64,000 nt of DNA from Eubacteriales bacterium (GTDB lineage Bacteria; Bacillota; Clostridia; Oscillospirales; UBA644): NCBI GenBank assembly GCA_045542115.1, contig JAZQKK010000014.1, forward strand, positions 253,646 through 317,645. Reading direction: 5' to 3'. Of this stretch, positions 1 to 64,000 are shown one piece after another. The translations under genes were made by a program, and so were the position numbers. Numbering within the stretch: position 1 is the stretch's first letter; each line of letters begins with the position of its first letter. The notes under the pieces were generated by a model. That model searched no databases and had not been told where the DNA came from. It was given only the letters and a program-made list of their open reading frames with translations.

Positions 1-708
1 GTCTTCAATGCAAGACGTGGTGAAGTAGACCCGATCGTGCAACACCTTTTTGCCTTTCAACCGTTCCGCAATATAGACCTCGTTGACTTTGCTCAAAGGT
101 CCGCGGAGCTTGTTGGAAACGCCTAACTTACCATCCTTCATTTCCAAAACGGGGCGAAGTTTCAGAAGGTTTGCACCGAACATTTCCACAGCGGAGCAAC
201 GGCCACCCTTCCGCATATATTCCAAATCGCCCAAAACGAAGGATACGTTCAACTTATCCGCAAGATTTCGGCAGGTCTCGGCAATCGCCGCGGCATCGGC
301 ATTTTCTTCTGCGGCCATTTCCACAGCTTCAATGGCCAAAAGAGCCATCCCGGTGGAAAGGGATTTGGTATCGACAACGTAAACGTTCTCTACTTCTTCT
401 GCGGCAAGGCAAGCGTTCTGATAGCAGGAAGAAAGAGCGGAACTGATGCAGAAATGAATCACGGCATCCGCATCTTTCAACTGTTCCCGGAAGAAATCTT
501 CAAACTCCACGGGAGGAATGGCACAGGTCTTGGGAAGAATTCCGGTGCGGGCAACGAAATCGTAGATCCCCTGAGCATCCAAATCTACGCCGTCGGTATG
601 AGTCTCTTCTCCTAACTGAACCTTCAAAGGAATTTTTACGATCCCGTACTGTTGCAGTTGTTCCTCGGTCATATCGAGGGTGCTTTCCGCAGTAATTCTA
701 ATCTTCAT
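1..708 (-). CDS. degV: DegV family fatty-acid-binding protein (runs off the left edge; absent from the ORF track)
   Basis: Manual translation from ATG 708: MKIRITAESTLDMTEEQLQQYGIVKIPLKV...LPKTCAIPP...HFCISSALSSCYQNA...VVDTKSLSTG...LEYMRKGGR; typical DegV motifs. RBS AAGGAG upstream. Confidence 0.92.
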   Translation of the reverse strand, partial: MKIRITAESTLDMTEEQLQQYGIVKIPLKVQLGEETHTDGVDLDAQGIYDFVARTGILPKTCAIPPVEFEDFFREQLKDADAVIHFCISSALSSCYQNACLAAEEVENVYVVDTKSLSTGMALLAIEAVEMAAEENADAAAIAETCRNLADKLNVSFVLGDLEYMRKGGRCSAVEMFGANLLKLRPVLEMKDGKLGVSNKLRGPLSKVNEVYIAERLKGKKVLHDRVYFTTSCIED

Positions 709-779
709 AAATTTCTTACTCCTTTCGGGGCACTCGCGTGGGAGCGCGCGAAATATTATTTATTATAATACTATATAGT

Positions 780-808
780 ATTATATCACACTTTTTACCT
801 TTTGTAAA
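780..808 (-). promoter_or_regulatory. sigmaA promoter of degV
   Basis: Minus strand TTTACA-N17-TATAAT with an extended -10 TG. Confidence 0.6.
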
Positions 809-842
809 GAGCGAAAAGCGAAATTCATCAGATTTTCGGGAA

Positions 843-1330
843 TTTTCACATTCTTGACTCTAAATTGGATAATCATTCCCCTTGCGGAAGAGTTTTCCAC
901 AGGTTCATTCCCTTAAAAAACATTGAAAACAACTGTTTTTCCCCGCTCTCCACAGGGTTTTCCACGGTTTTATACCGTTTTGGTGTGGGGCAGGCGGGAA
1001 ATATTTTTGCATATATTTCCCTGTTACAAGGCATACAAAAAAGTTGGACAAACTTTATTTTTCCCCTTGTATCAAGGTTTTTTCGTTGTCAATGTCTTTT
1101 TTCGGAACATTTCCCAAAATTTCCCAAGATGGAAAAAAGCCGTTAAAACCGGGGTTTTGCACATTTTCCACAGGGTTTTCCACGCTTATGAATATACAAC
1201 GGTGGAAAACTATTCGGCATTTTGCACAAGAGCCAAAATTTCCCGATTTTATCATCTTTTTTGACATTATGCGACAAAAAACGAACGTTCGAAATCAAAA
1301 CGGGGGCATTAAAATTCAAATTTGCACAAG
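843..1330. promoter_or_regulatory. Non-coding cluster of DnaA-box-like 9-mers
   Basis: TTTTCCACA at 893 and 1164, CTCTCCACA at 946, TTTTCCACG at 958 and 1176, TTTTGCACA at 1155 and 1220, reverse TTTTCCACC near 1201, reverse TTATCCAAT near 865. Consensus is TTATCCACA. Confidence 0.55.
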
Positions 1331-1336
1331 AAAAAT

Positions 1337-1777
1337 TTATACGTTTCGTAAAGCAGTTAACAACAAGGCCTCCGCAAGACGGTCCAAGGCAAAAAAGCAA
1401 TCACGCCCCCGGGGAGAGAGTCGCTGTAAATCGCCCCATATCCCCCACAAATCTTCCCGGCGTCGGAAGGGCGTTTCATCGAAGCGAAAAGGGTCGGAAG
1501 ACAGCAAAACAACCGACTGCTCCGCCCACTCCCGCTCCGGAGAAGTAAGATAAAAAACCGTTGGAAATACCGAAAAAATCGAAGATGATATTTCATACAA
1601 ATCTTCCCGTTCTATGGGAGTAATAAAATCCCGGAGCAGATGCATACACAACCCTTTGTGTCGGTGAAAACACGATTCCCGAAAAGCCTCGGCCCGGTCT
1701 TGCGAGGGAGAACGAATGGCAGACAACAACAATGAAAATTCTTCCAAAACCGTTGTATAAAAATAATTTTTTTTCAT
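1337..1777 (-). CDS. Short, divergent DUF47 (PhoU-like phosphate transport regulator) family protein
   Basis: Contains DFITPIEREDLYEIS, matching the DUF47 FITP(F/I)(D/E)RED motif. SD GGGGAGG upstream. Only 146 aa. Confidence 0.55.
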   Translation of the reverse strand: MKKNYFYTTVLEEFSLLLSAIRSPSQDRAEAFRESCFHRHKGLCMHLLRDFITPIEREDLYEISSSIFSVFPTVFYLTSPEREWAEQSVVLLSSDPFRFDETPFRRREDLWGIWGDLQRLSPRGRDCFFALDRLAEALLLTALRNV

Positions 1778-1784
1778 AAAAACA

Positions 1785-1814
1785 CCTCCCCGAAGAGTTT
1801 ATGCTCCGGGGAGG
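1785..1814 (-). terminator. Hairpin after the rnf operon; its 3' arm is also the SD of the next gene
   Basis: Minus strand CCTCCCCGGAG-cataaact-CTTCGGGGAGG followed by TGTTTTT-ATG. Confidence 0.55.
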
Positions 1815-1830
1815 GAAAACAGAAGTTATT

Positions 1831-1968
1831 TTAAATCAGACCCAACAGCATCAAAATGGGACGGGCGGCAAAAAATCCAAGGATAAACAAAAGGATTCCC
1901 GTCACAATTAACCAAGGAAGATGCTTTCGCACCCCTCGGGTGCGATGAAACGACCATTCCCGCCTCAT
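1831..1968 (-). CDS. 45-aa single-TM small protein coupled to rnfB
   Basis: MRREWSFHRTRGVRKHLPWLIVTGILLFILGFFAARPILMLLGLI; its ATG overlaps the rnfB stop (ATGA at 1968-1965). Basic N-terminus followed by a hydrophobic helix. Confidence 0.55.
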   Translation of the reverse strand: MRREWSFHRTRGVRKHLPWLIVTGILLFILGFFAARPILMLLGLI

Positions 1969-2801
1969 TGCGCCGTCTCCGTCTCCAAAGACACACAACC
2001 GTCGAGAATGATTTTTCGGGGGCATTTGGAGGCACACAGGCCGCAATGATTACAGAGAGAGTAATCAATGTGGGCAATGTTATCCACGAAGGTAATGGCG
2101 TTGTTGGGACAATTCTTGGCACAGATACCGCAACCGATACACCCCACCTGACAGTGAGACCGGACGGTAACGCCCTTATCTTTGGACTTGCAAGCCACCC
2201 AATACCGGGAATCAAAGGGCACTAATTCAATCAGATTTTGAGGACAGGCGGTCACGCACATTCCACAGGCACGGCACTGGTCGTATTCCACGAACGCGGC
2301 GCCGTCTTGCAGTTTAATGGCGTCAAAAGCGCAAGCATTCACACAGGACCCCAATCCGATACAACCGTAACTGCATTCTTTGGGACCGTTCCCCAAGCGG
2401 GAGACCGAGTGGCAATCGGCAAGGCCTTGATAAAGATATTTGTAATTCGCCGTTCGGTTGTTTCCGCTACACATCACCTGTGCCCGCATCCGAACCGGTT
2501 CTTTCACTTCCACTCCCATAATTTCCGCAATCTTTTTGTTGGCCTCCGCCCCGGCAACGGGACAACGTCCCACGGGAGCAGTTCCTTCCACGATCGCCTT
2601 GGCGTAAGCTCCGCAACCGCTGTAACCGCAGCCGCCGCAGTTCGCTCCGGCCAACTGCTCGGAGATCTCGTCAATACGGGGGTCTTTTTCCACGGCAAAT
2701 TTCTTCGCGGCAAACGCCAACAGAACGCCGAAGAGAAAGGCTACCGCCGCCAGAACCAAAATAGTGATGGGAATTTCAAGATAAACAGGCATTGCTATCA
2801 T
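1965..2801 (-). CDS. rnfB: Rnf electron transport complex subunit B (polyferredoxin)
   Basis: N-terminal TM, GANCGGCGYSGC motif, several CxxCxxCxxxCP ferredoxin motifs. Confidence 0.95.
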   Translation of the reverse strand: MIAMPVYLEIPITILVLAAVAFLFGVLLAFAAKKFAVEKDPRIDEISEQLAGANCGGCGYSGCGAYAKAIVEGTAPVGRCPVAGAEANKKIAEIMGVEVKEPVRMRAQVMCSGNNRTANYKYLYQGLADCHSVSRLGNGPKECSYGCIGLGSCVNACAFDAIKLQDGAAFVEYDQCRACGMCVTACPQNLIELVPFDSRYWVACKSKDKGVTVRSHCQVGCIGCGICAKNCPNNAITFVDNIAHIDYSLCNHCGLCASKCPRKIILDGCVSLETETAQ

Positions 2802-2812
2802 ATCATTCCTCC

Positions 2813-3388
2813 TTAAAACGACAAGCGCAATCCCCCGAAAGCAAGGGCCAAAAGACCGCCGGCAATCAGGGCAATGGGAACCCCACGGAAGGGCTTGGGA
2901 ATTTTGGCAAACTCAAACCGTTCCCGAACGAGAGAAAGCAAGAAAATAGCCAACAGGAATCCCAGTCCGGCGGCAAAGCCGTAGACGGTAGATTCGATGA
3001 AGTTGTAATCGTTCTGCACGTTGAGAAGGGCAACCCCCAAAACGGCGCAGTTAGTAGTAATCAACGGAAGATAAATTCCCAAAGCGGAATACAACGCGGG
3101 GATGGCCTTCTGCAAGAACATTTCGATGAACTGTACCAAGCAGGCAATCAGCAGAATAAAGGCAATGGTCTCCAAATATTCAATGTGCAAGGGTTTGAGA
3201 ACAAAATGGTACAAAGGCCAGGTCAGGGCGGACGCAATCGTCATCGTAAAGGTGACGGCAAGCCCCATTCCCACAGCCGTTCCTGTTTTTTGGGATACAC
3301 CTAAAAATGGGCAGATACCGTAGAATTTTACAAACACGAAGTTTTCAATTAAAATTGCGGAAAGAGCGAGTAAAAACAAATTTGCCAT
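2813..3388 (-). CDS. rnfA: Rnf subunit A
   Basis: ENFVFVKFYGICPFLGVS and YLPLITTNCAVLG motifs. Confidence 0.96.
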   Translation of the reverse strand: MANLFLLALSAILIENFVFVKFYGICPFLGVSQKTGTAVGMGLAVTFTMTIASALTWPLYHFVLKPLHIEYLETIAFILLIACLVQFIEMFLQKAIPALYSALGIYLPLITTNCAVLGVALLNVQNDYNFIESTVYGFAAGLGFLLAIFLLSLVRERFEFAKIPKPFRGVPIALIAGGLLALAFGGLRLSF

Positions 3389-3391
3389 AAC

Positions 3392-4012
3392 TCAGTCCTC
3401 CTTCTTTTTAGAACGGTTTTTCAGCCATTGCACAAAGGCAATCAAACCGCCCAGAATCAAAAATCCACCCACGGGAGAAATCACCAAAACCGCGGGAGAA
3501 TAGGCCTCGGGAAGGACTTTCAGTCCGAGAAGGGTTCCGCTGCCGATCAATTCCCGAATCGCGGAAATAATGACCAGCGCAACCGTAAATCCAAACCCCA
3601 TCGCAAGACCGTCCAACACCGAAGGTAACGGACCGTGCTTGGAAGCAAAGCTTTCCGCCCGGGCAAGAATCACGCAGTTTACCACGATAAGCGGGATAAA
3701 CAACCCCAAGGATTCCGCCAGCGACGGAACGTAGGCCTGCAACACCATATCCACCACTGTAACAAAGCCGGCGATGATAACGATATACGATGCAATCCGA
3801 ATTTTCGAAGGAATAAAATTCCGCAAAAGCGAAATAAACAGATTAGAAAGGATAAGAACAAACGTCACGCTCAGTCCCATTCCGATCCCGTTGATGACCG
3901 TGGTGGAAACAGCCAACGTGGAACACATCCCCAAAAGTTGAACGAAAATGGGGTTCTGGTCCAAAAGGCCGTCTTTAAAAATTTTACCCACCGATACGTT
4001 GTCTTTTGCCAT
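3392..4012 (-). CDS. rnfE: Rnf subunit E
   Basis: NPIFVQLLGMCSTLAVS and FIPLIVVNCVILARAE motifs. Confidence 0.96.
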   Translation of the reverse strand: MAKDNVSVGKIFKDGLLDQNPIFVQLLGMCSTLAVSTTVINGIGMGLSVTFVLILSNLFISLLRNFIPSKIRIASYIVIIAGFVTVVDMVLQAYVPSLAESLGLFIPLIVVNCVILARAESFASKHGPLPSVLDGLAMGFGFTVALVIISAIRELIGSGTLLGLKVLPEAYSPAVLVISPVGGFLILGGLIAFVQWLKNRSKKKED

Positions 4013-4015
4013 CCT

Positions 4016-4561
4016 TTAATCCCCCTCTCCTTGCAGAATGAACTCACAAGCCCGGACGGCGGACTCCACGCCGGACTGGATGCCCTTCGACGAAATGGTA
4101 GCCCCGCTGACCGGAATGATGCTTTCCAAATTCCGAGAAGGCAGATTTTTGAATTGAGGCAGATACGCCCCTTGTTCATCCACCGCCTTCGAGCCGATTC
4201 CGGGGGTCTCCGACTGGGAAAGAATCTTGACACCGGTAACAATCATCTCGGGATTTACCCCGACAATCATCGTAATGGTGTCATACCCTTTTACCGTCAC
4301 GTCAAAGCAATATCCGGTAACGGAACCGTTTTCTTCCCCTTGATAAACGGCAGTAATCATCCCCGATTCAGAGGGGGAAATATAGTCTTCGGAAAGCTGT
4401 GTAAAACTTCCGGGAAGAAGTTCTGCCCGAGCCGCCTGACCGGCTAACCTCTGACGCTCGGCGATGGTATTACGGGTGAGAATATTAACCACCGAAAGCA
4501 TAGCAACCACGGCAGCAACGAATAAAGCGAGGCGAAATCCGAGAGAAAAATACTTTTTCAT
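4016..4561 (-). CDS. rnfG: Rnf subunit G (FMN-binding)
   Basis: N-terminal TM, ETPGIGS motif, SGATISS flavinylation motif. Confidence 0.93.
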   Translation of the reverse strand: MKKYFSLGFRLALFVAAVVAMLSVVNILTRNTIAERQRLAGQAARAELLPGSFTQLSEDYISPSESGMITAVYQGEENGSVTGYCFDVTVKGYDTITMIVGVNPEMIVTGVKILSQSETPGIGSKAVDEQGAYLPQFKNLPSRNLESIIPVSGATISSKGIQSGVESAVRACEFILQGEGD

Positions 4562-5577
4562 ACGTTTTCCCCTCCGATTCCGTAACGACGGGGCTTCAAA
4601 TACCGGTCAATGGCCAGCGTTGCCACGTTCATAATCAAAATGGAATAACTGACCGCTTCGGGATATCCGCCGAAGGTACGTAACAACACCGTTAATCCGC
4701 CGCATCCCACGGCATAGATAATCTTTCCTACTTTGGAAAGAGGGGACGTGGCGTAATCGGTCGCCATAAAGACCGCCCCCAGCATCAGACCGCCGCTGAG
4801 CAGTTCGTAGGCCATATAAGTAAGATTTTCCATTCCACCCACGGGGAACAGATAGGTCAAAAGGGCCACCGTACCGATGTAGCAGACGGGGATATGCCAG
4901 GTAATGACCTTCCGGCAAAGCAGATAAACCAAACCCACAAGAATCAGAAGCGTAGAAGTTTCCCCGATACATCCGGGCATATTTCCAACGAACATATCCC
5001 ACAGATCCGTTTCGGGAACAACGCCGTTTTTCAGACTGGCAAGGGTGGTAGCACTGGTGATAGAGTCCACGGAATCGGAAATGACACCGTCGGTAAACAT
5101 TGGCTCTCCGAAAATGAACGACGCCTTATAATAAACGTCACTGAAAGGCTTTGTAAAGGTGGTCATAATCGTAGGCCAGGAGAAGAGAAACGCTCTTGCG
5201 GCAAGGGCAGGATTCAAGAAATTCTTTCCCAATCCCCCGAAGAGACATTTTACCACGACAATGGCAAAAAATCCGCCAACAGCAACCATCCAATAAGGGG
5301 TCACCACCGGAAGATTCAATCCCAGAAGCAACCCGGTGACCACCGCAGAAAAGTCTCCGATGGTATTCTTGCGTTTGGTCAGCCAATTAAACAAACTTTC
5401 AAAAGCGACACACGACCCGACCGAAACCAACGTAATGCTTAATGCTCGGAAGCCAAAATAAATGGTACCGGCAACCAACAGAGGAAGCAGGGCAATCACC
5501 ACGTCCCGCATCAAGGTCATCGTAGAATCCTTGCAACGGTAATGAGGCGAGGAATTGACTAAAAGTTGCTGGCTCAT
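4558..5577 (-). CDS. rnfD: Rnf subunit D
   Basis: Start reassigned to ATG 5577 (MSQQLLVNSSPH), overlapping the rnfC stop. FGGLGKNFLNPA, SATTL flavinylation site, GAVFMATDY. Confidence 0.95.
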   Translation of the reverse strand: MSQQLLVNSSPHYRCKDSTMTLMRDVVIALLPLLVAGTIYFGFRALSITLVSVGSCVAFESLFNWLTKRKNTIGDFSAVVTGLLLGLNLPVVTPYWMVAVGGFFAIVVVKCLFGGLGKNFLNPALAARAFLFSWPTIMTTFTKPFSDVYYKASFIFGEPMFTDGVISDSVDSITSATTLASLKNGVVPETDLWDMFVGNMPGCIGETSTLLILVGLVYLLCRKVITWHIPVCYIGTVALLTYLFPVGGMENLTYMAYELLSGGLMLGAVFMATDYATSPLSKVGKIIYAVGCGGLTVLLRTFGGYPEAVSYSILIMNVATLAIDRYLKPRRYGIGGENV

Positions 5578-6899
5578 TTCTTTCCTCCTTCCCGGGGAAT
5601 CTGACTTTTCGCCATCCGCATTGCCTGAACCAAGTATAATTTCGCAGGGCAAACGTAGGCACAACAACCACATTCAATGCAGTCCTGAACGTTCAACTTT
5701 GCGCACTCGGAAAACCGGTCCAACACGGCGTTTTCATAAATTTTTGTAGGTTGCAACCGCATCGGACAAACCGAAACACAGCGGCCGCACCGGATACAGG
5801 TATCCGAATCGGGGAACGACTCTTCTCCCCCGTCGGGAGCAAAGGCCAAAAGGGAAGAAGTATTCTTAACCACGGGGATATCCAAGGAATGTTGGGCAAA
5901 GCCCATCATCGGACCGCCGGTCACAATCTTGTAAGGTTCCGCCGTAAAGCCGCCGCAATGCCGGAACAGTTCCCGGTAAGGAGTTCCGATACGAACCAAC
6001 AGATTCGCGGGATTTGCCACCGCAGAACCGCTGACGGTCACCACCCGCTTCGTCAGGGGCTGCCCCCGATAAATAGCCCGGTACAACGATGCACAGGTAT
6101 CCACGTTAAACACGGCACAACCGATATCCATCGGCAGTTTCCCCGGAGGAACTTCCCGACCGGTAACGGCACGAATCAGTTGTTTTTCGCCCCCCTGGGG
6201 GTATTTCGTGGGCAATTCCAAAACGGTGATTCCCGTACCGTCGGCGGTGGCCCGCATCGTAGCAAGGGCATCGGGTTTATTGTTCTCAATACAGATAACA
6301 ACGTCGTCCACACCCAGGCACTGACGGATCAATTCCGCACCGGTAACGATAAACCGAGGATATTCCACCATTGCCCGATGGTCTGAGGTAATAAAAGGCT
6401 CGCACTCACAACCGTTGATGATCACCGAAGTGACTTTGCGATCGATAGCGGTACGCAATTTGGCGTGCAACGGAAATGCCGCTCCCCCCATCCCCACGAT
6501 ACCGGCTTCCAGAGCCAGAGCAATAATCTGCTCGGAAGAAAGGTCGCAAACGTCCCCCTCATAAGATTCCAGTTCCACCTTTTCGTCGCTTCCGTCATTT
6601 TCAATGACCACCGACGGAACCTTGATACCCGAAGAAGTCCACCGAGGTTCGATAGCCTTCACGATTCCGGGAATCGAAGCGTGCACCGGAGCGTAAAGTC
6701 CCGATTCACACGTCCCGATCTTCTGCCCTTCCAACACCCGGTCTCCTACCTTGACGACAGGTTGGCAGGGAGCACCAATGTGCTGAGACAGGGGGATGAT
6801 CACCTGCTCCGGCTGAGGCAGATTGCTGACGATGACGCTGGCGGCGGTTTTTTCTTTTTGATATTCCGGATGGATTCCGCCGCGGAAAGAAAACGCCAT
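5574..6899 (-). CDS. rnfC: Rnf subunit C
   Basis: MAFSFRGGIHP, QHIGAPC, GIVGMGGAAFP, NGCECEPFITSD and two CxxCxxCxxxCP motifs. Confidence 0.96.
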   Translation of the reverse strand: MAFSFRGGIHPEYQKEKTAASVIVSNLPQPEQVIIPLSQHIGAPCQPVVKVGDRVLEGQKIGTCESGLYAPVHASIPGIVKAIEPRWTSSGIKVPSVVIENDGSDEKVELESYEGDVCDLSSEQIIALALEAGIVGMGGAAFPLHAKLRTAIDRKVTSVIINGCECEPFITSDHRAMVEYPRFIVTGAELIRQCLGVDDVVICIENNKPDALATMRATADGTGITVLELPTKYPQGGEKQLIRAVTGREVPPGKLPMDIGCAVFNVDTCASLYRAIYRGQPLTKRVVTVSGSAVANPANLLVRIGTPYRELFRHCGGFTAEPYKIVTGGPMMGFAQHSLDIPVVKNTSSLLAFAPDGGEESFPDSDTCIRCGRCVSVCPMRLQPTKIYENAVLDRFSECAKLNVQDCIECGCCAYVCPAKLYLVQAMRMAKSQIPREGGKK

Positions 6900-6978
6900 A
6901 GAAGATACTCCTCTCTTTTTATAACGTTACCGGATGCCCCTCGCATCCGGTCGACTGAATTTCACAAGATATATAATA

Positions 6979-7007
6979 ATTATATAATAAAATCTTAAAT
7001 ATGTCAA
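6979..7007 (-). promoter_or_regulatory. sigmaA promoter of the rnf operon
   Basis: Minus strand TTGACA-N17-TATAAT (perfect consensus). Confidence 0.75.
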
Positions 7008-7036
7008 GAGGGTAATTTAAGTAAAAACCCCGAGAA

Positions 7037-7645
7037 TCATCTCGGGGCAATCTGACGGCCGATTTCCTGAAAAACGATGGAAATATCCTCGGACAATACT
7101 TCTTTCAGAGCGCAAAGAGCCGGCTCTTCCGAACGCATCGAGAAAACCACGTTATCCGAAAAAGAACGGTCCAAAATGGGAATATTCAATTTTTCTCCGT
7201 GATATGTTACCGTCCCGGTCTTCGAATAAGGGAAGGTCACGGTAAAATCAATAAATTCAGCAGTCTCGGTCTTTTCCGCCGCTTCCAGGGCTCCGGCGGC
7301 GGCTTTGGCATAGGCCCGCACCAACCCTCCGGCACCCAACAAAATCCCCCCAAAATGCCGGGTGACTACCACCGTAACGTCTTCCAATCCGTTCTTCTGC
7401 AATGCATTGAGCGTCGGGGCTCCTCCGGTCCCGGAGGGTTCGCCGTCGTCGCTCATACGGACGATTCCCCCGTGAATAACGTAGGCAAACACGTGATGCC
7501 GTGCTTCCGGGTCGGCGGCACGGATCTGAGCAATCACCTGCTTGGCCTCCTCTTCGGTAGGGGTATAAAAGGCTCTGCCAATGAAGGTGGATTTTTTTTC
7601 GGTAAATTCATATTCTCCGCTTCCGCGGAGGGTTACGTATCCCAT
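7037..7645 (-). CDS. yigZ: YigZ/IMPACT family protein
   Basis: EKKSTFIG, ARHHVFAY, SDDGEPSGTGG, VVTRHFGGILLGAGGLVRAY. Start chosen downstream of GGAG. Confidence 0.92.
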   Translation of the reverse strand: MGYVTLRGSGEYEFTEKKSTFIGRAFYTPTEEEAKQVIAQIRAADPEARHHVFAYVIHGGIVRMSDDGEPSGTGGAPTLNALQKNGLEDVTVVVTRHFGGILLGAGGLVRAYAKAAAGALEAAEKTETAEFIDFTVTFPYSKTGTVTYHGEKLNIPILDRSFSDNVVFSMRSEEPALCALKEVLSEDISIVFQEIGRQIAPR

Positions 7646-7808
7646 AGAGAACACTCCCATATCGGTTCTTTCTTCCATTGTATCACATTTTTCAGAAAAT
7701 TTCCACCTCAGATATGCAACTTTATTTTAACTTTCGGTAAAATTTCTTGCAATTTTTCTTCATTTGTGTTATAATAGAGAAAGAAATATACAGAGAAGAG
7801 GGGTCAAC

Positions 7809-8102
7809 GTGTTTCGACATATCGTGCTGTACCGCTTGAAAGACCGAAGCGAAAAAGCTAAGCAAGCCTTGAAAAATAAGTTTTTGACCCTTCGGGGAAA
7901 CGTCCCCCAGATTCGGGAAATAGAAGTCGGAACCGACTGTCTCTATTCGGGACGGAGTTATGACGTGGCCCTGGTCATCACCTTTGACAAAAAAGACGAC
8001 CTTCCCCTCTACAAGGCTCACCCCTTCCATTTGGGGGTGGCGGAATACGTCCATTCCGTGATAGAATCGGCGGTCAGTTGTGATTTTGAGGCAGACCTAT
8101 GA
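7809..8102 (+). CDS. Dabb (stress-responsive A/B barrel) protein
   Basis: GTG start; FRHIVLYRLK...YDVALVITFD...YKAHPFH pattern; stop overlaps the holB start. Confidence 0.85.
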   Translation: MFRHIVLYRLKDRSEKAKQALKNKFLTLRGNVPQIREIEVGTDCLYSGRSYDVALVITFDKKDDLPLYKAHPFHLGVAEYVHSVIESAVSCDFEADL

Positions 8103-8986
8103 ATTTTTCGGGATTTTACGGGAACGACCCCATCAAAACCATCCTAAATTCCCACCTGTTCCACGCCTATCTGATCGAAGGACCGGAAGGGTCGGGGAAG
8201 CATACGCTCGCAAACCTTATCACCAACGCACTGGTCTGCGACGGAGAGAACCCCCCTTGCGGAACCTGTCGGCAATGCTATAAGTTTCGGGAACGGTGCC
8301 ATCCGGATATTATCGATATTCCTTCCGACCTTCCGGTGGATGAAATGCGGCAAGTGTTGGCGGGAATCGTACTGACCCCTAACGATGCAAAGCACAAAGT
8401 CTACCGCATCGACAAGGCGGAAAAACTCCACCCCGCAGCCCAAAATCTGTTGTTGAAGACGTTGGAAGAGCCGCCGGAGTACGCCGTTTTTCTTTTGCTG
8501 TGCAATGCGAAAGAAGGGGTGTTGGAAACGGTGCGTTCCCGGTGTCAAACCTTAACGACGGCACCTTTGCCGGAATCGGTGATTCGGGACCATTTCATTA
8601 AGACCTTCGGTTCTTATGACGAAAAGGCACAAAATGCGGCGCTGCTGTCCGCGGGATTTTTGGGGAAAGCCGTGGAACTGTATCAATCGGGAGACGGAGA
8701 AGCGGTGGAACGGTGCAAAGCGCTGATTGAAGCTCTGCAAAAAGGAGATGTTCCCTGCGTCTTTCGGATTTTTAATTTCAAAGACCGGGAACAGTTAACG
8801 GCCTTTTACCGAGCCTTTTCCCTTCACGTAAAACGCTGTTTACGGGATTGCACCCCTTCGCAACGCCGGTTTTTCGCCGACTTGGCCCAACGGTGGGACG
8901 AAATGGAAGAAGCAATGCAGACCAACGTAAACGTGAAGCTGTGGAATACCAATCTTGCCCGGCTCTGCCTGAAAGCAAGAAGATAA
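8099..8986 (+). CDS. holB: DNA polymerase III delta' subunit
   Basis: HAYLIEGPEGSGK, CGTCRQC zinc module, AAQNLLLKTLEEPP, TVRSRC. Confidence 0.9.
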   Translation: MNFSGFYGNDPIKTILNSHLFHAYLIEGPEGSGKHTLANLITNALVCDGENPPCGTCRQCYKFRERCHPDIIDIPSDLPVDEMRQVLAGIVLTPNDAKHKVYRIDKAEKLHPAAQNLLLKTLEEPPEYAVFLLLCNAKEGVLETVRSRCQTLTTAPLPESVIRDHFIKTFGSYDEKAQNAALLSAGFLGKAVELYQSGDGEAVERCKALIEALQKGDVPCVFRIFNFKDREQLTAFYRAFSLHVKRCLRDCTPSQRRFFADLAQRWDEMEEAMQTNVNVKLWNTNLARLCLKARR

Positions 8987-9015
8987 TTATTTTTTTCAAA
9001 GAAAGGATCACTCCA

Positions 9016-9990
9016 ATGATTGAAATCATCGGAATCCGTTTCCGCAATGCGGGAAAGATTTATTATTTTGCCCCCAACGGCGTTGTGGCCGAACCGGGAC
9101 AGAAGGTCATCGTTCAGACCGTCCGGGGAATCGAAATCGGCACGGTAGCCCTTGGGAATAAGGAGATTGACGAATCGGAAAATATCAAAGACCTTTCCCC
9201 CGTGCTTCGTCTTGCCACCGAGGAAGACCTGCAACGGGACAAGGAAAACCGGGAAAAAGAAAAAGCCGCCTTTGACGTTTGTGAAGAAAAGATTAAAAAG
9301 CACGGCTTGGATATGAAGCTTATCAGCGTGGAATACACCTTCGATTGCTCGAAAATCGTATTCTGCTTTGTTGCGGAAGGTCGGGTAGATTTCCGGGAGT
9401 TGGTCAAAGATTTGGCCGGCGTGTTCAAGACCCGAATCGAACTGCGGCAAATCGGCGTTCGGGACCAGACTAAGACCATTGCGGGATTGGGACTGTGCGG
9501 ACGAAAGGTTTGTTGTGCCGGATTTTTAACGGATTTTGACCAGATTACGGTCAAAATGGCAAAAGACCAGGGATTGTCATCCTCTCCTCAAAAAATTTCC
9601 GGTCCCTGCGGGAAATTGATTTGCTGTTTATCCTTTGAACAAAAGGCTTATGAAGCGGACTACAAGGAACTTCCCAAGATGGGTTCCTACGTTAAGACCC
9701 TCAACGGTTGCGGAACGGTCTGCGAAGTGTCTGCTCTCAAACAAGGGGTTCGTGTCCGTCTGGAAGACAAGCCGGACGAAGCCCCCGTCTTCTATAAAAA
9801 AGAAGAGTTGACTGACCCCAACGAGCCGGAACGGGAAACAACCCAAAAAGAAGAAATCCCTGCTCCTATCCTTCAAGAAAGCATCGAAGAAAAGAGCAAA
9901 GAACCGGCGAAAAATCCCCGTCCGAAGCATAAAAAGAAGCCGTTCTACAAAAAGCGCAAGCCCCAGCAAAAAAAGGAAAACGGACAATAA
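9016..9990 (+). CDS. yaaT: PSP1-domain stage 0 sporulation protein YaaT/RicT
   Basis: MIEIIGIRFRNAGKIYYF, RVDFRELVKDLA...RIELRQIGVRD, GLCGRKVCC, KISGPCGKLICCL. Lys-rich tail. Confidence 0.92.
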   Translation: MIEIIGIRFRNAGKIYYFAPNGVVAEPGQKVIVQTVRGIEIGTVALGNKEIDESENIKDLSPVLRLATEEDLQRDKENREKEKAAFDVCEEKIKKHGLDMKLISVEYTFDCSKIVFCFVAEGRVDFRELVKDLAGVFKTRIELRQIGVRDQTKTIAGLGLCGRKVCCAGFLTDFDQITVKMAKDQGLSSSPQKISGPCGKLICCLSFEQKAYEADYKELPKMGSYVKTLNGCGTVCEVSALKQGVRVRLEDKPDEAPVFYKKEELTDPNEPERETTQKEEIPAPILQESIEEKSKEPAKNPRPKHKKKPFYKKRKPQQKKENGQ

Positions 9991-9991
9991 A

Positions 9992-10030
9992 AAAATGAAA
10001 TCCCACCCATTCCGGGTGGGATTTTTTCTT
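9992..10030. terminator. Bidirectional intrinsic terminator
   Basis: AAATCCCACCC-attcc-GGGTGGGATTT flanked by A and T tracts, between convergent genes. Confidence 0.8.
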
Positions 10031-11358
10031 TAATAACGATATTTTTTCCGTAACAAAATCAAGAACAGGATTCCCAGGAAGAAGGCCATCAATTCCGCCC
10101 CGACGATAGACAACCAAATCCCGTCAACGTCAAAAAATAGCGGCAACAACAAAACCGCTCCGACCTGGAATACCAGGGTGCGGGCAAAGGAAAGCAACGC
10201 GGAGATCGGACCGTTATTTAATGCTGTAAAGAAGGAGGAGGAAAAGATATTCAATCCGGCAAAGAGGAAGGTGAAGGAATACAAAGTAAATCCTCTCCGG
10301 GTCAGGTCAAACAGAGACGGGTCGTACCCTACGAACAGGCGGGACAGAGGAAGGGAAAGAGACTCGGAGAGAATCAGCATTATCACAGAAGAAATCCCAA
10401 TAATGACCAGACTTTTTTTCAGAATATTTTTCAATTCGTCGCAATTTCCGGCCCCGTAATGAAAACTGACGATGGGAGCCGTTCCGATGGCATATCCGAT
10501 AAAAATCGAAAGAAAGAACAAATTGATGTACATCAAAACGCCGTACGCCGCAACTCCGTCTTCTCCGGCATATCGCATCAGTTGAATGTTATACAAAAGC
10601 CCCACCAAGGACATTGAAATATTGGACATCAGTTCCGAAGAACCGTTGGTACAGGTCTTCCAGATGGCAGACCCATCAAATTGGGTCTTTCCCAAATGTA
10701 AAATAGAGGAATTGGGGACAAAGAAATACACCAGGGGAATGATTCCGCCTACCACCTGGCTTGCGGCAGTGGCAAAGGCGGCACCCTCAACACCCCATTG
10801 AAACAATCCCACAAACAGGGCATCCAAGACCATATTGGCAACCCCGGAAGCCACTGTAACCCACAGTCCCAACTGAGGTTTTTCTGCGGCGACAAAGAAG
10901 CTTTGAAACTCCATTTGCAGAATAAAAAAGGGGGTTGCAAGCAAAAGGATCCTTCCGTAAATCACACAGTATTCCAACAATTCCCCTTCTGCACCAAGCA
11001 ACGTGGCAAAGGGACGAAGCAAGAAAATTCCAAAAAGAGAAACGGCAATTCCCACCCCGAGAGAAACGTAAACGATCAAGGAAAAGACCCGGTTGGCTTT
11101 CTCCGGTCTTCCCTCTCCCATAATCTTGGAAACCAGAGCACTGCCCCCCGTGCCGAACATAAATCCAAGCCCTCCGAACATCATCAGGAAAGGCATTATG
11201 AAATTCACGGCGGCAAACGGGGTCTTCCCCACAAAATTGGACACAAAATATCCGTCTACAACTCCGTAGATCGAAGAAAAAATCATCATCGCAACCGAAG
11301 GAAGGATGAAACGAATCAGTTTTGAATAGGTAAAATGGTCAGACAACCGAATGGACAT
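10030..11358 (-). CDS. MATE family efflux transporter
   Basis: About 12 TM; IYGVVDGYFVSNFVG, GTGGSALVS, NMVLDALF...GVEGAAFAT. Confidence 0.93.
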   Translation of the reverse strand: MSIRLSDHFTYSKLIRFILPSVAMMIFSSIYGVVDGYFVSNFVGKTPFAAVNFIMPFLMMFGGLGFMFGTGGSALVSKIMGEGRPEKANRVFSLIVYVSLGVGIAVSLFGIFLLRPFATLLGAEGELLEYCVIYGRILLLATPFFILQMEFQSFFVAAEKPQLGLWVTVASGVANMVLDALFVGLFQWGVEGAAFATAASQVVGGIIPLVYFFVPNSSILHLGKTQFDGSAIWKTCTNGSSELMSNISMSLVGLLYNIQLMRYAGEDGVAAYGVLMYINLFFLSIFIGYAIGTAPIVSFHYGAGNCDELKNILKKSLVIIGISSVIMLILSESLSLPLSRLFVGYDPSLFDLTRRGFTLYSFTFLFAGLNIFSSSFFTALNNGPISALLSFARTLVFQVGAVLLLPLFFDVDGIWLSIVGAELMAFFLGILFLILLRKKYRY

Positions 11359-11575
11359 AAAAACTCCTTGAAAATGGTATCGGGCATTATTATATCACAT
11401 CTGTTCTTCCTTGTCAAGAATCCGCACCTTTTTTCTTCCGCCGTACTATGATGGAACGAACCGTTTTTTTCTTTCCGAAATTTGGGTTGATTAAAATCAG
11501 AAGTTTCGGAGGAAAATAATACTGTTCCAAGAAAATGAAAACAAACTTACATCGAAAATCATAGGAGGAAAAAGA

Positions 11576-11956
11576 ATGCCGCTGATTCGTCGAGGAGACA
11601 TTTATTACGCGGACCTAAGCCCCGTCGTGGGGTCGGAGCAAGGGGGAATCCGACCGGTTCTTATCGTACAGAACGACGTGGGAAACAAGCACAGTCCTAC
11701 GGTGATTGCCGCGGCAATTACCAGTAAAATCAATAAAAACCGCTTACCAACCCACATCGAAGTCGATGCTCGAAATTACGGTCTTGCCCGGGATTCCATT
11801 ATCCTGCTGGAACAGATTCGAACCCTGGACAAACGCCGGTTAAAAGAACGAATGGGGCATCTGGACCGGGAAGCGATGGACCGGGTAGACCGGGCAATTT
11901 CCATCAGCTTCGGATTGGAAACTTCGCCCGTATCCCGAGAAGAACGGGACGCGTAA
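11576..11956 (+). CDS. ndoA: PemK/MazF family mRNA interferase (EndoA-like)
   Basis: [33 protein letters not shown]...[25 protein letters not shown]. Confidence 0.95.
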
Positions 11957-11961
11957 AATAC

Positions 11962-11990
11962 GAAAAAACCGCCTTTTCAGGCGGTTTTTC
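11962..11990. terminator. Bidirectional intrinsic terminator
   Basis: AAAAAACCGCC-ttttca-GGCGGTTTTT. Confidence 0.8.
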
Positions 11991-12007
11991 TATGTGGGAT
12001 CGAGAGA

Positions 12008-12121
12008 TTAGCAGCAGTGGTCGTTGTCGCAGCCGCAACCGTTATTACCGTAAACGGCGAAGATAATCACAGCAGCGATAAGGACGGTCCAGAAATAGTA
12101 ATTGGAATTGCAGTTCATCAT
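12008..12121 (-). CDS. 37-aa Cys-rich small membrane/spore-associated peptide (absent from the ORF track)
   Basis: AAGGAGG-N7-ATG; MMNCNSNYYFWTVLIAAVIIFAVYGNNGCGCDNDHCC. Confidence 0.8.
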   Translation of the reverse strand: MMNCNSNYYFWTVLIAAVIIFAVYGNNGCGCDNDHCC

Positions 12122-12169
12122 AAGAAAGCCTCCTTAAATTCCGGGGGAATCGCGTTCCCACCGTTCATT

Positions 12170-12203
12170 GCCATCTTATGCAACAAGGAGGTGATATGTG
12201 AAA
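12170..12203 (-). promoter_or_regulatory. Putative mother-cell (sigmaE/sigmaK-type) promoter
   Basis: Minus strand CACA-N16-CATAAGAT; resembles the sigmaK consensus (ACA-N16-CATAnnnT). Confidence 0.5.
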
Positions 12204-12821
12204 TCAATCGGCAGTACGAATCACGGCAAACCGCCCCGTTTCGGCAGAAAGGGTGGCGCGGTCTTCGGAAATTTCATTGCTGATCCCCAAGGGATAATCG
12301 TATGTAATCCGCGCATCGGTCAAAGGATAGCGAAACCCTTTCATCGTAAGCCCCGTCACCTGTTCGGTCAGGGCCAAAACGGAAAAATACCGGGAATCTT
12401 GGAGCGTATAGGTTTTCGTCACGGGGGCAGAAAGAACTTCAATCCATTGTTTTCCGTCGCTCATCGAAGCAGAAACCCCTTGGGAGACCAGATAATTCAA
12501 GGTCTGAACCGCTCCTAAGGTATGGTCCAGACGGCCTCCGATGCCTCCGGCAATCAAAAACTCCGTGATACCCCGTTGGAGTCCCAAACGGACGGCAAAC
12601 ATCGTATCGGTATCGTCCTTTTCTTTGGGAAGGCGAATCAGTTCCGCATTGGGCGGAATTTGGCCGGTATACGAGTCGAAATCCCCCAAAACGATGGATG
12701 GGGTAATCCCGCACCGACGGGCGTATTCCAGTCCGGAATCGGCACAAACGAACACGTCATCGCAACGAAGTCCGGCAGGGGGTTGTTCAGACTTCGACCA
12801 ACAAAAAATGACCCATCTCAT
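12204..12821 (-). CDS. thiN: Thiamine pyrophosphokinase
   Basis: CADSGL, LGDFDS, PKEKDDTDT, GGRLDHTL, YPLGISNE. ATGA overlap with rsgA. Confidence 0.93.
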   Translation of the reverse strand: MRWVIFCWSKSEQPPAGLRCDDVFVCADSGLEYARRCGITPSIVLGDFDSYTGQIPPNAELIRLPKEKDDTDTMFAVRLGLQRGITEFLIAGGIGGRLDHTLGAVQTLNYLVSQGVSASMSDGKQWIEVLSAPVTKTYTLQDSRYFSVLALTEQVTGLTMKGFRYPLTDARITYDYPLGISNEISEDRATLSAETGRFAVIRTAD

Positions 12822-13681
12822 TTCCGAACCTCCCAAGGACGCAACGGACCGATCTCCTCATACATCCGAAGATAATTTTCATAGCGGGAAGCGGGAATTC
12901 TTCCTTCTTCCACAGCCATTCGCACGGCGCAGTTTTTCTCTTTGCCGTGCGCACAGTCCCGGAAATAGCAATCTCCCAAATAGGGCTCAAATTCCGGGAA
13001 ATATTCAGGCAAAAGGGAACGGTCATACAACCCACAAGGGAGAAACTCCAATTCGGAAAACCCCGGCGTATCGGCCAAAAATCCCCCTTCAAAGGGAAAC
13101 AGTTCCACGGCACGGGTGGTGTGTTTGCCCCGTTGAAGTTTTCGGCTGACCTCCCCGGTCTGACGGACCAGATCGGGGGCAAGGGCATTGACCAAAGTGG
13201 ATTTTCCCACCCCGGAAAGGCCGGCAAAGGCATTGGTCTTCCCCTTCATCTGTTCCCGTAAAACATTCACATTTTCGCCGGTCTTTGCACAGACCGAAAA
13301 ACAAGGATATCCCAAAGACGAATAGGTTTCCCGCACCGACAAGGGGTCCGAAAGGTCGGTTTTATTTAACACCAGCATCGGCGTTACCCCGCAATGCCGG
13401 GCAATGACGGTCAACTTATCCAACGTATACAAATTGGGCAAAGGGTCACACAAGGCAACAACGATAAACAAATGATCCAAATTAGCTACCGCAGGTCGAA
13501 GCAACACGTTTCGCCGGGGAAGGATTTCCGAAATAGCTTCGCCGTCAAATTTCACCCGGTCCCCTACATATAATATATTGCGGTCCCGTTTTAGACCGCC
13601 TCGGCCCCGGCATTGATAGACCTGTCCGTCACTCAAAACCTCATACAGGCCGCCAAGCCCTCGAATTACGATTCCTTCCAT
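12818..13681 (-). CDS. rsgA: Ribosome small subunit-dependent GTPase A
   Basis: NKTD, GLSGVGKS, GKHTTR, DTPGF and C-terminal CYFRDCAH...C zinc site. Confidence 0.95.
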   Translation of the reverse strand: MEGIVIRGLGGLYEVLSDGQVYQCRGRGGLKRDRNILYVGDRVKFDGEAISEILPRRNVLLRPAVANLDHLFIVVALCDPLPNLYTLDKLTVIARHCGVTPMLVLNKTDLSDPLSVRETYSSLGYPCFSVCAKTGENVNVLREQMKGKTNAFAGLSGVGKSTLVNALAPDLVRQTGEVSRKLQRGKHTTRAVELFPFEGGFLADTPGFSELEFLPCGLYDRSLLPEYFPEFEPYLGDCYFRDCAHGKEKNCAVRMAVEEGRIPASRYENYLRMYEEIGPLRPWEVRK

Positions 13682-13682
13682 A

Positions 13683-15368
13683 TTATTCCTGCGGCTCCAC
13701 ACCCTTGCTCACCGTTACGGTAATGGTCTGGGAAAGAGGAATGACCGAATCGGCAGGAGCGGACTGAGAAATAACCTGCCCCTCGGGAACGGTTTCGCTA
13801 AACACTTCGTTGATGGAAACGTTGGTAATTCCCTTTTTATAAAGAGCAGTAATGGCAGTCTCCTTGGCAGAACCCACCAAATTGGGGACGATAGCCTCAG
13901 TCACCGCGGCGCGGACGTTGACGTAAATGGTCACCGTCGTACCTTCCGTAACTTCCGTTCCGGCGGCAGGTTCACACCGTAAAACGATTCCTTCATCCAC
14001 GGCAACATTTCCGACTTCTGCCTGACGAACGTAAGTAAGCCCCACGTTTTTCAAAGCGGCAATAGCCTGCGTCTCGGTTTTTCCCGCCAACTCAGGAATC
14101 GCAATACTGCGGCCGCCCTTACTGATAACCAACGTAATTTCCGACCCGGACACCACAGATTCCCCGGAATTGGGAGACTGCTCCAACACCACACCGGATT
14201 CTACGGCGTTGTCAAACTCATATTGAAGATTGAAACGGAAATTCTTGGCCACTTCGTAATTAGCTTCGATATCGTTATAAGACATTCCTACGTACTGGGG
14301 AACGTTTACGTATTCTTGATAGAGATTGGAAACGATAGCCACCATCGTACCAACCCCCGCAAAGACCAGCAACGCGGAAAGCAACAAGGCACAAACCATC
14401 GCCAGCTGGGTGTTTCGGACGTGGAGATAGGTATCTTCGTCATCGGGATACATTGCCCGCAAAAAGCCCAAAAATCCCTTGCGCTTTTTCGCCTTTCGGC
14501 CGGGGAGGCGGTATTCTTTGGGATACGGAAAGACCGTCTCGGGATTCTTTTCCAATTTTTCCAAGTCATTGAGCATCGCCTTGGCATCCTGATACCGATG
14601 AGAAGGATTCTTTGCCATTGCCCGGAAAATCACTTGTTGGAAGCCCACGGGAAGATCCGGAATCAACTTACAGGGAGGATAAGGGGGCTTTTCCACCTGC
14701 ATCCGAGCCACGTCGACGGGGGAAGATGCATCAAAAGGTAATTTTCCCGTCAGAAGAGCATACATCATTACTCCGACGGAATACAGGTCGGATTTATTAT
14801 CAGTAACGTCGCCCCGTGCCTGTTCGGGGGAAATGTAATGCACCGAGCCTACCGCTTCGTCGGAGAGAGAATCCCCCTCAAAATTGGGGACCGATGCAAT
14901 GCCGAAATCAGTCACTTTTACCGAAGCGTCGGCCAAAAGAAGAATATTTTCCGGCTTGATATCGTGATGGACCACACCCCGTTCGTGGGCGTGGGACAGC
15001 GCGCTTAAAATTTGACGGAGATAATGGATCGCTTCTTCCGAAGAAAGGGCACCCTTTTGGTCCATTCGGTCTTTCAGGGTCACGCCGTCCACGTATTCCA
15101 TTACGATATACTGCAAGCGACCTTCAAAATTCACGTCGTGAACGTTGACGATATTGGGATGGGACATTAAAGAAATGGCCCGGGATTCGTTATAAAACCG
15201 GCGCCGGGATTCCTGGTCGCCCAATTTGTCGGCCCGGAGGACTTTCAGGGAAACTTCCCGGTCTTCCATTAAATCGTAGGCGCGGAACACCACGGACATT
15301 CCGCCGACCCCTAAGGTACTGCGAATCTGATACCGGTTATTTACGATGCTTCCTATCAGTTGTTTCAT
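13683..15368 (-). CDS. pknB: PASTA-domain Ser/Thr kinase PknB/PrkC
   Basis: LGVGGMSVVF, HHDIKPEN, DFGIA, GSVHYISPEQ, a TM helix and three PASTA-like repeats. Confidence 0.95.
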   Translation of the reverse strand: MKQLIGSIVNNRYQIRSTLGVGGMSVVFRAYDLMEDREVSLKVLRADKLGDQESRRRFYNESRAISLMSHPNIVNVHDVNFEGRLQYIVMEYVDGVTLKDRMDQKGALSSEEAIHYLRQILSALSHAHERGVVHHDIKPENILLLADASVKVTDFGIASVPNFEGDSLSDEAVGSVHYISPEQARGDVTDNKSDLYSVGVMMYALLTGKLPFDASSPVDVARMQVEKPPYPPCKLIPDLPVGFQQVIFRAMAKNPSHRYQDAKAMLNDLEKLEKNPETVFPYPKEYRLPGRKAKKRKGFLGFLRAMYPDDEDTYLHVRNTQLAMVCALLLSALLVFAGVGTMVAIVSNLYQEYVNVPQYVGMSYNDIEANYEVAKNFRFNLQYEFDNAVESGVVLEQSPNSGESVVSGSEITLVISKGGRSIAIPELAGKTETQAIAALKNVGLTYVRQAEVGNVAVDEGIVLRCEPAAGTEVTEGTTVTIYVNVRAAVTEAIVPNLVGSAKETAITALYKKGITNVSINEVFSETVPEGQVISQSAPADSVIPLSQTITVTVSKGVEPQE

Positions 15369-16111
15369 CGGTCTTTCCCCTCACTTTCTTCCCACAGGAT
15401 TCCTACGGTCACGTTATCCGGACCGCCGCCTTCCAAGGCGGTTTTTACCAAAATCTCCGCAACTTGTTCCGGAGGAGTAGTTTCAAATAAGCGTTGAATC
15501 TCAGACTCCGGAACCGGAACGGTCAAGCCGTCGGTACATAAGAGAAAAATATCACCTTTTTTCACGTCGGAAAAGACGATTTCCGGCTGAGAATCTTCCG
15601 CATACCCCAAGGCTCGGGTAATCACGTTGCGGTGAGGATGGGTCTCTCCTTCTTCCGGCGTAATTTCTTTCCGGTCGATCATTTCCTGGACCAGCGAATG
15701 GTCTTTGGTCAACCGGCGAAGAGTTCCGTTACGGAATAAGTAGCAGCGGCTGTCCCCCACGTGGGCAATACAGATCTTTTCGCCCGTGCCAACGGCAAGA
15801 ACCACAGTAGACCCCATTCCGGCAACGTCGGGGGTTACGGCAGACGTCTCTGCAATGAGTCGGCTGACCCTGGAAATGACTCCGCAGATCACGTTTTTCA
15901 GTTCTTTGGTGCGAATTCCCGCGTGCAGACGGGTAGAAAACAGTTCGTAAAAACTCCGTACTGCAATCTCCGCGGCAACGTTTCCGCCCCGATGTCCGCC
16001 CATTCCGTCGCAAAGAACGGAAAATTGAACGCCGGGAAGGCGGCCCTGACAGAACGCATCCTGATTGGTGGCCCGCTTTTTTCCCACATCGGTCATCATA
16101 TAACTTTTCAC
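15365..16111 (-). CDS. stp: PP2C-family Ser/Thr phosphatase Stp/PrpC
   Basis: NQDAF, LCDGMGGH, AHVGDSR, LCTDGL, GGPDNVT. Confidence 0.95.
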   Translation of the reverse strand: MKSYMMTDVGKKRATNQDAFCQGRLPGVQFSVLCDGMGGHRGGNVAAEIAVRSFYELFSTRLHAGIRTKELKNVICGVISRVSRLIAETSAVTPDVAGMGSTVVLAVGTGEKICIAHVGDSRCYLFRNGTLRRLTKDHSLVQEMIDRKEITPEEGETHPHRNVITRALGYAEDSQPEIVFSDVKKGDIFLLCTDGLTVPVPESEIQRLFETTPPEQVAEILVKTALEGGGPDNVTVGILWEESEGKDR

Positions 16112-16157
16112 GCAACAATCCCTGCCTTTCTTGAAGAATGGGGACGGATTTTATCCA

Positions 16158-17189
16158 TTACCGGTTCTTTTCTTTTTCAAACCGGGCTCGCAATTGTCCG
16201 CACGAAGCATCGATATCTTTTCCTAACTTCCGGCGGCAGGTCACGTTGATGCCCTGCTCGGAAAGAATCGACGAAAAACGGCGGACCCGGTCGGGGGTGG
16301 ACGGCTCAAAGTCCCGTTCTTCCACCCGATTCATCGGAATCAGATTGACGTGAGCCAATTTCCGATGGAGGTGCCGCGCCAACAAACGGGCGTGCTGAGG
16401 AGTATCGTTGACTCCGTTGATCATAATGTATTCGTAAGAAATGCGGCGACCGGTGGCGGCGGTATAACGGTCACAGGCGGCCAAGACTTCTTCTACGGGA
16501 TAAGTACGGTTGACCGGCATAATCCGGTTTCGGGTCTCATTATCGGGAGCGTGGAGGGAGACCGAAAGAGTGATTTGGAAATTCTCTTCCGCCAGGCGGT
16601 CCATCTGAGGAACCAGCCCGCAAGTGGATACGGAAATATGCCGCTGGCTCATTCCGAATCCTTTGGGAGAGGTCAGATTCCGGATAAACGTGACAAGGTT
16701 ATCGTAATTATCCAAGGGTTCCCCGACCCCCATCACCACTACGTGGGAGACCGGGTCGGTGCGGTTGATATAAGAAATCTGGGCAAACATCTCCCCTGCC
16801 GTCAGATTCCGGACTTTGCCTTTGAGGGTGGATGCGCAGAAGCGGCATCCCATATTACAGCCGACCTGGGAAGAAATACAAACGGAATTTCCGTGTTCGT
16901 ACCGCATCAAAACCGTTTCGATGTGATTCCCGTCCCCAAGACGGAACAGGTATTTTTTCGTTCCGTCGGAAGAAACGCTGCACGTTGCCTCGGAAAGCGT
17001 GGCAAGGCAACATTGCTCCGTCAAAGTTTCCCGCAGGTCCTTGGACAGGTCGGACATTTCGTCAAAGGACTGCACGCCCCGGGCAAGCCACCGGTAAATC
17101 TGACCGGCACGGAACCCGGGAAGACCAAAGGTTTTGACCTGTTCGGTCAATTGGTCAAAAGTGAGAGAAGACAAGTCAATCTTTTCCAA
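16158..17189 (-). CDS. rlmN: 23S rRNA/tRNA adenine-C2 methyltransferase RlmN (radical SAM)
   Basis: CISSQVGCNMGCRFCAS, MGVGEP, SLHAP, IDASCGQL. TTG start. Confidence 0.95.
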   Translation of the reverse strand: MEKIDLSSLTFDQLTEQVKTFGLPGFRAGQIYRWLARGVQSFDEMSDLSKDLRETLTEQCCLATLSEATCSVSSDGTKKYLFRLGDGNHIETVLMRYEHGNSVCISSQVGCNMGCRFCASTLKGKVRNLTAGEMFAQISYINRTDPVSHVVVMGVGEPLDNYDNLVTFIRNLTSPKGFGMSQRHISVSTCGLVPQMDRLAEENFQITLSVSLHAPDNETRNRIMPVNRTYPVEEVLAACDRYTAATGRRISYEYIMINGVNDTPQHARLLARHLHRKLAHVNLIPMNRVEERDFEPSTPDRVRRFSSILSEQGINVTCRRKLGKDIDASCGQLRARFEKEKNR

Positions 17190-17193
17190 AATT

Positions 17194-17898
17194 TTATCTC
17201 CTGCGTCTTGAACCGAAAATCATAAAAAAGTACCGGAACAACTGCCAAAGAGAGGTCAAAAGGGCCACCACGTAGGTCATTGCGGCAGAAGACAGAACCT
17301 TTTTTGCCCCGGACAATTCGTCTTCGTCCAGATATCCGCCTTCCAACACGGCAATCGCCCGGCGGGAGGCGTTAAATTCCACGGGAAGAGTCACCAATTG
17401 GAACAAAACCGTAACGCCGAAAAGAATCACGCCCGCCAACGCTACGATATCACTGAGCAAAAATCCAATAAAAATGAGAATCCAGGAAAACTTGGATGCA
17501 AAGTTCGTAACAGGCAGAATCGCCGTACGGAACTTAATGGGAGCGTACCCTACGTGGTACTGCACCGCGTGACCCGCTTCGTGGGCAGCGATCCCCAGAG
17601 CGGCGATGGACGTAGACCCATAGACCCCTTCCGAAAGACCGATATACTTTTCCTTGGGATGATAATGGTCGGACAGATTTCCGGTAATCTGCTTGACGGT
17701 TACGTCGTAGATTCCGTTGGAATGGAGAATCTGCTCCGCAATCTGCGCTCCGGTAAACCCCCGGCGGGTCTGTACTTTGGAATACTTATTGTAATTCCGC
17801 TGAACGGCGCCGGAAGCAAGGGCTGACAGAAGAATCAAGGGCAACATCCAGATAAGATATCCGCCGTACCCGGAATAATAGAAATAATCGAAGGGCAT
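17194..17898 (-). CDS. YugP-like membrane zinc metallopeptidase
   Basis: LSDHYHP, AAHEAGHAVQ, LVTLPVEFNASRRA, AAMTYV. Confidence 0.92.
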   Translation of the reverse strand: MPFDYFYYSGYGGYLIWMLPLILLSALASGAVQRNYNKYSKVQTRRGFTGAQIAEQILHSNGIYDVTVKQITGNLSDHYHPKEKYIGLSEGVYGSTSIAALGIAAHEAGHAVQYHVGYAPIKFRTAILPVTNFASKFSWILIFIGFLLSDIVALAGVILFGVTVLFQLVTLPVEFNASRRAIAVLEGGYLDEDELSGAKKVLSSAAMTYVVALLTSLWQLFRYFFMIFGSRRRR

Positions 17899-17909
17899 AC
17901 AACAACCTC

Positions 17910-18821
17910 TTATTCAAATAGATCGTGGCGGTTTCCCGCACAGAAACTCTCGCCGGACATTGGCTTTTTTCCTTCCGGCTGAACGGTTTTGAGGCGAAGG
18001 CCGCCATCGGCGACTTTGATGATCAAATGCTTTTTATCCACAATCGTACCGCAAGCAGCGTTCCAATCTCCGTCTACCGGCTCGGATTCCAGAATCTTGA
18101 CGTTCTTTCCGCCGCAGAAGGCAAACGCACAGGGCTCCGGAGCCAATCCTCGAACCCGGTTATGCAACTCGGTCTTCGACCGGGTAAAATCCAATTTCCG
18201 GGTCTCTTTGGTAATCATCGACGCATAACAGGTGGGGCCTTGTTGGGGAATCCGGGGGGCCGTACCGTCGGCAATCAATCCCACCGTTTTGACCAACAAT
18301 TCGCCGCCCATCTTCGCCAGACGGTCGTGAAGCGTACCGAAGGTATCGTCGGAAGTGATGGGGGTAGATGCGGTCAAAATCATATCTCCCGTATCCAGCC
18401 CTTCGTCCATATACATTGTGGTAACACCGGTTTCGGACTGTCCGTCCATCAACACGTGATTGACCGGCGCCGCACCCCGATACATCGGCAACAGAGAGCC
18501 GTGCACGTTGATGCAACCGTATTTGGGATAATTCAAAACGTAAGCCGGAAGAATTTTGCCGTAAGCGACGACGATGATAAGGTCCGGGTCGATTTCCCGA
18601 AGCAACGGAAGAATCGCCTCATCTTTCAGTGTTTCCGGAGTTTCCACCCGGTATTCCCGTTGCAGAGCAAGTTCTTTCACGGGAGTACAGGTCATTTTAT
18701 ATCCTCTTCCCTTGGGACGGTCGGGCTGCGTGACAACGCAATCCACCGAAATTCCGGCGGTTCCCAGGGCGGATAAACTTTCTACGGCAAAGGGAGAAGT
18801 TCCCATAAACAAAATTTTCAT
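17910..18821 (-). CDS. fmt: Methionyl-tRNA formyltransferase
   Basis: MKILFMGT, VVTQPDRPKGRG, INVHGSLLPMYRGAAP, GLDTGD. Confidence 0.96.
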   Translation of the reverse strand: MKILFMGTSPFAVESLSALGTAGISVDCVVTQPDRPKGRGYKMTCTPVKELALQREYRVETPETLKDEAILPLLREIDPDLIIVVAYGKILPAYVLNYPKYGCINVHGSLLPMYRGAAPVNHVLMDGQSETGVTTMYMDEGLDTGDMILTASTPITSDDTFGTLHDRLAKMGGELLVKTVGLIADGTAPRIPQQGPTCYASMITKETRKLDFTRSKTELHNRVRGLAPEPCAFAFCGGKNVKILESEPVDGDWNAACGTIVDKKHLIIKVADGGLRLKTVQPEGKKPMSGESFCAGNRHDLFE

Positions 18822-18829
18822 AATGGTCC

Positions 18830-19291
18830 TCAATCATCCAACTGAACGTATTCGGTGACGTGTTCCCGGTACAGGTGACCGTCCAGATGGTCGGTCTCGT
18901 GGCAGAAGCAAACGGCAACGATGCCGGTGCGGGTATATTTCACGGGGTTTCCGTATTCATCCTGGGCCTCTACCGTCACTTTGGCGGGGCGAACGGTCTT
19001 TCCCCAAACACCGGGGACGGAAAGGCATCCTTCCGTGGGAGTTTGCGTTCCTTCGGTATGGGTAATCACGGGATTGACCAGCACCAAAACTTCGTCGTTG
19101 TCGTCCACCACCAGGGCAAGGCGCTTCAATACTCCCACCTGCGGGGCGGCAAGGCCGGCGCCGTTGGCCTTTGCCAACGTATCCTTCATATCTTCCACCA
19201 ACTGACGAAGACGGTCGTCAAATACGGTAACGGGACGGCAAACCTTTGCCAAAATTTCGTCCCCTTCTTTTACGATGTTACGAATAGCCAT
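18830..19291 (-). CDS. def: Peptide deformylase
   Basis: GAGLAAPQVG, EGCLSVP, HETDHLDG. Confidence 0.96.
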   Translation of the reverse strand: MAIRNIVKEGDEILAKVCRPVTVFDDRLRQLVEDMKDTLAKANGAGLAAPQVGVLKRLALVVDDNDEVLVLVNPVITHTEGTQTPTEGCLSVPGVWGKTVRPAKVTVEAQDEYGNPVKYTRTGIVAVCFCHETDHLDGHLYREHVTEYVQLDD

Positions 19292-19315
19292 AATTTATGC
19301 TTCCTTTCGGGAAAA

Positions 19316-21544
19316 TCAGAGAATGTTAACGGGATTCATATCAGCGATTACGGTAACGTCCCGGTTTTCTTTGCGGGCACGGAATTCTTCCAACAATTGA
19401 GAAATCATCTGCCGTTGAGGTCGGGTATCCTTGCATTTCATCAACACCCGAACCCGGTTTTTTCCGCCTACCAGCGGTACGGCGGTTACTTTGGGCAAAA
19501 TCAGGCGAACGGGGAACGATGCGGCATCATCCCGGGTCTTTTCCTGAATCTGCCGGGAAAAATCTTCGGCGGCGCGGAAGGCCTCGGCCTCGGAATCCGC
19601 CAAAAAACAGAACTGACACAGGTCACAATACGGGGGGTATAGCAGGGATTTGCGAAGGGACATTTCTTCGTTGTAAAATCCTTGATAATCCTGGGCAAAC
19701 GCGTAGGATAAAACGTAGTGGGTGGGAGAAAAGGTCTGAACCACGGCTCTTCCCTCTTTTTCCGCCCGGCCGGCCCGGCCAACTACCTGGGTGAGAAGGG
19801 AGAAGGTCTTCTCAAACGCACGGAAATCCGACGTATACAGAGACATATCGGCATTCAAGACCCCGACCAACGTTACGTCGGGGAAATCCAATCCCTTCGT
19901 AATCATCTGAGTCCCTAAAAGAACGTCGTATTTTTTGTCTCGAAAATCATTTAAAATTCCTTCCCGGGTATACTTGCCTCCCACCGTGTCCGCATCCATC
20001 CGACAAACCCGGATACCGGGAAAGAGGCGAAGCAATTCTTCTTCGGCTTTTTGCGTTCCAACGCCGCTGTACAACAGGCGTTTTCCACCGCAGGAAGCAC
20101 AGGACGAAAGATAGCCGGTGGAGTATCCGCAATAATTGCAGACCACCCGGTTATTGTAAGAATGATAGGTCATTGCAATCCCGCAATGGGGACATTTGAC
20201 CACGGAATTACAAGAAGTGCAAGTGATATGGGACTGATACCCCCGACGGTTCATAAACAGAATTGCCTGTTCTCCCCGTTGGAGATTCTGCTCCAACTCA
20301 ATGCCCAGCGTCCGGCCGATACAGGAACGGTTTCCCGACATCATTTCCCGACGCAGGTCCGCCACCAAAACCTTCGGCAAGGGGCGGCCGTTGAATCGTT
20401 CGGTCAACTGCTCAAAACCGATAATACCGGACTTGGCCCGATAATAACTTTCAAAGGACGGCGTGGCGGAAGCCAGCAACAGCAATCCTTTGCCACGAGC
20501 CACACGAAAAGCGGCCACTTCCCGGGCGTGATACCGGGGGGATGCTTCGGATTTATAGGTGTGTTCCTGCTCTTCGTCAATCAAAAACAAAGACCCGGGA
20601 GAAACGGGAGCAAACACGGCGGAACGGGTTCCGATGACCACCTTTGCATCTCCGGATTGAATCCGGCGCCATTCGTCAAACCGTTCCCCCATCGAAAGTC
20701 CGCTGTGGAGAACTGCAAGAGATTGAGCGTAATGAGCGTAAAGCCGATTGACGATCTGCAACGTCAAGGAGATCTCCGGAATCATCAAAACCGCCTGTTT
20801 TCCCTGCTTTAACGCTTCGTCGATAAGGCGGATAAAAACGTGGGTCTTTCCGCTTCCCGTAACCCCGTACAAAAGATGGGTCTTTCCGCTGTTCAAATCG
20901 GAAATCAGCGGCTCTACCGCGTTCGTCTGTTCTTGGTTCAGACAAATTTGAGGGGGCGTTTCGGGGATAGGCCGGTCTTTGAGGGGATTGCGAAGCACCT
21001 CGGCCTTTTCCAGCGTGACGAGGCCTTTTTTTGCCAAAGTCTTTACCACCGATTCGGAAACGCCGGCCATATAGGTCAATTCTTTCAGCGTCATCTGACC
21101 TTCTTCCAGCAAGAATCCAAGCACGTCGCAATGTTTTCGGTTGGCGTAATTAGTCTCCATATACAAGGCGGCGGCACCTTCATCGGCAACCGATACGGAC
21201 AAAACCGACTTTGCAGAGCCACCGAACACGCCGGTGGGCAGCAAACAACGGGCCGCTTCAAACCAGGTGCAAAAATATCGGTCCCGCAAATAGCGGATGA
21301 CGGCAAGAGCCTCTTCCGAAAGATAACAATCCCCCACGGAAAGGAGGGTTTTGAGTTTTTCGGGGGGCGTTCCGTCCTTGGAAGCGTCCCCTAAGACGAC
21401 CCCCCGCACCGGTTTATTGCCTCGGCCAAAGGGCACGGTAACGATACTGCCCACCGGGGCTTTAACTCCCGGGGGAAGCAGATATTCGTACAGTTTATCC
21501 GCGGAGCGGGGAATCCCCTCCACGGCAACGCCCACAGAGACCAT
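19316..21544 (-). CDS. priA: Primosomal protein N'
   Basis: GVTGSGKT, PEISLT, DEEQE, CPHC/CNYC/CASC zinc motifs, GTQMITKGLDFP, QVVGRAGR. Confidence 0.95.
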   Translation of the reverse strand: MVSVGVAVEGIPRSADKLYEYLLPPGVKAPVGSIVTVPFGRGNKPVRGVVLGDASKDGTPPEKLKTLLSVGDCYLSEEALAVIRYLRDRYFCTWFEAARCLLPTGVFGGSAKSVLSVSVADEGAAALYMETNYANRKHCDVLGFLLEEGQMTLKELTYMAGVSESVVKTLAKKGLVTLEKAEVLRNPLKDRPIPETPPQICLNQEQTNAVEPLISDLNSGKTHLLYGVTGSGKTHVFIRLIDEALKQGKQAVLMIPEISLTLQIVNRLYAHYAQSLAVLHSGLSMGERFDEWRRIQSGDAKVVIGTRSAVFAPVSPGSLFLIDEEQEHTYKSEASPRYHAREVAAFRVARGKGLLLLASATPSFESYYRAKSGIIGFEQLTERFNGRPLPKVLVADLRREMMSGNRSCIGRTLGIELEQNLQRGEQAILFMNRRGYQSHITCTSCNSVVKCPHCGIAMTYHSYNNRVVCNYCGYSTGYLSSCASCGGKRLLYSGVGTQKAEEELLRLFPGIRVCRMDADTVGGKYTREGILNDFRDKKYDVLLGTQMITKGLDFPDVTLVGVLNADMSLYTSDFRAFEKTFSLLTQVVGRAGRAEKEGRAVVQTFSPTHYVLSYAFAQDYQGFYNEEMSLRKSLLYPPYCDLCQFCFLADSEAEAFRAAEDFSRQIQEKTRDDAASFPVRLILPKVTAVPLVGGKNRVRVLMKCKDTRPQRQMISQLLEEFRARKENRDVTVIADMNPVNIL

Positions 21545-21564
21545 ACGGCAAAAACTCCCGTTTC

Positions 21565-21780
21565 TTATTCTTCGATTTCCGTCCCGTCAGGTTCGGAATA
21601 GACGGCTTTTCCGTCTGCAAAAGCGTTGACAGCCATTTTAATGGGCTTTTCCGAAAGACGTTCCTTGTTATTGTTGGCACGTTCGGCGATGGTCCGGGCT
21701 TCCTTAGCCACGGCGATGACCAAAGAATAACGGCACTGCTTTTTCTGTCTGATAAGTTTGCTGACTGCGGGGTAAATCAT
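21565..21780 (-). CDS. rpoZ: RNA polymerase omega subunit
   Basis: MIYPAVSKL...CRYSLVIAVAKEARTI...KPIKMA; located after gmk. Confidence 0.88.
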   Translation of the reverse strand: MIYPAVSKLIRQKKQCRYSLVIAVAKEARTIAERANNNKERLSEKPIKMAVNAFADGKAVYSEPDGTEIEE

Positions 21781-21816
21781 AATAAAAACTTCCTTTCGAA
21801 ATGTGAAAATCAAATA

Positions 21817-22386
21817 TTAAAGGTCGGCGGTCTCGCGCAAGAAGATTGCATCCAGCTCGTCTCTTGCTTTTTGCAAATCGTCGTTTACTACGGTATAACG
21901 GTAATCTCCGCTGCAAGCCATTTCTTCTTCCGCCTGCTTCAAACGGCGAAGGACCACGTCTTCCGGCTCGCTCTTGCGCCCCCGGAGGCGTTGGCCCAAA
22001 AGTTCCAGGGATGGGGGCGAAATAAAAACGGTGACGGCGTCGGGATACTGAGCGTAAGCGTCCTTCATCCCTTGGGTCTCGATTTCCAAAATTGCGCTGC
22101 GGCCGGCGTTCAGAGCATCTTCCACCGGCTTGCGGGGGGTTCCGTAAATATTGCCGCAATACCGCTTGTATTCAATAAAGGCGTTGTCGGCAATCATTTC
22201 TTCAAATTTCTCGTGGGTGAGGAAATAGTAATGGACTCCGTCCTGTTCCAACCCTTCCCGAGGGGCGCGGGTGGTAGCAGAGATGGAATAAAACACGTCG
22301 GGATGGCGCTCCCGCAAATCGGAAAGCAAGGTCCCCTTTCCGCTTCCGGAGGGTCCGGAAATTATAAACAAACGGGGGCGGCTCAT
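21817..22386 (-). CDS. gmk: Guanylate kinase
   Basis: [24 protein letters not shown]. Confidence 0.96.
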
Positions 22387-22658
22387 TCTTCTTCTCCTTC
22401 CGGTTCGTCGTCAATGGGATTCATCGCTCCGGGCACACGGTTGACGATGGTTTCGTGCTGCAAGGCACTCAAAATCACGTGGCCGCTGTCGGTAATCACC
22501 ACGGCACGGGTGCGGCGACCGTAGGTTGCATCCACCAACGTTCCCTTATCCCGGGCGTCTTGAACCAAACGTTTGATAGGGGAAGAATCAGGGGAAATGA
22601 TAGCCACGATGCGGTGGGCGGCAACCACGTTGCCGAATCCGATACTAATCAACTGCAT
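22383..22658 (-). CDS. remA: RemA/DUF370 regulator
   Basis: [28 protein letters not shown]...[11 protein letters not shown]. Confidence 0.95.
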
Positions 22659-22670
22659 TATTCGTCCCCC

Positions 22671-23549
22671 TTATTCGATGTTCTGAATCTGTTCCCGAAT
22701 TTTTTCGATGACCGATTTCATTTCGATGGCGATGCGGGTCACGTCCAGATCTCCGATTTTAGAGGTCAGGGTATTTACTTCCCGGTTCAGTTCCTGGACG
22801 ATGAAGTCCATTTTCTTCCCGTTGGAATCACCCTTCACCAGCATTTCCCGCAAAGCAGTACAATGAGAGCGGAGACGGACCAATTCTTCGTCTACGGCGG
22901 TCTTGTCCGCCATCACGGCTACTTCGGTCAAGATCCGGCCTTCGTCCACGGTATGTTCGCCCAGCAATTCCTCCATCCGGGTGCGGAGCCGGGTCTCGTA
23001 GGCTTCCATCAGAGCGGGAAGATGGGATTCCACCTGTTGGGCGTACGCCGTCAATTCTTCACACTTGGAAACGATGTCGTCCGCAAGGCGCTTTCCTTCC
23101 GCTTCCCGTTGAGCCAAGAAAGATTCCAAAGCTTCTTCTACGACCGATTGGATGTCCTTCCAGGCCTCGGCGGCATCTTCTTCTGCCGTATCGGCATTCA
23201 CCACCGAAGGAAGACGAAGCAAGGTGGAAACGGTCAAATCGTCTTTCAACCCCTCTTCTTCCCCGGCAGACCGAAGAGCGGTAAGGTATTTGGTCAAAAG
23301 TTCCCGGTCAACGGAAACGTCGGTATCATTTCCCTGCTCCCGCTTCACCGAAAGATTCAAATCTACTTTTCCCCGGACGATGCTTCGACGCAACTGGGCC
23401 CGAATAGGGTCTTCCAGAGAAAGATAGGCACGGGGAATACGGGCGTTCAACTCAAAATAACGGTGGTTGACCGCTTTAATTTCTACGGTGATGTCCCGGG
23501 ACCCCACCGCCCGTTGTGCCCGGCCGTAACCGGTCATACTGCGAATCAT
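22671..23549 (-). CDS. yicC: YicC/YloC family endoribonuclease
   Basis: MIRSMTGYGRA, VNHRYFE, GKKMDFIVQELNREVNT, EKIREQIQNIE. Confidence 0.95.
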   Translation of the reverse strand: MIRSMTGYGRAQRAVGSRDITVEIKAVNHRYFELNARIPRAYLSLEDPIRAQLRRSIVRGKVDLNLSVKREQGNDTDVSVDRELLTKYLTALRSAGEEEGLKDDLTVSTLLRLPSVVNADTAEEDAAEAWKDIQSVVEEALESFLAQREAEGKRLADDIVSKCEELTAYAQQVESHLPALMEAYETRLRTRMEELLGEHTVDEGRILTEVAVMADKTAVDEELVRLRSHCTALREMLVKGDSNGKKMDFIVQELNREVNTLTSKIGDLDVTRIAIEMKSVIEKIREQIQNIE

Positions 23550-23750
23550 AGCGTATACCTCAATAATTTATTATATATTTTGTCTATATATTATAGTCCG
23601 CAAACCTCGGTTTGTCAATCCCTTTTTTCCGATTTTTCACAAACATTTCACCCTTTTGAAACATTAAGGAGCGTGGCGTTTGAGAAAAAAAATGTAAAAT
23701 AGAAACAAATAACATAAAAAGAACCCTTCGGAAGAAGAGTTCTTTTCTTT

Positions 23751-24806
23751 TCATTTTCGTTCTTTGGATTCTTTTTGCAACCGTTCAAAGAGACGTGGCA
23801 TAAACTCCCGGAAGGCGGAAGGCAAAGCGTAGACCGACCGCAAGTCTTCCGAATCTGCCCACTGCCAATTTTCCGGTAGGTCCGGAGAAGAAAGAACCAA
23901 AACTTTGGATTCCATCTCCCACTCAATATGGGAAAATACGTGTTTTGCCCAACCAAACCCGCCTTCTTCCCTGCCGCAGAATCCTTCGGGAAGAACCGGT
24001 TCATCGACAAGCCCATTGGGAAATTCCCACATTCCGGATAAAAGTCCCTTCTTGGGGCGACGGCGCAAGGCGACCCGGCCATCGTACAGAAGGAAAAACA
24101 CCGTGCGGCGTTCCACCCGGCGGGGCTTTGCTTTGCTTTTTACCGGAAGGACCGCTGTCAAAGATTTTGCTTTTGCAACACAATGACAAGAAACAGGACA
24201 CTGTTCACATAGCGGAGTCCCATTGGGCAGACACACCGTGGCTCCCAACTCCATCAAGGCCTGGGTATATTCCGACGTTTTCCCTTCCGGCATTGCTCCG
24301 CGCAACAACTCCCGACAAGTCTTACGGGTCTCGTCTGCCATAATATCGGAATCGTTTCCCGTAATCCGGGACCAGACCCGAAGAACGTTTCCGTCTACGG
24401 CGGGCTCCGGTTTTCCGAAGGCAATGGAACAAATGGCACCGGCGGTGTAATCTCCGATTCCGGGCAGAGAGCGAACCGAAGCGTAGTCCGACGGGAAAAC
24501 GCCCCCGTAATCTTCCATAATCTTTATTGCGGCTTTTTTCAGATTCCGGGCCCGGGAATAATACCCCAAGCCCTCCCAGAGTTTCATCAACTTTTCATCG
24601 TCACAACGGGCAAGAGCGTCTACGGTGGGAAGCTCTTTCAAAAACCGTTCGTAATACGGAATCACCGCCGAGACCCGGGTCTGTTGGAGCATAATCTCCG
24701 AAATCCACACGTGATAGGGCGTAGGGTCACTTCGCCAGGGCATCGTCCGGGCGTGACGGGAAAACCATTCCAGCAACGGGACGGTCAGGTAATTCCAACG
24801 GTTCAT
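23751..24806 (-). CDS. mutY: A/G-specific adenine glycosylase
   Basis: VWISEIMLQQTRV, WEGLGYYSRARNL, LPGIGDYTAGA, VDGNVLRV, CLPNGTPLCEQCP. Start after GGAGG. Confidence 0.95.
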   Translation of the reverse strand: MNRWNYLTVPLLEWFSRHARTMPWRSDPTPYHVWISEIMLQQTRVSAVIPYYERFLKELPTVDALARCDDEKLMKLWEGLGYYSRARNLKKAAIKIMEDYGGVFPSDYASVRSLPGIGDYTAGAICSIAFGKPEPAVDGNVLRVWSRITGNDSDIMADETRKTCRELLRGAMPEGKTSEYTQALMELGATVCLPNGTPLCEQCPVSCHCVAKAKSLTAVLPVKSKAKPRRVERRTVFFLLYDGRVALRRRPKKGLLSGMWEFPNGLVDEPVLPEGFCGREEGGFGWAKHVFSHIEWEMESKVLVLSSPDLPENWQWADSEDLRSVYALPSAFREFMPRLFERLQKESKERK

Positions 24807-24917
24807 AGATTCCTCCGTATAATCAAGCAAAAGGCTACATATAATTAAAACATCCTTCGTTCGGTATCAGTATACCATATTCTCAAAAAAAATTCAAGAG
24901 TTTTCCACACAATCCTA

Positions 24918-24946
24918 TTGACAAACCTTGGAAAAAATGGTAAAAT
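24918..24946 (+). promoter_or_regulatory. sigmaA promoter of the P-type ATPase
   Basis: TTGACA-N17-TAAAAT. Confidence 0.7.
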
Positions 24947-24950
24947 GATA

Positions 24951-25085
24951 CGGTAAAAGGGAGTAGCCCGAAGTTTAATGCTTCTTTGCGATTCGCCAAT
25001 ACGGATATTTTTATCCCGGATTGCAGGGTACTGTAATGTATCGGCAAGACTTTTGCAGTATCGACTGCAAAGGTCTTTTTGTTTT
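24951..25085 (+). ncRNA. yybP-ykoY (Mn2+) riboswitch with overlapping terminator
   Basis: AAAAGGGAGTAGC ... CGCCAATAC ... GGCAAGACTTTT signature. Terminator AAGACTTTTGCAGT-atcg-ACTGCAAAGGTCTT-TTT overlaps the 3' strand of the aptamer. Confidence 0.85.
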
Positions 25086-25128
25086 TTGCAGTAAAAAATT
25101 ATATCATATCAAAGAAAGGTCTGTGAAA

Positions 25129-27747
25129 ATGAAACACTATTTTGAAACAGCACAAGCGGTCTTAAAAGAAGTGAAATCCACGGAAAACGGATTGACTTCC
25201 CAGCAAGCCGCGGAACTGGGAACCGGCAAAAACAAGCTGGCTGAGGGGAAAAAGATATCCGTTCTGATGCGGTTCTTTAACCAGCTGACCGACCCGATGA
25301 TTATCATTCTTTTGGTGGCAGCGGTGGTCTCCGGGGTAACGGCGGCCATCTCCCACGAATCCTTTGCCGACGTGTTCATCATTCTGTTCGTCGTAGTGCT
25401 GAACGCCGTTTTGGGCGTAGTACAGGAAAGCAAGGCGGAAAAAGCTCTGGAAGCCTTGAAAGAAATGACGGCAGCCACCTCGAAAGTTCTGCGAGACGGG
25501 GAAATGGTCCACGTAAAGAGCGAAGATTTGGTGGTAGGCGACGTTATCCTGTTAGAAGCGGGGGACGCCGTTCCCGCCGATGTACGGATTCTGGAATCCG
25601 CCTCGATGAAGGTGGAAGAAGCGGCTTTGACCGGGGAATCCAATGCCATTACCAAAACCTCCGACGTGTTGCCCCAAAGCGGAAAAGACTGTCCCTTGGG
25701 CGACCGGAAGAATATGGCCTATATGGGAAGCACCGTGGTATACGGACGCGGAAGAGCGGTAGTCACCGCCATTGGGATGGAGACCGAAATGGGCAAAATT
25801 GCCTCTGCCCTGTCCCAGACCGAAGATTCCCAGACTCCGTTGCAAAAGAAGCTGAGTCAGCTGAGTAAGATTCTTACCTGGCTTGTGCTTGGTATTTGCG
25901 TATTCATCTTTGCCTTTACCATTCTTAAAGACGGAGATTTCGGATTCAATCATCTGTTGGAAACCTTTATGGTCGCCGTTTCTTTGGCGGTGGCCGCCAT
26001 CCCCGAAGGATTGGCAACGGTGGTTACCATCGTGTTGTCCATCGGCGTGACCAAAATGTCCAAGAGAAACGCCGTTATCCGCAAGTTGACAGCGGTAGAG
26101 ACTCTGGGATGTACCCAAGTTATCTGCTCGGATAAGACCGGGACTCTGACCCAGAACAAAATGACCGTCGTGGACCATTACGGGGACAACGAAACCCTTT
26201 TGGCGGAAGGTATGGCTCTTTGCTCCGACGCAGAATGGACCGAACGCGGTACGGAAGGAGAACCCACCGAATGTGCTTTGGTCAACTATGCTGCCAGCCT
26301 GAATCTGAAAAAGCCCAGTTTAAAGGCCTCCTCTCCCCGTATCGGAGAAGCACCCTTTGACTCTTCCCGGAAAATGATGTCCACCGTTCATAAGACCAGC
26401 GGCGGAATCGTTCAATACACCAAAGGCGCTCCCGATATCGTGCTTTCCCTCTGCACTTCCGTTCTAAAAAACGGACAGCGGGTCCCGATGACCGAAGCGT
26501 TGAAGCAAGAAATTTTAGCGGCACAAAAGGAAATGTCCGACCGTGCGCTGCGGGTCCTTGCTTTGGCAATGAAACCCCACGGGGATGCACCCACTTCCTA
26601 TGAGCCGGAAGATTTGGAACACGACCTTGTTTTCGTGGGACTGTGCGGGATGATCGACCCGGTCCGTCCCGAAGTCAAGGCTGCAATTGAAAAGTGCCGT
26701 TCTGCCGGCATCCGTCCCGTAATGATTACCGGGGACCATATTGATACGGCAATTGCCATTGCAAAGGAACTGAACATTCTTTCCGATGCTTCTCAGGCCA
26801 TCACCGGGGCACAGTTGGACGAAATCCCCGAAGAAGAATTTGAAAGTGCTGTGGAACGGTATTCGGTCTACGCCCGGGTACAGCCGGAGCACAAGGTCCG
26901 TATCGTGAAGGCGTGGAAGGTAAAAGGCAAAGTTACCGCAATGACCGGCGACGGTGTCAACGACGCTCCTTCCATCAAGAGTGCGGATATCGGCGTTGGT
27001 ATGGGTATCACCGGAACTGACGTTACCAAGAACGTGGCGGATATGATCCTTGCCGACGACAACTTCTCCACCATCGTTACGGCGGTAGAAGAAGGGCGGA
27101 AGATTTACGACAACATCCGCAAGGCCATCCAATTCCTGTTGGCGTCCAATCTGAGTGAAGTTATCTCCATCTTTACCGCGACGATTCTCGGATTTACCAT
27201 TCTTCATCCGGTGCATATTCTCTGGATCAACCTGATTACCGATACCTTCCCGGCGTTGGCGTTGGGCGTGGAAAAGAGCGAACCGGATATTATGCAGAGA
27301 AAACCCCGCAGTTCCAAGGAAGGTATCTTCTCCGGCGGCGTTGGATTTGACGTGGCATATCAAGGCATCCTGGTCTCCATTTTGACCCTTGCATCGTATT
27401 TTATCGGTCACTTTATGGAAACCGGAAACTGGGAGATCACCACCTCGGAACACGGCGTTACAATGGCGTTTTTGACGATGTCGATGGCGGAAATTTTCCA
27501 CTCCTTTAACCTGCGGTCTCAGAGAAAATCCATCTTTGCCCTGAAATCCCATAACGTAATGCTGTTCGGTGCAATGCTGGCTTCCTTGGTTCTGACCACG
27601 GCGGTCATCTATATCCCCGCCCTTGCCACGGTCTTTGAATTTACTCACGTTTCTCTGACCGAATACTTTACCGCTATGGGGCTTGCCGTTCTGGTCATTC
27701 CCGTGGTGGAAATCGTTAAATTCTTCCAGCGGAAGTTTGGAAAATAA
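25129..27747 (+). CDS. P-type (P2A, Ca2+/Mn2+) cation-transporting ATPase
   Basis: TGES, PEGL, DKTGTLT phosphorylation site, KGAPD, TGD, TGDGVNDAP. Start at ATG 25129 after AAGAAAGG. Confidence 0.95.
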   Translation: MKHYFETAQAVLKEVKSTENGLTSQQAAELGTGKNKLAEGKKISVLMRFFNQLTDPMIIILLVAAVVSGVTAAISHESFADVFIILFVVVLNAVLGVVQESKAEKALEALKEMTAATSKVLRDGEMVHVKSEDLVVGDVILLEAGDAVPADVRILESASMKVEEAALTGESNAITKTSDVLPQSGKDCPLGDRKNMAYMGSTVVYGRGRAVVTAIGMETEMGKIASALSQTEDSQTPLQKKLSQLSKILTWLVLGICVFIFAFTILKDGDFGFNHLLETFMVAVSLAVAAIPEGLATVVTIVLSIGVTKMSKRNAVIRKLTAVETLGCTQVICSDKTGTLTQNKMTVVDHYGDNETLLAEGMALCSDAEWTERGTEGEPTECALVNYAASLNLKKPSLKASSPRIGEAPFDSSRKMMSTVHKTSGGIVQYTKGAPDIVLSLCTSVLKNGQRVPMTEALKQEILAAQKEMSDRALRVLALAMKPHGDAPTSYEPEDLEHDLVFVGLCGMIDPVRPEVKAAIEKCRSAGIRPVMITGDHIDTAIAIAKELNILSDASQAITGAQLDEIPEEEFESAVERYSVYARVQPEHKVRIVKAWKVKGKVTAMTGDGVNDAPSIKSADIGVGMGITGTDVTKNVADMILADDNFSTIVTAVEEGRKIYDNIRKAIQFLLASNLSEVISIFTATILGFTILHPVHILWINLITDTFPALALGVEKSEPDIMQRKPRSSKEGIFSGGVGFDVAYQGILVSILTLASYFIGHFMETGNWEITTSEHGVTMAFLTMSMAEIFHSFNLRSQRKSIFALKSHNVMLFGAMLASLVLTTAVIYIPALATVFEFTHVSLTEYFTAMGLAVLVIPVVEIVKFFQRKFGK

Positions 27748-27782
27748 AAACCGATCATAATTTACTTCCCATTCCTTCGGAC

Positions 27783-27811
27783 TTGACATTTTTCTGAAAA
27801 TGTGGTATACT
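27783..27811 (+). promoter_or_regulatory. sigmaA promoter
   Basis: TTGACA-N17-TATACT with an extended -10 TG. Confidence 0.7.
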
Positions 27812-27852
27812 GTTACAAATAAATCCATTGGATTTACAGAGGAAGTTTCATT

Positions 27853-28281
27853 ATGAAAAAGTTTTTTAAACTTCGCACGATGTTGTGTTGGATCGTCTGT
27901 GTGATGGCGTATTGGTTTACTGCGCTGTTGTATCCCTATAATTTCTATTACAGAACAACGTTTCTGCCCCAGATGTCTTTTCTTCAAATTCTTTTGTTTG
28001 CGGGAATTACGCTGCTTTTGGGGACGGTAATGTTCCTAATTATGCAAGGCGTCGGTGCCGTAGGCAGATATATCGGAATGAAGAAAAATCTTATCTTCTA
28101 TTTTCTCTACTATTTCGTTATTTGCACGGCCTATGCCTGGGGAACGGATAAATTGCTGGATGCGGTAAAAATTGAACCTAACGGAATTTATCTTTTAATT
28201 GGATTTTTACCCGCAATGCTCTGCTCTATCATCTATTCCTATCACAGAAGCCACCGCAAAGTGAAAGGACCCAAACAATAA
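27853..28281 (+). CDS. Hypothetical ~4-TM membrane protein
   Basis: RBS AGAGGA, own promoter and terminator, four hydrophobic segments. Confidence 0.75.
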   Translation: MKKFFKLRTMLCWIVCVMAYWFTALLYPYNFYYRTTFLPQMSFLQILLFAGITLLLGTVMFLIMQGVGAVGRYIGMKKNLIFYFLYYFVICTAYAWGTDKLLDAVKIEPNGIYLLIGFLPAMLCSIIYSYHRSHRKVKGPKQ

Positions 28282-28289
28282 TCATACGA

Positions 28290-28328
28290 AAAAACACCGG
28301 ACGGGAATCTCTCCCGTCCGGTATCTTT
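28290..28328 (+). terminator. Intrinsic terminator
   Basis: ACCGGACGGGA-atctc-TCCCGTCCGGT then ATCTTT. Confidence 0.75.
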
Positions 28329-28330
28329 AT

Positions 28331-28362
28331 GCACAAAAACCTCCTTGGGGCATATAAATGGA
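28331..28362 (+). promoter_or_regulatory. Putative mother-cell (sigmaE/sigmaK-type) promoter
   Basis: GCACA...ACCTCCTTGGGG-CATATAAAT; nearly the same motif as at 12170-12203. Confidence 0.5.
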
Positions 28363-28412
28363 ATGAGCAAACGTGGTTTTGCCATTATGATTCAAGGAGG
28401 AATCGAGAAACG

Positions 28413-29213
28413 ATGCCGACAACCAGAACGACGACTCCCCCGTCGGAATTCCGGGAAGCCGTCTGCGTGAACGTAGACCGTATCTATGATTGCTGTAAAG
28501 ACCGAGACTGTATGCAGGACCTGCGGGTTTATCTGTCGGAACAAGACCAACAGATTTTGGAAAACGCCATCAGCGTAAAGCCCGGGAAAACGGAAATTTT
28601 GTGGTCCTACATAGACGTAGAGCCGCTGGCCTTCAACAACGGATTTTACACCGTTGACGTTCAATTTTTCATCCGGGTCTGCTTCGAAGTATGCCTGGGA
28701 CAGGGGCGCCCCCAACATATCGAAGGATGCGTCGCCTTTACGAAAAAGGCCATCCTTTACGGAAGCGAAGGGGGAGCCAAAATCTTTACGTCCGAATATG
28801 CACCCCACAGTTGTGACCGCAATTTGGAAGTCAGAAGCAACCGCCCCAGAGTCACCGTAGAAGTACTGGACCCCATCGTCCTTGCCGCCCACATCAGCGA
28901 CCCCTGTGACCGCTGCGGATGTGACACGATGGATATTTCGTCCATTCCCGGCTATATCAACTCCTATTTCGAAAACGACCTGTGCGACCGGGAAGGATGC
29001 CGCCGCCTTTACGTGACGCTGGGAATCTTCTCTATCGTCCGTCTGATGCGGGAAGTACAACTGCTGATTCCCGCCTGTGACTTCTGCATCCCCGAGAAAG
29101 AAAGTTGCTATCCCGACGAGCAAGACCCCTGCGGACTGTTCGGAAAGATGGAATTTCCTTTGGACCAATTCTTCCCGCCCAACAAGAACGGAAACTGTTC
29201 CGAAGGCTGCTGA
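28413..29213 (+). CDS. Cys-rich clostridial hypothetical protein, likely spore-associated
   Basis: RBS AAGGAGG; REAVCVNVDRIYDCCKDRDC...FSIVRLMREVQLLIPACDFCIPEKESC...DPCGLFGKMEFPLDQFFPP. Spore role is inference. Confidence 0.75.
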   Translation: MPTTRTTTPPSEFREAVCVNVDRIYDCCKDRDCMQDLRVYLSEQDQQILENAISVKPGKTEILWSYIDVEPLAFNNGFYTVDVQFFIRVCFEVCLGQGRPQHIEGCVAFTKKAILYGSEGGAKIFTSEYAPHSCDRNLEVRSNRPRVTVEVLDPIVLAAHISDPCDRCGCDTMDISSIPGYINSYFENDLCDREGCRRLYVTLGIFSIVRLMREVQLLIPACDFCIPEKESCYPDEQDPCGLFGKMEFPLDQFFPPNKNGNCSEGC

Positions 29214-29250
29214 GAGATGCAAAACCGCCTTCCCATCTGTTTGGAAGGGC

Positions 29251-29290
29251 AAAAAACTCCGGCACGGAGAACCGTGCCGGAGTTCTATTT
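29251..29290. terminator. Bidirectional intrinsic terminator
   Basis: AACTCCGGCACGG-agaa-CCGTGCCGGAGTT. Confidence 0.8.
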
Positions 29291-30592
29291 TTATTCATCC
29301 AAAGACAGTACGTCTTCCGGGGCTTCCCGGCGGACGGCAAGAGAAACGGTATTGCCATTCTCGGAAACCATCACCACGGGGGGACGGGGAATCCGGTTGT
29401 AATTGGAGGCCATCGAGTAGTTATAGGCTCCGGTGGTGCAAACGGCAATAATATCTCCGCGGCAGGTAGTTGCGGGAAGGGTTACGTTTTCTTGGAGAAC
29501 GTCGCCACTTTCACAGCAGCGCCCGACCACAGAACAAAGAAAATCATTTTCTTCGTTTAACCTCCCGGCATTGAGCACGGTATACAACGAGCCGTACAGT
29601 GCAAACCGGGGATTGTCGGTCATTCCTCCGTCCACGGAAACGTAATTTTTATATCCGGGAATCTTTTTCACCGTTCCGGCGGTGTACAGCGTAAGGCCGG
29701 CATCGGCAACGATGCTCCGCCCCGGCTCCATCCGGATAGCAGGCAAGGGCAAGGCAAGTTCTTCGCATTTTTTCTTCACCGCCAGGGCCACCTGGGCGAT
29801 GTTGGCGGGGATATCAATGACAGGGTCAGCGTCTACGTATCGGACACCGTACCCGCCCCCTAAATCCAAAATTCTCGCGGTAAATCCGAAACGGTCCCGC
29901 ATTTCGGCGACAAACTCCAACATAATGTCCCCTGCCCGCAAAAACACGTCGGAATCAAAGACCTGAGACCCCACGTGACAATGGAATCCGGCAAGGTCGA
30001 TATGCGGGAGAGAAAGGGCATATTCAGTAATCTCTGTGGCCTGTCCCGTTTCAATGGCAGAGCCAAATTTGGAATCCACTTTCCCCGTAGCAACGGCGGC
30101 GTAGGTATGGGGGTCAATCCCGGGCGTCAACCGAAGCAAAATTGACTGGGTCTTCCCTTTTTCCCCGGCGATGCGATTGACCGCTTCCACCTCTTCCACG
30201 TTGTCGGCAACAAAATACCCAACCCCACATTCCATCGCATAAGAAATGTCGGCATCGGTCTTGTTGTTGCTGTGAAAATAGGTGTGTTCCATCGGAAAAC
30301 CGGCCTTCATCGCCGTGGCGATTTCCCCGGCAGAAACCACGTCTAATCCCAACCCTTCTTCTTTTATTAAGCGAATCAGGGCGGTAAAAGAACAGGCTTT
30401 TCCGGCATACAGAGGCAAGGCATTTTCTCCGAAATGCTCCTTCATCGCCACAAGATACGCCCGGCAATTCTGACGGATACGGTCGGCATCCATCACGTAC
30501 AGAGGCGTGCCGTATCGTTCCGCAAGGGACAAGGTGTTTACACCGTTAAAATGCAAAACCCCGTCCTTTTGAGAAAGGTTGTTACAAATCAT
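29291..30592 (-). CDS. lysA: Diaminopimelate decarboxylase
   Basis: YAGKAC PLP lysine, HCHVGSQ, DLGGGYG, EPGRSIV, GRCCESGD, GAYNYSMASNYN. Confidence 0.96.
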   Translation of the reverse strand: MICNNLSQKDGVLHFNGVNTLSLAERYGTPLYVMDADRIRQNCRAYLVAMKEHFGENALPLYAGKACSFTALIRLIKEEGLGLDVVSAGEIATAMKAGFPMEHTYFHSNNKTDADISYAMECGVGYFVADNVEEVEAVNRIAGEKGKTQSILLRLTPGIDPHTYAAVATGKVDSKFGSAIETGQATEITEYALSLPHIDLAGFHCHVGSQVFDSDVFLRAGDIMLEFVAEMRDRFGFTARILDLGGGYGVRYVDADPVIDIPANIAQVALAVKKKCEELALPLPAIRMEPGRSIVADAGLTLYTAGTVKKIPGYKNYVSVDGGMTDNPRFALYGSLYTVLNAGRLNEENDFLCSVVGRCCESGDVLQENVTLPATTCRGDIIAVCTTGAYNYSMASNYNRIPRPPVVMVSENGNTVSLAVRREAPEDVLSLDE

Positions 30593-30596
30593 AAAA

Positions 30597-31913
30597 TCAC
30601 TTCACAAATTCTTTGTAGATGGCTTCCAGGGCAATTTCGTAATCCCCGGCATTGATACCGACGATGATATTCAATTCGCTGGACCCTTGGTCAATCATAC
30701 GAACGTTGACGTCCACGCCGGCCAATGCCTTAAAGACACGGTAGGCGGTCCCGTGGGCCCGGACCATTCCCCGGCCGACCACGGCAATCATCGCTAAGTC
30801 GTCAAAAATATCAATCTTATCCGGGTCAACCGCCTTTTTCAGTGCGGCAATGACAGCATCCCGTTCCGGCTCCAATTCTGCGGTATTCACTACCACAGAC
30901 ATCGTATCGATCCCGGAAGGAAGGTGCTCAAAGTTGATATTGTGTTCTTCTAAAATTTGAAGAACGCGGCGGCCGAAACCCTTTTGTCCGTTCATCATCG
31001 ATTTTTCCACGTAGATGGCGGAAAATCCCTTTTTCCCGGCAATCCCCGTGACGTGATGGGGCGGCTTGGAAGCCACTTCGTCGGAAGGGACAATCATCGT
31101 TCCCGGGTCTTTGGGACGGTTCGTGTTGCGGATATTGATGGGGATTCCGGCTTCCCGAACGGGGAAAATGGCATCTTCGTGCATTACGCTGGCACCCATA
31201 TAGGAAAGTTCCCGCAATTCCCGATAAGTGATACAGGGAATGGGTTCCGGGTCATCCACGATGCGGGGGTCTGCCATCAGCATCCCCGAAACATCGGTCC
31301 AGTTTTCATACAAATCGGCTTTGGATGCCCGGGCTACGATAGAACCGGTAATATCCGAACCGCCCCGGGAGAAGGTCCGCACGGTTCCGTTGGGCGTAGA
31401 GCCGTAAAAACCGGGGATAACCGCTCTTCCGGCTTCTTCCAAAAGCACCTGCAAGGATTCGTCGGTGCGTTTTAGATCCACCGTTCCGTCTTCACCGAAG
31501 AAGATGGCGTCTTCCGCATCCAAAAAAGCGTAGCCAAGATATTCTGCAAGAATCATCGAATTCAGGTATTCCCCACGGGAGGCAACGTAATCCCTGCCGG
31601 CCCGATTATTGATGACCAGGCGAATGGTGGAAAATTCCGACTCTAACGACATTGTCAACCCCAGGTCGGCAATAATGCCGCGAAACCGGTCTTCCACCTG
31701 AGAGAACACTTCGTCAATAGACTCTTTCTTCCGGGCAAGACGGTAACATTCCAATAAAAGGTCGGTAACCTTAATATCCTCCGCAAACCGCTTTCCGGGG
31801 GCCGAAGCCACCACGAACCGGTTGTCGGGGTCAGACTGCACAATAGCGGCTACCTTACGGAACTGTTCCGCGTCGGCCAGGGAGGAACCGCCGAATTTCA
31901 ACACTTTCAACAT
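30597..31913 (-). CDS. lysC: Aspartate kinase
   Basis: VLKFGGSSLAD, VVASAPGK, FSRGGSDITG, WTDVSG and C-terminal ACT domains. Confidence 0.94.
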   Translation of the reverse strand: MLKVLKFGGSSLADAEQFRKVAAIVQSDPDNRFVVASAPGKRFAEDIKVTDLLLECYRLARKKESIDEVFSQVEDRFRGIIADLGLTMSLESEFSTIRLVINNRAGRDYVASRGEYLNSMILAEYLGYAFLDAEDAIFFGEDGTVDLKRTDESLQVLLEEAGRAVIPGFYGSTPNGTVRTFSRGGSDITGSIVARASKADLYENWTDVSGMLMADPRIVDDPEPIPCITYRELRELSYMGASVMHEDAIFPVREAGIPINIRNTNRPKDPGTMIVPSDEVASKPPHHVTGIAGKKGFSAIYVEKSMMNGQKGFGRRVLQILEEHNINFEHLPSGIDTMSVVVNTAELEPERDAVIAALKKAVDPDKIDIFDDLAMIAVVGRGMVRAHGTAYRVFKALAGVDVNVRMIDQGSSELNIIVGINAGDYEIALEAIYKEFVK

Positions 31914-31926
31914 AATATTTAACTCC

Positions 31927-32679
31927 TTATTCGGACAACATTCGATTCATATCGTAAATTCCGGCGGGTTTTCCGACCAAGAATTCCGCGGCGGAGAGAG
32001 CCCCTTCCGCAAACAGGGCACGGCTGTGGGCTTCGTGTTTCAGGGTAATGGTCTGATTGTTGGTGGACACGTGAACTTCGTGGATTCCTACCACATTTCC
32101 CATCCGAAGAGAATGGATTCCAATCTCTTCTTTCGTCCGCTTGGCTTGTCCACTGCGGCCGAAGACAAAATCAACTTTTCCCCGGACTTCCCGGAGAGCT
32201 TCCGCAATCAGAAGGGCGGTCCCGCTGGGAGCATCCAGCTTTCGGTCGTGATGCACTTCCACGATCTCAATCTCCGCGTCAGGCAGAGCGGCGGCGGTCT
32301 TTTTGGCCAATTCCACAAGCAAGGCAACCCCTACGGACATATTGGCGGAGAGGAATACGGGAATTTTGGTTCCCGCCTGTTGAATCAACGCCTTTTCTTC
32401 TTCGGTATGACCGGTGGTACATAAAACCACCGGAAGACGGTGTTCCACCGCATATTGCAGCAGAGAAGGAGTAGCGGAATGATGGGAAAAATCTACGATA
32501 CAGTCGCACCGTTCGGTCACCTGTTCCAGGGAAGAGTGGCAGACGGCGTTGCCGTCGTATCCGTTCACGTCCACCCCACAGGCAAGACTGCATCCCCGGT
32601 ATCCGGCAAGGGCAAGGGTCGCAACCTCCCGCCCCATATGGCCTCCCATACCGTATACTAAAATCTCACAGGACATCAT
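31927..32679 (-). CDS. dapB: 4-hydroxy-tetrahydrodipicolinate reductase
   Basis: GMGGHMG, VDFSH, CTTGH, EVHHDRKLDAPSGTA, SRALFAEGA. Confidence 0.95.
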   Translation of the reverse strand: MMSCEILVYGMGGHMGREVATLALAGYRGCSLACGVDVNGYDGNAVCHSSLEQVTERCDCIVDFSHHSATPSLLQYAVEHRLPVVLCTTGHTEEEKALIQQAGTKIPVFLSANMSVGVALLVELAKKTAAALPDAEIEIVEVHHDRKLDAPSGTALLIAEALREVRGKVDFVFGRSGQAKRTKEEIGIHSLRMGNVVGIHEVHVSTNNQTITLKHEAHSRALFAEGALSAAEFLVGKPAGIYDMNRMLSE

Positions 32680-32689
32680 TTTTCTCCTC

Positions 32690-33577
32690 TCACACAGAAA
32701 GGCCCTGTTCCCGCATCAAAGAAAGCAGAACCGCTTCGTTTTGGGGTTCCATCGGCGTCAAGGGAAGGCGGAGATAATTTTCTCCAAATCCCATCGCCGC
32801 CATCGCCGCTTTTACGGGAATAGGGTTGACCTCGCTAAACAGGGCGTTGGTCAGAGGAAGAAGGTCTAACTGCATCTCCCGGCTCTTGGCCAAATCTCTG
32901 GCAAAGAAGGCATTACACATCTCTACGGTCTGCTTGGGCAAAACGTTGGAAAGAACCGAAATAACGCCCTTCCCACCCAGCGAGAGAACGGGGACGATTT
33001 GATCGTCATTCCCGGAATAAATATCCATTTTTCCCCGGACGAGAGACGCCAATTCCGCAATTTGAGAAATATTGCCGCAGGCTTCCTTGATGGCCACGAT
33101 ATTGGGATGGTCCGCAAGGACGGCACAGGTCTTCGGCAACAAATTGCATCCGGTCCGGGAGGGTACGTTATACAAAATCACGGGCTTTGTGGATGCGTCG
33201 GCAATATCGGTAAAAGAACGAATCAGACCGTTCTGGGTCGCCTTGTTGTAGTAGGGAGTGACGACCAACATTCCGTCGCATCCGACCTTACAGGCAAACT
33301 CGGTCAAATCAATGGCGTAAGCAATATCGTTGGATCCGGTTCCGGCAATGACGGGCACCCGGCCTTTTACCGTTTCCACGGCAAATTTTAAAACTTCCCG
33401 GTGTTCCTCGTCGGACAGTGTAGACCCTTCTCCGGTGGTTCCGGCAATGACGAGGGCGTTGATCCCCTGGTCAATCTGCCAATTCAGCAACCGGGCAAAA
33501 GTGGGATAATCCACACCGGCTTGGGTCATCGGGGTAACGATGGCGGTTGCTACGCCCTGAAAAATCGTTTCTTTCAT
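32690..33577 (-). CDS. dapA: 4-hydroxy-tetrahydrodipicolinate synthase
   Basis: GTTGEGS, PYYNK, YNVPSRTG, AIKEA, SGND, NPIPVK. Confidence 0.96.
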   Translation of the reverse strand: MKETIFQGVATAIVTPMTQAGVDYPTFARLLNWQIDQGINALVIAGTTGEGSTLSDEEHREVLKFAVETVKGRVPVIAGTGSNDIAYAIDLTEFACKVGCDGMLVVTPYYNKATQNGLIRSFTDIADASTKPVILYNVPSRTGCNLLPKTCAVLADHPNIVAIKEACGNISQIAELASLVRGKMDIYSGNDDQIVPVLSLGGKGVISVLSNVLPKQTVEMCNAFFARDLAKSREMQLDLLPLTNALFSEVNPIPVKAAMAAMGFGENYLRLPLTPMEPQNEAVLLSLMREQGLSV

Positions 33578-33602
33578 CGGAAAAACTCCTTTTGGAATAA
33601 AA

Positions 33603-33642
33603 TAAAAAAATGACAGTTTGCGCAAGGCGGCAAACTATCACA
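33603..33642 (-). terminator. Riboswitch-controlled terminator upstream of dapA
   Basis: Minus strand GATAGTTTGC-cgcctt-GCGCAAACTGTC-like hairpin followed by a T tract. Confidence 0.7.
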
Positions 33643-33683
33643 ATAGGAAAGGAAACGGCATTTCCGCACCAATCAATCTTTTG

Positions 33684-33852
33684 TTCCGATAGCGCTCCGC
33701 ATTGCTGCGACAACAAGGGGAATCTTATTTCCCGTTGCCAGAGCGACCCCGTTCCACGAGCCGTCTTCGGCACCCGTCCCTTTCTTCTGCCCCGCTTCGG
33801 ACAAGCGTTTCCCAGACAAAATACTGATGACAAAATGCACCTCTACCAATAA
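33684..33852 (-). ncRNA. Lysine riboswitch (L-box)
   Basis: Minus strand GGTAGAGGTGC...CAGTA...GAAAGGG...TGCCGAA...TGTCGC...GGAGCGCTATC upstream of dapA-dapB-lysC-lysA. Confidence 0.93.
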
Positions 33853-33860
33853 TATTATCG

Positions 33861-33889
33861 ATTATAGCATATTTTTCCCTGTTTGTCAA
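33861..33889 (-). promoter_or_regulatory. sigmaA promoter of the lysine operon
   Basis: Minus strand TTGACA-N17-TATAAT. Confidence 0.8.
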
Positions 33890-33953
33890 GGGGTTTGCGG
33901 AGAAAAAGAAGGATTTTTCAGCAAAAAACGACGTTCTTCTCTCCGCAAAGAAA

Positions 33954-34586
33954 TTATTTTCGTTTTTGCCCCAACAACCAGGTCAAAAGTTCCTCGTTAT
34001 AGGCGTAATTCCAGGCGTCGTGCCCCACGCCTTCCAAACGGGTAAAGGTGATGTCTTTGCCCAATTTTTGAAGCATTTCCACCATATCGTAAGAGTTATG
34101 AGGAAGGACCACGTTATCTTCTGTTCCGTGAAACGCCCATACCGGCATATTGAGGACCCCGGCATTCCAAGGCATCCCACCGCCGCAAACGGGGGCAATC
34201 GCAGCAAACGTCTTCGGCATTGCCATTGCAGTATACCACGTGCCGAAGCCGCCCATACTAAGACCGGTCAAATATACCCGGTCTTCATCAATGGGATAAT
34301 ACGCCTTTAATTGGTCGATAAAATCAAGGATCGATTCCACCCGAGCGGCCCAAAAGGAATCAACGGGACATTGGGGCATAATAAAAATACATTCGTATTC
34401 CCCGTCCTTTATCATTTTGGAAAAGCCGTGGACGTCCACCTTACTCAGGTCTTCTCCGCCCTGTCCCCGTTCTCCTGCGCCGTGGAGTTGCAGGATCAAA
34501 GGTAATTTTTTTCCACTCTTATTTTGGGGAGAGTATTCCACAAAGGGAAACTTCCACTCCCGTTCACGATGTTCAATACGGTTCAT
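33954..34586 (-). CDS. Alpha/beta hydrolase (esterase/predicted peptidase)
   Basis: LHGAGERG, GLSMGG nucleophile elbow, FHGTED, GVGHDAW. Confidence 0.88.
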   Translation of the reverse strand: MNRIEHREREWKFPFVEYSPQNKSGKKLPLILQLHGAGERGQGGEDLSKVDVHGFSKMIKDGEYECIFIMPQCPVDSFWAARVESILDFIDQLKAYYPIDEDRVYLTGLSMGGFGTWYTAMAMPKTFAAIAPVCGGGMPWNAGVLNMPVWAFHGTEDNVVLPHNSYDMVEMLQKLGKDITFTRLEGVGHDAWNYAYNEELLTWLLGQKRK

Positions 34587-34646
34587 AGTACAGGCTCCTT
34601 GAAGCAATTTTCAATTTTTCTTAGTTGGTCATAATAGATAATTTAA

Positions 34647-35426
34647 CTATACGATAGGATCACGACTTACATATTTGAGAACGTTCAGGCGGTTGCCAAA
34701 TGCATCTTCTTTACATTCGCTGGAAAACCGTTCCGGATGCATTAAATAGATGATTGCAACTAAATCATAGACATAGCAGCCCTCTTCCTTACGTTCGTTG
34801 GACAATTCAACGTATCTCTTTACGGCTCGCTCAAACAATCCGTCGTTTTTCAGCGTAATATAGTTAAAATCGCAAGGACCGCAATGGCAGGTGTCGAGTG
34901 TTGCAATGGAATGGTTGAATTTTACACATTCGGAAAATGCAACGGGGTCCATTCCGTGATTAAACTCATACGCTCCAAAATTTGGTCTTTCAGAGATATT
35001 TCCACCCATCATAATGACGGAGTTTACTTTACATTTTTTCAAAATATCATACGTCACCGTGCAGGGCCCAAGACTTACTAAAACATAAGATTCATCAACA
35101 CCGTCAATCCAGGCATCATAGCTCTGTATCTTTTCTGCATAACACGGTTCCTGGGGCAAAAAATCTCCCATTCCGTCCGCCCCGTGAATGTTGGGCAAAC
35201 AATCTCCATTTTGCGGAACCGAGGACGTGTCAACCAAAGTTACATTTTTAGGCAACGCCTCAATCTGTGACAAAATTCTCTTCGCATTGTTCATCGTCAT
35301 TTGAAGAGAAAAGTTTCCTCCAACCGGAAGAATATCAATTTGCTCATACTTTTCGGCATTTTTCAGTAAATACAACGTTGCTATTGCATCGTCTAGACCG
35401 TAATCACATAGTAAAGCAATTTTCAA
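34647..35426 (-). CDS. Inosine-uridine nucleoside hydrolase family protein (short)
   Basis: LLCDYGLDDAIA (variant of DxDxGxDD), IHGADGMG, LGPCT, MGG, EFNHGMDP, YVYDLVA. TTG start. Confidence 0.8.
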   Translation of the reverse strand: MKIALLCDYGLDDAIATLYLLKNAEKYEQIDILPVGGNFSLQMTMNNAKRILSQIEALPKNVTLVDTSSVPQNGDCLPNIHGADGMGDFLPQEPCYAEKIQSYDAWIDGVDESYVLVSLGPCTVTYDILKKCKVNSVIMMGGNISERPNFGAYEFNHGMDPVAFSECVKFNHSIATLDTCHCGPCDFNYITLKNDGLFERAVKRYVELSNERKEEGCYVYDLVAIIYLMHPERFSSECKEDAFGNRLNVLKYVSRDPIV

Positions 35427-35432
35427 AATTAT

Positions 35433-36563
35433 CTACTCCTTTACAGAAACAAATTCGCCAATCGCAATTTCAATCTTCTTTAACAGCATCGTTCTTGTAT
35501 TGTTTTGCAGCGTCCATTGTGTATATTTTGTGATTATCTCATTTTCAATCTCTTTTTTGACGTTACAATTCTCTTCCAAATCATATTTTTCAGCCAAAGA
35601 GAGAATATATTCCTGCGTAATGTAGTCGTTGGTAAGGGTTTTCGTTTTTCGTTGAGATTGATAATGGTCGTACAGTTCTTTGCGGTTGTTGAAAGTGATA
35701 AGAATGTATTTATGAGACAGATTGAGGTCTTCCGGATTTGAAGTTATGTTATACAGACCTTTGTATATTTGGGCAATGTTGCGGTTCAGATAGGAACGGT
35801 ACAGAAGTGCAAAATTTTTGTCGTTCCCATTCCTCAACACCTGAGTATCAAGCAATCGGATACATTCGTTACATTTAGCCAAGGCTTCGTTTAAAATTAC
35901 TTTCTTTTCGGCGTTCTCCAAAGTCTCGGCATAAAACTCATACGCCAATTCAAGCTTATCGTTCCTCATAATCCGGCACCAAGCCGCCAAATTTGCATTG
36001 CTTATTCCTTCTTCGTACGGAACGGTCAGTTTCTCCCGAATGGCATAAAAATCTTGCGGACTTAACGGTTTTGTAAGTCTTTCGGTTTTATAGAAAACTT
36101 CAAGAATTGACTGGGCACATAAAAGAACGTTTTTCGTTTGCGGATTTGAATATAACTTTCTTTTTAATACGTCTTCAATACGGGCGTATAACTCTTTTGT
36201 TTCCTCAATAGTATACGTAGCAGCCTGTATTCCGTATAACAGCGGATTTTCAAAAAGAGACATATCTTCACATTCGTAGATATCCGCCTTGTTTCCATCC
36301 CAAAAATCAATATAATCCAGCTTGTCCTTTTTTTCCGAAAACCGGTCTTTCAAGTGGTTGACGGCAACGAACAGTACAATAAACACCATTATCGTACTGA
36401 AAACATCTTTAAGAACACCAAAAAGAGAGGCCGTAGAATAATCAAAAACACAAGACAGAATCGCACACAGAATCGCAGCCGCTCCAAAGACCGCCTGCAA
36501 CACGACGTTGGAATCAATATACTTTGAATACCTTTTAAGAATTGAATTCATCTTTTTAAACAC
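35433..36563 (-). CDS. Hypothetical protein: 2 N-terminal TM plus helical (TPR-like) cytoplasmic domain
   Basis: Long AT-rich ORF with GTG start after GGGGTG; 6-nt gap to the nucleoside hydrolase. No recognised catalytic motif. Confidence 0.75.
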   Translation of the reverse strand: MFKKMNSILKRYSKYIDSNVVLQAVFGAAAILCAILSCVFDYSTASLFGVLKDVFSTIMVFIVLFVAVNHLKDRFSEKKDKLDYIDFWDGNKADIYECEDMSLFENPLLYGIQAATYTIEETKELYARIEDVLKRKLYSNPQTKNVLLCAQSILEVFYKTERLTKPLSPQDFYAIREKLTVPYEEGISNANLAAWCRIMRNDKLELAYEFYAETLENAEKKVILNEALAKCNECIRLLDTQVLRNGNDKNFALLYRSYLNRNIAQIYKGLYNITSNPEDLNLSHKYILITFNNRKELYDHYQSQRKTKTLTNDYITQEYILSLAEKYDLEENCNVKKEIENEIITKYTQWTLQNNTRTMLLKKIEIAIGEFVSVKE

Positions 36564-36667
36564 GACATCACCCCAAAAATCTCTGATTTTGAAAAGCTTT
36601 CGTTCACAACCTAATGTAAAAATTAAATTTACGGGAACACCTTAGATACGGATGAAAACTGATACAG

Positions 36668-37441
36668 CTAAGAATCTTCCGCAATAATTTTCCTCAACTT
36701 CTTCTCACAGTTTTCAAGGAATTCGAACCAAATTTTATCGTCGATAAAATCATTCCCACCCCCTGCCAGAAGTTTAAGAGACTTACCGTACGTATCGTTA
36801 TTCCACGTATGGTTGCCAATAAATACGTCCACCTTTTCTTCTTTCAGACGTTTCACAGAAGCCAGATATGCTTCACGGCACCCATCAAAATCGAATGACC
36901 CTTGAACCATCGTGTTCAACCCGGCGCCACCGAACATACCCACGCGATAGGTCGTTCCGTTCTCCTCGGTATGGAAGAAAAAGGAGATCGTTCCCTTGGT
37001 ATGTCCGGGAGTATGCATAAACTGGACCGTCGTGTTGCCGAGGGTCAGCGTGTCACCGTCATCAACGAGGATATCAGGTGTAAAATACCTTGCCGCATTC
37101 TGTACATCATCACGCCCTAAAAGTGTTTTTGCACCCGAGAGGTCAGCAAACGCTGCGGTTGCCTCGGCGTGATCCCAGTGCCAGTGCGTGTTGATGATAT
37201 ATTTGATATCCTGGGGGCGGAATCCCAACTGATCGATCGAATCCAGCACCAGATGTGCCGTACAAGAAAGGGCGGGATCGATCATAATGAGTCCTTCACC
37301 CGTGTCGATCAAATGACAAGAGGCTTGATACGTTCCGACAAAATAGACGTTTCCTACGATGCAAAAGGGACGCATTTTACCAAGACTCGGATCGACATCC
37401 ATATCATTTAGCCGCTCGTACATTTCTCCATATCGAAACAT
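36668..37441 (-). CDS. Metallo-beta-lactamase fold hydrolase, subclass B3-like
   Basis: VGNVYFVGT...LIDTGEGLIMID, THWHWDH, TPGHTKG, C-terminal GNH. No signal peptide. Confidence 0.85.
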   Translation of the reverse strand: MFRYGEMYERLNDMDVDPSLGKMRPFCIVGNVYFVGTYQASCHLIDTGEGLIMIDPALSCTAHLVLDSIDQLGFRPQDIKYIINTHWHWDHAEATAAFADLSGAKTLLGRDDVQNAARYFTPDILVDDGDTLTLGNTTVQFMHTPGHTKGTISFFFHTEENGTTYRVGMFGGAGLNTMVQGSFDFDGCREAYLASVKRLKEEKVDVFIGNHTWNNDTYGKSLKLLAGGGNDFIDDKIWFEFLENCEKKLRKIIAEDS

Positions 37442-37458
37442 AATATACGCCCCTTTTA

Positions 37459-38529
37459 TTATTTATCCTTGGTCAAGAGCTTAATAATAGCGTCTCCGAC
37501 CTCGCTCGTCTTTGCCGTTCCCCCCAGGTCACAGGTGAGCGTTTTTCCTTCTACCATAAGCGCTTCGATCGCATCGATCAAACGGCATCCCCATTCTTCA
37601 TAGCCAAAGAAGTCGAGCATTTGGCTTGCCGACCAAATAGATGCCAGCGGATTTGCAATCTGCTTGCCCGCAATGTCAGGGGCAGAACCGTGGATCGGCT
37701 CAAACATAGACGGGAATTTTCTCTCGGGGTTAAGATTTGCCCCGGCAGCAAGGCCCATACCTCCCGTAATCGCGGCTCCAAGATCGGTCAAAATATCCCC
37801 AAAGAGATTTGACGTTACCACGATTTGGAATCTTGCAGGGTCTTTTACGAAAAACATACTTGCCGCATCGACCAGATAAGACGCCGTCTTCACATCGGGA
37901 TATTCCTTTGCCACCTCGGAAAACACGCTGTCCCAAAATACCATAGAATAGTTCAAGGCGTTTCCTTTGGAAATACTTGTAAGCGTTTTCTTTTCCTTCC
38001 GCGCAAGGTCGAAGGCATAGCGGATAATTCTCTCCGTGCCTTTCCGAGAGAAAACGCCGGTTTGAAGCACAACTTCGTTTTCCTGACCGCGGTACAGCCA
38101 ATCGCCTGCACCCGCATATTCGCCTTCACTGTTTTCCCGAATAACGACCATATCGATATCATCACAGGATGCGTCCTTTAACGGACAGGGCGCACCTTTC
38201 AGAAGCTTGACGGGACGAACGTTGACGTATTGGTCAAATTCGTGGCGGATTTTGAGCAACAGGTCCCAAAGAGAAACGTGATCGGGCACACCGGGATATC
38301 CCACGGCGCCAAGATAAATGGCATCGTACTGTTTCAACGTGTCGATCGCGTCATCGGGCATCATTTTTCCATTTTTCAGATAGTACTCACAACCCCACGG
38401 AAAATGCGTAAATTCAAACTGAAATCCGCCGTCGAGTTTTGCCACGTGTTCCAACACTCTTACGCCTTCGTTAATGACCTCAGGACCGATTCCGTCTCCC
38501 GCAATAACTGCAATTCTGTACTTTTTCAT
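37459..38529 (-). CDS. ttuC: Tartrate dehydrogenase / D-malate dehydrogenase (decarboxylating)
   Basis: IAGDGIGPEV, FPWGCEYY, FDQYVNVRPV, RENSEGEY, SNLFGDILTDL, MFEPIHGSAPDIAG. Confidence 0.88.
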   Translation of the reverse strand: MKKYRIAVIAGDGIGPEVINEGVRVLEHVAKLDGGFQFEFTHFPWGCEYYLKNGKMMPDDAIDTLKQYDAIYLGAVGYPGVPDHVSLWDLLLKIRHEFDQYVNVRPVKLLKGAPCPLKDASCDDIDMVVIRENSEGEYAGAGDWLYRGQENEVVLQTGVFSRKGTERIIRYAFDLARKEKKTLTSISKGNALNYSMVFWDSVFSEVAKEYPDVKTASYLVDAASMFFVKDPARFQIVVTSNLFGDILTDLGAAITGGMGLAAGANLNPERKFPSMFEPIHGSAPDIAGKQIANPLASIWSASQMLDFFGYEEWGCRLIDAIEALMVEGKTLTCDLGGTAKTSEVGDAIIKLLTKDK

Positions 38530-38613
38530 AATTTTCTCCTTTTTTTACAGTAGGTTGTGTTTCGTTATCTATATTTTATCACGTTTTTTTATATTTGTAA
38601 AGTACATTTTGGA

Positions 38614-38642
38614 TTGACAATTATAGTTTTTTGCTATATAAT
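38614..38642 (+). promoter_or_regulatory. sigmaA promoter of the LysR gene, containing an LTTR box
   Basis: TTGACA-N17-TATAAT with ATAG-N7-CTAT (T-N11-A dyad) at 38623-38637 inside the spacer. Confidence 0.75.
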
Positions 38643-38672
38643 ATAGGAAATCGGATTTTCAAGGAGAACAAA

Positions 38673-39554
38673 ATGAACATTACTCAACTCAAATATTTTT
38701 ACGCAGTGGCGACCTACCGTACGGTATCCCTTGCAGCGCAACACTTATATATCTCTCAGCCTTCCCTTTCCAACGCTATAAAGGAACTCGAAAAAGAATT
38801 CGAAGTAAGTTTGTTTTATCGACGGTATAACGGAATGTTTCTTACCCCCGCAGGAACGAAGCTTTTTAATTCAACGAAAGAACTGCTGACACTCTACGAC
38901 GAGGTAGAGCGAATGATGCATCATCTGGGGAGAAACACCAAGCAACTGCGCCTCGGAATCCCTCCTATGATCAGTTCGTTTATCTTTGCCGACATTTACA
39001 AAAATTTTATTCTCCAAAATAAAGACATCGAGCTTATCATTACGGAAAAGGGCAGGTATGAACTTTTGGATAAGCTCAACGACGGACTTCTTGACGTTGT
39101 TTTACTACCCCATACGAAGCCCTTTGACAGCAGTATTTATACCAAGAAAATAGGAATGCTTGAAATCGTATGCTGCGTGGGTAAAAACAACCCGTTATTA
39201 AAACATAACTCGGTTAATCCAAAAATGCTGGAAGAGCAGCCACTCGTGCTTTTCTCAGATAGTTTTTTCCAGACGAAAACCATTAAAAATTGGTTTGCAA
39301 AAGAAGGCATTGAACCCAATATTTCAATACAAACCGAGCAGTTGTCAACCGCGCAGAATATGATAGAAAACGACCTGGCAATCGGTTTTATGTTCAAAAA
39401 TCTCGCCCCAAAGAATCCCTCAATTGCAACCATCCCACTCGATACTCCCATTATCGTTGATGTCAGCATATTGCGGAAAAAGGATTCTTACGTCTTTGAC
39501 AGTATAATGAAATTAGAGCGTTATATTGCAGAAAGCAATCCATTTGAAAAATAA
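38673..39554 (+). CDS. LysR family regulator, divergent from ttuC
   Basis: MNITQLKYF...AAQHLYISQPSLSNAIKELE...LTPAG HTH. RBS AAGGAG. Confidence 0.94.
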   Translation: MNITQLKYFYAVATYRTVSLAAQHLYISQPSLSNAIKELEKEFEVSLFYRRYNGMFLTPAGTKLFNSTKELLTLYDEVERMMHHLGRNTKQLRLGIPPMISSFIFADIYKNFILQNKDIELIITEKGRYELLDKLNDGLLDVVLLPHTKPFDSSIYTKKIGMLEIVCCVGKNNPLLKHNSVNPKMLEEQPLVLFSDSFFQTKTIKNWFAKEGIEPNISIQTEQLSTAQNMIENDLAIGFMFKNLAPKNPSIATIPLDTPIIVDVSILRKKDSYVFDSIMKLERYIAESNPFEK

Positions 39555-39569
39555 ATCCGGTATTATAAA

Positions 39570-39603
39570 TAAAAAAATCCAAGCTCTTACGAGTTGGATT
39601 TTT
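39570..39603. terminator. Terminator between the LysR gene and tRNA-Gln
   Basis: AAAAAATCCAA-gctcttacgag-TTGGATTTTTT. Confidence 0.75.
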
Positions 39604-39677
39604 TGGCTGGGGAATAGGGATTCGAACCCCAACAAACAGAGTCAGAGTCTGTCGTGCTACCTTTACACAATTCCCCA
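39604..39677 (-). tRNA. tRNA-Gln (CUG)
   Basis: TGGGGAA/TTCCCCA acceptor stem, ACAGA-CTCTGAC-TCTGT anticodon arm, GGTTCGAATCC, encoded CCA. Confidence 0.95.
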
Positions 39678-39709
39678 ATATTCAATTCGCCTCGATTGAG
39701 ACCTTGGAT

Positions 39710-39738
39710 ATTATACCACGACTGGGCGCAATTGTCAA
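39710..39738 (-). promoter_or_regulatory. sigmaA promoter of tRNA-Gln
   Basis: Minus strand TTGACA-N17-TATAAT. Confidence 0.8.
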
Positions 39739-39880
39739 CGGTGTTCACAAAATGTTCAAAGGTTTTCGTTGGGAATCGAAAAGTTTTTAAGGTTTCTTTC
39801 ATTTTTCGATTTTCTATTATAAGAATTACTGCTTTGATTTTGGTTTTCCCAATAGTATCCCTAGCTGCCCCGAAAAAACA

Positions 39881-39909
39881 TTGACAAACGGGGAAATTTG
39901 TGTTATAAT
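39881..39909 (+). promoter_or_regulatory. sigmaA promoter of the RNase Z-like gene
   Basis: TTGACA-N17-TATAAT. Confidence 0.8.
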
Positions 39910-39941
39910 CAACATAATGACATTGTAAGGAGAATCTGGTT

Positions 39942-40661
39942 ATGAGACTGACGTTTTTGGGGTCCAGCCACGGCGTTCCGGAATCAAGACGGAAATGTTC
40001 TGCGATTTTAATCACGGTGGGCGAAAATCACTATATCGTGGATATCGGATGCGACGTTGTCCCGGAATTGGTTACCCGAAATATCGATATGAAAACGGTA
40101 AAAGGAATCTTTGTGGCTCACCCCCACGGAGACCACTGCAACGGCATTTTTGCCTTTGTGGAGCTGGCGAATTGGTATGCGGTAAAGAGCAATCCAAAAA
40201 TCCTGTTCCCCGTGGACGGCGTCAAGGAAATTCTGCAACAATGGACCTCAATGATGAGCGGCGGACGGGAAATGCGGCCGATGGAGATTGAAAAATACTC
40301 CGCCGGTGAAATTTTTAACGACGGCGTTCTGAAAGTTACCGCGATTCCCACAAAACACTGCAACGATTCTTACGCGTTTCTGTTGGAAGCGGAAGGAAAA
40401 CGGGTGCTATATACCGGAGATTTGACGGGGACGGCGGAAGATTTTCCCCACGAAGGTCTGAACGGCGGCGTGGATTTCCTGATTGGAGAATCTGCCCACT
40501 TCTCCACGATGAAATACGTGGAGATTCTGAAAGACCGGCAGGTCAAACGCTTTGCGGTCACCCACCACTTTGCTCCCAACGAACAGTTTTTGGAAGCGCA
40601 AAAAGCGTTAAAACCTTTGCCGATGACCCTGATTTACGACGGAATGGAATTTGATATTTAA
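39942..40661 (+). CDS. RNase Z/BN-like MBL-fold hydrolase
   Basis: MRLTFLGSSHGVP...CSAILI...IVDIGCD, AHPHGDH, LYTGD, THH. Confidence 0.85.
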   Translation: MRLTFLGSSHGVPESRRKCSAILITVGENHYIVDIGCDVVPELVTRNIDMKTVKGIFVAHPHGDHCNGIFAFVELANWYAVKSNPKILFPVDGVKEILQQWTSMMSGGREMRPMEIEKYSAGEIFNDGVLKVTAIPTKHCNDSYAFLLEAEGKRVLYTGDLTGTAEDFPHEGLNGGVDFLIGESAHFSTMKYVEILKDRQVKRFAVTHHFAPNEQFLEAQKALKPLPMTLIYDGMEFDI

Positions 40662-40735
40662 CAAAAAGCGGTGCTTGTTTTAAGCACCGCTTTTTGTATA
40701 TAAAAACGGCGAGACGTAACGTCTCGCCGTTTTTG
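40662..40735. terminator. Two back-to-back terminators (RNase Z-like gene and rplL)
   Basis: AAAAAGCGGTGCTT..AAGCACCGCTTTTT and AAAAACGGCGAGACG..CGTCTCGCCGTTTTT. Confidence 0.8.
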
Positions 40736-40748
40736 GATTGAGGTGAAA

Positions 40749-41129
40749 TTACTTCAATTCAACCTTAGCGCCGGCAGCTTCGAGAGCTTCCTTAGCGGCA
40801 TCGGCATCAGCCTTGGAAACCTTTTCCTTGACAGCCTTGGGAGCACCGTCAACGATTTCCTTGGATTCTTTCAGGCCCAGACCGGTGATTTCGCGGACAA
40901 CCTTGATAACGCCCATCTTGGAAGCACCAACGTCAGCCAGGATGACATCGTATTCATCCTTTTCAGCAGCAGCGGCAGCGCCGTCAGCAGCGGGAGCAGC
41001 AGCAACAACAGTTGCAGCAGCGGCGGAAACGCCGAATTCTTCTTCGATTGCCTTTACCAGTTCAGCAACTTCGATGATAGTAAGAGTTTTGAGTTCTTCA
41101 ACAATGTTAGTGATTTTTTCGCTAGCCAT
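40749..41129 (-). CDS. rplL: 50S ribosomal protein L7/L12
   Basis: [15 protein letters not shown], Ala-rich hinge, [32 protein letters not shown]. Confidence 0.98.
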
Positions 41130-41182
41130 TTTCATTTTCCTCCTAAATAGTAAGTTTGTTAATTTGCGTGATTATGATATTC

Positions 41183-41704
41183 TCACGCTTCTGCAGATTC
41201 TTCTGCGGGTGCAGACATTTTTTCCACGTACTGATTCAACACCACAGCCAGGTTGCGGGTAGAAGCTTGGAGCACGTACATAAGGTTGACCAGAGACTGT
41301 TCCTTGCTGGGAACCGCCGCGAGAGCCTTAACGCCGTTTTCGTCCATTACTTCGCCTTCACAGAAGCCGGCTTTGATCTTGAAGTTTTCGTGATCCTTCG
41401 CATATTTGCAAAGAATCTTTGCGGGTGCAACCACGTCATCGGTAGAGGTAGCCAGAGCGGTGGTACCTTCCATATGAACGTCAAGAGCTTCGTAACCAAC
41501 GTTTTTCAGAGCAAACTTGGTCAAAGTGTTCTTTACGACGGTGTACTCCACGCCTGCGGCACGAAGTTCACGACGCAGCTGCGTATCATCAGCAACGTTG
41601 ATACCGCTGTAATCAACGAACACACCGGCCTTCGCATTGTTCAAACGATCGGTGATCTGGTTGACGACCTGCTTCTTGGATTCAAGAATCTTTTCACTTG
41701 CCAT
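41183..41704 (-). CDS. rplJ: 50S ribosomal protein L10
   Basis: MASEKILESKKQVV, DYSGINV, LRRELRAAGVEYTVVKNTL. Confidence 0.97.
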   Translation of the reverse strand: MASEKILESKKQVVNQITDRLNNAKAGVFVDYSGINVADDTQLRRELRAAGVEYTVVKNTLTKFALKNVGYEALDVHMEGTTALATSTDDVVAPAKILCKYAKDHENFKIKAGFCEGEVMDENGVKALAAVPSKEQSLVNLMYVLQASTRNLAVVLNQYVEKMSAPAEESAEA

Positions 41705-41724
41705 TATTTTCACCTCCGAGAAAA

Positions 41725-41855
41725 GACATAACAACAAAAAATGCTCTTCTGCACCTATGAGGGCAAAAGAGCATAGTAAGCCGCGGGGGCTTATGAACTT
41801 TGTTTGCATCCTCGATAGGCATATTTCAGCATAAAGCACCTATTGTCTTAGGAAC
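41725..41855 (-). ncRNA. L10 leader with attenuator hairpin
   Basis: Minus strand CCTAAGACAATAGGTG...CCTATCGAGG upstream of rplJ, then TGCTCTTTTGC...GCAGAAGAGCA-TTTTT. Confidence 0.8.
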
Positions 41856-41886
41856 TTGGTTATTATAGCACAATTTGGGGAAAATG

Positions 41887-42705
41887 TCAAGAAGGTTTGT
41901 CTTGATTTTGATTTTTTGTCACAATCTTTGCGGTTAAAGGAATTTTTTCAAAGGATAGACGGAGCATTCCCTCTGTTTCATCTTCTACGGAAGATACTTT
42001 GTAATAATACCGGGTGGTATTTTCCAACTGCCCACTGTCTCCCAGAGAAACGAAATCCCCCTGTCCGTCGAAGATAAGATGGTCCAGCAGTTTGGCTCCG
42101 CATTCAAAGATAAAATCCCGAAGCCGGTCGGTGGTGACAAAATCTGCTTGGGAAGGAAGGGCAATTCCGGAAGGATGGTTGTGAGCAATGACGATTTTAC
42201 AGGGGAACATATCCTCAATAAAATTGGACAACGCCCGGGTATCGATCTGAGAAGAAGAAAATCCACCTCTTCCGATAAAGAGGTCTCCTTTCACCGTATA
42301 ATCCCGTTGAAGAGCAATCGCAAGAACCGATTCTTCTTCCCTTCCGAAGAAAGTAGATAAATACCGGGCTCCAAGCTGGGTGGGGTCATAGGAAGAAAGG
42401 GGTTTTTCCTCCACGGCATTGTGAAAATACCGGCGAAGCATCTCCAACAACACGGGGAACATCTGTGAGGACACCTCGCCCATTCCCGGGACGGTCTGCA
42501 ACTGTGCCGGAGTAGCGTTTAAAACACCGTTGAGCGACCCGAAACGGATAAGCAAATCGTGAGCCAAGGCATTGGTATCTTTCTGAGGAATGGCGTAAAA
42601 GAGAACCAATTCCAACAATTCGTGGTCTTCAAAAATTTCGGGAGCCCTGGAAAACCGTTTGCGAAGACGGGCACGATGTCCGCCGTGTGAATGATTCAGT
42701 CCCAT
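41887..42705 (-). CDS. radC: RadC/JAB-domain protein
   Basis: GHRARLRKRF, ELLELVLFYAIPQKDTN, RFGSL, AHNHPSG...PSQAD...LLDHLI. Confidence 0.92.
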   Translation of the reverse strand: MGLNHSHGGHRARLRKRFSRAPEIFEDHELLELVLFYAIPQKDTNALAHDLLIRFGSLNGVLNATPAQLQTVPGMGEVSSQMFPVLLEMLRRYFHNAVEEKPLSSYDPTQLGARYLSTFFGREEESVLAIALQRDYTVKGDLFIGRGGFSSSQIDTRALSNFIEDMFPCKIVIAHNHPSGIALPSQADFVTTDRLRDFIFECGAKLLDHLIFDGQGDFVSLGDSGQLENTTRYYYKVSSVEDETEGMLRLSFEKIPLTAKIVTKNQNQDKPS

Positions 42706-42714
42706 AGAATATCC

Positions 42715-44211
42715 TTATTTTACCGATTTTAAGAAACGCATAAAGTCCCGTCTTCCCTGCTCGGTGCATTTATAAACGCCGGCATCTTCCAACACCTGAT
42801 TGAAAACGACGCCGATTTCGTGATGCAAAATATCATCCACTGTCTCTTCCGTAACTTTGGGATAACGGGGCAAAAATTCTTCCACCCAATCCGCGTGGGA
42901 TTCCGTAAGGGGATTGGTCCGCATATCCGCGCCGGAAAGAATCGCCTCGGCCACGGCCGCCATCTCGTTTTTCAGGCGGGAAGGAAGCACCGCAAGTCCC
43001 ATTACTTCAATCAAGCCGATATTTTCCTTTTTAATATGATGCAACGCCTTATGGGGATGATACAGTCCGTCGGGATGTTCGGGCGTGGTAATATTATTAC
43101 GAAGGACCAAGTCCAACTCGTATCTTCCGTCCCGCATCCGGGCAATGGGCGTGATGGTATTATGAGGCTCGCCGTCGGTCATCGCAAAGATTCCTGCATC
43201 CGCGTCGGTGTATCCTCTCCAACAGGTAAGAATCTTGTCTGCCAACTCCACGATGGGGGCAGAATCTTCCCCGGAAAGACGAACGACCGACATCGGCCAA
43301 TGCACGATTCCCGCCCGGACCGTTTCGTAGCCGGGGAAGGAGATTTCCCGTTCGACGGGGGCTTTTGCCATTGCAAAATCGTAGTTCCCCCCCTGAAAAT
43401 GTTCGTGACTCAAAATCGAACCGCCTACAATGGGAAGGTCCGCATTAGACCCGACGAAATAGTGAGGGAATTGAGAAACGAAGTCAAACAGCTTTTCAAA
43501 GACTGAACGGTCAATCTTCATCGGAGTATGTTCACCGTTGAAGACAATGCAATGTTCGTTATAATACGAGTAGGGAGAATACTGAACAAACCAGGGATTC
43601 CCGTCGATGGTCAAAGGGATAATGCGATGATTTTGACGGGCAGCAGCGTTCAAACGACCGGCATATCCTTCCGTTTCCCGGCACAGGGCACACTTGGGGT
43701 AGGAAGATTGGGGGGCATTCTTCGCGGCGGCAATGGCCTTGGGGTCCTTTTCGGGCTTGGAAAGATTGACGGTAATATCCAAGTCTCCGTATTTCGTATG
43801 GGTGACCCATTTCAAATCTTTGCAGATTCGATACCGGCGGATATAGTCCGTATCCCCGCTGAAACGGTAATAATTGTCCGTAGCGGTTTTGGGAGAAACG
43901 GCGTAGTCTTCCCGGAATTTGGCAATGACCTGGGAAGGGGGCGGTGTCAAAACACCCATCAACTTGGTGTCGAACAAATCCCGCTGTACGATACTTTCCC
44001 CATCCAAAAGTCCGCGGGCGGCGGCATCGTCAATCAAAGCCTTTAAAATCTTTTCCAACCGTTGGGGTTCGTCAGACAATTCTACGTCTACGTATTCGTC
44101 CAACTGCATCACTTCCAGAATACGGTTGGTGGCCCACGTAACGTCGCAGGGTTGAATCAACCCTTTTCCTACGGCATAACCCACTAATTCTTTGATGTTT
44201 CTGTTTACCAT
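42715..44211 (-). CDS. galT: UDP-glucose--hexose-1-phosphate uridylyltransferase (type II)
   Basis: ITVNLSKPEKDPKAIAA, YPKCALC, QYSPYSYYNEH, GSNADLPIVGGSILSHEHFQGG, IKKENIGLIEVMGLAVLP. Confidence 0.95.
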   Translation of the reverse strand: MVNRNIKELVGYAVGKGLIQPCDVTWATNRILEVMQLDEYVDVELSDEPQRLEKILKALIDDAAARGLLDGESIVQRDLFDTKLMGVLTPPPSQVIAKFREDYAVSPKTATDNYYRFSGDTDYIRRYRICKDLKWVTHTKYGDLDITVNLSKPEKDPKAIAAAKNAPQSSYPKCALCRETEGYAGRLNAAARQNHRIIPLTIDGNPWFVQYSPYSYYNEHCIVFNGEHTPMKIDRSVFEKLFDFVSQFPHYFVGSNADLPIVGGSILSHEHFQGGNYDFAMAKAPVEREISFPGYETVRAGIVHWPMSVVRLSGEDSAPIVELADKILTCWRGYTDADAGIFAMTDGEPHNTITPIARMRDGRYELDLVLRNNITTPEHPDGLYHPHKALHHIKKENIGLIEVMGLAVLPSRLKNEMAAVAEAILSGADMRTNPLTESHADWVEEFLPRYPKVTEETVDDILHHEIGVVFNQVLEDAGVYKCTEQGRRDFMRFLKSVK

Positions 44212-44355
44212 AACCTTTTTCCTCACTCTTACAATATTCCACGTTCTATTGTACTACACGAAGGGGAAAATTGCAAGAGGTTAAGAATCTCGAAAGAAAT
44301 AGTTCACAAAAACGTTAAAATTCTCCCCGACACAAGCCGGGGAGAATTTGTTTCA

Positions 44356-44578
44356 TCAGTCAATGTCGTGTTTGTCTTCAAAACAAACTTCCGGGGATGT
44401 GACGGCATCGTATTCCAGGACGACGATTTCGTTCTTCCCTTGTTTCAATACGGGAGCAGGAACGTAAGGGGTACGTTGAGGCCCTTGGGAATTCCAATAA
44501 AGTCCCAAATTGAAACCGTTGCCCCACACGGAACCGTGTTCAAACCCGGTCAGACGCAAATAGGTTTCTTTGGGTTTC
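44356..44578 (-). pseudogene. C-terminal relic of a GH35 beta-galactosidase
   Basis: KPKETYLRLTGFEHGSVWGNGFNLGLYWNSQGPQRTPYVPAPVLKQGKNEIVVLE matches the GH35 C-terminal pattern (G..WVNGFNLGRYW..GPQ.TLY.P...L..G.N.I...E). No RBS; begins at the rhaD stop. Confidence 0.8.
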
Positions 44579-45400
44579 TTAGCCCAAGAAATCGTGATTC
44601 AAGGTAAGCTTGAAGTCTTTTTCGATGGCCAGAAGATATTCGTCGGTAATGGTCTGCAAGATGGGTTTGCCGGTGTGGAGAATGTTCAGATAGATCTGCG
44701 CGGATTTTTCCACGGTGTGCATCAGACCGAAGGTGTTGTCAAAATCTGTGCTGGCGGCAAAAATACCGTGGTGAGCCCAGATAGCAACGTCAAACTCCTT
44801 CATATAATCACTGGTGGCTTTCGCAACATCCAGACCGCCGGGCATCATCCAGGGAATCACGGCGACACCGTGGGGGAAGATGATGGGGCATTCGGTCATC
44901 GTGCACCAAAGAGCGCGGGAGAAGGTCTTGTTATCCAAGGGAAGAACAAAGGTCAACGCAATTACGCCCACGGGGTGGCAATGGTAAATGGTGCGGTAAT
45001 CGGGGTTGGCGGCCTTCTTGACGGAATGGTTCATCAAGTGACTGGGGAATTCGCTGGTGGGACGGTCTTTGCCGTCGTTCAGACCCCAAACCAGACGGTA
45101 AGCGTCACCCTTATCGTTGATTTCGGCAATGCCGATCGCCAATTCGGGAGAGACGGTAAAGTTCTGAAAGAATTTTCCGGTGCCGGTGGTCATAAAGTAT
45201 TCCCCGGCCAGATTGGCAACGGTCATACCCAGAGAAATCCATTCGCCGGGAGCATAGAAGTAGGGACGGCAGTCTTCCACTTCCTCGGCCTTCATACGGT
45301 AGGTCAGGTTTCCGCCGTTCCGTTCGTGCCAGCCTTGTTTCCAGCCTTCGTTCCCGAGACGGATAAACCCTTGCATTACGTTGGTATCAAAAATAGACAT
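44579..45400 (-). CDS. rhaD: Rhamnulose-1-phosphate aldolase
   Basis: GWHERNGGNLTYR, TGTGKFF, PTSEFPSHL, HCHP, MTEC, WAHHG. Confidence 0.95.
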   Translation of the reverse strand: MSIFDTNVMQGFIRLGNEGWKQGWHERNGGNLTYRMKAEEVEDCRPYFYAPGEWISLGMTVANLAGEYFMTTGTGKFFQNFTVSPELAIGIAEINDKGDAYRLVWGLNDGKDRPTSEFPSHLMNHSVKKAANPDYRTIYHCHPVGVIALTFVLPLDNKTFSRALWCTMTECPIIFPHGVAVIPWMMPGGLDVAKATSDYMKEFDVAIWAHHGIFAASTDFDNTFGLMHTVEKSAQIYLNILHTGKPILQTITDEYLLAIEKDFKLTLNHDFLG

Positions 45401-45422
45401 TATTTTACTCCTCCTAAATCTA

Positions 45423-46661
45423 TTAAACACGTTTCAAAAGAACGTTTTCTTCATATTCACGAACTTGCTTCAACCATTCCACACCTTCGGGAACGTTGTT
45501 ACGACGGCAATATTCTGCCCAAACGTCGCCGAACGGCAGGGTCTTGGCTTCTTCCTGACGCACCAGAATGTCCGTAAAGTTGCCTTCCTCCTGAGCCTGC
45601 TTCAAGTTGGGTTGCAAGAGGGCAAACAACAGGGCCTTCTGCATATTCCGGGTACCTACGACCCAAGCGGCGATACGGTTGATGCTGGCATCAAAGAAGT
45701 CCAGACCGATAAGAACCTTTTCGGTCGCGTCGTTGCGAACGATTTCCTTGGCAATTTCCTTCAACTCATCGTCGAAGATGACCACGTGGTCCGAGTCCCA
45801 ACGAACGGGACGGGAAACGTGGAGAGGAATCTTGTCAAAGAAGGGCAGCAGGGCGGGAATCTTGTCGCTGACCACTTCCGTGGGATGGAAGTGACCGTTG
45901 TCCAAAAGATAGTAAACGCCGGGGTGAGATGCCGCATAAGAAACGTAAAATTCACCGGAGCCGACGGTGTAGGATTCTACGCCGATTCCGAAGACTTTAC
46001 TTTCCACACAGTCCACAACGCCGTCCAGTTTTTCGGCAAAGATTTGGTCCAGACTTTCTTTCAGACGCATCCGGGGACCGAGGCGGTCTGCGGGAATATC
46101 CTTGTAACCGTCGGGAATCCAAACGTTGACCAGACAGTGGGTATTCAGTTCTTTTGCAAAATAGGCGGCAATGCGGCGGCAGGCAATCCCGTGACGAATC
46201 CAGAAATCGCGGATTTCCTTGTCGGGATGAGACAACGTCAGACCGTCGGCAGCCTTGGGATGGGAGAAATAGGTGGGGTTGAAGTCCAAGCCAATATTGT
46301 GCTTCTTGGCAAATTCCACCCATTTAGCGAAATGCTTGGGTTCGAGGGCATCCCGGTCTACGGGTTCGCCGTCGAAAATAGCGTAACTTGCGTGGAGGTT
46401 CAAACGCTTTTTCCCGGGAATCAGTTTGTAACTGACTTCCAGGTCTGCCATCAGTTCTTCGGGAGTTCTCGCCCGGCCGGGGTAGTTCCCGGTGGTCTGA
46501 ATTCCGCCGGAAAGTCCGGCATCGGGACGGTCAAAGCCGTTGACGTCATCCCCTTGCCAGCAATGCATACTGACAGGAATGGTTCTCAGCAGTTCCAGAG
46601 CCTTTTCAGGGTCGATGCCCAGAGCAAGATATTGTTCTTTTGCACTTTCGTAACGGTTCAT
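45423..46661 (-). CDS. rhaA: L-rhamnose isomerase
   Basis: [66 protein letters not shown]. Confidence 0.96.
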
Positions 46662-46662
46662 A

Positions 46663-48954
46663 TTATTCTCCTTTGTATGTTTTCAGTTCAAAACTATCCG
46701 CAACAGCCTTGCGGGCACTTGTAATATCGGTGTAAACTCCTTCGCAAATCATCTGCGCTAAAATGTTGCCGATGGAAGAACACTCAGTGGGACCGGCAAG
46801 GACGGGAACACCGCAAATCTTCGCGGTCATATTGTCCAGATAATCGTCCTTACTGCCGCCGCCTACAATATGAATGGCATCGATGGAGCGTCCGGTAATT
46901 TCTTTCAGAAGGGTAAAATACTTCCCGTAAGCGGAAGAAAGACCGGCGTAAATGGCCTGCATTATTTCTCCCACGGTGGAGGGAACGGGCTGACCGGAAT
47001 CCCGGCAATATTCCTTGATTTCGGTCATCATACTTTCGGGGGCAAGGAAACGGGGGTCGCAGACGTCTACCACAGAGGGGAAATCCTTGGCTTCCGCCGC
47101 CATATCCGCCAACTGACCGAAGGAATACTTCTTATCCAACTCTCTGCGGACCGATTGAACAAACCACATTCCGTTGATGTTGCGAAGGTAACGGATCTTT
47201 CCGCCGCAACCGCCTTCGTTGGTAAACATCGCTTCGAAGCCTTCCTTGGACGTATTGGCCCGGTCCAGTTCCGTTCCGAAAATCGACCAAGTACCGCTGG
47301 AAATATAGACCACGTTATCTTTGGTGGTGGGAACGGCGAGGACCGCAGATGCAGTATCGTGGCTTGCGGCAAGAATCACGCGGCAAGAGAATCCGACCTT
47401 CTCGGCGATTTCGTCTTTCAGAACACCCACTTCCCGGCAGGGCTGATGAATGGTCCCAAAGGCTTCCTTGGGGAATCCGATGGTTTCCAAAACCTTTTCG
47501 TCCCAGGTTCCGGTCTCACAGTTGAGCATATTCGTGGTGGAACTGTTGGTGTATTCGTTCATCTTCACACCGGTCAACAGGAAGTTCAGATATTCGGGGA
47601 ACATCAAAAACGTCTTGGTCCGGGCGGCAATCTCAGGTTCCCGGAGTTTGGTTTCGTACAACTGGAACAACGTGTTGATAGCCTGCGCCTGACAACCGGT
47701 CCGGGCGTACAATTCTTCCTCGGGCATTACCTCAAAGAATTTTTCGGGAATTCCCACGGTACGGCTGTCCCGATAGGCGTAGGTCTCCCCTAAAACACGG
47801 TCTTTTTCATCCAGAAGAACGTAATCCACGCCCCAGGTGTCAATGGCCATTGTGGCAGGAATTTTTCCGATGTCCTTACAATGACGAAGACCGTTGATAA
47901 TTTGGGTAAACAGACGGTCGTAATCCCAGCACAGATGTCCGTCCCGACGGACCACGTTGTTCTCAAAGCGGTATACCTCTTCCAGAACGATTTTTCCGTC
48001 TTCCAATCCGCCTAAAATCAGCCGTCCGCTGGACGCACCGAGGTCAACGGCAAGATGATACTGTTTCAATAAATTCCCTCCGTATCCTTCGCTTTTCCAC
48101 ACCGCCGCCCGGTACTCCGCGGGGGAAGTTTTCATCACCCGGCGAAAGGCGCGGTTAAAGCTCGATTTTGTATTGAATCCGCCTTGCATTGCAATGTCAA
48201 GCACGGAGACTTTCGTGGTTTTTAAAAGGTTTGTGGCATAGGCGACCCGCTTCAAAAGAACGTACTCCCAGGGGGAGATTCCGTTCAAATCCCGGAACAC
48301 CTTCATAAAATAACTTTTGCTCATTCCCGCGGCACGGGCCATATCGTCCACCGTAATCTGTTCCCGGAAATTTGCGTTGATAAACCGCAAGCCCCGTTCC
48401 ACGTCGGAAACGGTGGTCCGCTCCGGACGGGTCCGGTCAGGATAATCGTAGTGACGCAACAAAAGAGCCAAGACCTGCATCGTCAAGGCCCGGGCTTCCA
48501 GGTCGGAAAACGGTTCTTCCTCGGAAACCGCCGCCGCAATGCGCTCCATCAAGGAACCCACCCCGGCGTTGGCCGGGTTGGCTCGGGGCAACCGGGCGGA
48601 AATTCCGGCAGTAGGACGAAGCAAAAACGAAACACAGCGAAAATCGTAAGACCCTTCTGCCCCATCCCAAATAAAACGGGGGTCAAAGCGAATCTGCAAA
48701 AAACGAAATTCCGGTTCTTTTGCCCGAAAAGAGTGGGCCGCGTGGCCGGGAAAGACGAACAGATCCCCGGGAATGGCATCGGCCTCGGTCTTGTCCGAAC
48801 GACAGACCCCCACACCCGATAAAATGCGGACCAATTCAATCTCCGAACGGGAAGGCAACGACAGGTCTTTGTCCTGGGGGGTCAAGGAATGTTCGCAGAC
48901 TTTGACCAAGAAATTTCCGTCGTGAGAGGCAATATGTGATTCCCGTAAAACCAT
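46663..48954 (-). CDS. rhaB: In-frame fusion of an AraC-family regulator (N-terminal ~295 aa) and rhamnulokinase (C-terminal ~468 aa)
   Basis: Cupin-like region plus AraC HTH ([10 protein letters not shown]...[13 protein letters not shown]), with no stop before [51 protein letters not shown]. Internal GGAGG-N7-TTG at 48069. Confidence 0.88.
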
Positions 48955-49135
48955 ACCGGGACCTTCTTTCTTCGTTTATTGTATCATATTAAAGAAAACG
49001 ATGCAACCGAAATAATATCAAATAAGGTGCAAATATTATTTTTATAAAAGTATAAAAAAATTTAAAATTCTCGATTTTTCCGGTAAAATTAGGATTTTTT
49101 TATTCTACAAAAAGGAGAAAATCTTCTTTTACCAT

Positions 49136-49164
49136 ATCATACCACATTTTAAGAAATTTGTCAA
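49136..49164 (-). promoter_or_regulatory. Candidate sigmaA promoter upstream of the araC-rhaB-rhaA-rhaD unit
   Basis: Minus strand TTGACA-N17-TATGAT. A second candidate, TTGCAT-N17-TACAAT, lies near 48978-49006. Confidence 0.55.
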
Positions 49165-49207
49165 GAAAAATCCCCGGAAGAATTTCTTCTCCCGGGGGGA
49201 AATCCCA

Positions 49208-51043
49208 TCAATTGGAAAGGTCGATTTTCGCAGGATAAAGGTAGAGGGACCCGTCGGTCATATGCTTGATGCGGTAAACGGAGCAATCCCGATTCCAGTT
49301 GATTTTAAATCCGGCTTTCTGCAACTCCGAAACGATCAGATAGTGCCGCGACGAGATGATGAGATAGTCATACAACTCCAACATTTTTACGTCCGTGGGA
49401 ATGGAATATTCCGGACTTCCCAAATCCAAGTCAAAGCACACGCGCGTCTTCAATTCATACATCATCAGATAATAATATAAATCCCGTCTTCCCCGTTCTC
49501 CGTTGCACATCGCGACTTTGGAATTACGGGGGATGATTTGCGCCGCTTCCTGCAAAACGTCCATTACTTTTCCCCGTTCGGTCGTGGCGAAATCGGGGCG
49601 GAAAATCAATTGGCTTGCAGGTCCGATAACCAAGGAAAACAGGAACAGAGATACGCAGATGGGAAGCAGTCGCGTGGCAAAAGGCCGATGTTCCAAAATA
49701 TGAGAAAGGGTGGTAATCATACCCTCGGCGAGCATCGCCACAAAGAGAATCAACGGCGTAATCATATATCGCTCAAAGGCCGCAAGATAACGGGCTTCGC
49801 CGATGGCCATAATAAATCCGTACATAAACAACAGAGCAAGGGCATACCAGACCATCAATCCGTTGGCAGAAATCCACGTCCGGAAAAGATATTTGCAGTT
49901 CTTTTTCCGGTGCCGAAGAAGCAACAGCACCCCCAGAACAAAGAGATTGAGAACCACGAAAAAGACCACGTAGATTTTGGAAAAATCGGTAATCTTATCC
50001 CAAAACAACCGTAAAATTTCTTGGTAAAACGAAAGGGAACGGTCCCGGAAGGTCTGGATAAGACCACCGTAAGAATAAGAATTCGTGGCCGTACCATAGG
50101 TCAGATCCCGATAGACCTTCCAAAGAGAGGTCATCAAAAAAGCCCCTGCAAACGGAGTTAAGAAGAGCAACGCCTTCCGTTTGAGACCAAAATTTTTCAA
50201 AGCATCATACAGGAAAAACAATGCAAAAAATGCGATAAGCAATCCGGCGTTGCTCTTGATCAACATCAAAAGAGCCAGGATGGGCGTCATAAACAGCCAT
50301 CCGAAAATCGGACGTTCCCGATACGCTTCCCGCAAAAACCAAATATCGACGGCAAGAAACCCCATCTGCGCGTCTACCAAAAGGTTGTAGACCTGCAACG
50401 TTCCGTCATCAAAGACCAAAAGGCACGTAAGTACAACTCCAAGAATCGTATAGGCGATAAACCGGAAGGAGACCGTCTTTTTAATTCGGAAAAACAAAGC
50501 GGACAACGCGGCACAGGAGAACAGTGCCTGCCCCATCAAGGCAATATCTTCTCCCGTTCCAACCACGTTACAGAACCAATATAAGAACGTAGTAGTGCCG
50601 GGGGCATAATCCCGGAATACAACCACCATACGGGCATTGGGAAAACTGTGGAAATCCAGCATTTCGGAAAGAATCGTTCCCCAATGGGAAAAATTATCGT
50701 AATGATAATAATGGGCCCCCCACAGGATGGGAATAAACGCGGCAGACATTACAAAAAAGAAAACAAAAGCCGGGGAAAGCAAAAAAGACAAGGAAACTTT
50801 TTTGCGAACAGCCAACACACAAAAGAAAATCAACAATACAAATCCAAGAATAAATAAGGCCCACGCCGCCGGTTGAAGGATTTGCAAAAGACCGCACAAA
50901 AAGAGGGTAAGCGTAAGGGTAGCAACGGTAAAAATGGGGATAAAAGCGGATTTTAACTTCGTCAAATAAGACACGAGACAAAACCAACCGCACAAAGATA
51001 CGACAAAGGTAAGCCAACGGAAGACCGTCCAAAAAACCGTCAT
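49208..51043 (-). CDS. Polytopic membrane protein, putative GT-C-like envelope-polymer modifying enzyme
   Basis: More than 12 hydrophobic segments; a YDNFSHWG...FP...DYAPG loop after the first TM bundle; soluble C-terminal domain. Start after GGAGGGGG. Function is inference. Confidence 0.6.
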   Translation of the reverse strand: MTVFWTVFRWLTFVVSLCGWFCLVSYLTKLKSAFIPIFTVATLTLTLFLCGLLQILQPAAWALFILGFVLLIFFCVLAVRKKVSLSFLLSPAFVFFFVMSAAFIPILWGAHYYHYDNFSHWGTILSEMLDFHSFPNARMVVVFRDYAPGTTTFLYWFCNVVGTGEDIALMGQALFSCAALSALFFRIKKTVSFRFIAYTILGVVLTCLLVFDDGTLQVYNLLVDAQMGFLAVDIWFLREAYRERPIFGWLFMTPILALLMLIKSNAGLLIAFFALFFLYDALKNFGLKRKALLFLTPFAGAFLMTSLWKVYRDLTYGTATNSYSYGGLIQTFRDRSLSFYQEILRLFWDKITDFSKIYVVFFVVLNLFVLGVLLLLRHRKKNCKYLFRTWISANGLMVWYALALLFMYGFIMAIGEARYLAAFERYMITPLILFVAMLAEGMITTLSHILEHRPFATRLLPICVSLFLFSLVIGPASQLIFRPDFATTERGKVMDVLQEAAQIIPRNSKVAMCNGERGRRDLYYYLMMYELKTRVCFDLDLGSPEYSIPTDVKMLELYDYLIISSRHYLIVSELQKAGFKINWNRDCSVYRIKHMTDGSLYLYPAKIDLSN

Positions 51044-51152
51044 AACATCCCCCTCCCTCTTTTTTATTATTGTAACACAGAACCGGGAAATTGTCAACCA
51101 AAAAAAATAAAAGACCGGAGATTTTCTCAAAACAAAAATCTCCGGTCTTGTT

Positions 51153-52973
51153 TTATCGGTAAATTGCAGCAAAGCTTTCGTGGGGAAGCAGGGTAACGGT
51201 CAGTTGTTTGTCGGTCAAATCAAAGGGTTTTTCCGAACACAGGGGCGTTTCGATTCCCGGAACGGTTACGGTTCTTGGAATCTCTTCCCAATTCACCACC
51301 ACAAGTGCCTTATCCCCCAAAAAGACCGAGGGATTTCGGTAATCGTCGGACAGATACTTCGGCCGAAGGGATTCTCCCGCAAGGCGGAAGGCGTTTTCAA
51401 TGATTTGAATTCCTCTTTCGTTGAGAACGGACATCCGGTCAGAGAGGAAAATATTCCCGCCGGACAGCGCCACCAAATTGGCCCAGGTTTCCGCTTCCAA
51501 GGCATTGAATTGGTCGCCGTGACGCCAAATAAGCTTCATTCGGTCTTTCGACGTTTGTTTTGCCCGGGGCGGCGCGGGGTAATCGTTTCGATCCCCCTCC
51601 CAGATCAGAGGTTCATCGGCGGTTTCTTCCCCTCGAACCACTAAGAAATCCGGGTCAACACGGGTAATTTTATTGTTGTAAACCGAAGACCAGGCAATGG
51701 AACGGGCGATGGCTTTGACGTGAGAAAAGTGGTTATGGATATCCAAGCCCAATCGCATCGAAGGAGCAATATCCGCCCCACATTCCAAGGGAAGGGAACA
51801 TCCCAAAATCACCACATCGGGACCGGTATACGCCTTCACGTCGTTGACTAAGTCTGCCAAAACACCGTAAGGCGTTGCGGTTTTATCGTAAAAATCCTTA
51901 ATTTCCAACAACGGGGAAACGTAATCCATTTTAAACAGACGGAATCCGGCACGATATTGATAGAGGTATGCATCCAAAATAAACTGCCGGGCATCGGGGT
52001 GAGTGGGGTCCAGGTAATATAAGCCGGAAGTTTCAAACAATTCTCCGTCTTCTCCGCGGCAAAACCATTCCGGATGCGCCCGGAAGACTGCAACGTCGTC
52101 CCGGACGCCGACGGGAGTCATCCAAATTCCGGGGATAAATCCAGCCTCCCGAATCCGACGGGCAACTTCGCTTAAACCACAGGAAAACTTTTCGTTTTCC
52201 ACCCAATCGCCCCAGCCTTTCTGCCATCCGTCATCAATGACGATGTAATCCAATCGGTCGGCAAAGGACATTGTTTTTAAGGCTTCTACGTTTTCAAAAA
52301 CGTCTTCTGCCGTAACCCGGTCCAAATAATAATCCCACGTATTCCATCCGGTCAACTTTGGCATTGGGAAACTGCTTTGAGGTAACAAATCCCGATACAA
52401 AGTATAAAATTCATCAATGGAGACGGCTTGGTTTACGTAGGCACGTTCCGCATCCAACCGGGTCGCCTGTTGAAGGCTTTTGGTATATTCGGTCTTCACA
52501 CAAAAGGTGACGCATCCGTCTTCCCCTTTGCAGGCCGTTGCGGCACAGATGTTCCGGAAAGGCGATACTCCGGCGACCAAACTTCCGGACAGGGACAGGT
52601 CTTCATACCAACCCATTGCGGTTTCACAATATTCCGTATTCACCCCAAGTTCGGAGGGAAATCGAATCTCATTTTCTGTGGTGGCTCTGCCAATCAGGGC
52701 AATATGGTCGGTCATTTTAGGGAAACAGGGGTTGCAAACCACACTGTCAATCCGTCGAATCCCCAAGGGAACGTTGGAAGAAACGCTTAAATCCACCAAA
52801 ATGCCGCCGGCATACGGGGTATGGGTCCAAGTCACCTCCGCATTGTCCACAGACGCACGGTAAACCGTCACGTCTCCGCAGACCTCACCTTGCAAATCTG
52901 CCGCAGAAACCGTTACGGTTTTTTCGGCAAAATAAAGTCGAAAACTAAGGGAATTTCCAAAATGCTTCTTCAT
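51153..52973 (-). CDS. Glycoside hydrolase, GH36-like (alpha-galactosidase clan D)
   Basis: GWNTWDYY, IVIDDGWQKGWGDW, PGIWMTP, YLDPTHP, FKMDY nucleophile, MRLGLD, VDPD. Confidence 0.82.
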   Translation of the reverse strand: MKKHFGNSLSFRLYFAEKTVTVSAADLQGEVCGDVTVYRASVDNAEVTWTHTPYAGGILVDLSVSSNVPLGIRRIDSVVCNPCFPKMTDHIALIGRATTENEIRFPSELGVNTEYCETAMGWYEDLSLSGSLVAGVSPFRNICAATACKGEDGCVTFCVKTEYTKSLQQATRLDAERAYVNQAVSIDEFYTLYRDLLPQSSFPMPKLTGWNTWDYYLDRVTAEDVFENVEALKTMSFADRLDYIVIDDGWQKGWGDWVENEKFSCGLSEVARRIREAGFIPGIWMTPVGVRDDVAVFRAHPEWFCRGEDGELFETSGLYYLDPTHPDARQFILDAYLYQYRAGFRLFKMDYVSPLLEIKDFYDKTATPYGVLADLVNDVKAYTGPDVVILGCSLPLECGADIAPSMRLGLDIHNHFSHVKAIARSIAWSSVYNNKITRVDPDFLVVRGEETADEPLIWEGDRNDYPAPPRAKQTSKDRMKLIWRHGDQFNALEAETWANLVALSGGNIFLSDRMSVLNERGIQIIENAFRLAGESLRPKYLSDDYRNPSVFLGDKALVVVNWEEIPRTVTVPGIETPLCSEKPFDLTDKQLTVTLLPHESFAAIYR

Positions 52974-53096
52974 TAAAACCACCTGCTTTTTTGTATTGGG
53001 GAAAAGATGATGCTATTTTATCACAATCGAAAGGCATTGTCAAGAATTTTTTTTAAGTTTTTCATAATTTTATGCTACAAAAAAACAAACTTTATA

Positions 53097-53130
53097 AAAA
53101 AACGACCTGTCGAAACAGGTCATTTTTTGG
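53097..53130. repeat. Direct-repeat copy A of the tRNA-Cys terminator/CCA end
   Basis: AAAAAACGACCTGTCGAAACAGGTCATTTTTTGG, versus copy B at 53931-53966. Confidence 0.75.
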
Positions 53131-53188
53131 GGGGGGTTGTTTGAATTTAGCGGCACGAATATAATATGCCTGAAAACTGAGGATTTTC

Positions 53189-53572
53189 TTACATTTCTTT
53201 AAATTTTTTGTAAGTTATGCAGTTAACATAATTCTCATCATATTTTTTTGAACTTCGGAAAATGCCATTATCTAATCCCTCATCTCCGCCTGGCGTTCCC
53301 CTTACAACAAATAAAGTGTTCAAAACCTTTCCGTCAAATTTATAAATTGGAATTTTATCACCATAGCGCCTACCTGACAATCGCCAAAAACGAGGGACTT
53401 GTTCCCAACAAATCGTATTGTCGATAAAATGTATTACCGTATACTTGTTCGCAATTTTTATAGGAATAATAACCGTGTATTCTTTATCACCACAATTCAC
53501 AGAATAAACATTTACAAATTCTGTTTGTTTAACAAGTTGTTTTTTGGATTTGAAACAATCAAATAGTTTCAT
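53189..53572 (-). CDS. AT-rich orphan hypothetical protein (127 aa)
   Basis: Open frame with upstream AGAAGGA; AT-richer than flanking genes; no recognised motif. Confidence 0.6.
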   Translation of the reverse strand: MKLFDCFKSKKQLVKQTEFVNVYSVNCGDKEYTVIIPIKIANKYTVIHFIDNTICWEQVPRFWRLSGRRYGDKIPIYKFDGKVLNTLFVVRGTPGGDEGLDNGIFRSSKKYDENYVNCITYKKFKEM

Positions 53573-53594
53573 AATGTTACATCCTTCTACTATT

Positions 53595-53930
53595 CATCGT
53601 TTGTACGAAGCACAACTCTGTTTGCCGAGGGCAACCTCGTTTTGTGTCTGCAAGCGTAATGATGTTTTCGCTCTGCGAAAAATGATGCTTGCAACTGCGT
53701 TGCAAAACGATGTTTTTACACCACGAAAATGCAAACCGGTAAAAAAGACTTGTTTTTAGTGAAGTATCGGCTGTGCCGATGTGAAGTTATGGCTTGCGCC
53801 ATAGTGAAGTTCTGCGCTTCGCACAAAGTGAAGTTAAGTTTGCCAAAATACACTTGCGAAGCAAACTTCACTACGAAGTAACTTCACTGCCGAAAGCAAC
53901 TTCACTTGCCCATAAGGGCAAACTTAGTTG
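53595..53930. repeat. Structured box-and-hairpin repeat element (REP/BIME- or MITE-like, or ncRNA)
   Basis: A(T/C)GATG boxes separated by hairpins; four GTGAAGT boxes (53759, 53781, 53804, 53828) separated by hairpins; three inverted ACTTCAC boxes (53865, 53881, 53899); TAAGTTTGCC/GGCAAACTTA stem. Confidence 0.75.
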
Positions 53931-53966
53931 AAAAAACGACCTGGCGAAACAGGTCGTTTTTTTTGG
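53931..53966. repeat. Direct-repeat copy B: terminator of the tRNA cluster
   Basis: AAAAAACGACCTGGCGAAACAGGTCGTTTTTTTTGG, ending in the tRNA-Cys CCA. Confidence 0.8.
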
Positions 53967-54038
53967 AGGCACCATCCGGATTCGGACCGGAGCGTGGAAG
54001 TTTTGCAGACTTCTGCCTTACCACTTGGCTATGGTGCC
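53964..54038 (-). tRNA. tRNA-Cys (GCA)
   Basis: GGCACCATAGCCAAGTGGTAAGGC-GAAGT-CTGCAAA-ACTTC...TGGTGCCTCCA. T-loop reads TCCGAAT. Confidence 0.93.
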
Positions 54039-54114
54039 ATAGGACGGTTTTTGTCGTAAAAAACCGCTTTTAAGAAAAATATCAAGTTCATAGTCGAACT
54101 TGATATCTTTCGTG

Positions 54115-54190
54115 TGGAGCGGAATACGGGGCTCGAACCCGCTACCTCAACCTCGGCAAGGTTGCGCTCTACCAGATGAGCTAATTCCGC
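54115..54190 (-). tRNA. tRNA-Gly (GCC)
   Basis: GCGGAATTAGCTCATCTGGTAGAGC-CAACC-TTGCCGA-GGTTG...GGTTCGAGCC...TTCCGCTCCA. Confidence 0.95.
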
Positions 54191-54219
54191 AGATATCTTG
54201 TCGGGTCCGACAAGAGTTT

Positions 54220-54295
<76 letters not shown>

Positions 54296-54300
54296 ATAAA

Positions 54301-54377
54301 TGGCGACTCAGAAGGGACTCGAACCCTCGACCTCCGCCGTGACAGGGCGGCGTTCTAACCAACTGAACTACTGAGCC
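54301..54377 (-). tRNA. tRNA-Asp (GUC)
   Basis: GGCTCAGTAGTTCAGTTGGTTAGAAC-CCGCC-CTGTCAC-GGCGG...GGTTCGAGTCC...CTGAGTCGCCA. Confidence 0.96.
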
Positions 54378-54382
54378 GTATT

Positions 54383-54458
54383 TGGTGGGAACTACAGGGC
54401 TCGAACCTATGACCCTCTGCTTGTAAGGCAGATGCTCTCCCAGCTGAGCTAAGCTCCC
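54383..54458 (-). tRNA. tRNA-Val (UAC)
   Basis: GGGAGCTTAGCTCAGCTGGGAGAGC-TCTGC-CTTACAA-GCAGA...GGTTCGAGCC...GTTCCCACCA. Confidence 0.96.
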
Positions 54459-54496
54459 AAAATCTGAAGCGAGTTTCTCTCGTTGTCAGCCTAACT

Positions 54497-54525
54497 ATAA
54501 TACCACACTTTCCCCAATTTGTCAA
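54497..54525 (-). promoter_or_regulatory. sigmaA promoter of the Val-Asp-Phe-Gly-Cys tRNA operon
   Basis: Minus strand TTGACA-N17-TATTAT with an extended -10 TG. Confidence 0.75.
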
Positions 54526-54720
54526 GCGGTTTTTTTAAAAAAAATCCGGGTTTTTTAAGGTTCGTGCAAAACTTACCATAAAATCACTAAAATTAAAGTT
54601 TGTTTTGTAAAAACTGCACACATTCAAAGACAAATCCCTTAGAATCGATAAAAAAACAGGCTTGATTTCTTCTTTAAAATGTGATATACTGAGGGGGAAA
54701 TGAAGGAAAGAGGCCTGTTT

Positions 54721-55455
54721 ATGGACGACATTATATTGGAAGGTTCCATTTCCGTCAAGGCGGCGTTGGAAGCCGGACGGCGAGAGATTTTCGAACTTCT
54801 TACCGACGGAAGAAAATCGGACCGGAACCGTAATTACATTCTTAATTTGGCAAAGAACAAAGGAATTCCCGTAACCACAGTATCGCCCGAAGAACTTTCC
54901 CGGCGGGCGGAAGGGACCTCCCACGGAGGGTTGCTGGCACGAGGGTCGGACCGAAACTACCAACGTCCGGAAGAACTACTCTCCCATCCCCTTCCCTTTT
55001 TGGCGGTATTGGAAGGCATCGAAGACCCATATAACTTCGGAGGCGCGTTACGTTCTCTGTACGCGGCGGGAGTAACCGGCGTATTGGTCCCCGAACGAAA
55101 TTGGTGCAGTGCCGCAGGAGTGGTCACGAAGGCCTCGGCGGGAGCCTCGGAATTTTTAGACATTGCCGCGGTCGACGATTGGGATGCCGTTTTGTCCGAT
55201 GCCTCGGCCCGGGGAATCCGAATCCTATGTGCAGAGCGAAAAAACGCCGTATCTTTATATGAAAGCAATCTGACAGGGCCGGTAATGTTGGTCTTCGGCG
55301 GAGAAATGCGGGGGATTTCTTCCAAAATTGCAAAACACGCCCATCAGAATGTTTTTCTACCTTATGGAAGAGAATTCCGCAATGCGCTTTCCGCAAACTC
55401 CGCAGCGGCGGTTTTTGCATTTGAAGCCTATCGGCAACGGAATTCCGAAAAATAA
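54721..55455 (+). CDS. TrmH/SpoU family RNA methyltransferase (RlmB-like)
   Basis: LEGIEDPYNFGGALRS, KASAGA, LVFGGEMRGIS, NALSANSAAAV. Confidence 0.9.
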   Translation: MDDIILEGSISVKAALEAGRREIFELLTDGRKSDRNRNYILNLAKNKGIPVTTVSPEELSRRAEGTSHGGLLARGSDRNYQRPEELLSHPLPFLAVLEGIEDPYNFGGALRSLYAAGVTGVLVPERNWCSAAGVVTKASAGASEFLDIAAVDDWDAVLSDASARGIRILCAERKNAVSLYESNLTGPVMLVFGGEMRGISSKIAKHAHQNVFLPYGREFRNALSANSAAAVFAFEAYRQRNSEK

Positions 55456-55458
55456 GAT

Positions 55459-55494
55459 TAAAAAAATGACCTGACGCTTTGTCAGGTCATTTTA
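55459..55494. terminator. Bidirectional intrinsic terminator
   Basis: AAAATGACCTGAC-gcttt-GTCAGGTCATTTT. Confidence 0.8.
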
Positions 55495-55505
55495 ATACGT
55501 GCAAA

Positions 55506-55754
55506 TCAGATACCGGTGGAGACGATGATGTTCATCGCGAACACGGCAACCACGAAAATCAGACCGAAGATCACAGTAAGGCTCTTCAAAAGAGCGTCAC
55601 GTTTCGCTGCCTGACCTTTTCCGGAAGCATTGCTGTTCCGGCCGGTGAGGGCGGTCATTTCGCTTCCGCGGTTGGATTGAAGAACGACCACGGCAATCAA
55701 AGCCACCGAGCAGACCAACAGAATGATAGCAAAGATAATCATAGGAATACTCAT
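55506..55754 (-). CDS. secG: Preprotein translocase subunit SecG
   Basis: Two TM helices; VVLQSNRGSEMTALTG linker; DALLKSLTVIFG. Confidence 0.85.
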   Translation of the reverse strand: MSIPMIIFAIILLVCSVALIAVVVLQSNRGSEMTALTGRNSNASGKGQAAKRDALLKSLTVIFGLIFVVAVFAMNIIVSTGI

Positions 55755-55849
55755 AGTTTATAATTCCTCCGTTTTATTACGAATTACGATTTATACCGAA
55801 CTATTATACCACAACTTTTTCCTTTTGGCAACCCCTAAAAGGAAAATTG

Positions 55850-56716
55850 TTACGAATTGTTCAATTTTTCATCGGTTTTCAGCGTCAAAACCAAAATTTC
55901 CGGGCGGATAAACCGAATCGGAAGGATTGCAAATCCCAACCCCTGCGTCACGGCCAAAACGTGCTTTTTCTTAAAATAGAGGCCTCTGGAATATTTGGGA
56001 AAGAAAAACCTGCGGGCAAACCGTTTATAAAGGGGGGCGCCGTTTCCCGGAGCAAAGACCGGACCGATCCAGGGAAGCCGCAAAATTCCACCGTGCACGT
56101 GGCCGGAAATCATCAAATCGGGAAGATTGGGAAGGCGGTCAAACTGCATCGGGTCGTGACATACGGCTATGGAAGGGAAGTCGGGCACAAACTCCGGAAG
56201 GTTACCCTGCAACATTCCCCGCCAGGACTGACCGTAAATTAAAATTCGTTTTCCGTTGCGTTCCACGGAAAAGACCGTATCGTTCAGCAGGATGGCACCG
56301 TTCTTGGAAAGATTGTCAAGATGACGCAAATGGTCCTCTTCCGTAACGTCACATCTCCCCCGGCGAAGGTCGTGATTTCCTTCGGTATAAGTGATGGGAA
56401 CGGTTTGAGAGATCCCCCGGAACAGAGCGTAGACCGGCTCGGGCGAATGAGGGTCTTCGTGCAGATCGCCTGCGGTGACGACAAGGTCGGGAGCCGTGTC
56501 AAGAACCGCAGAAATCAATCGGGCGTTCCCGGTTCCGAAACGGCGGTCGTGCAAATCGGAAAGAACCGCAATACGATATCCGTCAAACTCTTTGGGAAGT
56601 TCCGGGAGAATCACTTGATGGGAAGACACCCGAAAAGTTCTGCCCCAAAGGTTCAAAAACAAAAGAAACAACGCCACCGCTCCCCCAAGGGAAAGCAAAA
56701 ACCAAAACCAAAACAC
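55850..56716 (-). CDS. Calcineurin-like metallophosphoesterase (YkuE-like)
   Basis: SDLH, AGD, GNHD, VCHDP, SGHVHGG, TQGLG. GTG start after AAGGAGG. Confidence 0.9.
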   Translation of the reverse strand: MFWFWFLLSLGGAVALFLLFLNLWGRTFRVSSHQVILPELPKEFDGYRIAVLSDLHDRRFGTGNARLISAVLDTAPDLVVTAGDLHEDPHSPEPVYALFRGISQTVPITYTEGNHDLRRGRCDVTEEDHLRHLDNLSKNGAILLNDTVFSVERNGKRILIYGQSWRGMLQGNLPEFVPDFPSIAVCHDPMQFDRLPNLPDLMISGHVHGGILRLPWIGPVFAPGNGAPLYKRFARRFFFPKYSRGLYFKKKHVLAVTQGLGFAILPIRFIRPEILVLTLKTDEKLNNS

Positions 56717-56894
56717 GAAAATCCTCCTTTCCAAGCCATCCGAAACGGCGGTTTTCCTTTTAAAATATTATATCATTAAAACATTTTTGTGTCAAGCCCC
56801 CGAAAATTTTAAAAATCTCTTTACTTTTTTCTTTTTTTCGTGTATAATAGTATTGTATGTACATAATGTAATTTGATTTGAGGAGTTTCTTCCT

Positions 56895-57566
56895 ATGCTC
56901 ATTGACTTTTTGACCCAACGGTTCTGCTTTTCCCGGGAAGGCGGAATCATTACGGCGGTGTGCTATTTTGCAGCTGCGGCGATTGCATTGTTTCTGCATC
57001 GGTTGGGACAATTTCAAAAAATAAAAAAATACACCGCTGCTCCCGTTTCCCTTGGAGCGTTTTTACGCCAGCGCCTTGGGGGAAATCTTTGGGGGATGTT
57101 CTTCTTTCTTGTAACGGGCTGCTTGTATCCCGCACCTGCGGAAGTTTCCGAAGTACAAGACAAAGGAGCAAAAAAGAGCATCTTTTGGGGCGGGGTCCGC
57201 TCCACGTTGTACGCCACCACCGCATTTTACACGTTTTATACGGTGTTTCAATTGGCGGACAGTCTCACCGAGTGGTCGGGATGGTGGATTTTTCTGTTGA
57301 TAACCAAGGCTTTGACCTGTGCCAATCTTTCCCTTCTGTGGTTTTCGATTCTGCCTCTTCCCTGCTCGGAAGCAGAAATTCTGTTGCGGAAAAAACCCTT
57401 TGGAGAAAAGGGTATCGCCTTCCGGAGCAACGGGACGATGCCCTTCTTCGTCTCTTGTCTTCTTGGGCTTCTTTTGGCCTGTATTACCCTGCCTTTCCCC
57501 GGTGGACAGGTTTGTTCTCTCAGTGGAATTCTGACCCTGTTCCCCGTACTTCTCATCGGAGGATGA
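56895..57566 (+). CDS. Degenerate site-2 protease (M50)-like membrane protein lacking catalytic motifs
   Basis: Colinear with the downstream M50 protein: FLHRLGQ for HECAHG, TGCLYPAP for FGWAKP, ANLSLLWFSILPLPCSEAE for FNLIPFPPLDG. Confidence 0.6.
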   Translation: MLIDFLTQRFCFSREGGIITAVCYFAAAAIALFLHRLGQFQKIKKYTAAPVSLGAFLRQRLGGNLWGMFFFLVTGCLYPAPAEVSEVQDKGAKKSIFWGGVRSTLYATTAFYTFYTVFQLADSLTEWSGWWIFLLITKALTCANLSLLWFSILPLPCSEAEILLRKKPFGEKGIAFRSNGTMPFFVSCLLGLLLACITLPFPGGQVCSLSGILTLFPVLLIGG

Positions 57567-57570
57567 CAGA

Positions 57571-58266
57571 ATGTTATTGGATTTGATTTTAGAATTGATT
57601 GGGGGACAAACTCCCGTTCCCGTGCTTTTGGTACAGATGCTGTTCTCCGTGGTGGCATTATTATTAGTCTTCCCCGTTCACGAATGTGCCCACGGTCTTA
57701 TGGCGCTTGCTTTTGGAGATAACACGGCGAAATATCAGGGACGCCTGACCTTAAATCCCCTGGCCCATATCGACCTGAAAGGTTTCTTGTTTTTGATGGT
57801 CTTCGGATTCGGATGGGCAAAGCCGGTGCAGATTGACGCCCGATATTTTAAAAACCGCCGGTTGGGAACCATTCTTACCGCCGCAGCCGGGCCCTTGTCC
57901 AATATCGTTTTTTGCTTTATCACCTATTTGATCTACGGCATCCTTTCGGTGTATGCCTCGCTGAACGGCATAGAATGGCTTTCGGTATTTTCGATGCTGT
58001 TTTTGTATATGGCGCTGTACAACGCCACCTTTGCAGTCTTTAATCTGATTCCCTTTCCCCCGTTGGATGGATCGAAGATTTTGGGAGAACTGCTACCTTT
58101 CAAATTGAGATATCAATATTATAACCTGGAACGCTATTCCTATATTTTCTTTATCGTTCTGATTTTGCTCTTGAACCGCACCGGCATCATCGGATCACTC
58201 TCCAACGGATTGATGAACCTGTTCACGCCCTTGGTCAACGGGATTTTGGGAGGTATTTTCGGATGA
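57571..58266 (+). CDS. Site-2 protease family (M50) membrane metalloprotease
   Basis: HECAH, RLTLNPLAHID, FGWAKPV, AAGPLSN, FNLIPFPPLDG. Confidence 0.93.
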   Translation: MLLDLILELIGGQTPVPVLLVQMLFSVVALLLVFPVHECAHGLMALAFGDNTAKYQGRLTLNPLAHIDLKGFLFLMVFGFGWAKPVQIDARYFKNRRLGTILTAAAGPLSNIVFCFITYLIYGILSVYASLNGIEWLSVFSMLFLYMALYNATFAVFNLIPFPPLDGSKILGELLPFKLRYQYYNLERYSYIFFIVLILLLNRTGIIGSLSNGLMNLFTPLVNGILGGIFG

Positions 58267-59003
58267 ACGAACCGACCTACCGCCTGGAAGGATTTGAAGG
58301 ACCTCTTGACGTTCTTTTGTCGCTGATTGAACGGCACAAAATTGATATTTATAATATCGAGATTTCTCTGTTACTGGAACAGTATCTGAAATGGATGGAC
58401 GACGCCCGGGAACAAGATCTGGACATTACGGCAGATTTTTTGGAAATGGCATCCCGGTTGGTGTATATCAAATCCTGCTCCCTGTTACCCAAGACCGACG
58501 ATGAGGAAGAAGACCCCAAGTGGCTGTTGGAGCAGATGTTGATTGAATACGCCAAATATAAACGGATATCCCTGCAAATGCGTCCAAAATATCAGGGAAA
58601 CAAAATCTGGTTCAAAGAACAACTTCCCACAGACCTTCCCAAGCCCGATTACGAGGGGGGCAAGGAATCGGCATTGCTGTTAGACACCTATTTGAAATTG
58701 ATGAAACGGCACAAAGACCGTATCCATCCTCCCAAAGAATCCTTTGACCGCATTGTAAAAACCCAATTTATTGCGGTAGGGACCAAGATCGTATCGGTGA
58801 TGCGGGTATTGGTGAAAAAATCCCGGTCGTCCTTTAAATCGCTGTTCCGGGGAGCGAGATCCCGGTCGGAGATCGTCGCAACCTTTTTGGCGTTGCTGGA
58901 ACTGATGCGGAGCGGACGGGTGGAAGTACGGGACACCGACGACCAGCACGACCCGGAAATCCGTCTGATTCGGAATAAGAAACAAGGGGAGGAAACTCTA
59001 TGA
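58263..59003 (+). CDS. scpA: Segregation and condensation protein A
   Basis: FEGPLDVLLSLI...IDIYNI...FLEMASRLVYIKS..LLP; C-terminal FLALLEL. Confidence 0.95.
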   Translation: MNEPTYRLEGFEGPLDVLLSLIERHKIDIYNIEISLLLEQYLKWMDDAREQDLDITADFLEMASRLVYIKSCSLLPKTDDEEEDPKWLLEQMLIEYAKYKRISLQMRPKYQGNKIWFKEQLPTDLPKPDYEGGKESALLLDTYLKLMKRHKDRIHPPKESFDRIVKTQFIAVGTKIVSVMRVLVKKSRSSFKSLFRGARSRSEIVATFLALLELMRSGRVEVRDTDDQHDPEIRLIRNKKQGEETL

Positions 59004-59602
59004 AGAATATTACCGCCCTGATTGAGGGAATACTCTTTGCCTCGGTGGAACCGGTGAGCAGTGAGCAGTTATCCGCATTTTTGGGCATCGAGGAAGAAGA
59101 GATTCTGACCGAACTTATCGCATTGCAAAAAACGTACGAAAAAGACCATCACGGATTCCGGTTGGTCCGTCACGATAAGGATTTTCGCTTCTCCACAAAA
59201 CCGGAGTACGGCGAAGACGTGGCCCTGTATCTGGCAAAAAAACGTCCCCAACTGTCCAATGCGGCTTTGGAAGTTCTTTCCATTGCGGCCTACAATCAAC
59301 CGGTGACAAAGCCGTACATTTCTCAGATTCGAGGGGTAGCCTCCTCGGAAATCGTGGAAGCCCTGGAAGAAAAAGGGCTGTTGCAAGAAGACGGCCGATT
59401 AGACCTGCCGGGACGTCCGATGTCGTACGTGACCACCGATAAATTCCTGACGGTGTTCGGTCTGGATTCTTTGGCAGATATGCCTCCGTTGAATCCGGAA
59501 GACGAAAATCTGCCAGCGGCCGGAACGGAAATTCTGTTGACCGAAGCGGTTCTGGAAGGGGACGCCACCCCGACGGAAGAGCCGGTCCCGGAGGAAGTAT
59601 GA
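59000..59602 (+). CDS. scpB: Segregation and condensation protein B
   Basis: IEGILFA, LSNAALEVLSIAAYNQPVT, IRGV, GRPMSYVTTDKFL..FGL. Confidence 0.95.
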   Translation: MKNITALIEGILFASVEPVSSEQLSAFLGIEEEEILTELIALQKTYEKDHHGFRLVRHDKDFRFSTKPEYGEDVALYLAKKRPQLSNAALEVLSIAAYNQPVTKPYISQIRGVASSEIVEALEEKGLLQEDGRLDLPGRPMSYVTTDKFLTVFGLDSLADMPPLNPEDENLPAAGTEILLTEAVLEGDATPTEEPVPEEV

Positions 59603-60285
59603 ACCCGTTTTTGTGGGTACTGACCGTCTTGGGCGGACTTGTGGGAATCGTATTGCTTTTGCTTATTCACCTGATTTTCGGGCGACTTCGCCTGGTAGTA
59701 GACTACCGCAAGGGGGAGTTAAAATTGTGGTTACAGTGGTTTTTTCTAAAATACCATATCTACCCCGACCCGGAAAAGCAGGAATACCGGAAAGCCCGGC
59801 GTAACGTATTCAAAACCAAGTGGAAAGAAAAAAAGGAACGCCGGAAAGCACCGTCAGCCCCTTCCGGAAATGACGTCCCGCAAATGCCCCGGCAACCCAA
59901 GAAGAAAACCGGCCTTCGGGCGGCGGCTCAAAAAGAAGTTCGAAAAGCCGTACAGTCAGTGCCTCTGAAAGATTATCTGAAAACGTTGCGAATCATCGTG
60001 ACGGAATTTATCGCCAAATTTCATTGCAGATCTTTGGTCCTCTACGTTTCCTTAGGGGGCGGAGATGCCAACGACATTGCAATGGATTACGGCACGGTCA
60101 ATGCTCTGTTATATCCCGTTCTCGGTGCCTTCTCGGCCGCAGGACGGTTACACAAATGTGACGTACAGATCACCCCGGATTTCACATCCGAAGAGACCCA
60201 CGCAGAGGGGCGGGCGGTATTTACCTTCCGTCTGTATCAGGCCTTCGGATGTATCTGGGAATTGTCTGAACAATTATATGATTAA
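59599..60285 (+). CDS. DUF2953 (YtfI-like) protein
   Basis: N-terminal TM, C-terminal GGGDANDIAMDYG...ITPDF; located upstream of ytfJ. Confidence 0.75.
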   Translation: MNPFLWVLTVLGGLVGIVLLLLIHLIFGRLRLVVDYRKGELKLWLQWFFLKYHIYPDPEKQEYRKARRNVFKTKWKEKKERRKAPSAPSGNDVPQMPRQPKKKTGLRAAAQKEVRKAVQSVPLKDYLKTLRIIVTEFIAKFHCRSLVLYVSLGGGDANDIAMDYGTVNALLYPVLGAFSAAGRLHKCDVQITPDFTSEETHAEGRAVFTFRLYQAFGCIWELSEQLYD

Positions 60286-60299
60286 GGTGGTATAAAACA

Positions 60300-60731
60300 A
60301 TGGAAGAAAACAAAAACACCAACCAAGCCGGCGTTAAGAAGCCGGAACAGACCCGCAGAGTCTCCCCCGTGGAAACCGTCACCGACAACGCGGTGAAAAA
60401 TATCCGTTCGATGGTGGACTGTAACACGGTAATCGGGGACCCCATCACCACCCCCGACGGTACGATGATTCTACCCGTCTCCAAGATCTCCATTGGATTC
60501 GTTTCCGGCGGTTCGGATTTTGCAACGAAACAAAATCCCAAACTGTGCTTCGGCGGCGGAAGCGGCGCAGGTCTTACCGTAACCCCCGTATCCTTCCTCG
60601 TCATCTCCCCTTCCGGAACGGTGAATACCTTGCCGGTCAATCAGTCTTCGGTAACGGCGGTGGATAAGATTATGGACCTTGCCCCCGGTGTCATTGAAGA
60701 AATTCGGGACTTGTTTAAGAAAGAAGACTGA
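60300..60731 (+). CDS. ytfJ: GerW/YtfJ family sporulation protein
   Basis: MVDCNTVIGDPI, LPVSKISIGFVSGG, FGGGSGAG...PVSFLVI. Confidence 0.92.
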   Translation: MEENKNTNQAGVKKPEQTRRVSPVETVTDNAVKNIRSMVDCNTVIGDPITTPDGTMILPVSKISIGFVSGGSDFATKQNPKLCFGGGSGAGLTVTPVSFLVISPSGTVNTLPVNQSSVTAVDKIMDLAPGVIEEIRDLFKKED

Positions 60732-60918
60732 AAACAGTAAATTTTGCCCCCAAATTGGGTAAAAAATTTCTATTTTGTGCATAATAACCAAAACAGGGTA
60801 ATCTTTAATGGTTATTTTCTACAAAGTTTTTGGCAAGAAATTTTGAAAAAGTGCTTGCGAATGTCACAATTTTGGTTTATAATATAATCAATAATAAAAT
60901 ATTTAGGAGGAATTTCCA

Positions 60919-61935
60919 ATGTCCGTAAAAGTTGCCATTAACGGTTTCGGTCGTATCGGCCGTCTGGCGTTCCGTCAGATGTTCGGCGCTGAAGGTTACG
61001 AAATCGTCGCCATCAACGACCTGACCAAACCCAGTATGCTCGCTCATCTTCTGAAGTACGATACCGCTCAGGGTCGTTACGACGGTCACACCGTTGCTTC
61101 CGACGACGAAGCCGGTACCATCACCGTAGACGGTAAAGTCTTGAAGATTTACGCGGAAAAGAACGCTGCTGACCTTCCCTGGGGTGAACTGGGCGTAGAC
61201 GTAGTTCTGGAATGCACCGGTTTCTACTGCTCCAAGGAAAAGAGCCAGGCTCACATCGACGCCGGCGCTAAGAAGGTCGTTATCTCTGCTCCCGCAGGCA
61301 AAGACCTCCCCACCATCGTTTACAGCGTTAACGAAAAGACCCTGACAAAGGAAGACAACATCATCTCTGCTGCTTCCTGCACCACCAACTGCCTCGCTCC
61401 TATGGCTAAGGCTCTGAACGACTACGCTCCCATCCAGAGCGGCATTATGACCACCGTTCACGCTTACACCGGCGACCAGATGATTCTGGACGGTCCCCAC
61501 AGAAAGGGTGACCTGCGTCGTGCCCGTGCCGGTGCTCAGAACATCGTTCCCAACTCCACCGGTGCTGCTAAGGCTATCGGTTTGGTTATTCCCGAACTGG
61601 ACGGCAAACTGATCGGTTCCGCTCAGCGCGTTCCCACCTGCACCGGTTCTACCACTCTGTTGGTTGCCGTTGTTAAAGGTAAGGACATCACCAAGGAAGG
61701 CATCAACGCCGCTATGAAGGCTGCCGCTTCCGATTCCTTCGGCTACAACGAAGATCAGATCGTTTCTTCCGATATCATCGGTATCCGTTACGGTTCTCTC
61801 TTCGATGCCACCCAGACGATGGTCGCTAAGATCGACGACGATACCTATCAGGTTCAGGTCGTTTCTTGGTACGACAACGAAAACTCCTACACCAGCCAGA
61901 TGGTTCGCACCATTAAGTACTTCGCTGAAATCTGA
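60919..61935 (+). CDS. gap: Type I glyceraldehyde-3-phosphate dehydrogenase
   Basis: [34 protein letters not shown]. Confidence 0.98.
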
Positions 61936-62066
61936 GTTTTCACGAATTGAACGCAATAAAGTCCTGCTGAGAAATCAGCAGGACTTTTTGGTTTTCCTCA
62001 TTTTTCCGTAGGGATTTAAATACTTAGTATCTGCTCCCACGGGTTTGAGTCCCCAATTCGATTCAA

Positions 62067-62114
62067 CACCAAAAAGAACTACCCATCCGAATGGATGGGT
62101 AGTTCTTTTTGGTG
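62067..62114. terminator. Perfect 22-bp hairpin (tRNA-type terminator) at the prophage boundary
   Basis: CACCAAAAAGAACTACCCATCC-gaat-GGATGGGTAGTTCTTTTTGGTG. Confidence 0.8.
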
Positions 62115-62136
62115 GAGCGTAGGGGATTCGAACCCG
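62110..62136 (-). mobile_element. att-site remnant: isolated 3' end of a tRNA-Ala
   Basis: Minus strand CGGGTTCGAATCCCCTACGCTCCACCA: T-loop plus acceptor 3' strand with U70 (Ala G3-U70 identity). No D or anticodon arm upstream. Confidence 0.8.
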
Positions 62137-62261
62137 AACTGCACCATTGATATTATCAACTTTTTCGCCTTCCGTGGCAGAATTTGTGTCATATATCCTC
62201 ATTTTATCTTACAAGATTGACTTGACCTAATGCAACTTAGCAGATATTTATCCTCCACCTG

Positions 62262-62996
62262 TCAAGATTTGTTCTTATCTCCCCTACAACAGAAGGAACG
62301 ACAACACATTTTATTGCACCCCCTACAATTTGCAGGAACACCTTCTTCTTCCTGAGAAGATTCCATCGAAGAGACTTGTCCTGTTTTTTGGTTTCCAATT
62401 TTAACTTTTTGATAATTCTCGATAATGTTATTAAGTAATTCTACAATTTTGGTTTCATCTTTTGAGGCAAAGGCAAAAGCAATCATAACACCCATCGCAG
62501 ATAATGTTTCAAGGAAGACAGAAACGATGTATAACTTAAGAAGTTCTTCCGACAGAGAAAAGGGACAACATTCAAGAGCATTTAACGAAATGAAGGCTAC
62601 AAGACACACATACTGAATGCTAAGCAATATTGAAAAGAATATTGTAAAAGTCTTCCGCAAACCACACTTACTTCTTTGCTGTTTTTCTAAGTGATCCGCA
62701 GACTTATCAATAATCTTATCCGTTACCTTTTGATAGCCTTGATCAGATTCGTATTCAGTCTGGGCACGATCTCTTGATGCACTGTCCAACCCATTAGTAT
62801 AATTTCGAGTCCGCTTATCTACTTCAACCTTCTCAATCAAGTTCTTTGGAAACACTAATTGAGAATTCAAAGGTGACCCTTTATCAGAAAGTATCGGATC
62901 ACTCTTGTCTGTTACCTGCTGGGGAGAACACTCTTTGTCTGGAATTTCACTTTTTTTAGCAGATTCAATATGTTGTGTTTTATCTTTTTCCGACAT
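62262..62996 (-). CDS. Hypothetical 2-TM protein with charged N-terminus and Cys-rich tail
   Basis: TM segments TFTIFFSILLSIQYVCLVAFISL and LYIVSVFLETLSAMGVMIAFAF; tail CRGCNKMCCRSFCC; 4-nt gap from the upstream gene, SD GGAG. Confidence 0.8.
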   Translation of the reverse strand: MSEKDKTQHIESAKKSEIPDKECSPQQVTDKSDPILSDKGSPLNSQLVFPKNLIEKVEVDKRTRNYTNGLDSASRDRAQTEYESDQGYQKVTDKIIDKSADHLEKQQRSKCGLRKTFTIFFSILLSIQYVCLVAFISLNALECCPFSLSEELLKLYIVSVFLETLSAMGVMIAFAFASKDETKIVELLNNIIENYQKVKIGNQKTGQVSSMESSQEEEGVPANCRGCNKMCCRSFCCRGDKNKS

Positions 62997-63000
62997 ACTA

Positions 63001-63591
63001 TCAAGCTCCTATCTGCATTCTCGAAATAACAGCCTCTGGTGTAACCCCAAAAAAAGCAGCAATGGAAGCTATATTTTTCAATTCAAGAGCTTTGTCATAA
63101 AAAATCTTTGATGGCATTAAAACTCTCAACGCGAATATATTTGCAATTTGCTCACGTAATAAATAACTACTGTCTCCATAGTCTTTTTCGGATATATTTG
63201 TAATTTTATAATGAATATGAGTGCTGACAATATAATTATCCTTACGCTCAGCCATCTCCTCCTTGCTCATCGTGGCAAGGTGTCCTAATTCGTGTAACAA
63301 GGAAAAACGCTGGAATAATTCATTATTATCGGTATTTAACACGATGGTCGCACTATGCGCATGTTCACTCTCATCTATCTCAACAAGCATCATTGCACCA
63401 TACTTTTCCTCAATACCTAAACCTTCAAAGGAGTGTGGCATAACCTCGATTTGCATGTCAAGGCTTCTTTCAAGATACTCTAACACACTTGATGTGCTAA
63501 CAATTTGATCCTGAGAAAGCGGAATACAGCTTAATACTTCATCCGATTTCTTGTACGCTACACTTAGATTCTCATTATACACAAAACTCAC
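63001..63591 (-). CDS. ImmA/IrrE family (DUF955) Zn metallopeptidase without HTH
   Basis: QRFSLLHELGH (HExxH) and REQIANIFALRVLMP, plus IAAFFGVTPEAV..R. GTG start. Confidence 0.88.
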   Translation of the reverse strand: MSFVYNENLSVAYKKSDEVLSCIPLSQDQIVSTSSVLEYLERSLDMQIEVMPHSFEGLGIEEKYGAMMLVEIDESEHAHSATIVLNTDNNELFQRFSLLHELGHLATMSKEEMAERKDNYIVSTHIHYKITNISEKDYGDSSYLLREQIANIFALRVLMPSKIFYDKALELKNIASIAAFFGVTPEAVISRMQIGA

Positions 63592-63711
63592 CCCTGCTCA
63601 CCTCGGCGCTTTCTTTGAAAAACTCAACTTTTAAAATTGAGAGTTGTTGTTCAAAACTTTAAACCGAGACTGACTTTTTATGGAAAAAACTTGTTTCCTT
63701 TCTACAATTAT

Positions 63712-63740
63712 ATTATATCACAGAAGGACTCAAAAGTCAA
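63712..63740 (-). promoter_or_regulatory. sigmaA promoter of the peptidase/2-TM cassette
   Basis: Minus strand TTGACT-N17-TATAAT with an extended -10 TG. Confidence 0.75.
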
Positions 63741-63747
63741 TAATGAG

Positions 63748-63789
63748 TTTTCCACAGATTTCATATGGTTTTCCACAAACTTATCCACA
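63748..63789. promoter_or_regulatory. Three tandem DnaA boxes
   Basis: TTTTCCACA at 63748 and 63769; perfect TTATCCACA at 63781. Confidence 0.6.
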
Positions 63790-63871
63790 ATGTCAGTCTC
63801 TTCAACATCAATAGTATGCCTCGGATAGCAGCAAAAATGTCTTATCCAACTTCTCTACAAACTTAAAATTG

Positions 63872-63912
63872 CAAAAAAAATAATCCCTCCACGGCTCAAT
63901 TTCCGTGGAGAG
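63872..63912 (-). terminator. Terminator after the holin
   Basis: Minus strand CTCCACGG-aaattgag-CCGTGGAG then GGATTATTTTTTTT. Confidence 0.7.
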
Positions 63913-63939
63913 ATCTCTCTATTTACTCATTTTTTGTTG

Positions 63940-64000
63940 TTACTCTTTCAATTCGGGAAGACCTGCCACGCTGGTAAGTAGGGAGATGATTCCTGCCAGC
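63940..64000 (-). CDS. C-terminus of a phage holin (r1t-like family), partial
   Basis: LAGIISLLTSVAGLPELKE-stop, recalled as the conserved LAG..SLLTS.AGLPE ending of r1t-type holins. Only 19 aa visible. Confidence 0.75.
   Translation of the reverse strand, partial: LAGIISLLTSVAGLPELKE

Follow-up and report, generated by a model that had tools for sequence, protein, structure and literature searches.

A regulator and a rhamnulokinase in one reading frame

The window (the whole 64,000-nucleotide stretch of DNA analysed) carries an operon with the order rhaB-rhaA-rhaD, in which rhaB is the 3' half of a longer gene that stands first; the same order is found in orthologous loci. The genes and the domains of the first gene product are:

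46663..48954 (-): araC(rhaR-like)::rhaB fusion gene (ORF list and sequence, domain matches, stop-free full-length orthologues)
48469..48849 (-): AraC-type cupin ligand-binding/dimerisation domain, residues 36-162 (Pfam PF02311, AF2, dN/dS)
48100..48420 (-): AraC/XylS dual helix-turn-helix (HTH) DNA-binding domain, residues ~179-285 (Pfam, PDB matches, dN/dS)
46666..48060 (-): FGGY rhamnulokinase domain, residues 299-763, catalytic motifs intact (FGGY_N, FGGY_C, TIGR02627, 2CGJ alignment)
45423..46661 (-): rhaA, L-rhamnose isomerase (Pfam RhaA, 672 bits)
44579..45430 (-): rhaD-like class II aldolase, rhamnulose-1-phosphate aldolase (Pfam Aldolase_II, 77.9 bits)

The sequence-only reading had described a single 763-aa ORF that runs from an AraC HTH into an FGGY kinase without an intervening stop, and both the sequence and Pfam agree. 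The ORF starts with ATG, contains no internal stop and encodes a product of 763 aa and 85.2 kDa, in which an AraC cupin is followed by an AraC HTH, then by a 12-aa linker and finally by a complete FGGY rhamnulokinase (AraC_binding 36-162, HTH_18 205-283, FGGY_N 299-539 and FGGY_C 549-736). The cupin scores 28 bits with PF02311 (cut-off 21.1), while the DNA-binding domain reaches 69.6 bits with HTH_18 (cut-off 33.6) and 52.8 bits with HTH_AraC (cut-off 26.6). The protein thus possesses the dual HTH of AraC/XylS proteins as well as the N-terminal cupin of the AraC/RhaS subgroup. A PDB search matched the HTH part to the DNA-binding domains of AdpA, SoxS, Rob and RamA. The AF2 model predicts confident domains (pLDDT 88.6), with a putative β-barrel at residues 2-90 and long helices at 128-168 in the cupin part, followed by seven predicted helices over 179-285. 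The linker is predicted to be disordered (pLDDT <50 for residues 288-295), and the inter-domain packing is predicted without confidence (pTM 0.63).

It had also been pointed out that the cupin region reads PSRSEIEL in place of the H-x-H..E residues of many AraC cupins. The motif is indeed present, at residues 34-41; its lack of H-x-H..E proved uninformative, with AraC_binding found above cut-off. As a class, the cupins of AraC-type proteins bind sugars, not metals. Estimates of dN/dS are 0.108 for the cupin, 0.105 for the HTH and 0.042 and 0.071 for the kinase (mean dS 1.5), and all domains of the fusion protein are under purifying selection (dN/dS 0.04-0.11). Because the cupin is both intact and constrained (dN/dS 0.11), inducer sensing by this domain is taken as the default reading.

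The kinase half scores 119.9 bits with PF00370 and 102.9 bits with PF02782. The NCBIfam rhamnulokinase model TIGR02627 spans residues 301-757 with 501 bits, slightly under its equivalog cut-off of 527.95, and NF007925 scores 416 versus a cut-off of 639. E. coli RhaB (PDB 2CGJ) aligns over its full length with residues 301-760 (296 bits), and the motifs retained in comparison with it are those at 304-311, SHDTAS at 531-536 (including D533), SSGTWS at 552-557 and IVGGGS at 696-701, such that the phosphate-1, phosphate-2, adenosine and catalytic Asp motifs of FGGY kinases are all found within FGGY_N and FGGY_C. These intact motifs suggest a catalytically competent kinase moiety. In the PDB search, an L-fuculokinase of S. 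pneumoniae (4C23) scores the same as RhaB. In view of this equal score and of the sub-cut-off TIGR02627 match, the substrate assignment rests on operon context: rhaA and the class II aldolase gene lie directly downstream, the rhaA Shine-Dalgarno (SD) sequence AAGGAG being located within the final codons of the fusion gene. No second strong RhaB match besides the fusion kinase was found in the source genome. The one source name seen for the genes of this clade is 'helix-turn-helix domain-containing protein', an HTH-only annotation that would lead to rhamnose catabolism being under-called in these ruminant-gut Clostridia.

The linker retains a probable translation start

Three features are located at the junction between the two halves:

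48064..48099 (-): linker, residues 286-297, probable former 5'UTR of rhaB that is now translated, predicted disordered (leader homology, pLDDT)
48077..48081 (-): internal SD GGAGG (codon invariance, weak RNA structure)
48067..48069 (-): in-frame TTG, probable internal start (codon invariance, stand-alone rhaB starts)

At four loci (L010, L013, L107 and L014), stand-alone rhaB has an untranslated leader to which the linker DNA is homologous. The GGAGG (48081-48077) is separated from the in-frame TTG (48069) by 7 nt (GAATTTA), exactly as first proposed, hence an SD and a start codon are present in frame with the correct spacing, and both are conserved at the synonymous level. GGA, encoding G292, is invariant in 15/15 fusion genes (GGAGG in 14/15, GGAGA in 1/15), with invariant codons found for 2 of the 43 conserved Gly columns across the gene. 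Likewise, the TTG encoding L296 is invariant in 15/15, and of 41 conserved Leu columns this is the sole one with an invariant codon. Synonymous diversity has its minimum at codons 292-300, ranking first among 715 windows of codons (0.136 versus a mean of 0.468); the second-lowest value occurs at codons 755-763, which contain the rhaA ribosome binding site (RBS) and serve as a positive control. RNA folding places the SD region among the least structured (rank 8-48 of 747). In stand-alone rhaB genes, the sole possible start is the homologous codon, TTG in L013 and L107 or ATG in L010 and L014.

The invariance of GGA292 and TTG296, together with the lowest synonymous diversity at codons 292-300, makes it likely that two products of 85 kDa and 52 kDa arise from one gene. 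The earlier proposal of an internal RBS and TTG able to yield free RhaB has thus become very probable, on the basis of the ancestral rhaB start and the synonymous-site conservation. Free RhaB would probably comprise 468 aa (52.1 kDa) with the N-terminus fMet/Met-KQYHLAVDLGASSGR. The distant fusions L030 and L015 have an in-frame ATG at the equivalent place and a weak SD (GGGAT); dual translation may therefore be limited to part of the fusion clade. A search of RNA runs for internal transcript or start evidence found none containing the locus, and a consensus scan of the AraC coding part identified no internal sigma-70-type promoter on the coding strand. Such a scan of synonymous diversity, controlled by a neighbouring RBS, can be reused to test other genes for hidden internal starts.

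Distribution and origin of the fusion

The fusion is full-length and stop-free in the genomes of 8 same-genus species and is interrupted by contig ends in 2 further same-genus genomes; all 10 same-genus genomes with the AraC part carry it uninterrupted as far as the contigs reach. One other genus carries the fusion, at 51% identity. Seventeen protein clusters (67 member sequences) are 78-94% identical to the fusion protein, with distant fusion clusters at 51% (P0022) and 48% (P0023). The fusion is present in 10 of 185,579 GTDB species representatives, and among 1.84 billion representative proteins the joining of AraC and rhamnulokinase domains is restricted to this clade. Apparent AraC-FGGY fusions in Lachnospiraceae/Roseburia (matches over residues 132-340) turned out to be joined HSPs from two adjacent genes, and long two-stretch matches in the representative search, considered as kinase fusions, were double-AraC proteins. 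A literature search on AraC fusions with rhamnulokinase or FGGY proteins found nothing relevant, and a survey of rhamnose regulons does not mention an AraC-rhamnulokinase fusion (PMC3870299).

Contigs from four bovine-gut metagenome runs span the junction, and no change is listed for them at 48067-48081; these contigs represent relatives of the source genome (word share 0.06). A search of 5.8 billion proteins for a split form, using the AraC part alone, found none bar one doubtful contig end: the 1.3-kb metagenome contig L020, where a linker TAA lies 25 nt short of the contig end. The full-length AraC+FGGY homologues that had been suggested as a check were found in many independent assemblies, and we conclude from these comparisons that the fusion is genuine and old, neither an artefact nor a recent stop loss.

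Separate araC and rhaB genes, in this order and 20-150 nt apart, are common in Lachnospiraceae, Oscillospiraceae and Neglectibacter. Tandems from Lachnospiraceae, Roseburia and Neglectibacter timonensis resemble the fusion in gene order and strand, and the short intergenic leader carries the rhaB SD. In contrast to the fusion, a stop codon and 20-150 nt separate the two genes, and their AraC proteins share only ~30% identity with the fused AraC. The araC-rhaB tandem is a plausible pre-fusion layout: an upstream araC-type gene would have been read through the short rhaB leader, whereby the old leader became the 12-residue flexible linker. The AraC half is ~27-33% identical to any stand-alone AraC protein. 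A search for a close stand-alone orthologue failed, the best true stand-alone protein being 32% identical and encoded beside a non-phosphorylative sugar-acid cluster. In the kinase tree, stand-alone rhaB genes are nested with 97% SH-aLRT, a position that would fit secondary loss of the AraC part. Monophyly of the in-genus fusions is nevertheless not significantly rejected in an AU test (p = 0.105), and some transitions between fused and stand-alone states may thus have run in either direction.

A candidate operator and two promoters

Upstream of the fusion gene, the following elements were identified:

49004..49036 (-): candidate operator, direct repeat ATATTTGCACC-N10-TTATTTCGGTT with a 21-bp period (phylogenetic footprint)
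48978..49006 (-): proximal promoter, probably activator-dependent (read from sequence)
49136..49164 (-): distal near-consensus sigma-70-type promoter, TTGACA-17-TATGAT with TG (consensus scan, 11/12 matches)

The proximal promoter consists of a -35 TTGCAT (49006-49001), a 17-nt spacer and a TG-extended -10 TACAAT (48983-48978). Fifteen orthologous upstream regions share this block, whose weak -35 falls under the threshold of the consensus scan. The candidate operator adjoins this -35 element. It occurs upstream of 16/17 fusion genes, including the 50%-identical L030, and is absent at 5 stand-alone loci. [quoted passage not shown] Genome-wide, no further operator copies or regulon members were found at up to 3 mismatches, and the uniqueness of the candidate operator suggests single-target autoregulation, which points to the fusion protein as a single-target autoregulating activator. 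The distal promoter directly follows the terminator (49172-49197) belonging to the membrane-protein gene upstream, and is conserved in 13/15 loci. Its homologue directly drives stand-alone rhaB in L010 and L013.

Proposed mechanism and alternatives

We consider it rather probable that the gene encodes a fusion, maintained by selection, of RhaB and an AraC-family regulator of the rhamnose operon (cupin plus dual HTH), and that this protein would operate as follows. A basal, low-level transcript, derived in part from the distal constitutive promoter, would supply some protein. The HTH of the 85-kDa protein would bind the direct repeat with 21-bp period at the -35 of its own weak promoter, and the inducer-bound form (most simply with L-rhamnose in the cupin) would activate transcription of (araC::rhaB)-rhaA-rhaD, making the fusion protein a positively autoregulated, single-target switch. 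The kinase moiety would be catalytically competent, and ribosomes would also initiate independently at the internal GGAGG-7 nt-TTG to yield free 52-kDa RhaB; kinase supply would consequently not be 1:1 with regulator supply. What the sequences show is the fusion and its conservation, constraint on each domain and, at the nucleotide level, on the internal initiation site, as well as the conserved candidate operator and a distribution confined to one clade; that the protein binds DNA, what induces it, that two products are made and why being fused is favoured are inferred.

Approximately 15 stop gains would be expected in the linker under neutrality, as a rough calculation that assumes equal rates (4-fold-site tree length of 7.0; ~6.3 stop-accessible single-base paths in the linker), versus 0 observed. 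The linker length is moreover unchanged in fusions down to 48% identity. With the stop-gain calculation taken as rough, these comparisons indicate that the fused state is kept by selection.

The strongest competitor to this reading, which we nevertheless regard as unlikely, is a trigger enzyme in which the tethered kinase is a sensory or allosteric module gating DNA binding of the AraC part. The signal would come from L-rhamnulose and ATP as these are bound or turned over, or from locally produced rhamnulose-1-phosphate, and it follows that the regulator would be unable to work apart from the kinase. The protein does combine a DNA-binding domain and a pathway enzyme in one polypeptide, with the activity of the latter deduced from motifs. 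An open linker is consistent with such a role given that a stop would leave an intact AraC and a translatable RhaB, as is the observation that natural states are either fused or regulator-less, with no clean split. Precedents for regulator-kinase proteins exist in RbkR, an archaeal riboflavin kinase/regulator (PMC5397151), and in BzdR, which joins an HTH to a shikimate-kinase-like domain (PMC3602430). However, the cupin, the normal AraC sensor, is intact and constrained like the HTH, and AF2 predicts a disordered linker and no confident packing between the domains. It is a tentative and rather unlikely proposal that the AraC half depends on the tethered kinase, with RhaB substrate binding or turnover, or local rhamnulose-1-phosphate, setting the promoter and free RhaB tuning the signal. 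If true, this would represent a one-gene, two-product metabolic feedback device and a true AraC-family trigger enzyme.

It is doubtful, to a marginally greater degree, that the read-through was functionally neutral, the two halves being independent and the fusion having merely persisted or helping generically through AraC solubility or stability. The flexible linker and independent domain folds in the AF2 model would fit, as would an internal start that preserves separate RhaB synthesis, and several lineages have apparently lost the AraC part but kept rhaB under a constitutive-looking promoter. Plain neutrality is nonetheless difficult to reconcile with the missing stop gains over a 4-fold-site tree length of 7 and with persistence of the fusion to 48% identity at constant linker length; a generic stabilising effect is compatible with both.

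As for the internal start, it is improbable that the GGAGG and TTG are instead a Gly-Gly hinge with preferred codons, an SD-like pausing site for co-translational folding or an RNA structure. Both Gly-Gly and Leu are conserved in the protein sequence too, and the distant fusions lack the strong SD. Protein-level constraint would however leave the codons free, and few Gly or Leu columns are codon-invariant; stand-alone relatives use this very SD and start codon for initiation, RNA folding finds the region to be poor in structure, and the genuine rhaA RBS shows the same synonymous signature. The recent stop-codon loss or assembly error that the sequence-only reading had allowed for, given that the source genome is a MAG and that L020 carries a TAA, can be set aside as having almost no probability, as the identical architecture recurs, at divergence down to 48% and under purifying selection, in >20 independent assemblies that cover different studies and hosts.

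On the preferred reading of a maintained regulator-RhaB fusion, the gene is a natural 'Rosetta-stone' fusion of a transcription factor and the enzyme it would control. The fusion event would still be legible from the sequence, since the former leader survives as the linker and the former RBS and start appear to remain under selection. It offers a tractable case for why regulators fuse to enzymes, be it for stoichiometry, stability or allosteric sensing, and illustrates how internal starts could allow a fused gene continued production of the ancestral protein.

Comparison with known systems

E. coli RhaS/RhaR, Bacteroides RhaR and the predicted RhaR of Bacillales and Enterococcus similarly combine a cupin with a dual HTH and are associated with a rha catabolic operon, and the autoregulation proposed here resembles that of rhaSR. 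The fusion protein is not orthologous to these regulators, and, unlike RhaS/RhaR, carries an entire enzyme on the C-terminal side of its DNA-binding domain and has a single apparent genomic target. The kinase shares its catalytic and nucleotide-binding motifs, as well as downstream rhaA and rhaD, with E. coli RhaB (2CGJ), but has a 297-residue N-terminal regulator extension and is probably made in two sizes.

A DNA-binding domain is joined to an enzyme or enzyme-like domain of the controlled pathway in NadR, BirA, PutA, RbkR and BzdR. In contrast to these, the regulator half of the fusion brings its own sensor domain (the cupin), an AraC-type DNA-binding domain lies mid-protein, and the enzyme is probably also available in free form. 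Isoform pairs from in-frame internal starts are found for IF2 alpha/beta, ClpB 93/79 and CheA-L/S, where an SD and start codon within the ORF likewise give rise to a C-terminal isoform. In the fusion gene, unlike these cases, the internal start appears to be the relic of a once-separate gene, and the short isoform would be the ancestral enzyme. Ada has an AraC-type HTH flanked by methyltransferase domains and acts as a DNA-repair suicide methyltransferase; it shares the succession of an AraC-family HTH and a C-terminal enzyme domain, but has no cupin and is unrelated in both enzyme and logic. The araC::rhaB gene would thus belong to a known kind, the regulator-enzyme fusions, in which an AraC regulator joined to a rhamnulokinase is new.

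Architecture of the fusion gene and its operon

The sequence-only reading described the regulator and kinase as sharing one frame with an internal ribosome-binding site, and its statements on the ORF and the GGAGG/TTG pair are all correct when checked against the ORF, Pfam and the sequence.

Features of the araC::rhaB gene and operon
46663..48954, minus strand: fusion ORF araC::rhaB, one 763-aa frame
Fusion residues 36-162: AraC_binding (Pfam)
Fusion residues 205-283: HTH_18 (Pfam)
Fusion residues 299-539: FGGY_N (Pfam)
Fusion residues 549-736: FGGY_C (Pfam)
Fusion residues 301-757: rhamnulokinase TIGR02627 (NCBIfam, 501 bits)
48081-48077, minus strand: internal GGAGG, 7 nt from the TTG
48069-48067, minus strand: in-frame TTG, from sequence
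45423..46661, minus strand: rhaA, downstream of the fusion
44579..45430, minus strand: class II aldolase, rhaD-like, after rhaA

The rhaD-like aldolase gene is followed by galT. The kinase half can be aligned over its full length with E. coli RhaB (PDB 2CGJ), retaining Asp533, SSGTWS and IVGGGS, and no second strong RhaB match was found in the genome. An AlphaFold2 model (125-sequence alignment) has confident domains (mean pLDDT 88.6; pTM 0.63) with segment 288-295 predicted disordered, and predicts an arrangement of beads on a string. Immediately upstream of the rha locus lies a gene for a 654-aa polytopic membrane protein (49208-51172, minus strand) without a Pfam match; it is conserved at this site in the genus, and regulator-less L013 has it too. 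The gene shares 20 nt with that of a 609-aa protein (51153-52982, minus strand) with a weak Melibiase (GH27/36-like) match; the two might form a glycoside-uptake or processing pair.

The fusion is genuine and both halves are constrained

Six-frame searching of 40 relatives recovered the full-length frame, free of stops, in seven other same-genus species genomes (86-90% identity), cut by contig ends in two more genus genomes, and at 51% identity in a different genus of the same family. A 5.8-billion-protein collection yielded 17 fusion clusters (763-766 aa, 78-94% identity) and the further fusions P0022 (770 aa, 51%) and P0023 (758 aa, 48%). Scanning 185,579 GTDB species representatives gave ten loci in which the N-terminal 340 residues are complete; all are 'Clostridia/Eubacteriales bacterium' MAGs, with water-deer and dairy-cattle gut as stated sources. 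Contigs of four bovine-gut metagenome runs also span the junction, and at 48067-48081 no difference is listed. Recurrence in genus genomes, protein clusters, GTDB representatives and bovine-gut contigs demonstrates that the fusion is genuine. Full-length AraC+FGGY homologs are found in independent genomes and contigs down to 48% identity, and the assembly artefact or recent accident that the sequence-only reading had allowed for is rejected, as the frame recurs stop-free in many independent assemblies. Among 13 complete in-genus fusion genes (mean pairwise dS about 1.5), dN/dS was 0.108 for the cupin, 0.105 for the HTH, 0.042 for FGGY_N and 0.071 for FGGY_C; by this measure both halves are alive.

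The linker is a translated rhaB leader

Stand-alone rhaB genes 76-83% identical to the fused kinase occur in the same-genus genome G004 (locus L010) and on several metagenome contigs. Their leaders read ...GGATACGGAGGAACTTGTTTGAAACAG (L013), ...AAGGATACGGAGGGAGCTTTTTTGAAACAG (L107), ...AATGGAGGAAATATGCAGAAA (L010) and ...ACGGAGGCAGTATGCTG (L014), and the corresponding stretch of the fusion reads ...GAAGGATACGGAGGGAATTTATTGAAACAG. This match shows that the linker is a translated rhaB leader. Judged by the aligned leaders, the internal GGAGG/TTG is the ancestral rhaB initiation site, which the stand-alone genes must still use; the start codon there is TTG in both L013 and L107. L013 corresponds to the chromosomal locus of the fusion, sharing the upstream membrane-protein gene, terminator and promoter, and lacks about 1 kb equivalent to window positions 49093-48090. 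Many Lachnospiraceae and Oscillospiraceae, as well as Neglectibacter timonensis, have rhaB 20-150 nt behind a separate araC-type gene on the same strand, and this tandem is the likely pre-fusion layout.

Constraint on the probable internal start

In a codon alignment of 15 in-genus fusion genes, conserved-residue columns rarely have an invariant codon (2/43 for Gly, 1/41 for Leu). Of the invariant codons, GGA292, the Shine-Dalgarno (SD) codon, is one of two for Gly and TTG296 the only one for Leu, while GGAGG is kept in 14 of the 15 genes and reads GGAGA in the remaining one. Synonymous diversity reaches its minimum for the whole gene at codons 292-300 (0.136 versus a mean of 0.468; 715 nine-codon windows). 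The second-lowest window, codons 755-763, embeds the SD of downstream rhaA and acts as a built-in positive control. Synonymous dS is 0.58 in the linker against about 1.5 elsewhere in the gene, and the SD region ranks among the least structured of the mRNA (rank 8-48 of 747). Taken together, codon invariance, the diversity minimum, low linker dS and weak mRNA structure provide good indirect evidence, though not proof, of a second product, a 468-aa, 52.1-kDa RhaB beginning MKQYHL. The earlier proposal of two products is thus well supported indirectly by codon-level constraint and the ancestral site, but less so in the two distant fusions, which keep an in-frame ATG with only a weak SD.

The SD before the first start varies widely, from AGAAGG to AAAGGAGGG, whereas the internal SD is nearly invariant, which suggests that the two initiation sites are under different constraints. 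Two orthologues (L009 and L101) begin the full-length frame with GTG.

Is the fused state selected?

If a stop arose in the linker ahead of the SD, the AraC protein would remain intact and rhaB could still be translated. With a tree length of 7.0 substitutions per 4-fold site and about 6.3 single-base linker routes to a stop, roughly 15 stop gains are expected under neutrality; 0 were observed. This is no ascertainment artefact, since the AraC part is fused in every genus genome that has one, and a query of the AraC part by itself, suited to recovering split products of 160-500 aa, gave a single candidate, L020. Fused and regulator-less genes are thus both seen in nature, with split pairs essentially absent. 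A possible reading is that the regulator depends on the kinase via allostery, dimerisation or stability; the kinase domain might act as a sensor, one option of the sequence-only reading.

The candidate (L020:1100-1276; ENA contig ROVI19-1...scaffold_216733) has an 80% identical AraC part, a TAA inside the linker (AAVR*TEGYAAN) and an altered SD (GGAGGG to GCAGCG). As both changes fall within 25 nt of the end of the 1,276-nt contig, it may be either a real variant or a contig-end error.

History of the two halves

The kinase-domain tree unites all fusions with their stand-alone near relatives in a single clade (99% SH-aLRT) of shape (P0022,P0023 fused),((P0024-26 alone),((P0020,P0021 alone),(genus fusions with nested P0018/P0019 alone, 97%))). 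The same gene pair could have fused twice in parallel: the nesting of P0018/P0019 is favoured by a delta lnL of 20 and is non-significant in the AU test (p = 0.105). Between the two fused groups, the AraC halves are mutual closest relatives (HTH 50%, cupin 23-34% identical), any stand-alone AraC protein reaching at most 32% overall; linker length is identical, and the operator motif of the genus fusions is the same in the distant fusion L030 and more divergent in another, L015. The most economical reading is one old fusion, after which the AraC part was lost at least twice.

Among true stand-alone proteins, the one nearest to the AraC half is P0123 (L016-L019; 32% identity). It is encoded divergently beside genes for an enolase-superfamily dehydratase, a metallo-lactonase, an SDR and an RraA-like protein, the gene set of a non-phosphorylative deoxy-sugar (rhamnose/fucose) acid pathway. 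RhaB proteins of other family genera (G012-G024) are only 37-43% identical to the fused kinase and Lachnospiraceae-/Oscillospiraceae-type ones about 52-54%; this genus probably obtained its rha cluster by horizontal transfer. At L015 (484-3609; 48%-identical fusion) the aldolase gene directly follows the fused gene without rhaA between, and stand-alone L106 has rhaB and then the aldolase only.

Regulatory DNA

Comparison of 15 orthologous regions upstream of fusion genes revealed one strongly conserved block, ATATTTGCRCC-N10-TTATTTCGGTT, then TTGMAT, a 17-nt spacer and TG-n-TACAAT.

Regulatory features upstream of the fusion
49036-49004, minus strand: direct repeat, candidate operator (conserved block)
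49006-49001, minus strand: proximal promoter -35 (conserved block)
48986-48978, minus strand: proximal promoter extended -10 (conserved block)
49164-49136, minus strand: distal near-consensus promoter TTGACA-17-TATGAT with TG (promoter scan)

The two 11-mers of the candidate operator are spaced by 21 bp, the arrangement of direct repeats that has been reported for rhamnose regulators of the AraC type (PMC3870299). The motif precedes 16 of 17 fused genes, including 50%-identical L030 (ATATTTGCGCC-N10-ATATTTGGGTC); it is absent before five stand-alone loci, and the 1.93-Mb genome has no further copy at up to 3 mismatches. From this distribution we infer that the fusion would be a single-target activator, switching on its own operon.

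The distal promoter lies about 130 nt upstream of the proximal block and about 180 nt before the fusion ATG, with the intrinsic terminator of the preceding gene directly before it (the two span 49136-49197, minus strand). Its homologue directly drives rhaB in stand-alone L010 and L013, and once the regulator is lost, the operon seems to come under a promoter that looks constitutive. Shortly after the distal promoter comes a conserved AAAAGAAGATTTTC box; the promoter is missing from L102 and L105, where another gene is upstream.

Comparison with known systems

Residues 186-360 (HTH, linker and kinase N-terminus) were searched against 1.84 billion 50%-identity representatives. Only one, this clade's own, matched across both parts (345 bits); there were no other AraC-FGGY fusions, the next matches (<=105 bits) being single-domain or double-AraC proteins. 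Numerous 460-650-aa proteins (P0241, P0242, P0244, P0251, P0257 and others) in this library carry two complete AraC HTH_18 domains; they represent tandem AraC-AraC fusions or else merged gene calls. No AraC-FGGY or AraC-rhamnulokinase fusion turned up in full-text literature searches.

NadR, BirA and PutA are proteins that combine regulator and enzyme. So are RbkR (PMC5397151) and BzdR (PMC3602430), and by concept the fusion groups with all five, as well as with genes whose in-frame starts give two isoforms. Its novelty lies in combining three things: a regulator of the AraC type that retains a cupin sensor of its own, a sugar kinase placed complete behind the DNA-binding domain, and a fossil, still constrained start that can in principle release the ancestral enzyme.

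Follow-up and report, generated by a model that had tools for sequence, protein, structure and literature searches.

Gut-1 (RF01706) was found in human-gut metagenomes, with 43 sequences, and was rated a likely RNA on the strength of its covariation (Weinberg et al. 2010, PMC2864571). In Rfam it stands as a 77-nt sRNA from human-gut metagenomes only, without context or function, and its consensus alternates three hairpins with two copies of a heptamer ([hairpin]-GUGAAAU-[hairpin]-GUGAAAU-[hairpin]). The literature that we searched yielded no later work on the function of Gut-1 and no link between Gut-1 and Avd-like proteins. The latter belong to PF05635/TIGR02436, a family that also goes by the names '23S rRNA IVS protein' and 'four helix bundle protein'; it is very large, and its stand-alone members have no known role. 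IVS proteins lie inside stable-RNA operons and are flanked by inverted repeats.

We analysed a 64,000-nt window from the genome of an uncultured gut-associated member of the Clostridia (Oscillospirales, UBA644). On its minus strand, a gene-free spacer of 393 nt, flanked by the last gene of a tRNA operon and by a 127-aa open reading frame (ORF), holds two arrays of short fixed boxes alternating with variable mini-hairpins (Table 1). Inspection of the sequence located every box and hairpin that had been listed in a sequence-only reading of this DNA, and added an inverted CATCGT box that was absent from it. Two of the listed hairpins, ATCGGC-tgt-GCCGAT and TATGGC-ttgc-GCCATA, are exact. A third, TGCG-ctt-CGCA, is the inner part of a stem that is longer but imperfect, TCTGCG/CGCACAAA, and that is perfect (TTTGTGC/GCACAAA) in the orthologous copy of a sister species. 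The whole spacer folds with z = -6.2 on the minus strand and z = -5.8 on the plus strand. A repeat scan registers the terminator hairpin T, which adjoins the arrays, as repeat I9, with 13-nt arms that are 100% complementary. It also registers T and its second copy T' as direct repeat D2, 39 nt long, 87% identical and spaced by 834; we offer no certain explanation for the way in which this pair bounds the 834-bp islet.

Table 1. Features of the array-bearing spacer and its surroundings (positions are those of the window; a blank strand cell means that no strand was assigned).
Feature	Position	Strand	Evidence or remark
tRNA operon Val-Asp-Phe-Gly-Cys	53964–54458	-	ARAGORN and Rfam tRNA matches
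tRNA-Cys, last gene of the operon	53964–54038	-	encoded CCA directly joins the terminator A-tract
tRNA operon promoter, TTGACA-17-TATTAT	54525–54497	-	promoter scan
T hairpin, bidirectional palindromic intrinsic terminator	53931–53962		A-tract, CGACCTG..CAGGTCG, T-tract
Type-1 dyad, proximal arm (Gut-1 unit)	53860–53930	-	RF01706 46.1 bits, E 4e-8, full length 1-77
GTGAAGT boxes on the minus strand	53865–71, 53881–87, 53899–905	-	
X, GGCAAACTTA	53917–53926		inverted partner of X''
X'', TAAGTTTGCC on the plus strand	53835–53844		inverted copy of X, closes the proximal arm
Type-1 dyad, distal arm	53757–53839	+	four GTGAAGT boxes, three mini-hairpins; RF01706 24.7 bits
GTGAAGT boxes on the plus strand	53759, 53781, 53804, 53828	+	
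Type-2 dyad	53595–53737	-	aligns with L020, L036, L134; no Rfam match
ATGATG boxes (type 2)	53659–64, 53682–87		
ACGATG box (type 2)	53707–12		
Inverted CATCGT box (type 2)	53595–600		
Junction and ribosome-binding site, AATAGTAGAAGGATGTAACATT	53573–53594	-	resembles the end of the Avd-like gene in relatives
Conserved 127-aa gene	53189–53572	-	157 homologues at 62–83% identity
T', second terminator copy plus 7 nt of the tRNA CCA-end flank	53097–53135		bounds the 834-bp islet

The first array is the Rfam Gut-1 motif in its complete form, with both arms. Seven of the ten GTGAAGT sites of the window fall within 147 nt, with seven different mini-hairpins between them. Genome-wide (1.93 Mb) the word occurs 155 times and forms clusters of at least three at only two places, the window array and C16:62435-62512; a word-free scan of the whole genome for chains of mini-hairpins with repeated linkers recovered these same two loci, together with chance triplets. 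In the proximal arm, CAACUAAGU is followed by the hairpin UUGCCC/GGGCAA and then by three GUGAAGU boxes with their mini-hairpins. Its alignment to RF01706 takes in all three stems, the linker box reading GUGAAGU where the model has GUGAAAU. Both arms of the window copy score below the gathering cut-off of 50 bits (Table 1), and the second copy in the genome, on contig C16, scores above it. The sequence-only reading had entertained an undescribed multi-branched RNA; with one arm matching Gut-1 at 46.1 bits here and at 52.2 bits at the second copy, the element belongs in part to a described family and that much of its novelty is gone. Orthologous and paralogous dyads of relatives reach 50–92 bits against RF01706, and there the distal arm too attains at least 50 bits.

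We collected 61 dyads from 46 species genomes of the host's family, in which the arms are always convergent, a sense-box arm being followed by an antisense-box arm. Counted from the tRNA, the order is CCA, A-tract/terminator/T-tract, CAACTAAgT, the closing repeat X (which also forms a local hairpin), three units of box and hairpin, a central hairpin, the inverted closing repeat X'', three or four units of antibox and hairpin, and TAAAA. The closing repeat is 10–13 nt long and covaries: X and X'' match exactly in every one of the 30 oriented copies, over a median of 11 nt and with 23 different sequences, against about 5 nt in shuffles. In the window, X'' and X enclose all three ACTTCAC boxes, and the pairing of X'' competes with the local hairpin TTGCCC/GGGCAA. 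The proposal that the stems vary in sequence while keeping their pairing is borne out by the collection, in which 213 distinct hairpins from 58 dyads comprise 1,059 Watson–Crick pairs and 27 others; within one dyad, the seven hairpins all differ from one another.

The adjoining ATGATG block is an uncatalogued sister type of the type-1 dyad. Its region has no match in Rfam, and alignment with three relatives (L020, L036 and L134) shows that it is built like type 1, with an opening hairpin, a closing repeat, CATCGT/CATCAT boxes with hairpins, the invariant centre ACAAAACGAGG and, past that centre, ACAGAG or ACAGTG boxes along with ACGATG boxes, the hairpins again being variable in sequence with their pairing kept. 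A covariance model (R1) built from four type-2 copies found about 13 further loci in 11 of the 46 family genomes; L076, which has AATGATG boxes, did not align with type 2 and was set aside. The window copy is damaged, with a degenerate closing repeat and a second arm that ends after two hairpins. Further box types are GTGATAT, ATGAAAT, TGATGATATAC, TATGTAAT, ATGAAGC, ATGAATT and GCTAAAT. The dyad form, the type-2 sister, the terminator and tRNA address described below and the candidate protein partner are all absent from Rfam and from the literature that we searched.

The genomic address of the dyads is precise. The sequence-only reading had proposed a REP/BIME-like element and a check for association with tRNA ends; the family is indeed a dispersed repeat located after operon ends, as REP/BIME elements are, and it is linked to tRNA 3' ends. 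Of the non-redundant dyads, 52 of 60 adjoin an A-tract/palindrome/T-tract terminator, and 30 of 60 lie 57–92 nt past the CCA end of a tRNA. The tRNA-linked dyads always follow the order tRNA, terminator, dyad, with one polarity, behind 14 types of tRNA. The host genome has about 33 tRNA-operon ends, nearly all with such a terminator and only 2 with a dyad, which marks the terminator as native and the dyad as the addition. The element spreads. Dyads of the window subfamily follow tRNA-Cys here and in the congener G035, and tRNA-Asn and tRNA-Thr in the congener G032, and the subfamily keeps the same seven hairpin families wherever it is found. An exact 30-mer, GTGAAGTTATGGCTTGCGCCATAGTGAAGT, which spans box, hairpin and box, is common to 4 other species-level metagenome-assembled genomes of ruminant-gut origin (labelled Clostridia, Eubacteriales and Oscillospiraceae), whereas 600 bp of housekeeping DNA beside the islet has no DNA match in any congener. 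A genome may have no dyad or as many as about 30, many copies lying at contig ends, and Gut-1 matches occur in 72 of 399 sampled genomes of the class, spread over 41 of 217 genera.

Beyond solo dyads there is a tail that contains GTTCGAAT and is identical behind different tRNAs. Its interpretation as a tRNA 3' remnant was rejected; because no T-stem can form and the same tail stands behind different tRNAs, we read it as part of the element. By eye, the tail also carries a conserved TTCATA-N17-TATCTT, possibly a relic promoter.

Among the ORFs that start beside dyads, the only family that recurs is that of 115–118-aa PF05635/TIGR02436 proteins, whose genes begin 17–57 nt after the dyads. About 20 non-redundant Avd-like genes of the host's family have hairpin-spaced heptamer arrays upstream, and in basal Avd clades bare tandem or inverted heptads, with a 7-nt period, occupy the same position. 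Three type-2 arrays of the host's family and that of L134 lie directly upstream of Avd genes, and the module proposed here, in which identical heptamers are arrayed just upstream of a PF05635 gene of the matching clade, is intact at L134, G018:C28, G035:C3 and G016:C15. On a tree of 35 Avd proteins, box type is almost perfectly clade-specific: it requires 13 changes, compared to a mean of 22.0 after shuffling, with 0 of 200 shuffles as low, and once unlabelled rows are dropped it stands at its minimum of 10 changes. The TGAAAT, TGAAGC, ATGATG and TGTAAT box types each correspond to a supported Avd clade. At the level of genomes, an Avd gene is present in 23 of 29 Gut-1-positive genomes compared to 8 of 17 Gut-1-negative ones, and G018, an exception with 4 Avd genes but no Rfam Gut-1 match, carries about 5 arrays of type 2, which Rfam misses. 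Roughly 90% of dyads in the host's family have no adjacent Avd gene; G037 has about 30 dyads and a single Avd gene, and the gene is wholly absent from 6 of the 29 Gut-1-positive genomes, including the host of the window.

In the mechanism that we prefer, the repeated heptamers would be the working units, acting in cis as an array on which a cognate Avd-like protein, a four-helix bundle, docks; in intact modules the gene of this protein is the neighbour of the array. The variable mini-hairpins would then be spacers that fold out and so align the heptamers next to each other in a single-stranded stretch, which may be unwound DNA or read-through RNA. The dyads and genomes without an Avd gene speak against this mechanism, as does the uneven place of the promoter, which lies between array and gene in only 8 of 17 modules. 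Box spacing varies between 16 and 24 nt, so that the boxes are off helical phase in duplex DNA, and this variable spacing, together with the bare heptads of basal clades, suggests that folding-out of the hairpins precedes the reading of the heptamers. The strong polarity of the loops between the two strands, described below, likewise fits a single-stranded form. We infer that the Avd-like protein binds the array and that the array works in single-stranded form. The congruence of box type with the Avd tree may reflect simple co-inheritance and not recognition, because array and gene are adjacent, so that we regard it as support for recognition, not as proof. Linkage of this kind would not explain why each array keeps 7–8 identical boxes beside hairpins that all differ.

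In the window, the array appears to have outlived its partner. There is no PF05635 gene in the window, nor elsewhere in this genome, which is 96% complete. In the intact arrangement of L134, tRNA, terminator, type-2 dyad, promoter, Avd gene, 127-aa gene and terminator follow one another. In the window, AATAGTAGAAGGATGTAACATT-ATG comes after the last ACGATG box and is identical at 17 of 22 positions to the AATAGTGCAAGGAGGCAACTTT of L134 and L036, where this sequence comprises the last codons of Avd, its TAG stop and a spacer; this likeness is suggestive only. To judge from these 22 nt, which include the ribosome-binding site, the type-2 dyad appears to have lost its second arm in a deletion that also took the module promoter and the Avd gene, and if so the array has been left fused to the downstream passenger gene. 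Of nine contexts of the 127-aa family, three place the gene 17 nt downstream of an Avd-like gene and four, the window counted, directly behind a dyad; the gene is a habitual passenger of array modules. The protein has no match in Pfam, PHROG, PADLOC, NCBIfam or a PDB sequence profile; its AlphaFold2 model is beta-rich with a pLDDT of 82, and a Foldseek search of the PDB gave no fold match (best E 0.29, TM 0.2). These features suggest that the window copy is a fossil, the arrays of this genome having been orphaned by loss of the Avd gene.

We favour an explanation that places the region at the head of a small accessory module, as its non-coding part, behind the tRNA-Cys terminator, with two dyad arrays in tandem that would have served as a docking array for an Avd-like protein and are now fossil. 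Taken as a whole, and not as a rating of its separate parts, we put this explanation slightly short of evenly balanced. A broader picture is rather doubtful: that Gut-1-type arrays and stand-alone Avd-like proteins form a two-part system across gut Clostridia. In it, each clade of the pentameric protein would read its own heptamer, set between fold-out mini-hairpins or in bare runs of heptads, and protein and array together would mark, and might even build, a platform that follows tRNA operons and terminators and on which the 127-aa family and other small accessory genes are stacked. Solo arrays, including the two here, would be non-autonomous or fossil copies.

A reading as a structured non-coding RNA, in keeping with Rfam, is unlikely as the main account. 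The array would be the trailer of the tRNA operon, transcribed past a leaky terminator, or a transcript from the far side toward the bidirectional terminator, and such a multi-branched RNA could act as a small RNA, as an RNase III/exonuclease barrier or as a 5' leader controlling the downstream gene. Gut-1 was rated likely RNA by covariation (Weinberg et al. 2010, PMC2864571), shuffled sequences fold much less well than either strand, and the competition between X/X'' pairing and the local hairpin resembles a switch; however, each arm resembles Gut-1 on a different strand, so that no transcript is sense for both and one arm is always antisense. Promoters point both ways. The promoter scan found no sigma-70-like promoter between the tRNA terminator and the start of the 127-aa ORF, nor is there one between array and gene at L027, where the gene starts 17 nt past the last box, and at these two loci the mRNA of the gene must therefore start in or before the array. 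Yet no promoter was seen upstream of the array, a strong terminator adjoins it and in 8 of 17 gene-bearing modules of relatives a sigma-70-like promoter lies between array and gene, that is, downstream of the array and not upstream. Two window hairpins pair on the minus strand only, through G-U pairs, which favours RNA; overall G-U pairs amount to at most 1.5% with no strand bias, a weak point against RNA, as terminators show the same. The asymmetry of G-U over A-C was also tried as a test of the RNA strand and gave 16 G·T-type pairs in 1,086 with no asymmetry; genuine tRNA terminators nearby are equally free of G-U, so that this test does not discriminate between RNA and DNA. The loops argue more for DNA, being mostly C-GNA-G triloops of the kind typical of stable DNA mini-hairpins: d(C-GNA-G), for example d(GCGAAGC), is the classic ultra-stable DNA mini-hairpin, and on the antibox strand 107 of the 213 hairpins carry such a loop (C-GNA-G, 82) or a GNRA loop (25), compared to 2 on the other strand.

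Two further readings concern DNA. That the folded array or the terminator is the attachment site of a small gene-cassette platform, akin to integron attC sites, whose recognition depends on structure in single-stranded DNA, with modules of array, promoter, small genes and terminator inserted serially after tRNA genes, seems to us quite improbable, although several arrangements fit it. The window islet is bounded by the 87%-identical 39-nt copy of the terminator and CCA flank, dyad types are stacked behind one tRNA (1+2 here and at L020, 1+3 in G035), units of terminator piece and dyad stand in tandem with a 230-nt period at L006 and G238, tRNA 3' ends are duplicated beside modules at L133 and L163, the small genes that follow are variable and of one orientation at L035–L037, and many copies sit at contig ends. 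Against these, no recombinase was linked to the arrays at any locus examined or found among the dyad-flanking ORFs, terminators around other modules are not duplicated and, by sequence reading, attC R boxes (RYYYAAC/GTTRRRY) are absent. Nor was a pair of empty and filled sites recovered: the 600-bp housekeeping left flank had no DNA match in 11 congeners, and KdgK, used as a protein anchor at the second copy, matched three paralogues at 64–67% identity, leaving orthology ambiguous. The proposal of the sequence-only reading, a REP/BIME-like element moved by an HUH (RAYT/IS200-type) transposase, here taken as a selfish repeat whose transposase would recognise box plus hairpin in single-stranded DNA, is highly improbable. 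Its driver fails because the copy-richest genomes have no Y1 transposase: Y1_Tnp (PF01797) is absent from G037, G026, G033, G035 and G042, which have 60, 21, 19, 16 and 14 Gut-1 matches, respectively, even though across the family it is found in 14 of 29 Gut-1-positive and 2 of 17 negative genomes. No Y1 gene lies beside any array examined, and the single one of the host genome is 218 kb away. The grammar is that of REP, in that a short conserved word adjoins each hairpin, copies are paired in inverse orientation and the repeats follow the ends of operons, and the loops are of a kind that stabilises DNA hairpins, but REP stems are conserved in sequence within a genome and these hairpins all differ. 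As an analogy, REP/BIME is apt for grammar and location.

The biological weight of the window copy is small, its copies being orphaned and partly deleted. What this locus and its relatives provide is the finding that the catalogued motif is half of an element whose sister types escape Rfam, together with a precise address and a partner protein that can be tested. Should the broader two-part system be real, it would give a function to the orphan Rfam family Gut-1 and to the large '23S rRNA IVS protein' family. A real pairing of protein and array would amount to a novel type of modular recognition of nucleic acids, in which the specificity for heptamers changes from clade to clade, and perhaps to a new way for gut bacteria to collect small accessory genes.

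Several described systems share features with these arrays. CRISPR and ToxI of type III toxin–antitoxin systems likewise place a repeat array just upstream of a small gene. ToxI, however, consists of 36-nt units in tandem that are all alike and share a strand, and the direct repeats of CRISPR measure at least 23 nt, enclose unique spacers and come with cas genes, whereas here the repeats are 7 nt, the would-be spacers are palindromes and the arms are inverted, so that the earlier dismissal of CRISPR stands. Integron attC sites resemble the dyads in combining a variable sequence and a kept fold with short conserved boxes between small, promoter-less cassettes of the same orientation; they differ in having R''/R' core boxes and an integrase, which the dyads and their flanking ORFs lack, and in forming one long bulged hairpin instead of many tiny ones. 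The REP/BIME elements of Enterobacteria, with their RAYT, are likewise multi-copy extragenic hairpin repeats set in inverted pairs after operon ends, with a word beside the hairpin; in the dyads only the 7-nt word is constant, every stem is different, there is no association with RAYT/Y1 and copies number 2 to about 30, compared to hundreds per genome. The protein beside intact arrays belongs to the same family (PF05635) as the Avd of diversity-generating retroelements and the 23S rRNA IVS proteins, and, unlike retroelement Avd, it has no reverse transcriptase and no template or variable repeats nearby. With Gut-1 RNA itself, the type-1 array shares three mini-hairpins separated by GUGAAAU-type heptamers and an origin in gut-associated uncultured Clostridia. 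Unlike the Rfam entry, the motif here scores below the cut-off in the window, has many box variants (GTGAAGT, GTGATAT, ATGAAAT and others), makes up one half of a two-armed dyad that is 170 nt long and whose closing repeat covaries, and is tied to terminators, tRNA 3' ends and Avd-like genes.

The 834-bp islet behind the tRNA-Cys gene is flanked by a 39-nt direct repeat whose two copies are 87% identical, each comprising the tRNA-Cys terminator and 7 nt of CCA-end flank (TTGGGGG versus TTGGAGG), with the arrays and a gene for a 127-aa protein lying between them. The repeat resembles a duplicated attachment site or a tandem duplication. No comparable 39-nt terminator repeat was seen at other modules of the same kind.

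The 127-aa protein has 157 homologues in Clostridia MAGs, and the gene of this family often stands second after one for an Avd-like (PF05635) protein. AlphaFold2 gave a confident, β-rich model without a match to any PDB fold, and the family matched no entry in any domain library. The genome's sole IS200-type Y1 transposase gene lies 218 kb from the window's arrays and has no array nearby.

Coordinates of the islet features and of related loci
Feature	Location	Strand
39-nt repeat, first copy	window 53097-53135	
CGACCTG/CAGGTCG stem in first copy	window 53104-53121	
127-aa protein gene	window 53189-53572	-
39-nt repeat, second copy	window 53931-53969	
Y1 transposase gene	G000:C14:35964-36320	
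Heptads after tRNA-Lys	G000:C10 ~26,940-27,030	
Heptads after tRNA-Val	G000:C19 ~23,950-23,990	
Orthologous tRNA-Cys locus of G035	L084 2250-2400	
Tail beyond solo dyad	L001 1300-1400	
Tandem terminator fragment and dyad	L006 1460-1780; G238:C10:49622-50156	
Duplicated tRNA ends	L133 560-880; L163 2440-2690	

At the orthologous tRNA-Cys locus of a relative (G035), the same type-1 dyad, a two-armed box-and-hairpin array, is followed by a different second array with TGATGATATAC boxes, a promoter of consensus sequence and an unrelated gene for a 169-aa membrane protein. Within the genus, then, the site behind tRNA-Cys is hypervariable. Two further tRNA operons of the window's own genome carry bare tandem heptads directly 3′ of their terminators (TATTCAC TATTCAT TATTCAT after tRNA-Lys; TATTCAA TATTCAT CATTCAT after tRNA-Val). 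Similar runs in relatives lie upstream of basal Avd-like genes, as at locus L120; despite its bare heptads, the window's genome has no Avd-like gene.

The CGACCTG/CAGGTCG stem of the first repeat copy recurs in the tRNA-Thr terminator of another species (G032, locus L089) with its loop inverted (TTTCGA versus TCGAAA). Among the terminator stems of G037, the difference is an exchange of arms (CAAGT/ACTTG versus CTTGT/ACAAG).

Beyond solo dyads lies a conserved tail of ~65 nt (...GAGTTCGAATTCATACGCAAAAACGGCAAAAATATCTTTTTTGTAGCCCATAGAC) and then a second terminator, the tail also occurring in the distal flanks of L003, L028, L039 and L045. Its TTCATA-N17-TATCTT pattern, kept while the spacer between the two elements varies, is reminiscent of a relic promoter. 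Elsewhere among the relatives, a terminator fragment plus dyad is repeated in tandem with a 230-nt period, the repeat junction at L006 falling within the terminator stem, in its 5′ arm. Beside two dyad modules, the last 22-35 nt of a tRNA gene are duplicated: the tRNA is followed by a short insert, a remnant of the tRNA 3′ end, the terminator and the dyad. This arrangement resembles a footprint of the integrase type, or else a tandem tRNA that has decayed.

Follow-up and report, generated by a model that had tools for sequence, protein, structure and literature searches.

What does a zinc peptidase without a DNA-binding domain do beside the gene for a small membrane protein at the very end of a prophage? 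The question is raised by a two-gene cassette in a 64,000-nucleotide stretch of DNA from a Eubacteriales bacterium (the window), which the original prediction had proposed as a candidate new anti-phage or toxin–antitoxin system. Here, we report a computational analysis of this pair and of its relatives in other genomes. The peptidase and the two-transmembrane (2-TM) protein encoded after it probably constitute a new type of membrane toxin that is guarded by a protease, and we infer an anti-phage or toxin–antitoxin role for the pair.

All of the sequence features ascribed to a cassette at the prophage end are present, on the minus strand (Table 1). The coding pair takes up ~1.3 kb. The stop codon of the peptidase gene is followed after 4 nt by the ATG of the 2-TM gene, for which an AGGAG motif falls within the final peptidase codons; the peptidase gene itself has GAGGTGA 6 nt 5' of its GTG, and an alternative public gene call places the GTG three codons downstream, giving a protein of 193 aa. 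Judged by sequence match alone, the promoter-like site is the best match to the consensus in the region (11/12, with the TG present). At the 3' side, the hairpin, which shares 4 bases with the start of the att repeat, could act as a bidirectional terminator and is likely to mark where transcription of the cassette stops. With its own promoter-like site, terminators and a GC content of 36.5%, which is 11 points under the 48% of the rest of the prophage, the cassette is compositionally foreign and holds up as the self-contained unit that had been proposed. Upstream of the -35 element, the triplet of DnaA-like boxes forms a possible operator; the motif occurs eight times in the 64-kb window, where 1.75 occurrences are expected, and three of the eight lie within 42 bp. 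The boxes were rejected as a conserved regulator of the cassette, since none of 16 homologous cassettes has them upstream. In a search of sequence runs only three matched, all of them gut-metagenome DNA and each containing a small fraction of the sequence words that had been sampled.

Table 1. Features of the cassette and its flanks; positions are those of the window unless another sequence is named.
Feature	Position	Strand	Description
Holin	L002:2585-2818; stop codon at 63940, extends past window edge	-	phrog_443, E = 2.6e-15
Late/lysis operon intrinsic terminator	63915..63882	-	13-bp stem, 7 GC pairs, T8; ATTTTTTTTG
Three direct TT(A/T)TCCACA boxes, DnaA-box-like	63748..63789	+	Directly 5' of -35
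Promoter-like site	63740..63712	-	TTGACT-17-TGnTATAAT; sigma-A/sigma-70-type, extended -10
M78 peptidase gene	63591..63001	-	196 aa, GTG start
2-TM protein gene	62996..62262	-	244 aa, ATG start
attL, left prophage boundary	62107..62135	-	Duplicated 3' end of tRNA-Ala(GGC)
Hairpin with A/T flanks	62071..62110		Perfect 18-bp stem, AAAAAGAACTACCCATCC-GAAT-GGATGGGTAGTTCTTTTT, read from sequence

The host prophage of ~38 kb is inserted at a tRNA-Ala gene. Its attL is identical at 28 of 29 bases to L003:18591-18619, the 3' end of the intact tRNA-Ala(GGC), which lies 37.9 kb from attL and adjoins the tyrosine integrase. An endolysin gene lies upstream of the phrog_443 holin, and the pair is one gene past the endolysin, with this canonical holin between them; the cassette does sit, as had been noted, in the slot between the lysis genes, ending in the holin terminator, and att. 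The prophage repressor (L003:14655-15620), located 37 kb from the cassette, carries an HTH and an S24 autoprotease domain and is of the self-cleaving type.

The first gene of the pair encodes a member of Pfam family PF06114 (Peptidase_M78; E = 1e-14) with an intact HELGH at residues 100-104 and EQIANIFALRVLMP at residues 147-160. Its description as free of an HTH is borne out by Pfam and by the AF2 model, which is single-domain (pLDDT 94), and no HTH gene adjoins the pair. Foldseek matches this model to IrrE (3dte, 6.6e-6), PprI (8sln) and CapP (7t5t, 5.9e-4), with alignments to their peptidase domain that span all 196 aa; the GAF-like C-terminal sensor part of these proteins of 240-280 aa has no equivalent. 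The protein is thus predicted to be a minimal M78 (ImmA/IrrE-type) zinc metallopeptidase without a DNA-binding or sensor domain. Because its entire length aligns to the peptidase domain and the sensor part is missing, it looks constitutive in the model. PADLOC likewise recovered the generic M78 domain, through capP (5.6e-13, confined to the M78 core at profile positions 52-150 of 242) and RmrA (E about 1e-3, ranging from 8e-4 to 3e-3, over about 30-60 residues around HExxH), but returned nothing for the 2-TM protein.

The second protein has two hydrophobic stretches, TM1 at about residues 117-140 and TM2 at about 152-177, separated by a nine-residue loop. In the predicted structure residues 1-72 are disordered, a helix at 73-113 leads into TM1, and a C-terminal helix extends to residue 197 before a disordered tail; this layout suggests an N-in/C-in topology with helix 73-113 in the cytoplasm. 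The original prediction had described a charged N-terminus and a cysteine-rich tail. The tail is indeed present, with six cysteines (C224xxC227xxxC231C232xxxC236C237), but it occurs in only one of 149 family representatives, namely this copy, and was rejected as the functional core of the family; the long version of the N-terminus is not conserved in family alignments. Searches of Pfam and NCBIfam gave no significant match, and PHROGs gave weak matches to families of unknown function only (phrog_35754, 3.6e-4; phrog_5346, 2e-5). None of 27 2-TM members matched a holin family in Pfam or PHROGs. The best hit of a PDB sequence search was phospholamban (E = 0.8), and Foldseek searches of the model against BFVD and the PDB gave nothing at E ≤ 0.001 (best 0.56 and 4.4). 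The family, which is unannotated, comprises at least 265 clusters at 50% identity.

A gene beside a signal-less wall hydrolase is the usual position of a holin, and this is where relatives of the 2-TM gene outside phages are found. A homologue overlaps or abuts a CHAP + PG_binding_1 hydrolase in L007-9 and L050-53, a GH25 + LysM hydrolase in L011 and L054, and a CHAP + SH3 hydrolase in L013; these hydrolases have no signal peptides, and other holin candidates were not identified at these loci. Non-phage relatives are also operonic with a leaderless cytolysin (cholesterol-dependent-cytolysin-like). By predicted structure and hydropathy, the 2-TM protein resembles holins in being a small membrane protein with at least one TM helix and a hydrophilic, charged C-terminus. 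Because its relatives adjoin signal-less peptidoglycan hydrolases, it is best read as a holin-like helical hairpin, albeit one that falls in no holin sequence family of Pfam or PHROGs.

The two genes form a strict pair. Among loci found via the peptidase, the 2-TM gene is directly downstream in all 24 that could be tested, the co-occurrence that the original prediction required, with intergenic gaps from -23 to +35 nt; the peptidase always comes first and partner swapping was not seen. Over the same 24 loci the proteins have co-diverged, their identity matrices being correlated with a Mantel r of 0.89 (0/5000 permutations). The pair occurs at prophage ends, on ICE-like elements and at stand-alone sites; in L048 it is alone in the chromosome, and there, as in L025 and L047, neither phage nor hydrolase genes are nearby. 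Its distribution is sporadic: G000 is the only carrier in the 46 genomes of its family and among the 401 sampled in its order, and no further copies were found in the source genome or its relatives. A tblastn search of 50,697 deposited phage genomes gave no match to either protein. Scans of IMG/VR and of JGI metagenomes with the 2-TM alignment also gave none, and a scan of JGI metagenomes with the peptidase alignment added two pairs and one remnant. In all this the pair agrees with type II toxin–antitoxin systems in general, which consist of two small genes that run in one direction, are coupled in translation and are scattered among genomes on mobile DNA. Defence-type neighbours (AbiEii in L023, Mrr in L025 and AAA_14/HSDR_N in L047) make for a weak and anecdotal association with defence islands.

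Catalysis is not conserved throughout the family. Eighteen of 61 peptidases (~30%) are catalytically dead, with HExxH replaced by (Q/H)QxG(H/R) or similar, yet all 18 retain EQxANxFALRVLMP and their omega values of 0.14-0.23 indicate purifying selection. The hydrolase-linked non-phage relatives show this combination of a lost HExxH and continued selection, and L007-9 retain the 2-TM and CHAP genes without any peptidase homologue. Because ~30% of the family is dead yet conserved, proteolysis is not the sole mode of action of this partner, which modifies the earlier proposal that the peptidase either degrades a toxin or activates it. The dead but conserved copies are more readily explained if the partner binds or inhibits than if it is strictly needed for activation. 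Since the 2-TM and CHAP genes persist peptidase-free in L007-9, the 2-TM protein is not unconditionally lethal without its partner. In L047 and L023 the 2-TM gene is frameshifted beside an intact peptidase gene, whereas the reverse decay was found at none of the active-clade loci; these frameshifts were called on MAG contigs, in which assembly error is possible, and the pattern favours a protective peptidase.

These observations suggest the following mechanism; that the peptidase directly binds or cuts the 2-TM protein, that the latter is toxic, in which direction it is regulated and what sets it off are points that we infer. The dedicated partner of the peptidase would be the 2-TM membrane protein and not a transcriptional repressor, because there is no HTH in the pair, the prophage repressor is self-cleaving and the pair is also found outside phages. 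The peptidase would bind the 2-TM protein at its N-terminal, cytoplasmic portion, which the catalytically intact copy in the window may also clip, and would thereby hold it under the threshold for hole formation. Should this restraint be lost, for instance because host synthesis shuts down, an inhibitor acts or infection stresses the membrane, the 2-TM protein would oligomerise, and the resulting holes would depolarise or permeabilise the membrane and kill or lyse the cell. The module would then be a toxin–antitoxin or abortive-infection unit expressed in the lysogen. We give slightly less than even weight to the full reading, that of an autonomous, horizontally acquired two-gene moron in which an M78 peptidase restrains a holin-like effector as its antitoxin or antiholin.

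The regulation could have the opposite sign, although we consider this unlikely. The N-terminal extension and the cytoplasmic helix would then keep the 2-TM protein inactive as a pro-holin, and a signal such as infection or DNA damage would cause the M78 peptidase to remove this region and release an active pore. There is precedent in the characterised M78 proteases ImmA, IrrE/PprI and CapP, all of which are reported to be triggered by a signal and to cut a protein encoded by a neighbouring gene (PMC12828697, PMC13228613, PMC10440598). The 2-TM extension is 25-100 aa long where the peptidase is active and 10-25 aa in copies linked to CHAP, which have a dead peptidase or none, and the survival of the 2-TM and CHAP genes without a peptidase in L007-9 is also in keeping with a pro-holin. 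However, extensions of 66-82 aa stand beside dead peptidases in L010, L011, L013 and L054, and the idea that a long extension tracks an active peptidase was rejected on this ground. Purifying selection on dead partners is hard to square with cleavage as the function, the peptidase lacks a sensor domain, and the observed decay breaks the 2-TM gene and leaves the peptidase intact.

Another doubtful reading is that the pair serves the lytic cycle of the phage and not the defence or addiction of the lysogen, either as a second holin with a protease-type antiholin that times lysis or as a holin/regulator pair for protein export. The pair directly follows the endolysin/holin genes in at least five prophages (the window, L012, L021, L022 and L024), a constant place which could mean a role in the phage's own lysis, and the operons of the non-phage relatives, with their peptidoglycan hydrolases and leaderless cytolysin, have the layout of holin/hydrolase release. 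Nevertheless, the pair is cut off from the late operon by a strong terminator and a promoter-like site of its own, here as well as in L012, where the terminator–promoter–pair layout recurs 3' of the holin. Canonical holins (phrog_443, Holin_LLH and phrog_1129) are already present in pair-bearing prophages, the GC content of the pair departs from that of the phage, and the pair occurs at loci without a nearby phage or hydrolase (L048, L025 and L047) but not in the deposited phage genomes. That the peptidase is an ordinary ImmA-type anti-repressor cleaving a remote HTH repressor, next to an unrelated membrane protein, is very improbable in spite of its M78 domain with an intact active site and its nearness to att and int on the circular phage map: a plain ImmA/ImmR switch, against which the original prediction had rightly argued, is rejected because the prophage repressor has its own S24 autoprotease and the pair also occurs outside prophages, and strict pairing and co-divergence over 24 loci, non-phage ones included, as well as the L049 prophage, where, apart from the pair, a separate 241-aa M78 protein is encoded beside the HTH repressor, speak against it further.

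If a restrained holin-like effector is the correct reading, the ImmA/IrrE/CapP protease family would extend to the direct control of a membrane pore-former; to our knowledge, the characterised members so far switch transcriptional repressors. The 2-TM proteins would represent a new holin family of hitherto unannotated sequences, and the dead yet conserved partners provide a natural experiment, indicating that binding matters and not cleavage alone. The module is met in two settings, as prophage cargo and at chromosomal loci of gut Clostridia that seemingly release wall hydrolases and a leaderless cytolysin-like protein, which, if true, would tie phage defence and toxin–antitoxin biology to holin-dependent protein release. 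We tentatively suggest that M78-fold proteins, active or dead, may be an unrecognised class of holin regulators (antiholins) that form a portable module with the new holin family: a lysogen-expressed suicide or defence cassette in prophages, which would have been domesticated with a dead peptidase in gut Clostridia for the release of signal-less wall hydrolases and a leaderless cholesterol-dependent-cytolysin-like protein.

Several known systems resemble the pair in part. With ImmA/ImmR, IrrE(PprI)/DdrO and CapP/CapH it shares the peptidase fold, the HExxH and E..AN.FA motifs and the logic of acting on the product of the next-door gene. Here, however, the sole neighbour is a membrane hairpin and no cognate XRE-type repressor is adjacent. 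CapP/CapH systems comprise a CapH HTH, a regulated defence operon and a C-terminal sensor; this peptidase ends where the GAF-like sensor would start, and downstream of the pair comes att and no regulated operon. Bacterial gasdermins, too, are encoded beside a protease, in mobile or defence contexts, and a pro-holin would parallel their activation by neighbouring proteases. Their pore is a beta structure and not a helical hairpin, the protease is of another class, and activation by cleavage is not supported for this pair.

The holin/antiholin systems (lambda S105/S107, P1 LydA/LydB and T4 T/RI) offer a small protein with two TM helices and a hydrophilic C-terminus, whose triggering threshold could be set by a dedicated partner in the cytoplasm, and the 2-TM homologues that begin sets of signal-less hydrolase genes recall holin-plus-hydrolase release (type 10 secretion; TcdE-type). 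Unlike these, the 2-TM protein has no sequence or fold match to the holin families in Pfam, PHROGs, BFVD or the PDB, and the endolysin of this prophage is already served by a canonical holin. A full-text literature search found no report of an M78-family antiholin.

The closest precedent is RosmerTA, which is defined as a zinc-peptidase antitoxin with a toxin of unknown function (bioRxiv 10.1101/2022.05.11.491447). It differs in several respects. RmrA is about 360-400 aa long, usually with an N-terminal XRE HTH, whereas the present peptidase is a bare domain of 196 aa without the RmrA architecture or a match to the RmrA model as a whole; the 2-TM protein matches no PADLOC model, the RosmerTA set included, nor any family with a known function in Pfam, PHROGs or NCBIfam; and the fixed gene order, the lack of partner swapping and the dead sub-clade are peculiar to the pair described here. 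The likeness lies in adjacent genes for an M78/COG2856 zinc peptidase, of which the domain is clearly present here, and a toxin without recognisable domains, carried by phages or prophages. In the system of Gordonia phage Kita, RmrT is membrane-located and pore-forming and the peptidase is the antitoxin, the roles that we would assign to the 2-TM protein and its partner, and phage defence is reported for a RosmerTA pair that is encoded by a phage and has a toxin that depolarises the membrane (PMC10440598).

The peptidase gene and the downstream gene for a protein with two transmembrane helices (2-TM) both lie on the minus strand at the end of the prophage; the strand was the only point left unstated in the original prediction of a two-gene anti-phage or toxin–antitoxin cassette at 62262–63740, which described the unit accurately. 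The window spans C14:253646–317645 in a genome of 1.93 Mb and 37 contigs. An intact tRNA-Ala(GGC) lies 37.9 kb to the right of the 29-bp att repeat, and its 3′ end agrees with the repeat at 28 of 29 bases. The prophage between these att copies looks complete, encoding among other things an endolysin, a tail fibre, internal virion and tail proteins and a protein of 2966 aa. Its far end holds, in order, a cI-like HTH + Peptidase_S24 repressor, a 551-aa Mrr_cat protein, a tyrosine integrase and the tRNA-Ala. Left of att are host genes, named from their translations: a site-2 protease homologue, scpA-like, scpB-like, small sporulation-type and glyceraldehyde-3-phosphate dehydrogenase-like genes. 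GC content is 36.5% in the cassette, 48% in the remaining prophage and 49.5% in the host flank. The Mrr_cat gene is a second AT-rich cargo gene, so that each prophage end holds a foreign accessory gene. One of the three TT(A/T)TCCACA boxes upstream of the cassette is a perfect DnaA box, and the window contains eight such sites against 1.75 expected; they were not found ahead of 16 homologous cassettes, which makes them a local feature, perhaps an operator or a site that titrates DnaA.

Features of the cassette, its prophage and homologous loci (L numbers: L002 and L003, stretches of the same contig, C14, outside the window; others, loci in other genomes or metagenome contigs). Promoters and terminators, in the window and the loci, are consensus matches.
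Feature	Coordinates	Strand	Details
Holin gene, 3′ end	stop at 63940	−	phrog_443, E = 2.6e-15
Holin terminator	63915–63882	−	13-bp stem, T8
Three TT(A/T)TCCACA boxes	63748–63789	+	direct, within 42 bp, just upstream of cassette −35
Promoter-like site TTGACT-17-TGnTATAAT	63740–63712	−	best in region, consensus match
Peptidase ORF, 196 aa	63591–63001	−	GTG start, GAGGTGA 6 nt upstream
2-TM ORF, 244 aa	62996–62262	−	starts 4 nt past peptidase ORF; AGGAG within the final peptidase codons
Six-Cys tail of 2-TM protein	62262–62400	−	residues 198–244; predicted cytoplasmic, disordered
Perfect 18-bp hairpin	62071–62110		about 150 nt beyond 2-TM ORF
29-bp att repeat	62107–62135		shares 4 bases with the hairpin
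Single 2966-aa ORF	L002:6121–15021 = C14:321121–330021	−	outside window, between tail-fibre gene and tail genes
Mrr_cat gene	L003:15643–17298 = C14:350643–352298	+	outside window, opposite prophage end; 36% GC; C-terminal Mrr_cat nuclease domain; between repressor and integrase
Two M78 proteins in one prophage	L049:5943–6668 and 8795–9929
Decayed module remnant	L058:2402–3050		peptidase frameshifted; 2-TM gene cut after 14 codons (MFKKKKNQTSDDFS*)
Window			pair after prophage lysis cassette
L012			after lysis cassette: endolysin, 102-aa gene, Holin_LLH, terminator, promoter-like sites, pair
L024			after lysis cassette: M23 + PG_binding_1, holin phrog_1129, 73-aa gene, pair
L021			after lysis cassette: CHAP, pair further downstream, tRNA-Ser
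L022			after lysis cassette: M23 + PG_binding_1, pair further downstream, tRNA-Arg
L015, L023, L049			pair adjoins integrases or recombinases
L005			phage or ICE-like element; pair between 4738-aa polyvalent protein and terminase
L006			mobile element; pair after replication genes
L023			pair adjoins possible defence gene AbiEii
L025			pair adjoins possible defence gene Mrr
L047			pair adjoins possible defence genes AAA_14/DUF4143 and HSDR_N
L050–L053	L050:3125–5036; L051:8001–9912		chromosomal capsule or cell-wall locus
L011, L054	L011:2632–7220; L054:4642–9226		~840-aa cytolysin-like protein, GH25 + LysM, pseudo-M78, 2-TM protein
L010	2125–6553		cytolysin-like gene, then pair directly; GH25 + LysM absent
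L013			pair, then CHAP + SH3

The peptidase matches PF06114 (E = 1e-14) and, among PADLOC models, capP (5.6e-13) and, over short stretches only, RmrA, the peptidase antitoxin of RosmerTA (about 1e-3). HELGH and EQIANIFALRVLMP are intact. In a confident AF2 model (pLDDT 94, pTM 0.91) the whole chain aligns with the peptidase domains of IrrE (3dte, E = 6.6e-6), PprI (8sln) and CapP (7t5t), and also with an M. tuberculosis regulator (6cz6); these proteins of 240–330 residues run on into additional domains, whereas the cassette protein stops there, which leaves it just the M78 domain, with neither an HTH nor a sensor domain. Its neighbour is modelled as a helical hairpin, consistent with hydropathy: helix 73–140, whose final ~24 residues form TM1, a 9-residue loop, and helix 150–197, whose initial ~26 residues form TM2, with residues 1–72 and 198–244 disordered. 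The family (265 clusters at 50% identity with E ≤ 1e-3 in an exhaustive profile search, 132 with E ≤ 1e-30) conserves a core of residues ~77–200, preceded by a charged N-terminal extension varying from 25 to 100 residues. No named family was found for it in Pfam, PADLOC, NCBIfam, PDB or BFVD, and PHROGs returned only weak matches to families of unknown function. The CxxCxxxCCxxxCC tail is present in the window copy but in no other among 149 family representatives, and so does not extend to the family; this tail could serve metal binding or redox sensing, or could be a recent read-through extension beside att.

Loci were sampled via the peptidase family from species-representative genomes, homologous-protein look-ups and metagenome contigs, with simple ORF calls. 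The two genes do co-occur elsewhere, as the original prediction would have it: in 24 of 24 loci having downstream sequence, a 2-TM family gene lies immediately 3′ of the peptidase gene, the distance between them ranging from −23 to +35 nt (L014, where the contig ends, was left out). It is frameshifted in two of them (L047 and L023), possibly through error, since nearly all related sequences come from MAGs or metagenome contigs. After more distant M78 proteins the 2-TM gene was not found. The two proteins co-diverge (r = 0.89 between their pairwise identities in 22 loci; 0/5000 permutations), so that nothing suggests an exchange of partners. The module has a sparse, patchy distribution: it occurs in about 17 of 185,579 species representatives and was found in no other genome among 46 of the same family or 401 sampled from the order. 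In the L049 prophage, a 241-aa M78 protein belongs to a classical repressor-to-integrase module, and just past the integrase come a 197-aa M78 protein of the cassette family and the 2-TM protein paired with it, which indicates that the two M78 types do separate jobs.

Copies with intact HExxH are on mobile DNA, the pair in L048 standing by itself among host genes, and prophages carrying the pair already possess a canonical holin. The catalytic motif is lost in a sub-clade of 18 of the 61 peptidase-family clusters, HExxH mostly becoming QQIGH, QQIGR or HQIGH while the remainder, EQxANxFALRVLMP included, is kept. Omega in unsaturated comparisons is 0.14 (L011/L054) and 0.23 (L050/L051); this marks the proteins as pseudo-peptidases kept by selection rather than as pseudogenes. 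The six dead-clade loci that were examined all lie in chromosomes and are linked to cell-wall hydrolases or a cytolysin. L050–L053 run LytR, a large sortase-anchored surface protein, pseudo-M78, a 163-aa 2-TM protein, an overlapping CHAP + PG_binding_1 gene, Wzz and a CpsD-like kinase. In L011, L054 and L010 (rabbit-gut Lachnospiraceae/Oscillospiraceae MAG contigs and a Logan contig) the cytolysin-like protein carries Thiol_cytolysin and Thiol_cytolys_C domains. In L007–9 the peptidase homologue is gone (deleted in one lineage) and the 2-TM and CHAP genes persist. A small 2-TM protein whose gene sits at the beginning of a gene for a signal-less murein hydrolase, or overlaps it there, occupies the textbook holin position; in the dead-clade and L007–9 loci no hydrolase or cytolysin-like protein has a signal peptide, and no other holin candidate was identified. 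The operon layout in L011, L054 and L010 suggests that a leaderless cytolysin-like protein is released by a system of the holin/hydrolase type.

Overall, the data make the 2-TM protein, itself apparently holin-like, the probable cognate partner of the peptidase. We think it more likely that the peptidase restrains this protein than that it activates it: catalytically dead partners have been kept, as expected of binding and inhibition but not of obligate activation, and the two decayed active-clade loci lost the 2-TM frame and not the peptidase; as a sensor domain is absent, a constitutive guard fits better than a signal-activated trigger. The sequence comparisons show the anatomy, the pairing, the co-divergence, the mobility and the link to hydrolases. 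Interaction, cleavage, sign of regulation, toxicity, trigger and any defence phenotype belong to a model that we infer: the cassette promoter would drive both proteins in the lysogen, and the peptidase would bind the cytoplasmic N-terminal region or helix of the 2-TM protein, active copies trimming it and so holding it sub-critical. Guard failure would let the 2-TM protein form holes, depolarizing the membrane and killing the cell; if the prophage endolysin or another wall hydrolase is present, lysis could follow. This would be the logic of a toxin–antitoxin or abortive-infection module.

Activation of a pro-holin by peptidase cleavage is compatible with the mode of other M78 proteases and with survival of the 2-TM and CHAP genes without the peptidase, but is contradicted by dead partners that adjoin 2-TM proteins with long extensions, and by the selection acting on dead partners. 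The constant position after lysis genes suggests that the pair could be an accessory module serving the phage's own cycle, in lysis timing or export, a reading weakened by the terminator and promoter-like site that isolate the cassette, its foreign GC content, the existence of stand-alone copies and a search of 50,697 deposited phage genomes in which the pair was not found. An ordinary anti-repressor is essentially excluded by the S24 repressor, the separate M78 protein in L049 and the co-divergence.

We rate the cassette as a putative protease-guarded membrane toxin or holin–regulator pair; that it defines a new holin-regulator class, common to prophage cargo and chromosomal release systems for signal-less proteins, is a realistic possibility, though the odds are somewhat against it. 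In a full-text literature search, no M78-type antiholin turned up. The cassette would resemble holin–antiholin pairs functionally, although its 2-TM protein is in no described holin family. The model matches the published behaviour of RosmerTA: attempts to delete its peptidase gene gave no deletion (bioRxiv 10.1101/2022.05.11.491447), and one pair carried by a phage confers protection against some phages and includes a membrane toxin that forms pores (PMC10440598). The cassette's architecture differs, however, as the peptidase carries no HTH and the match to RmrA models is marginal. With ImmA, IrrE and CapP it shares the fold and the logic of acting on a neighbour, but its neighbour is a membrane hairpin, whereas theirs is a repressor.
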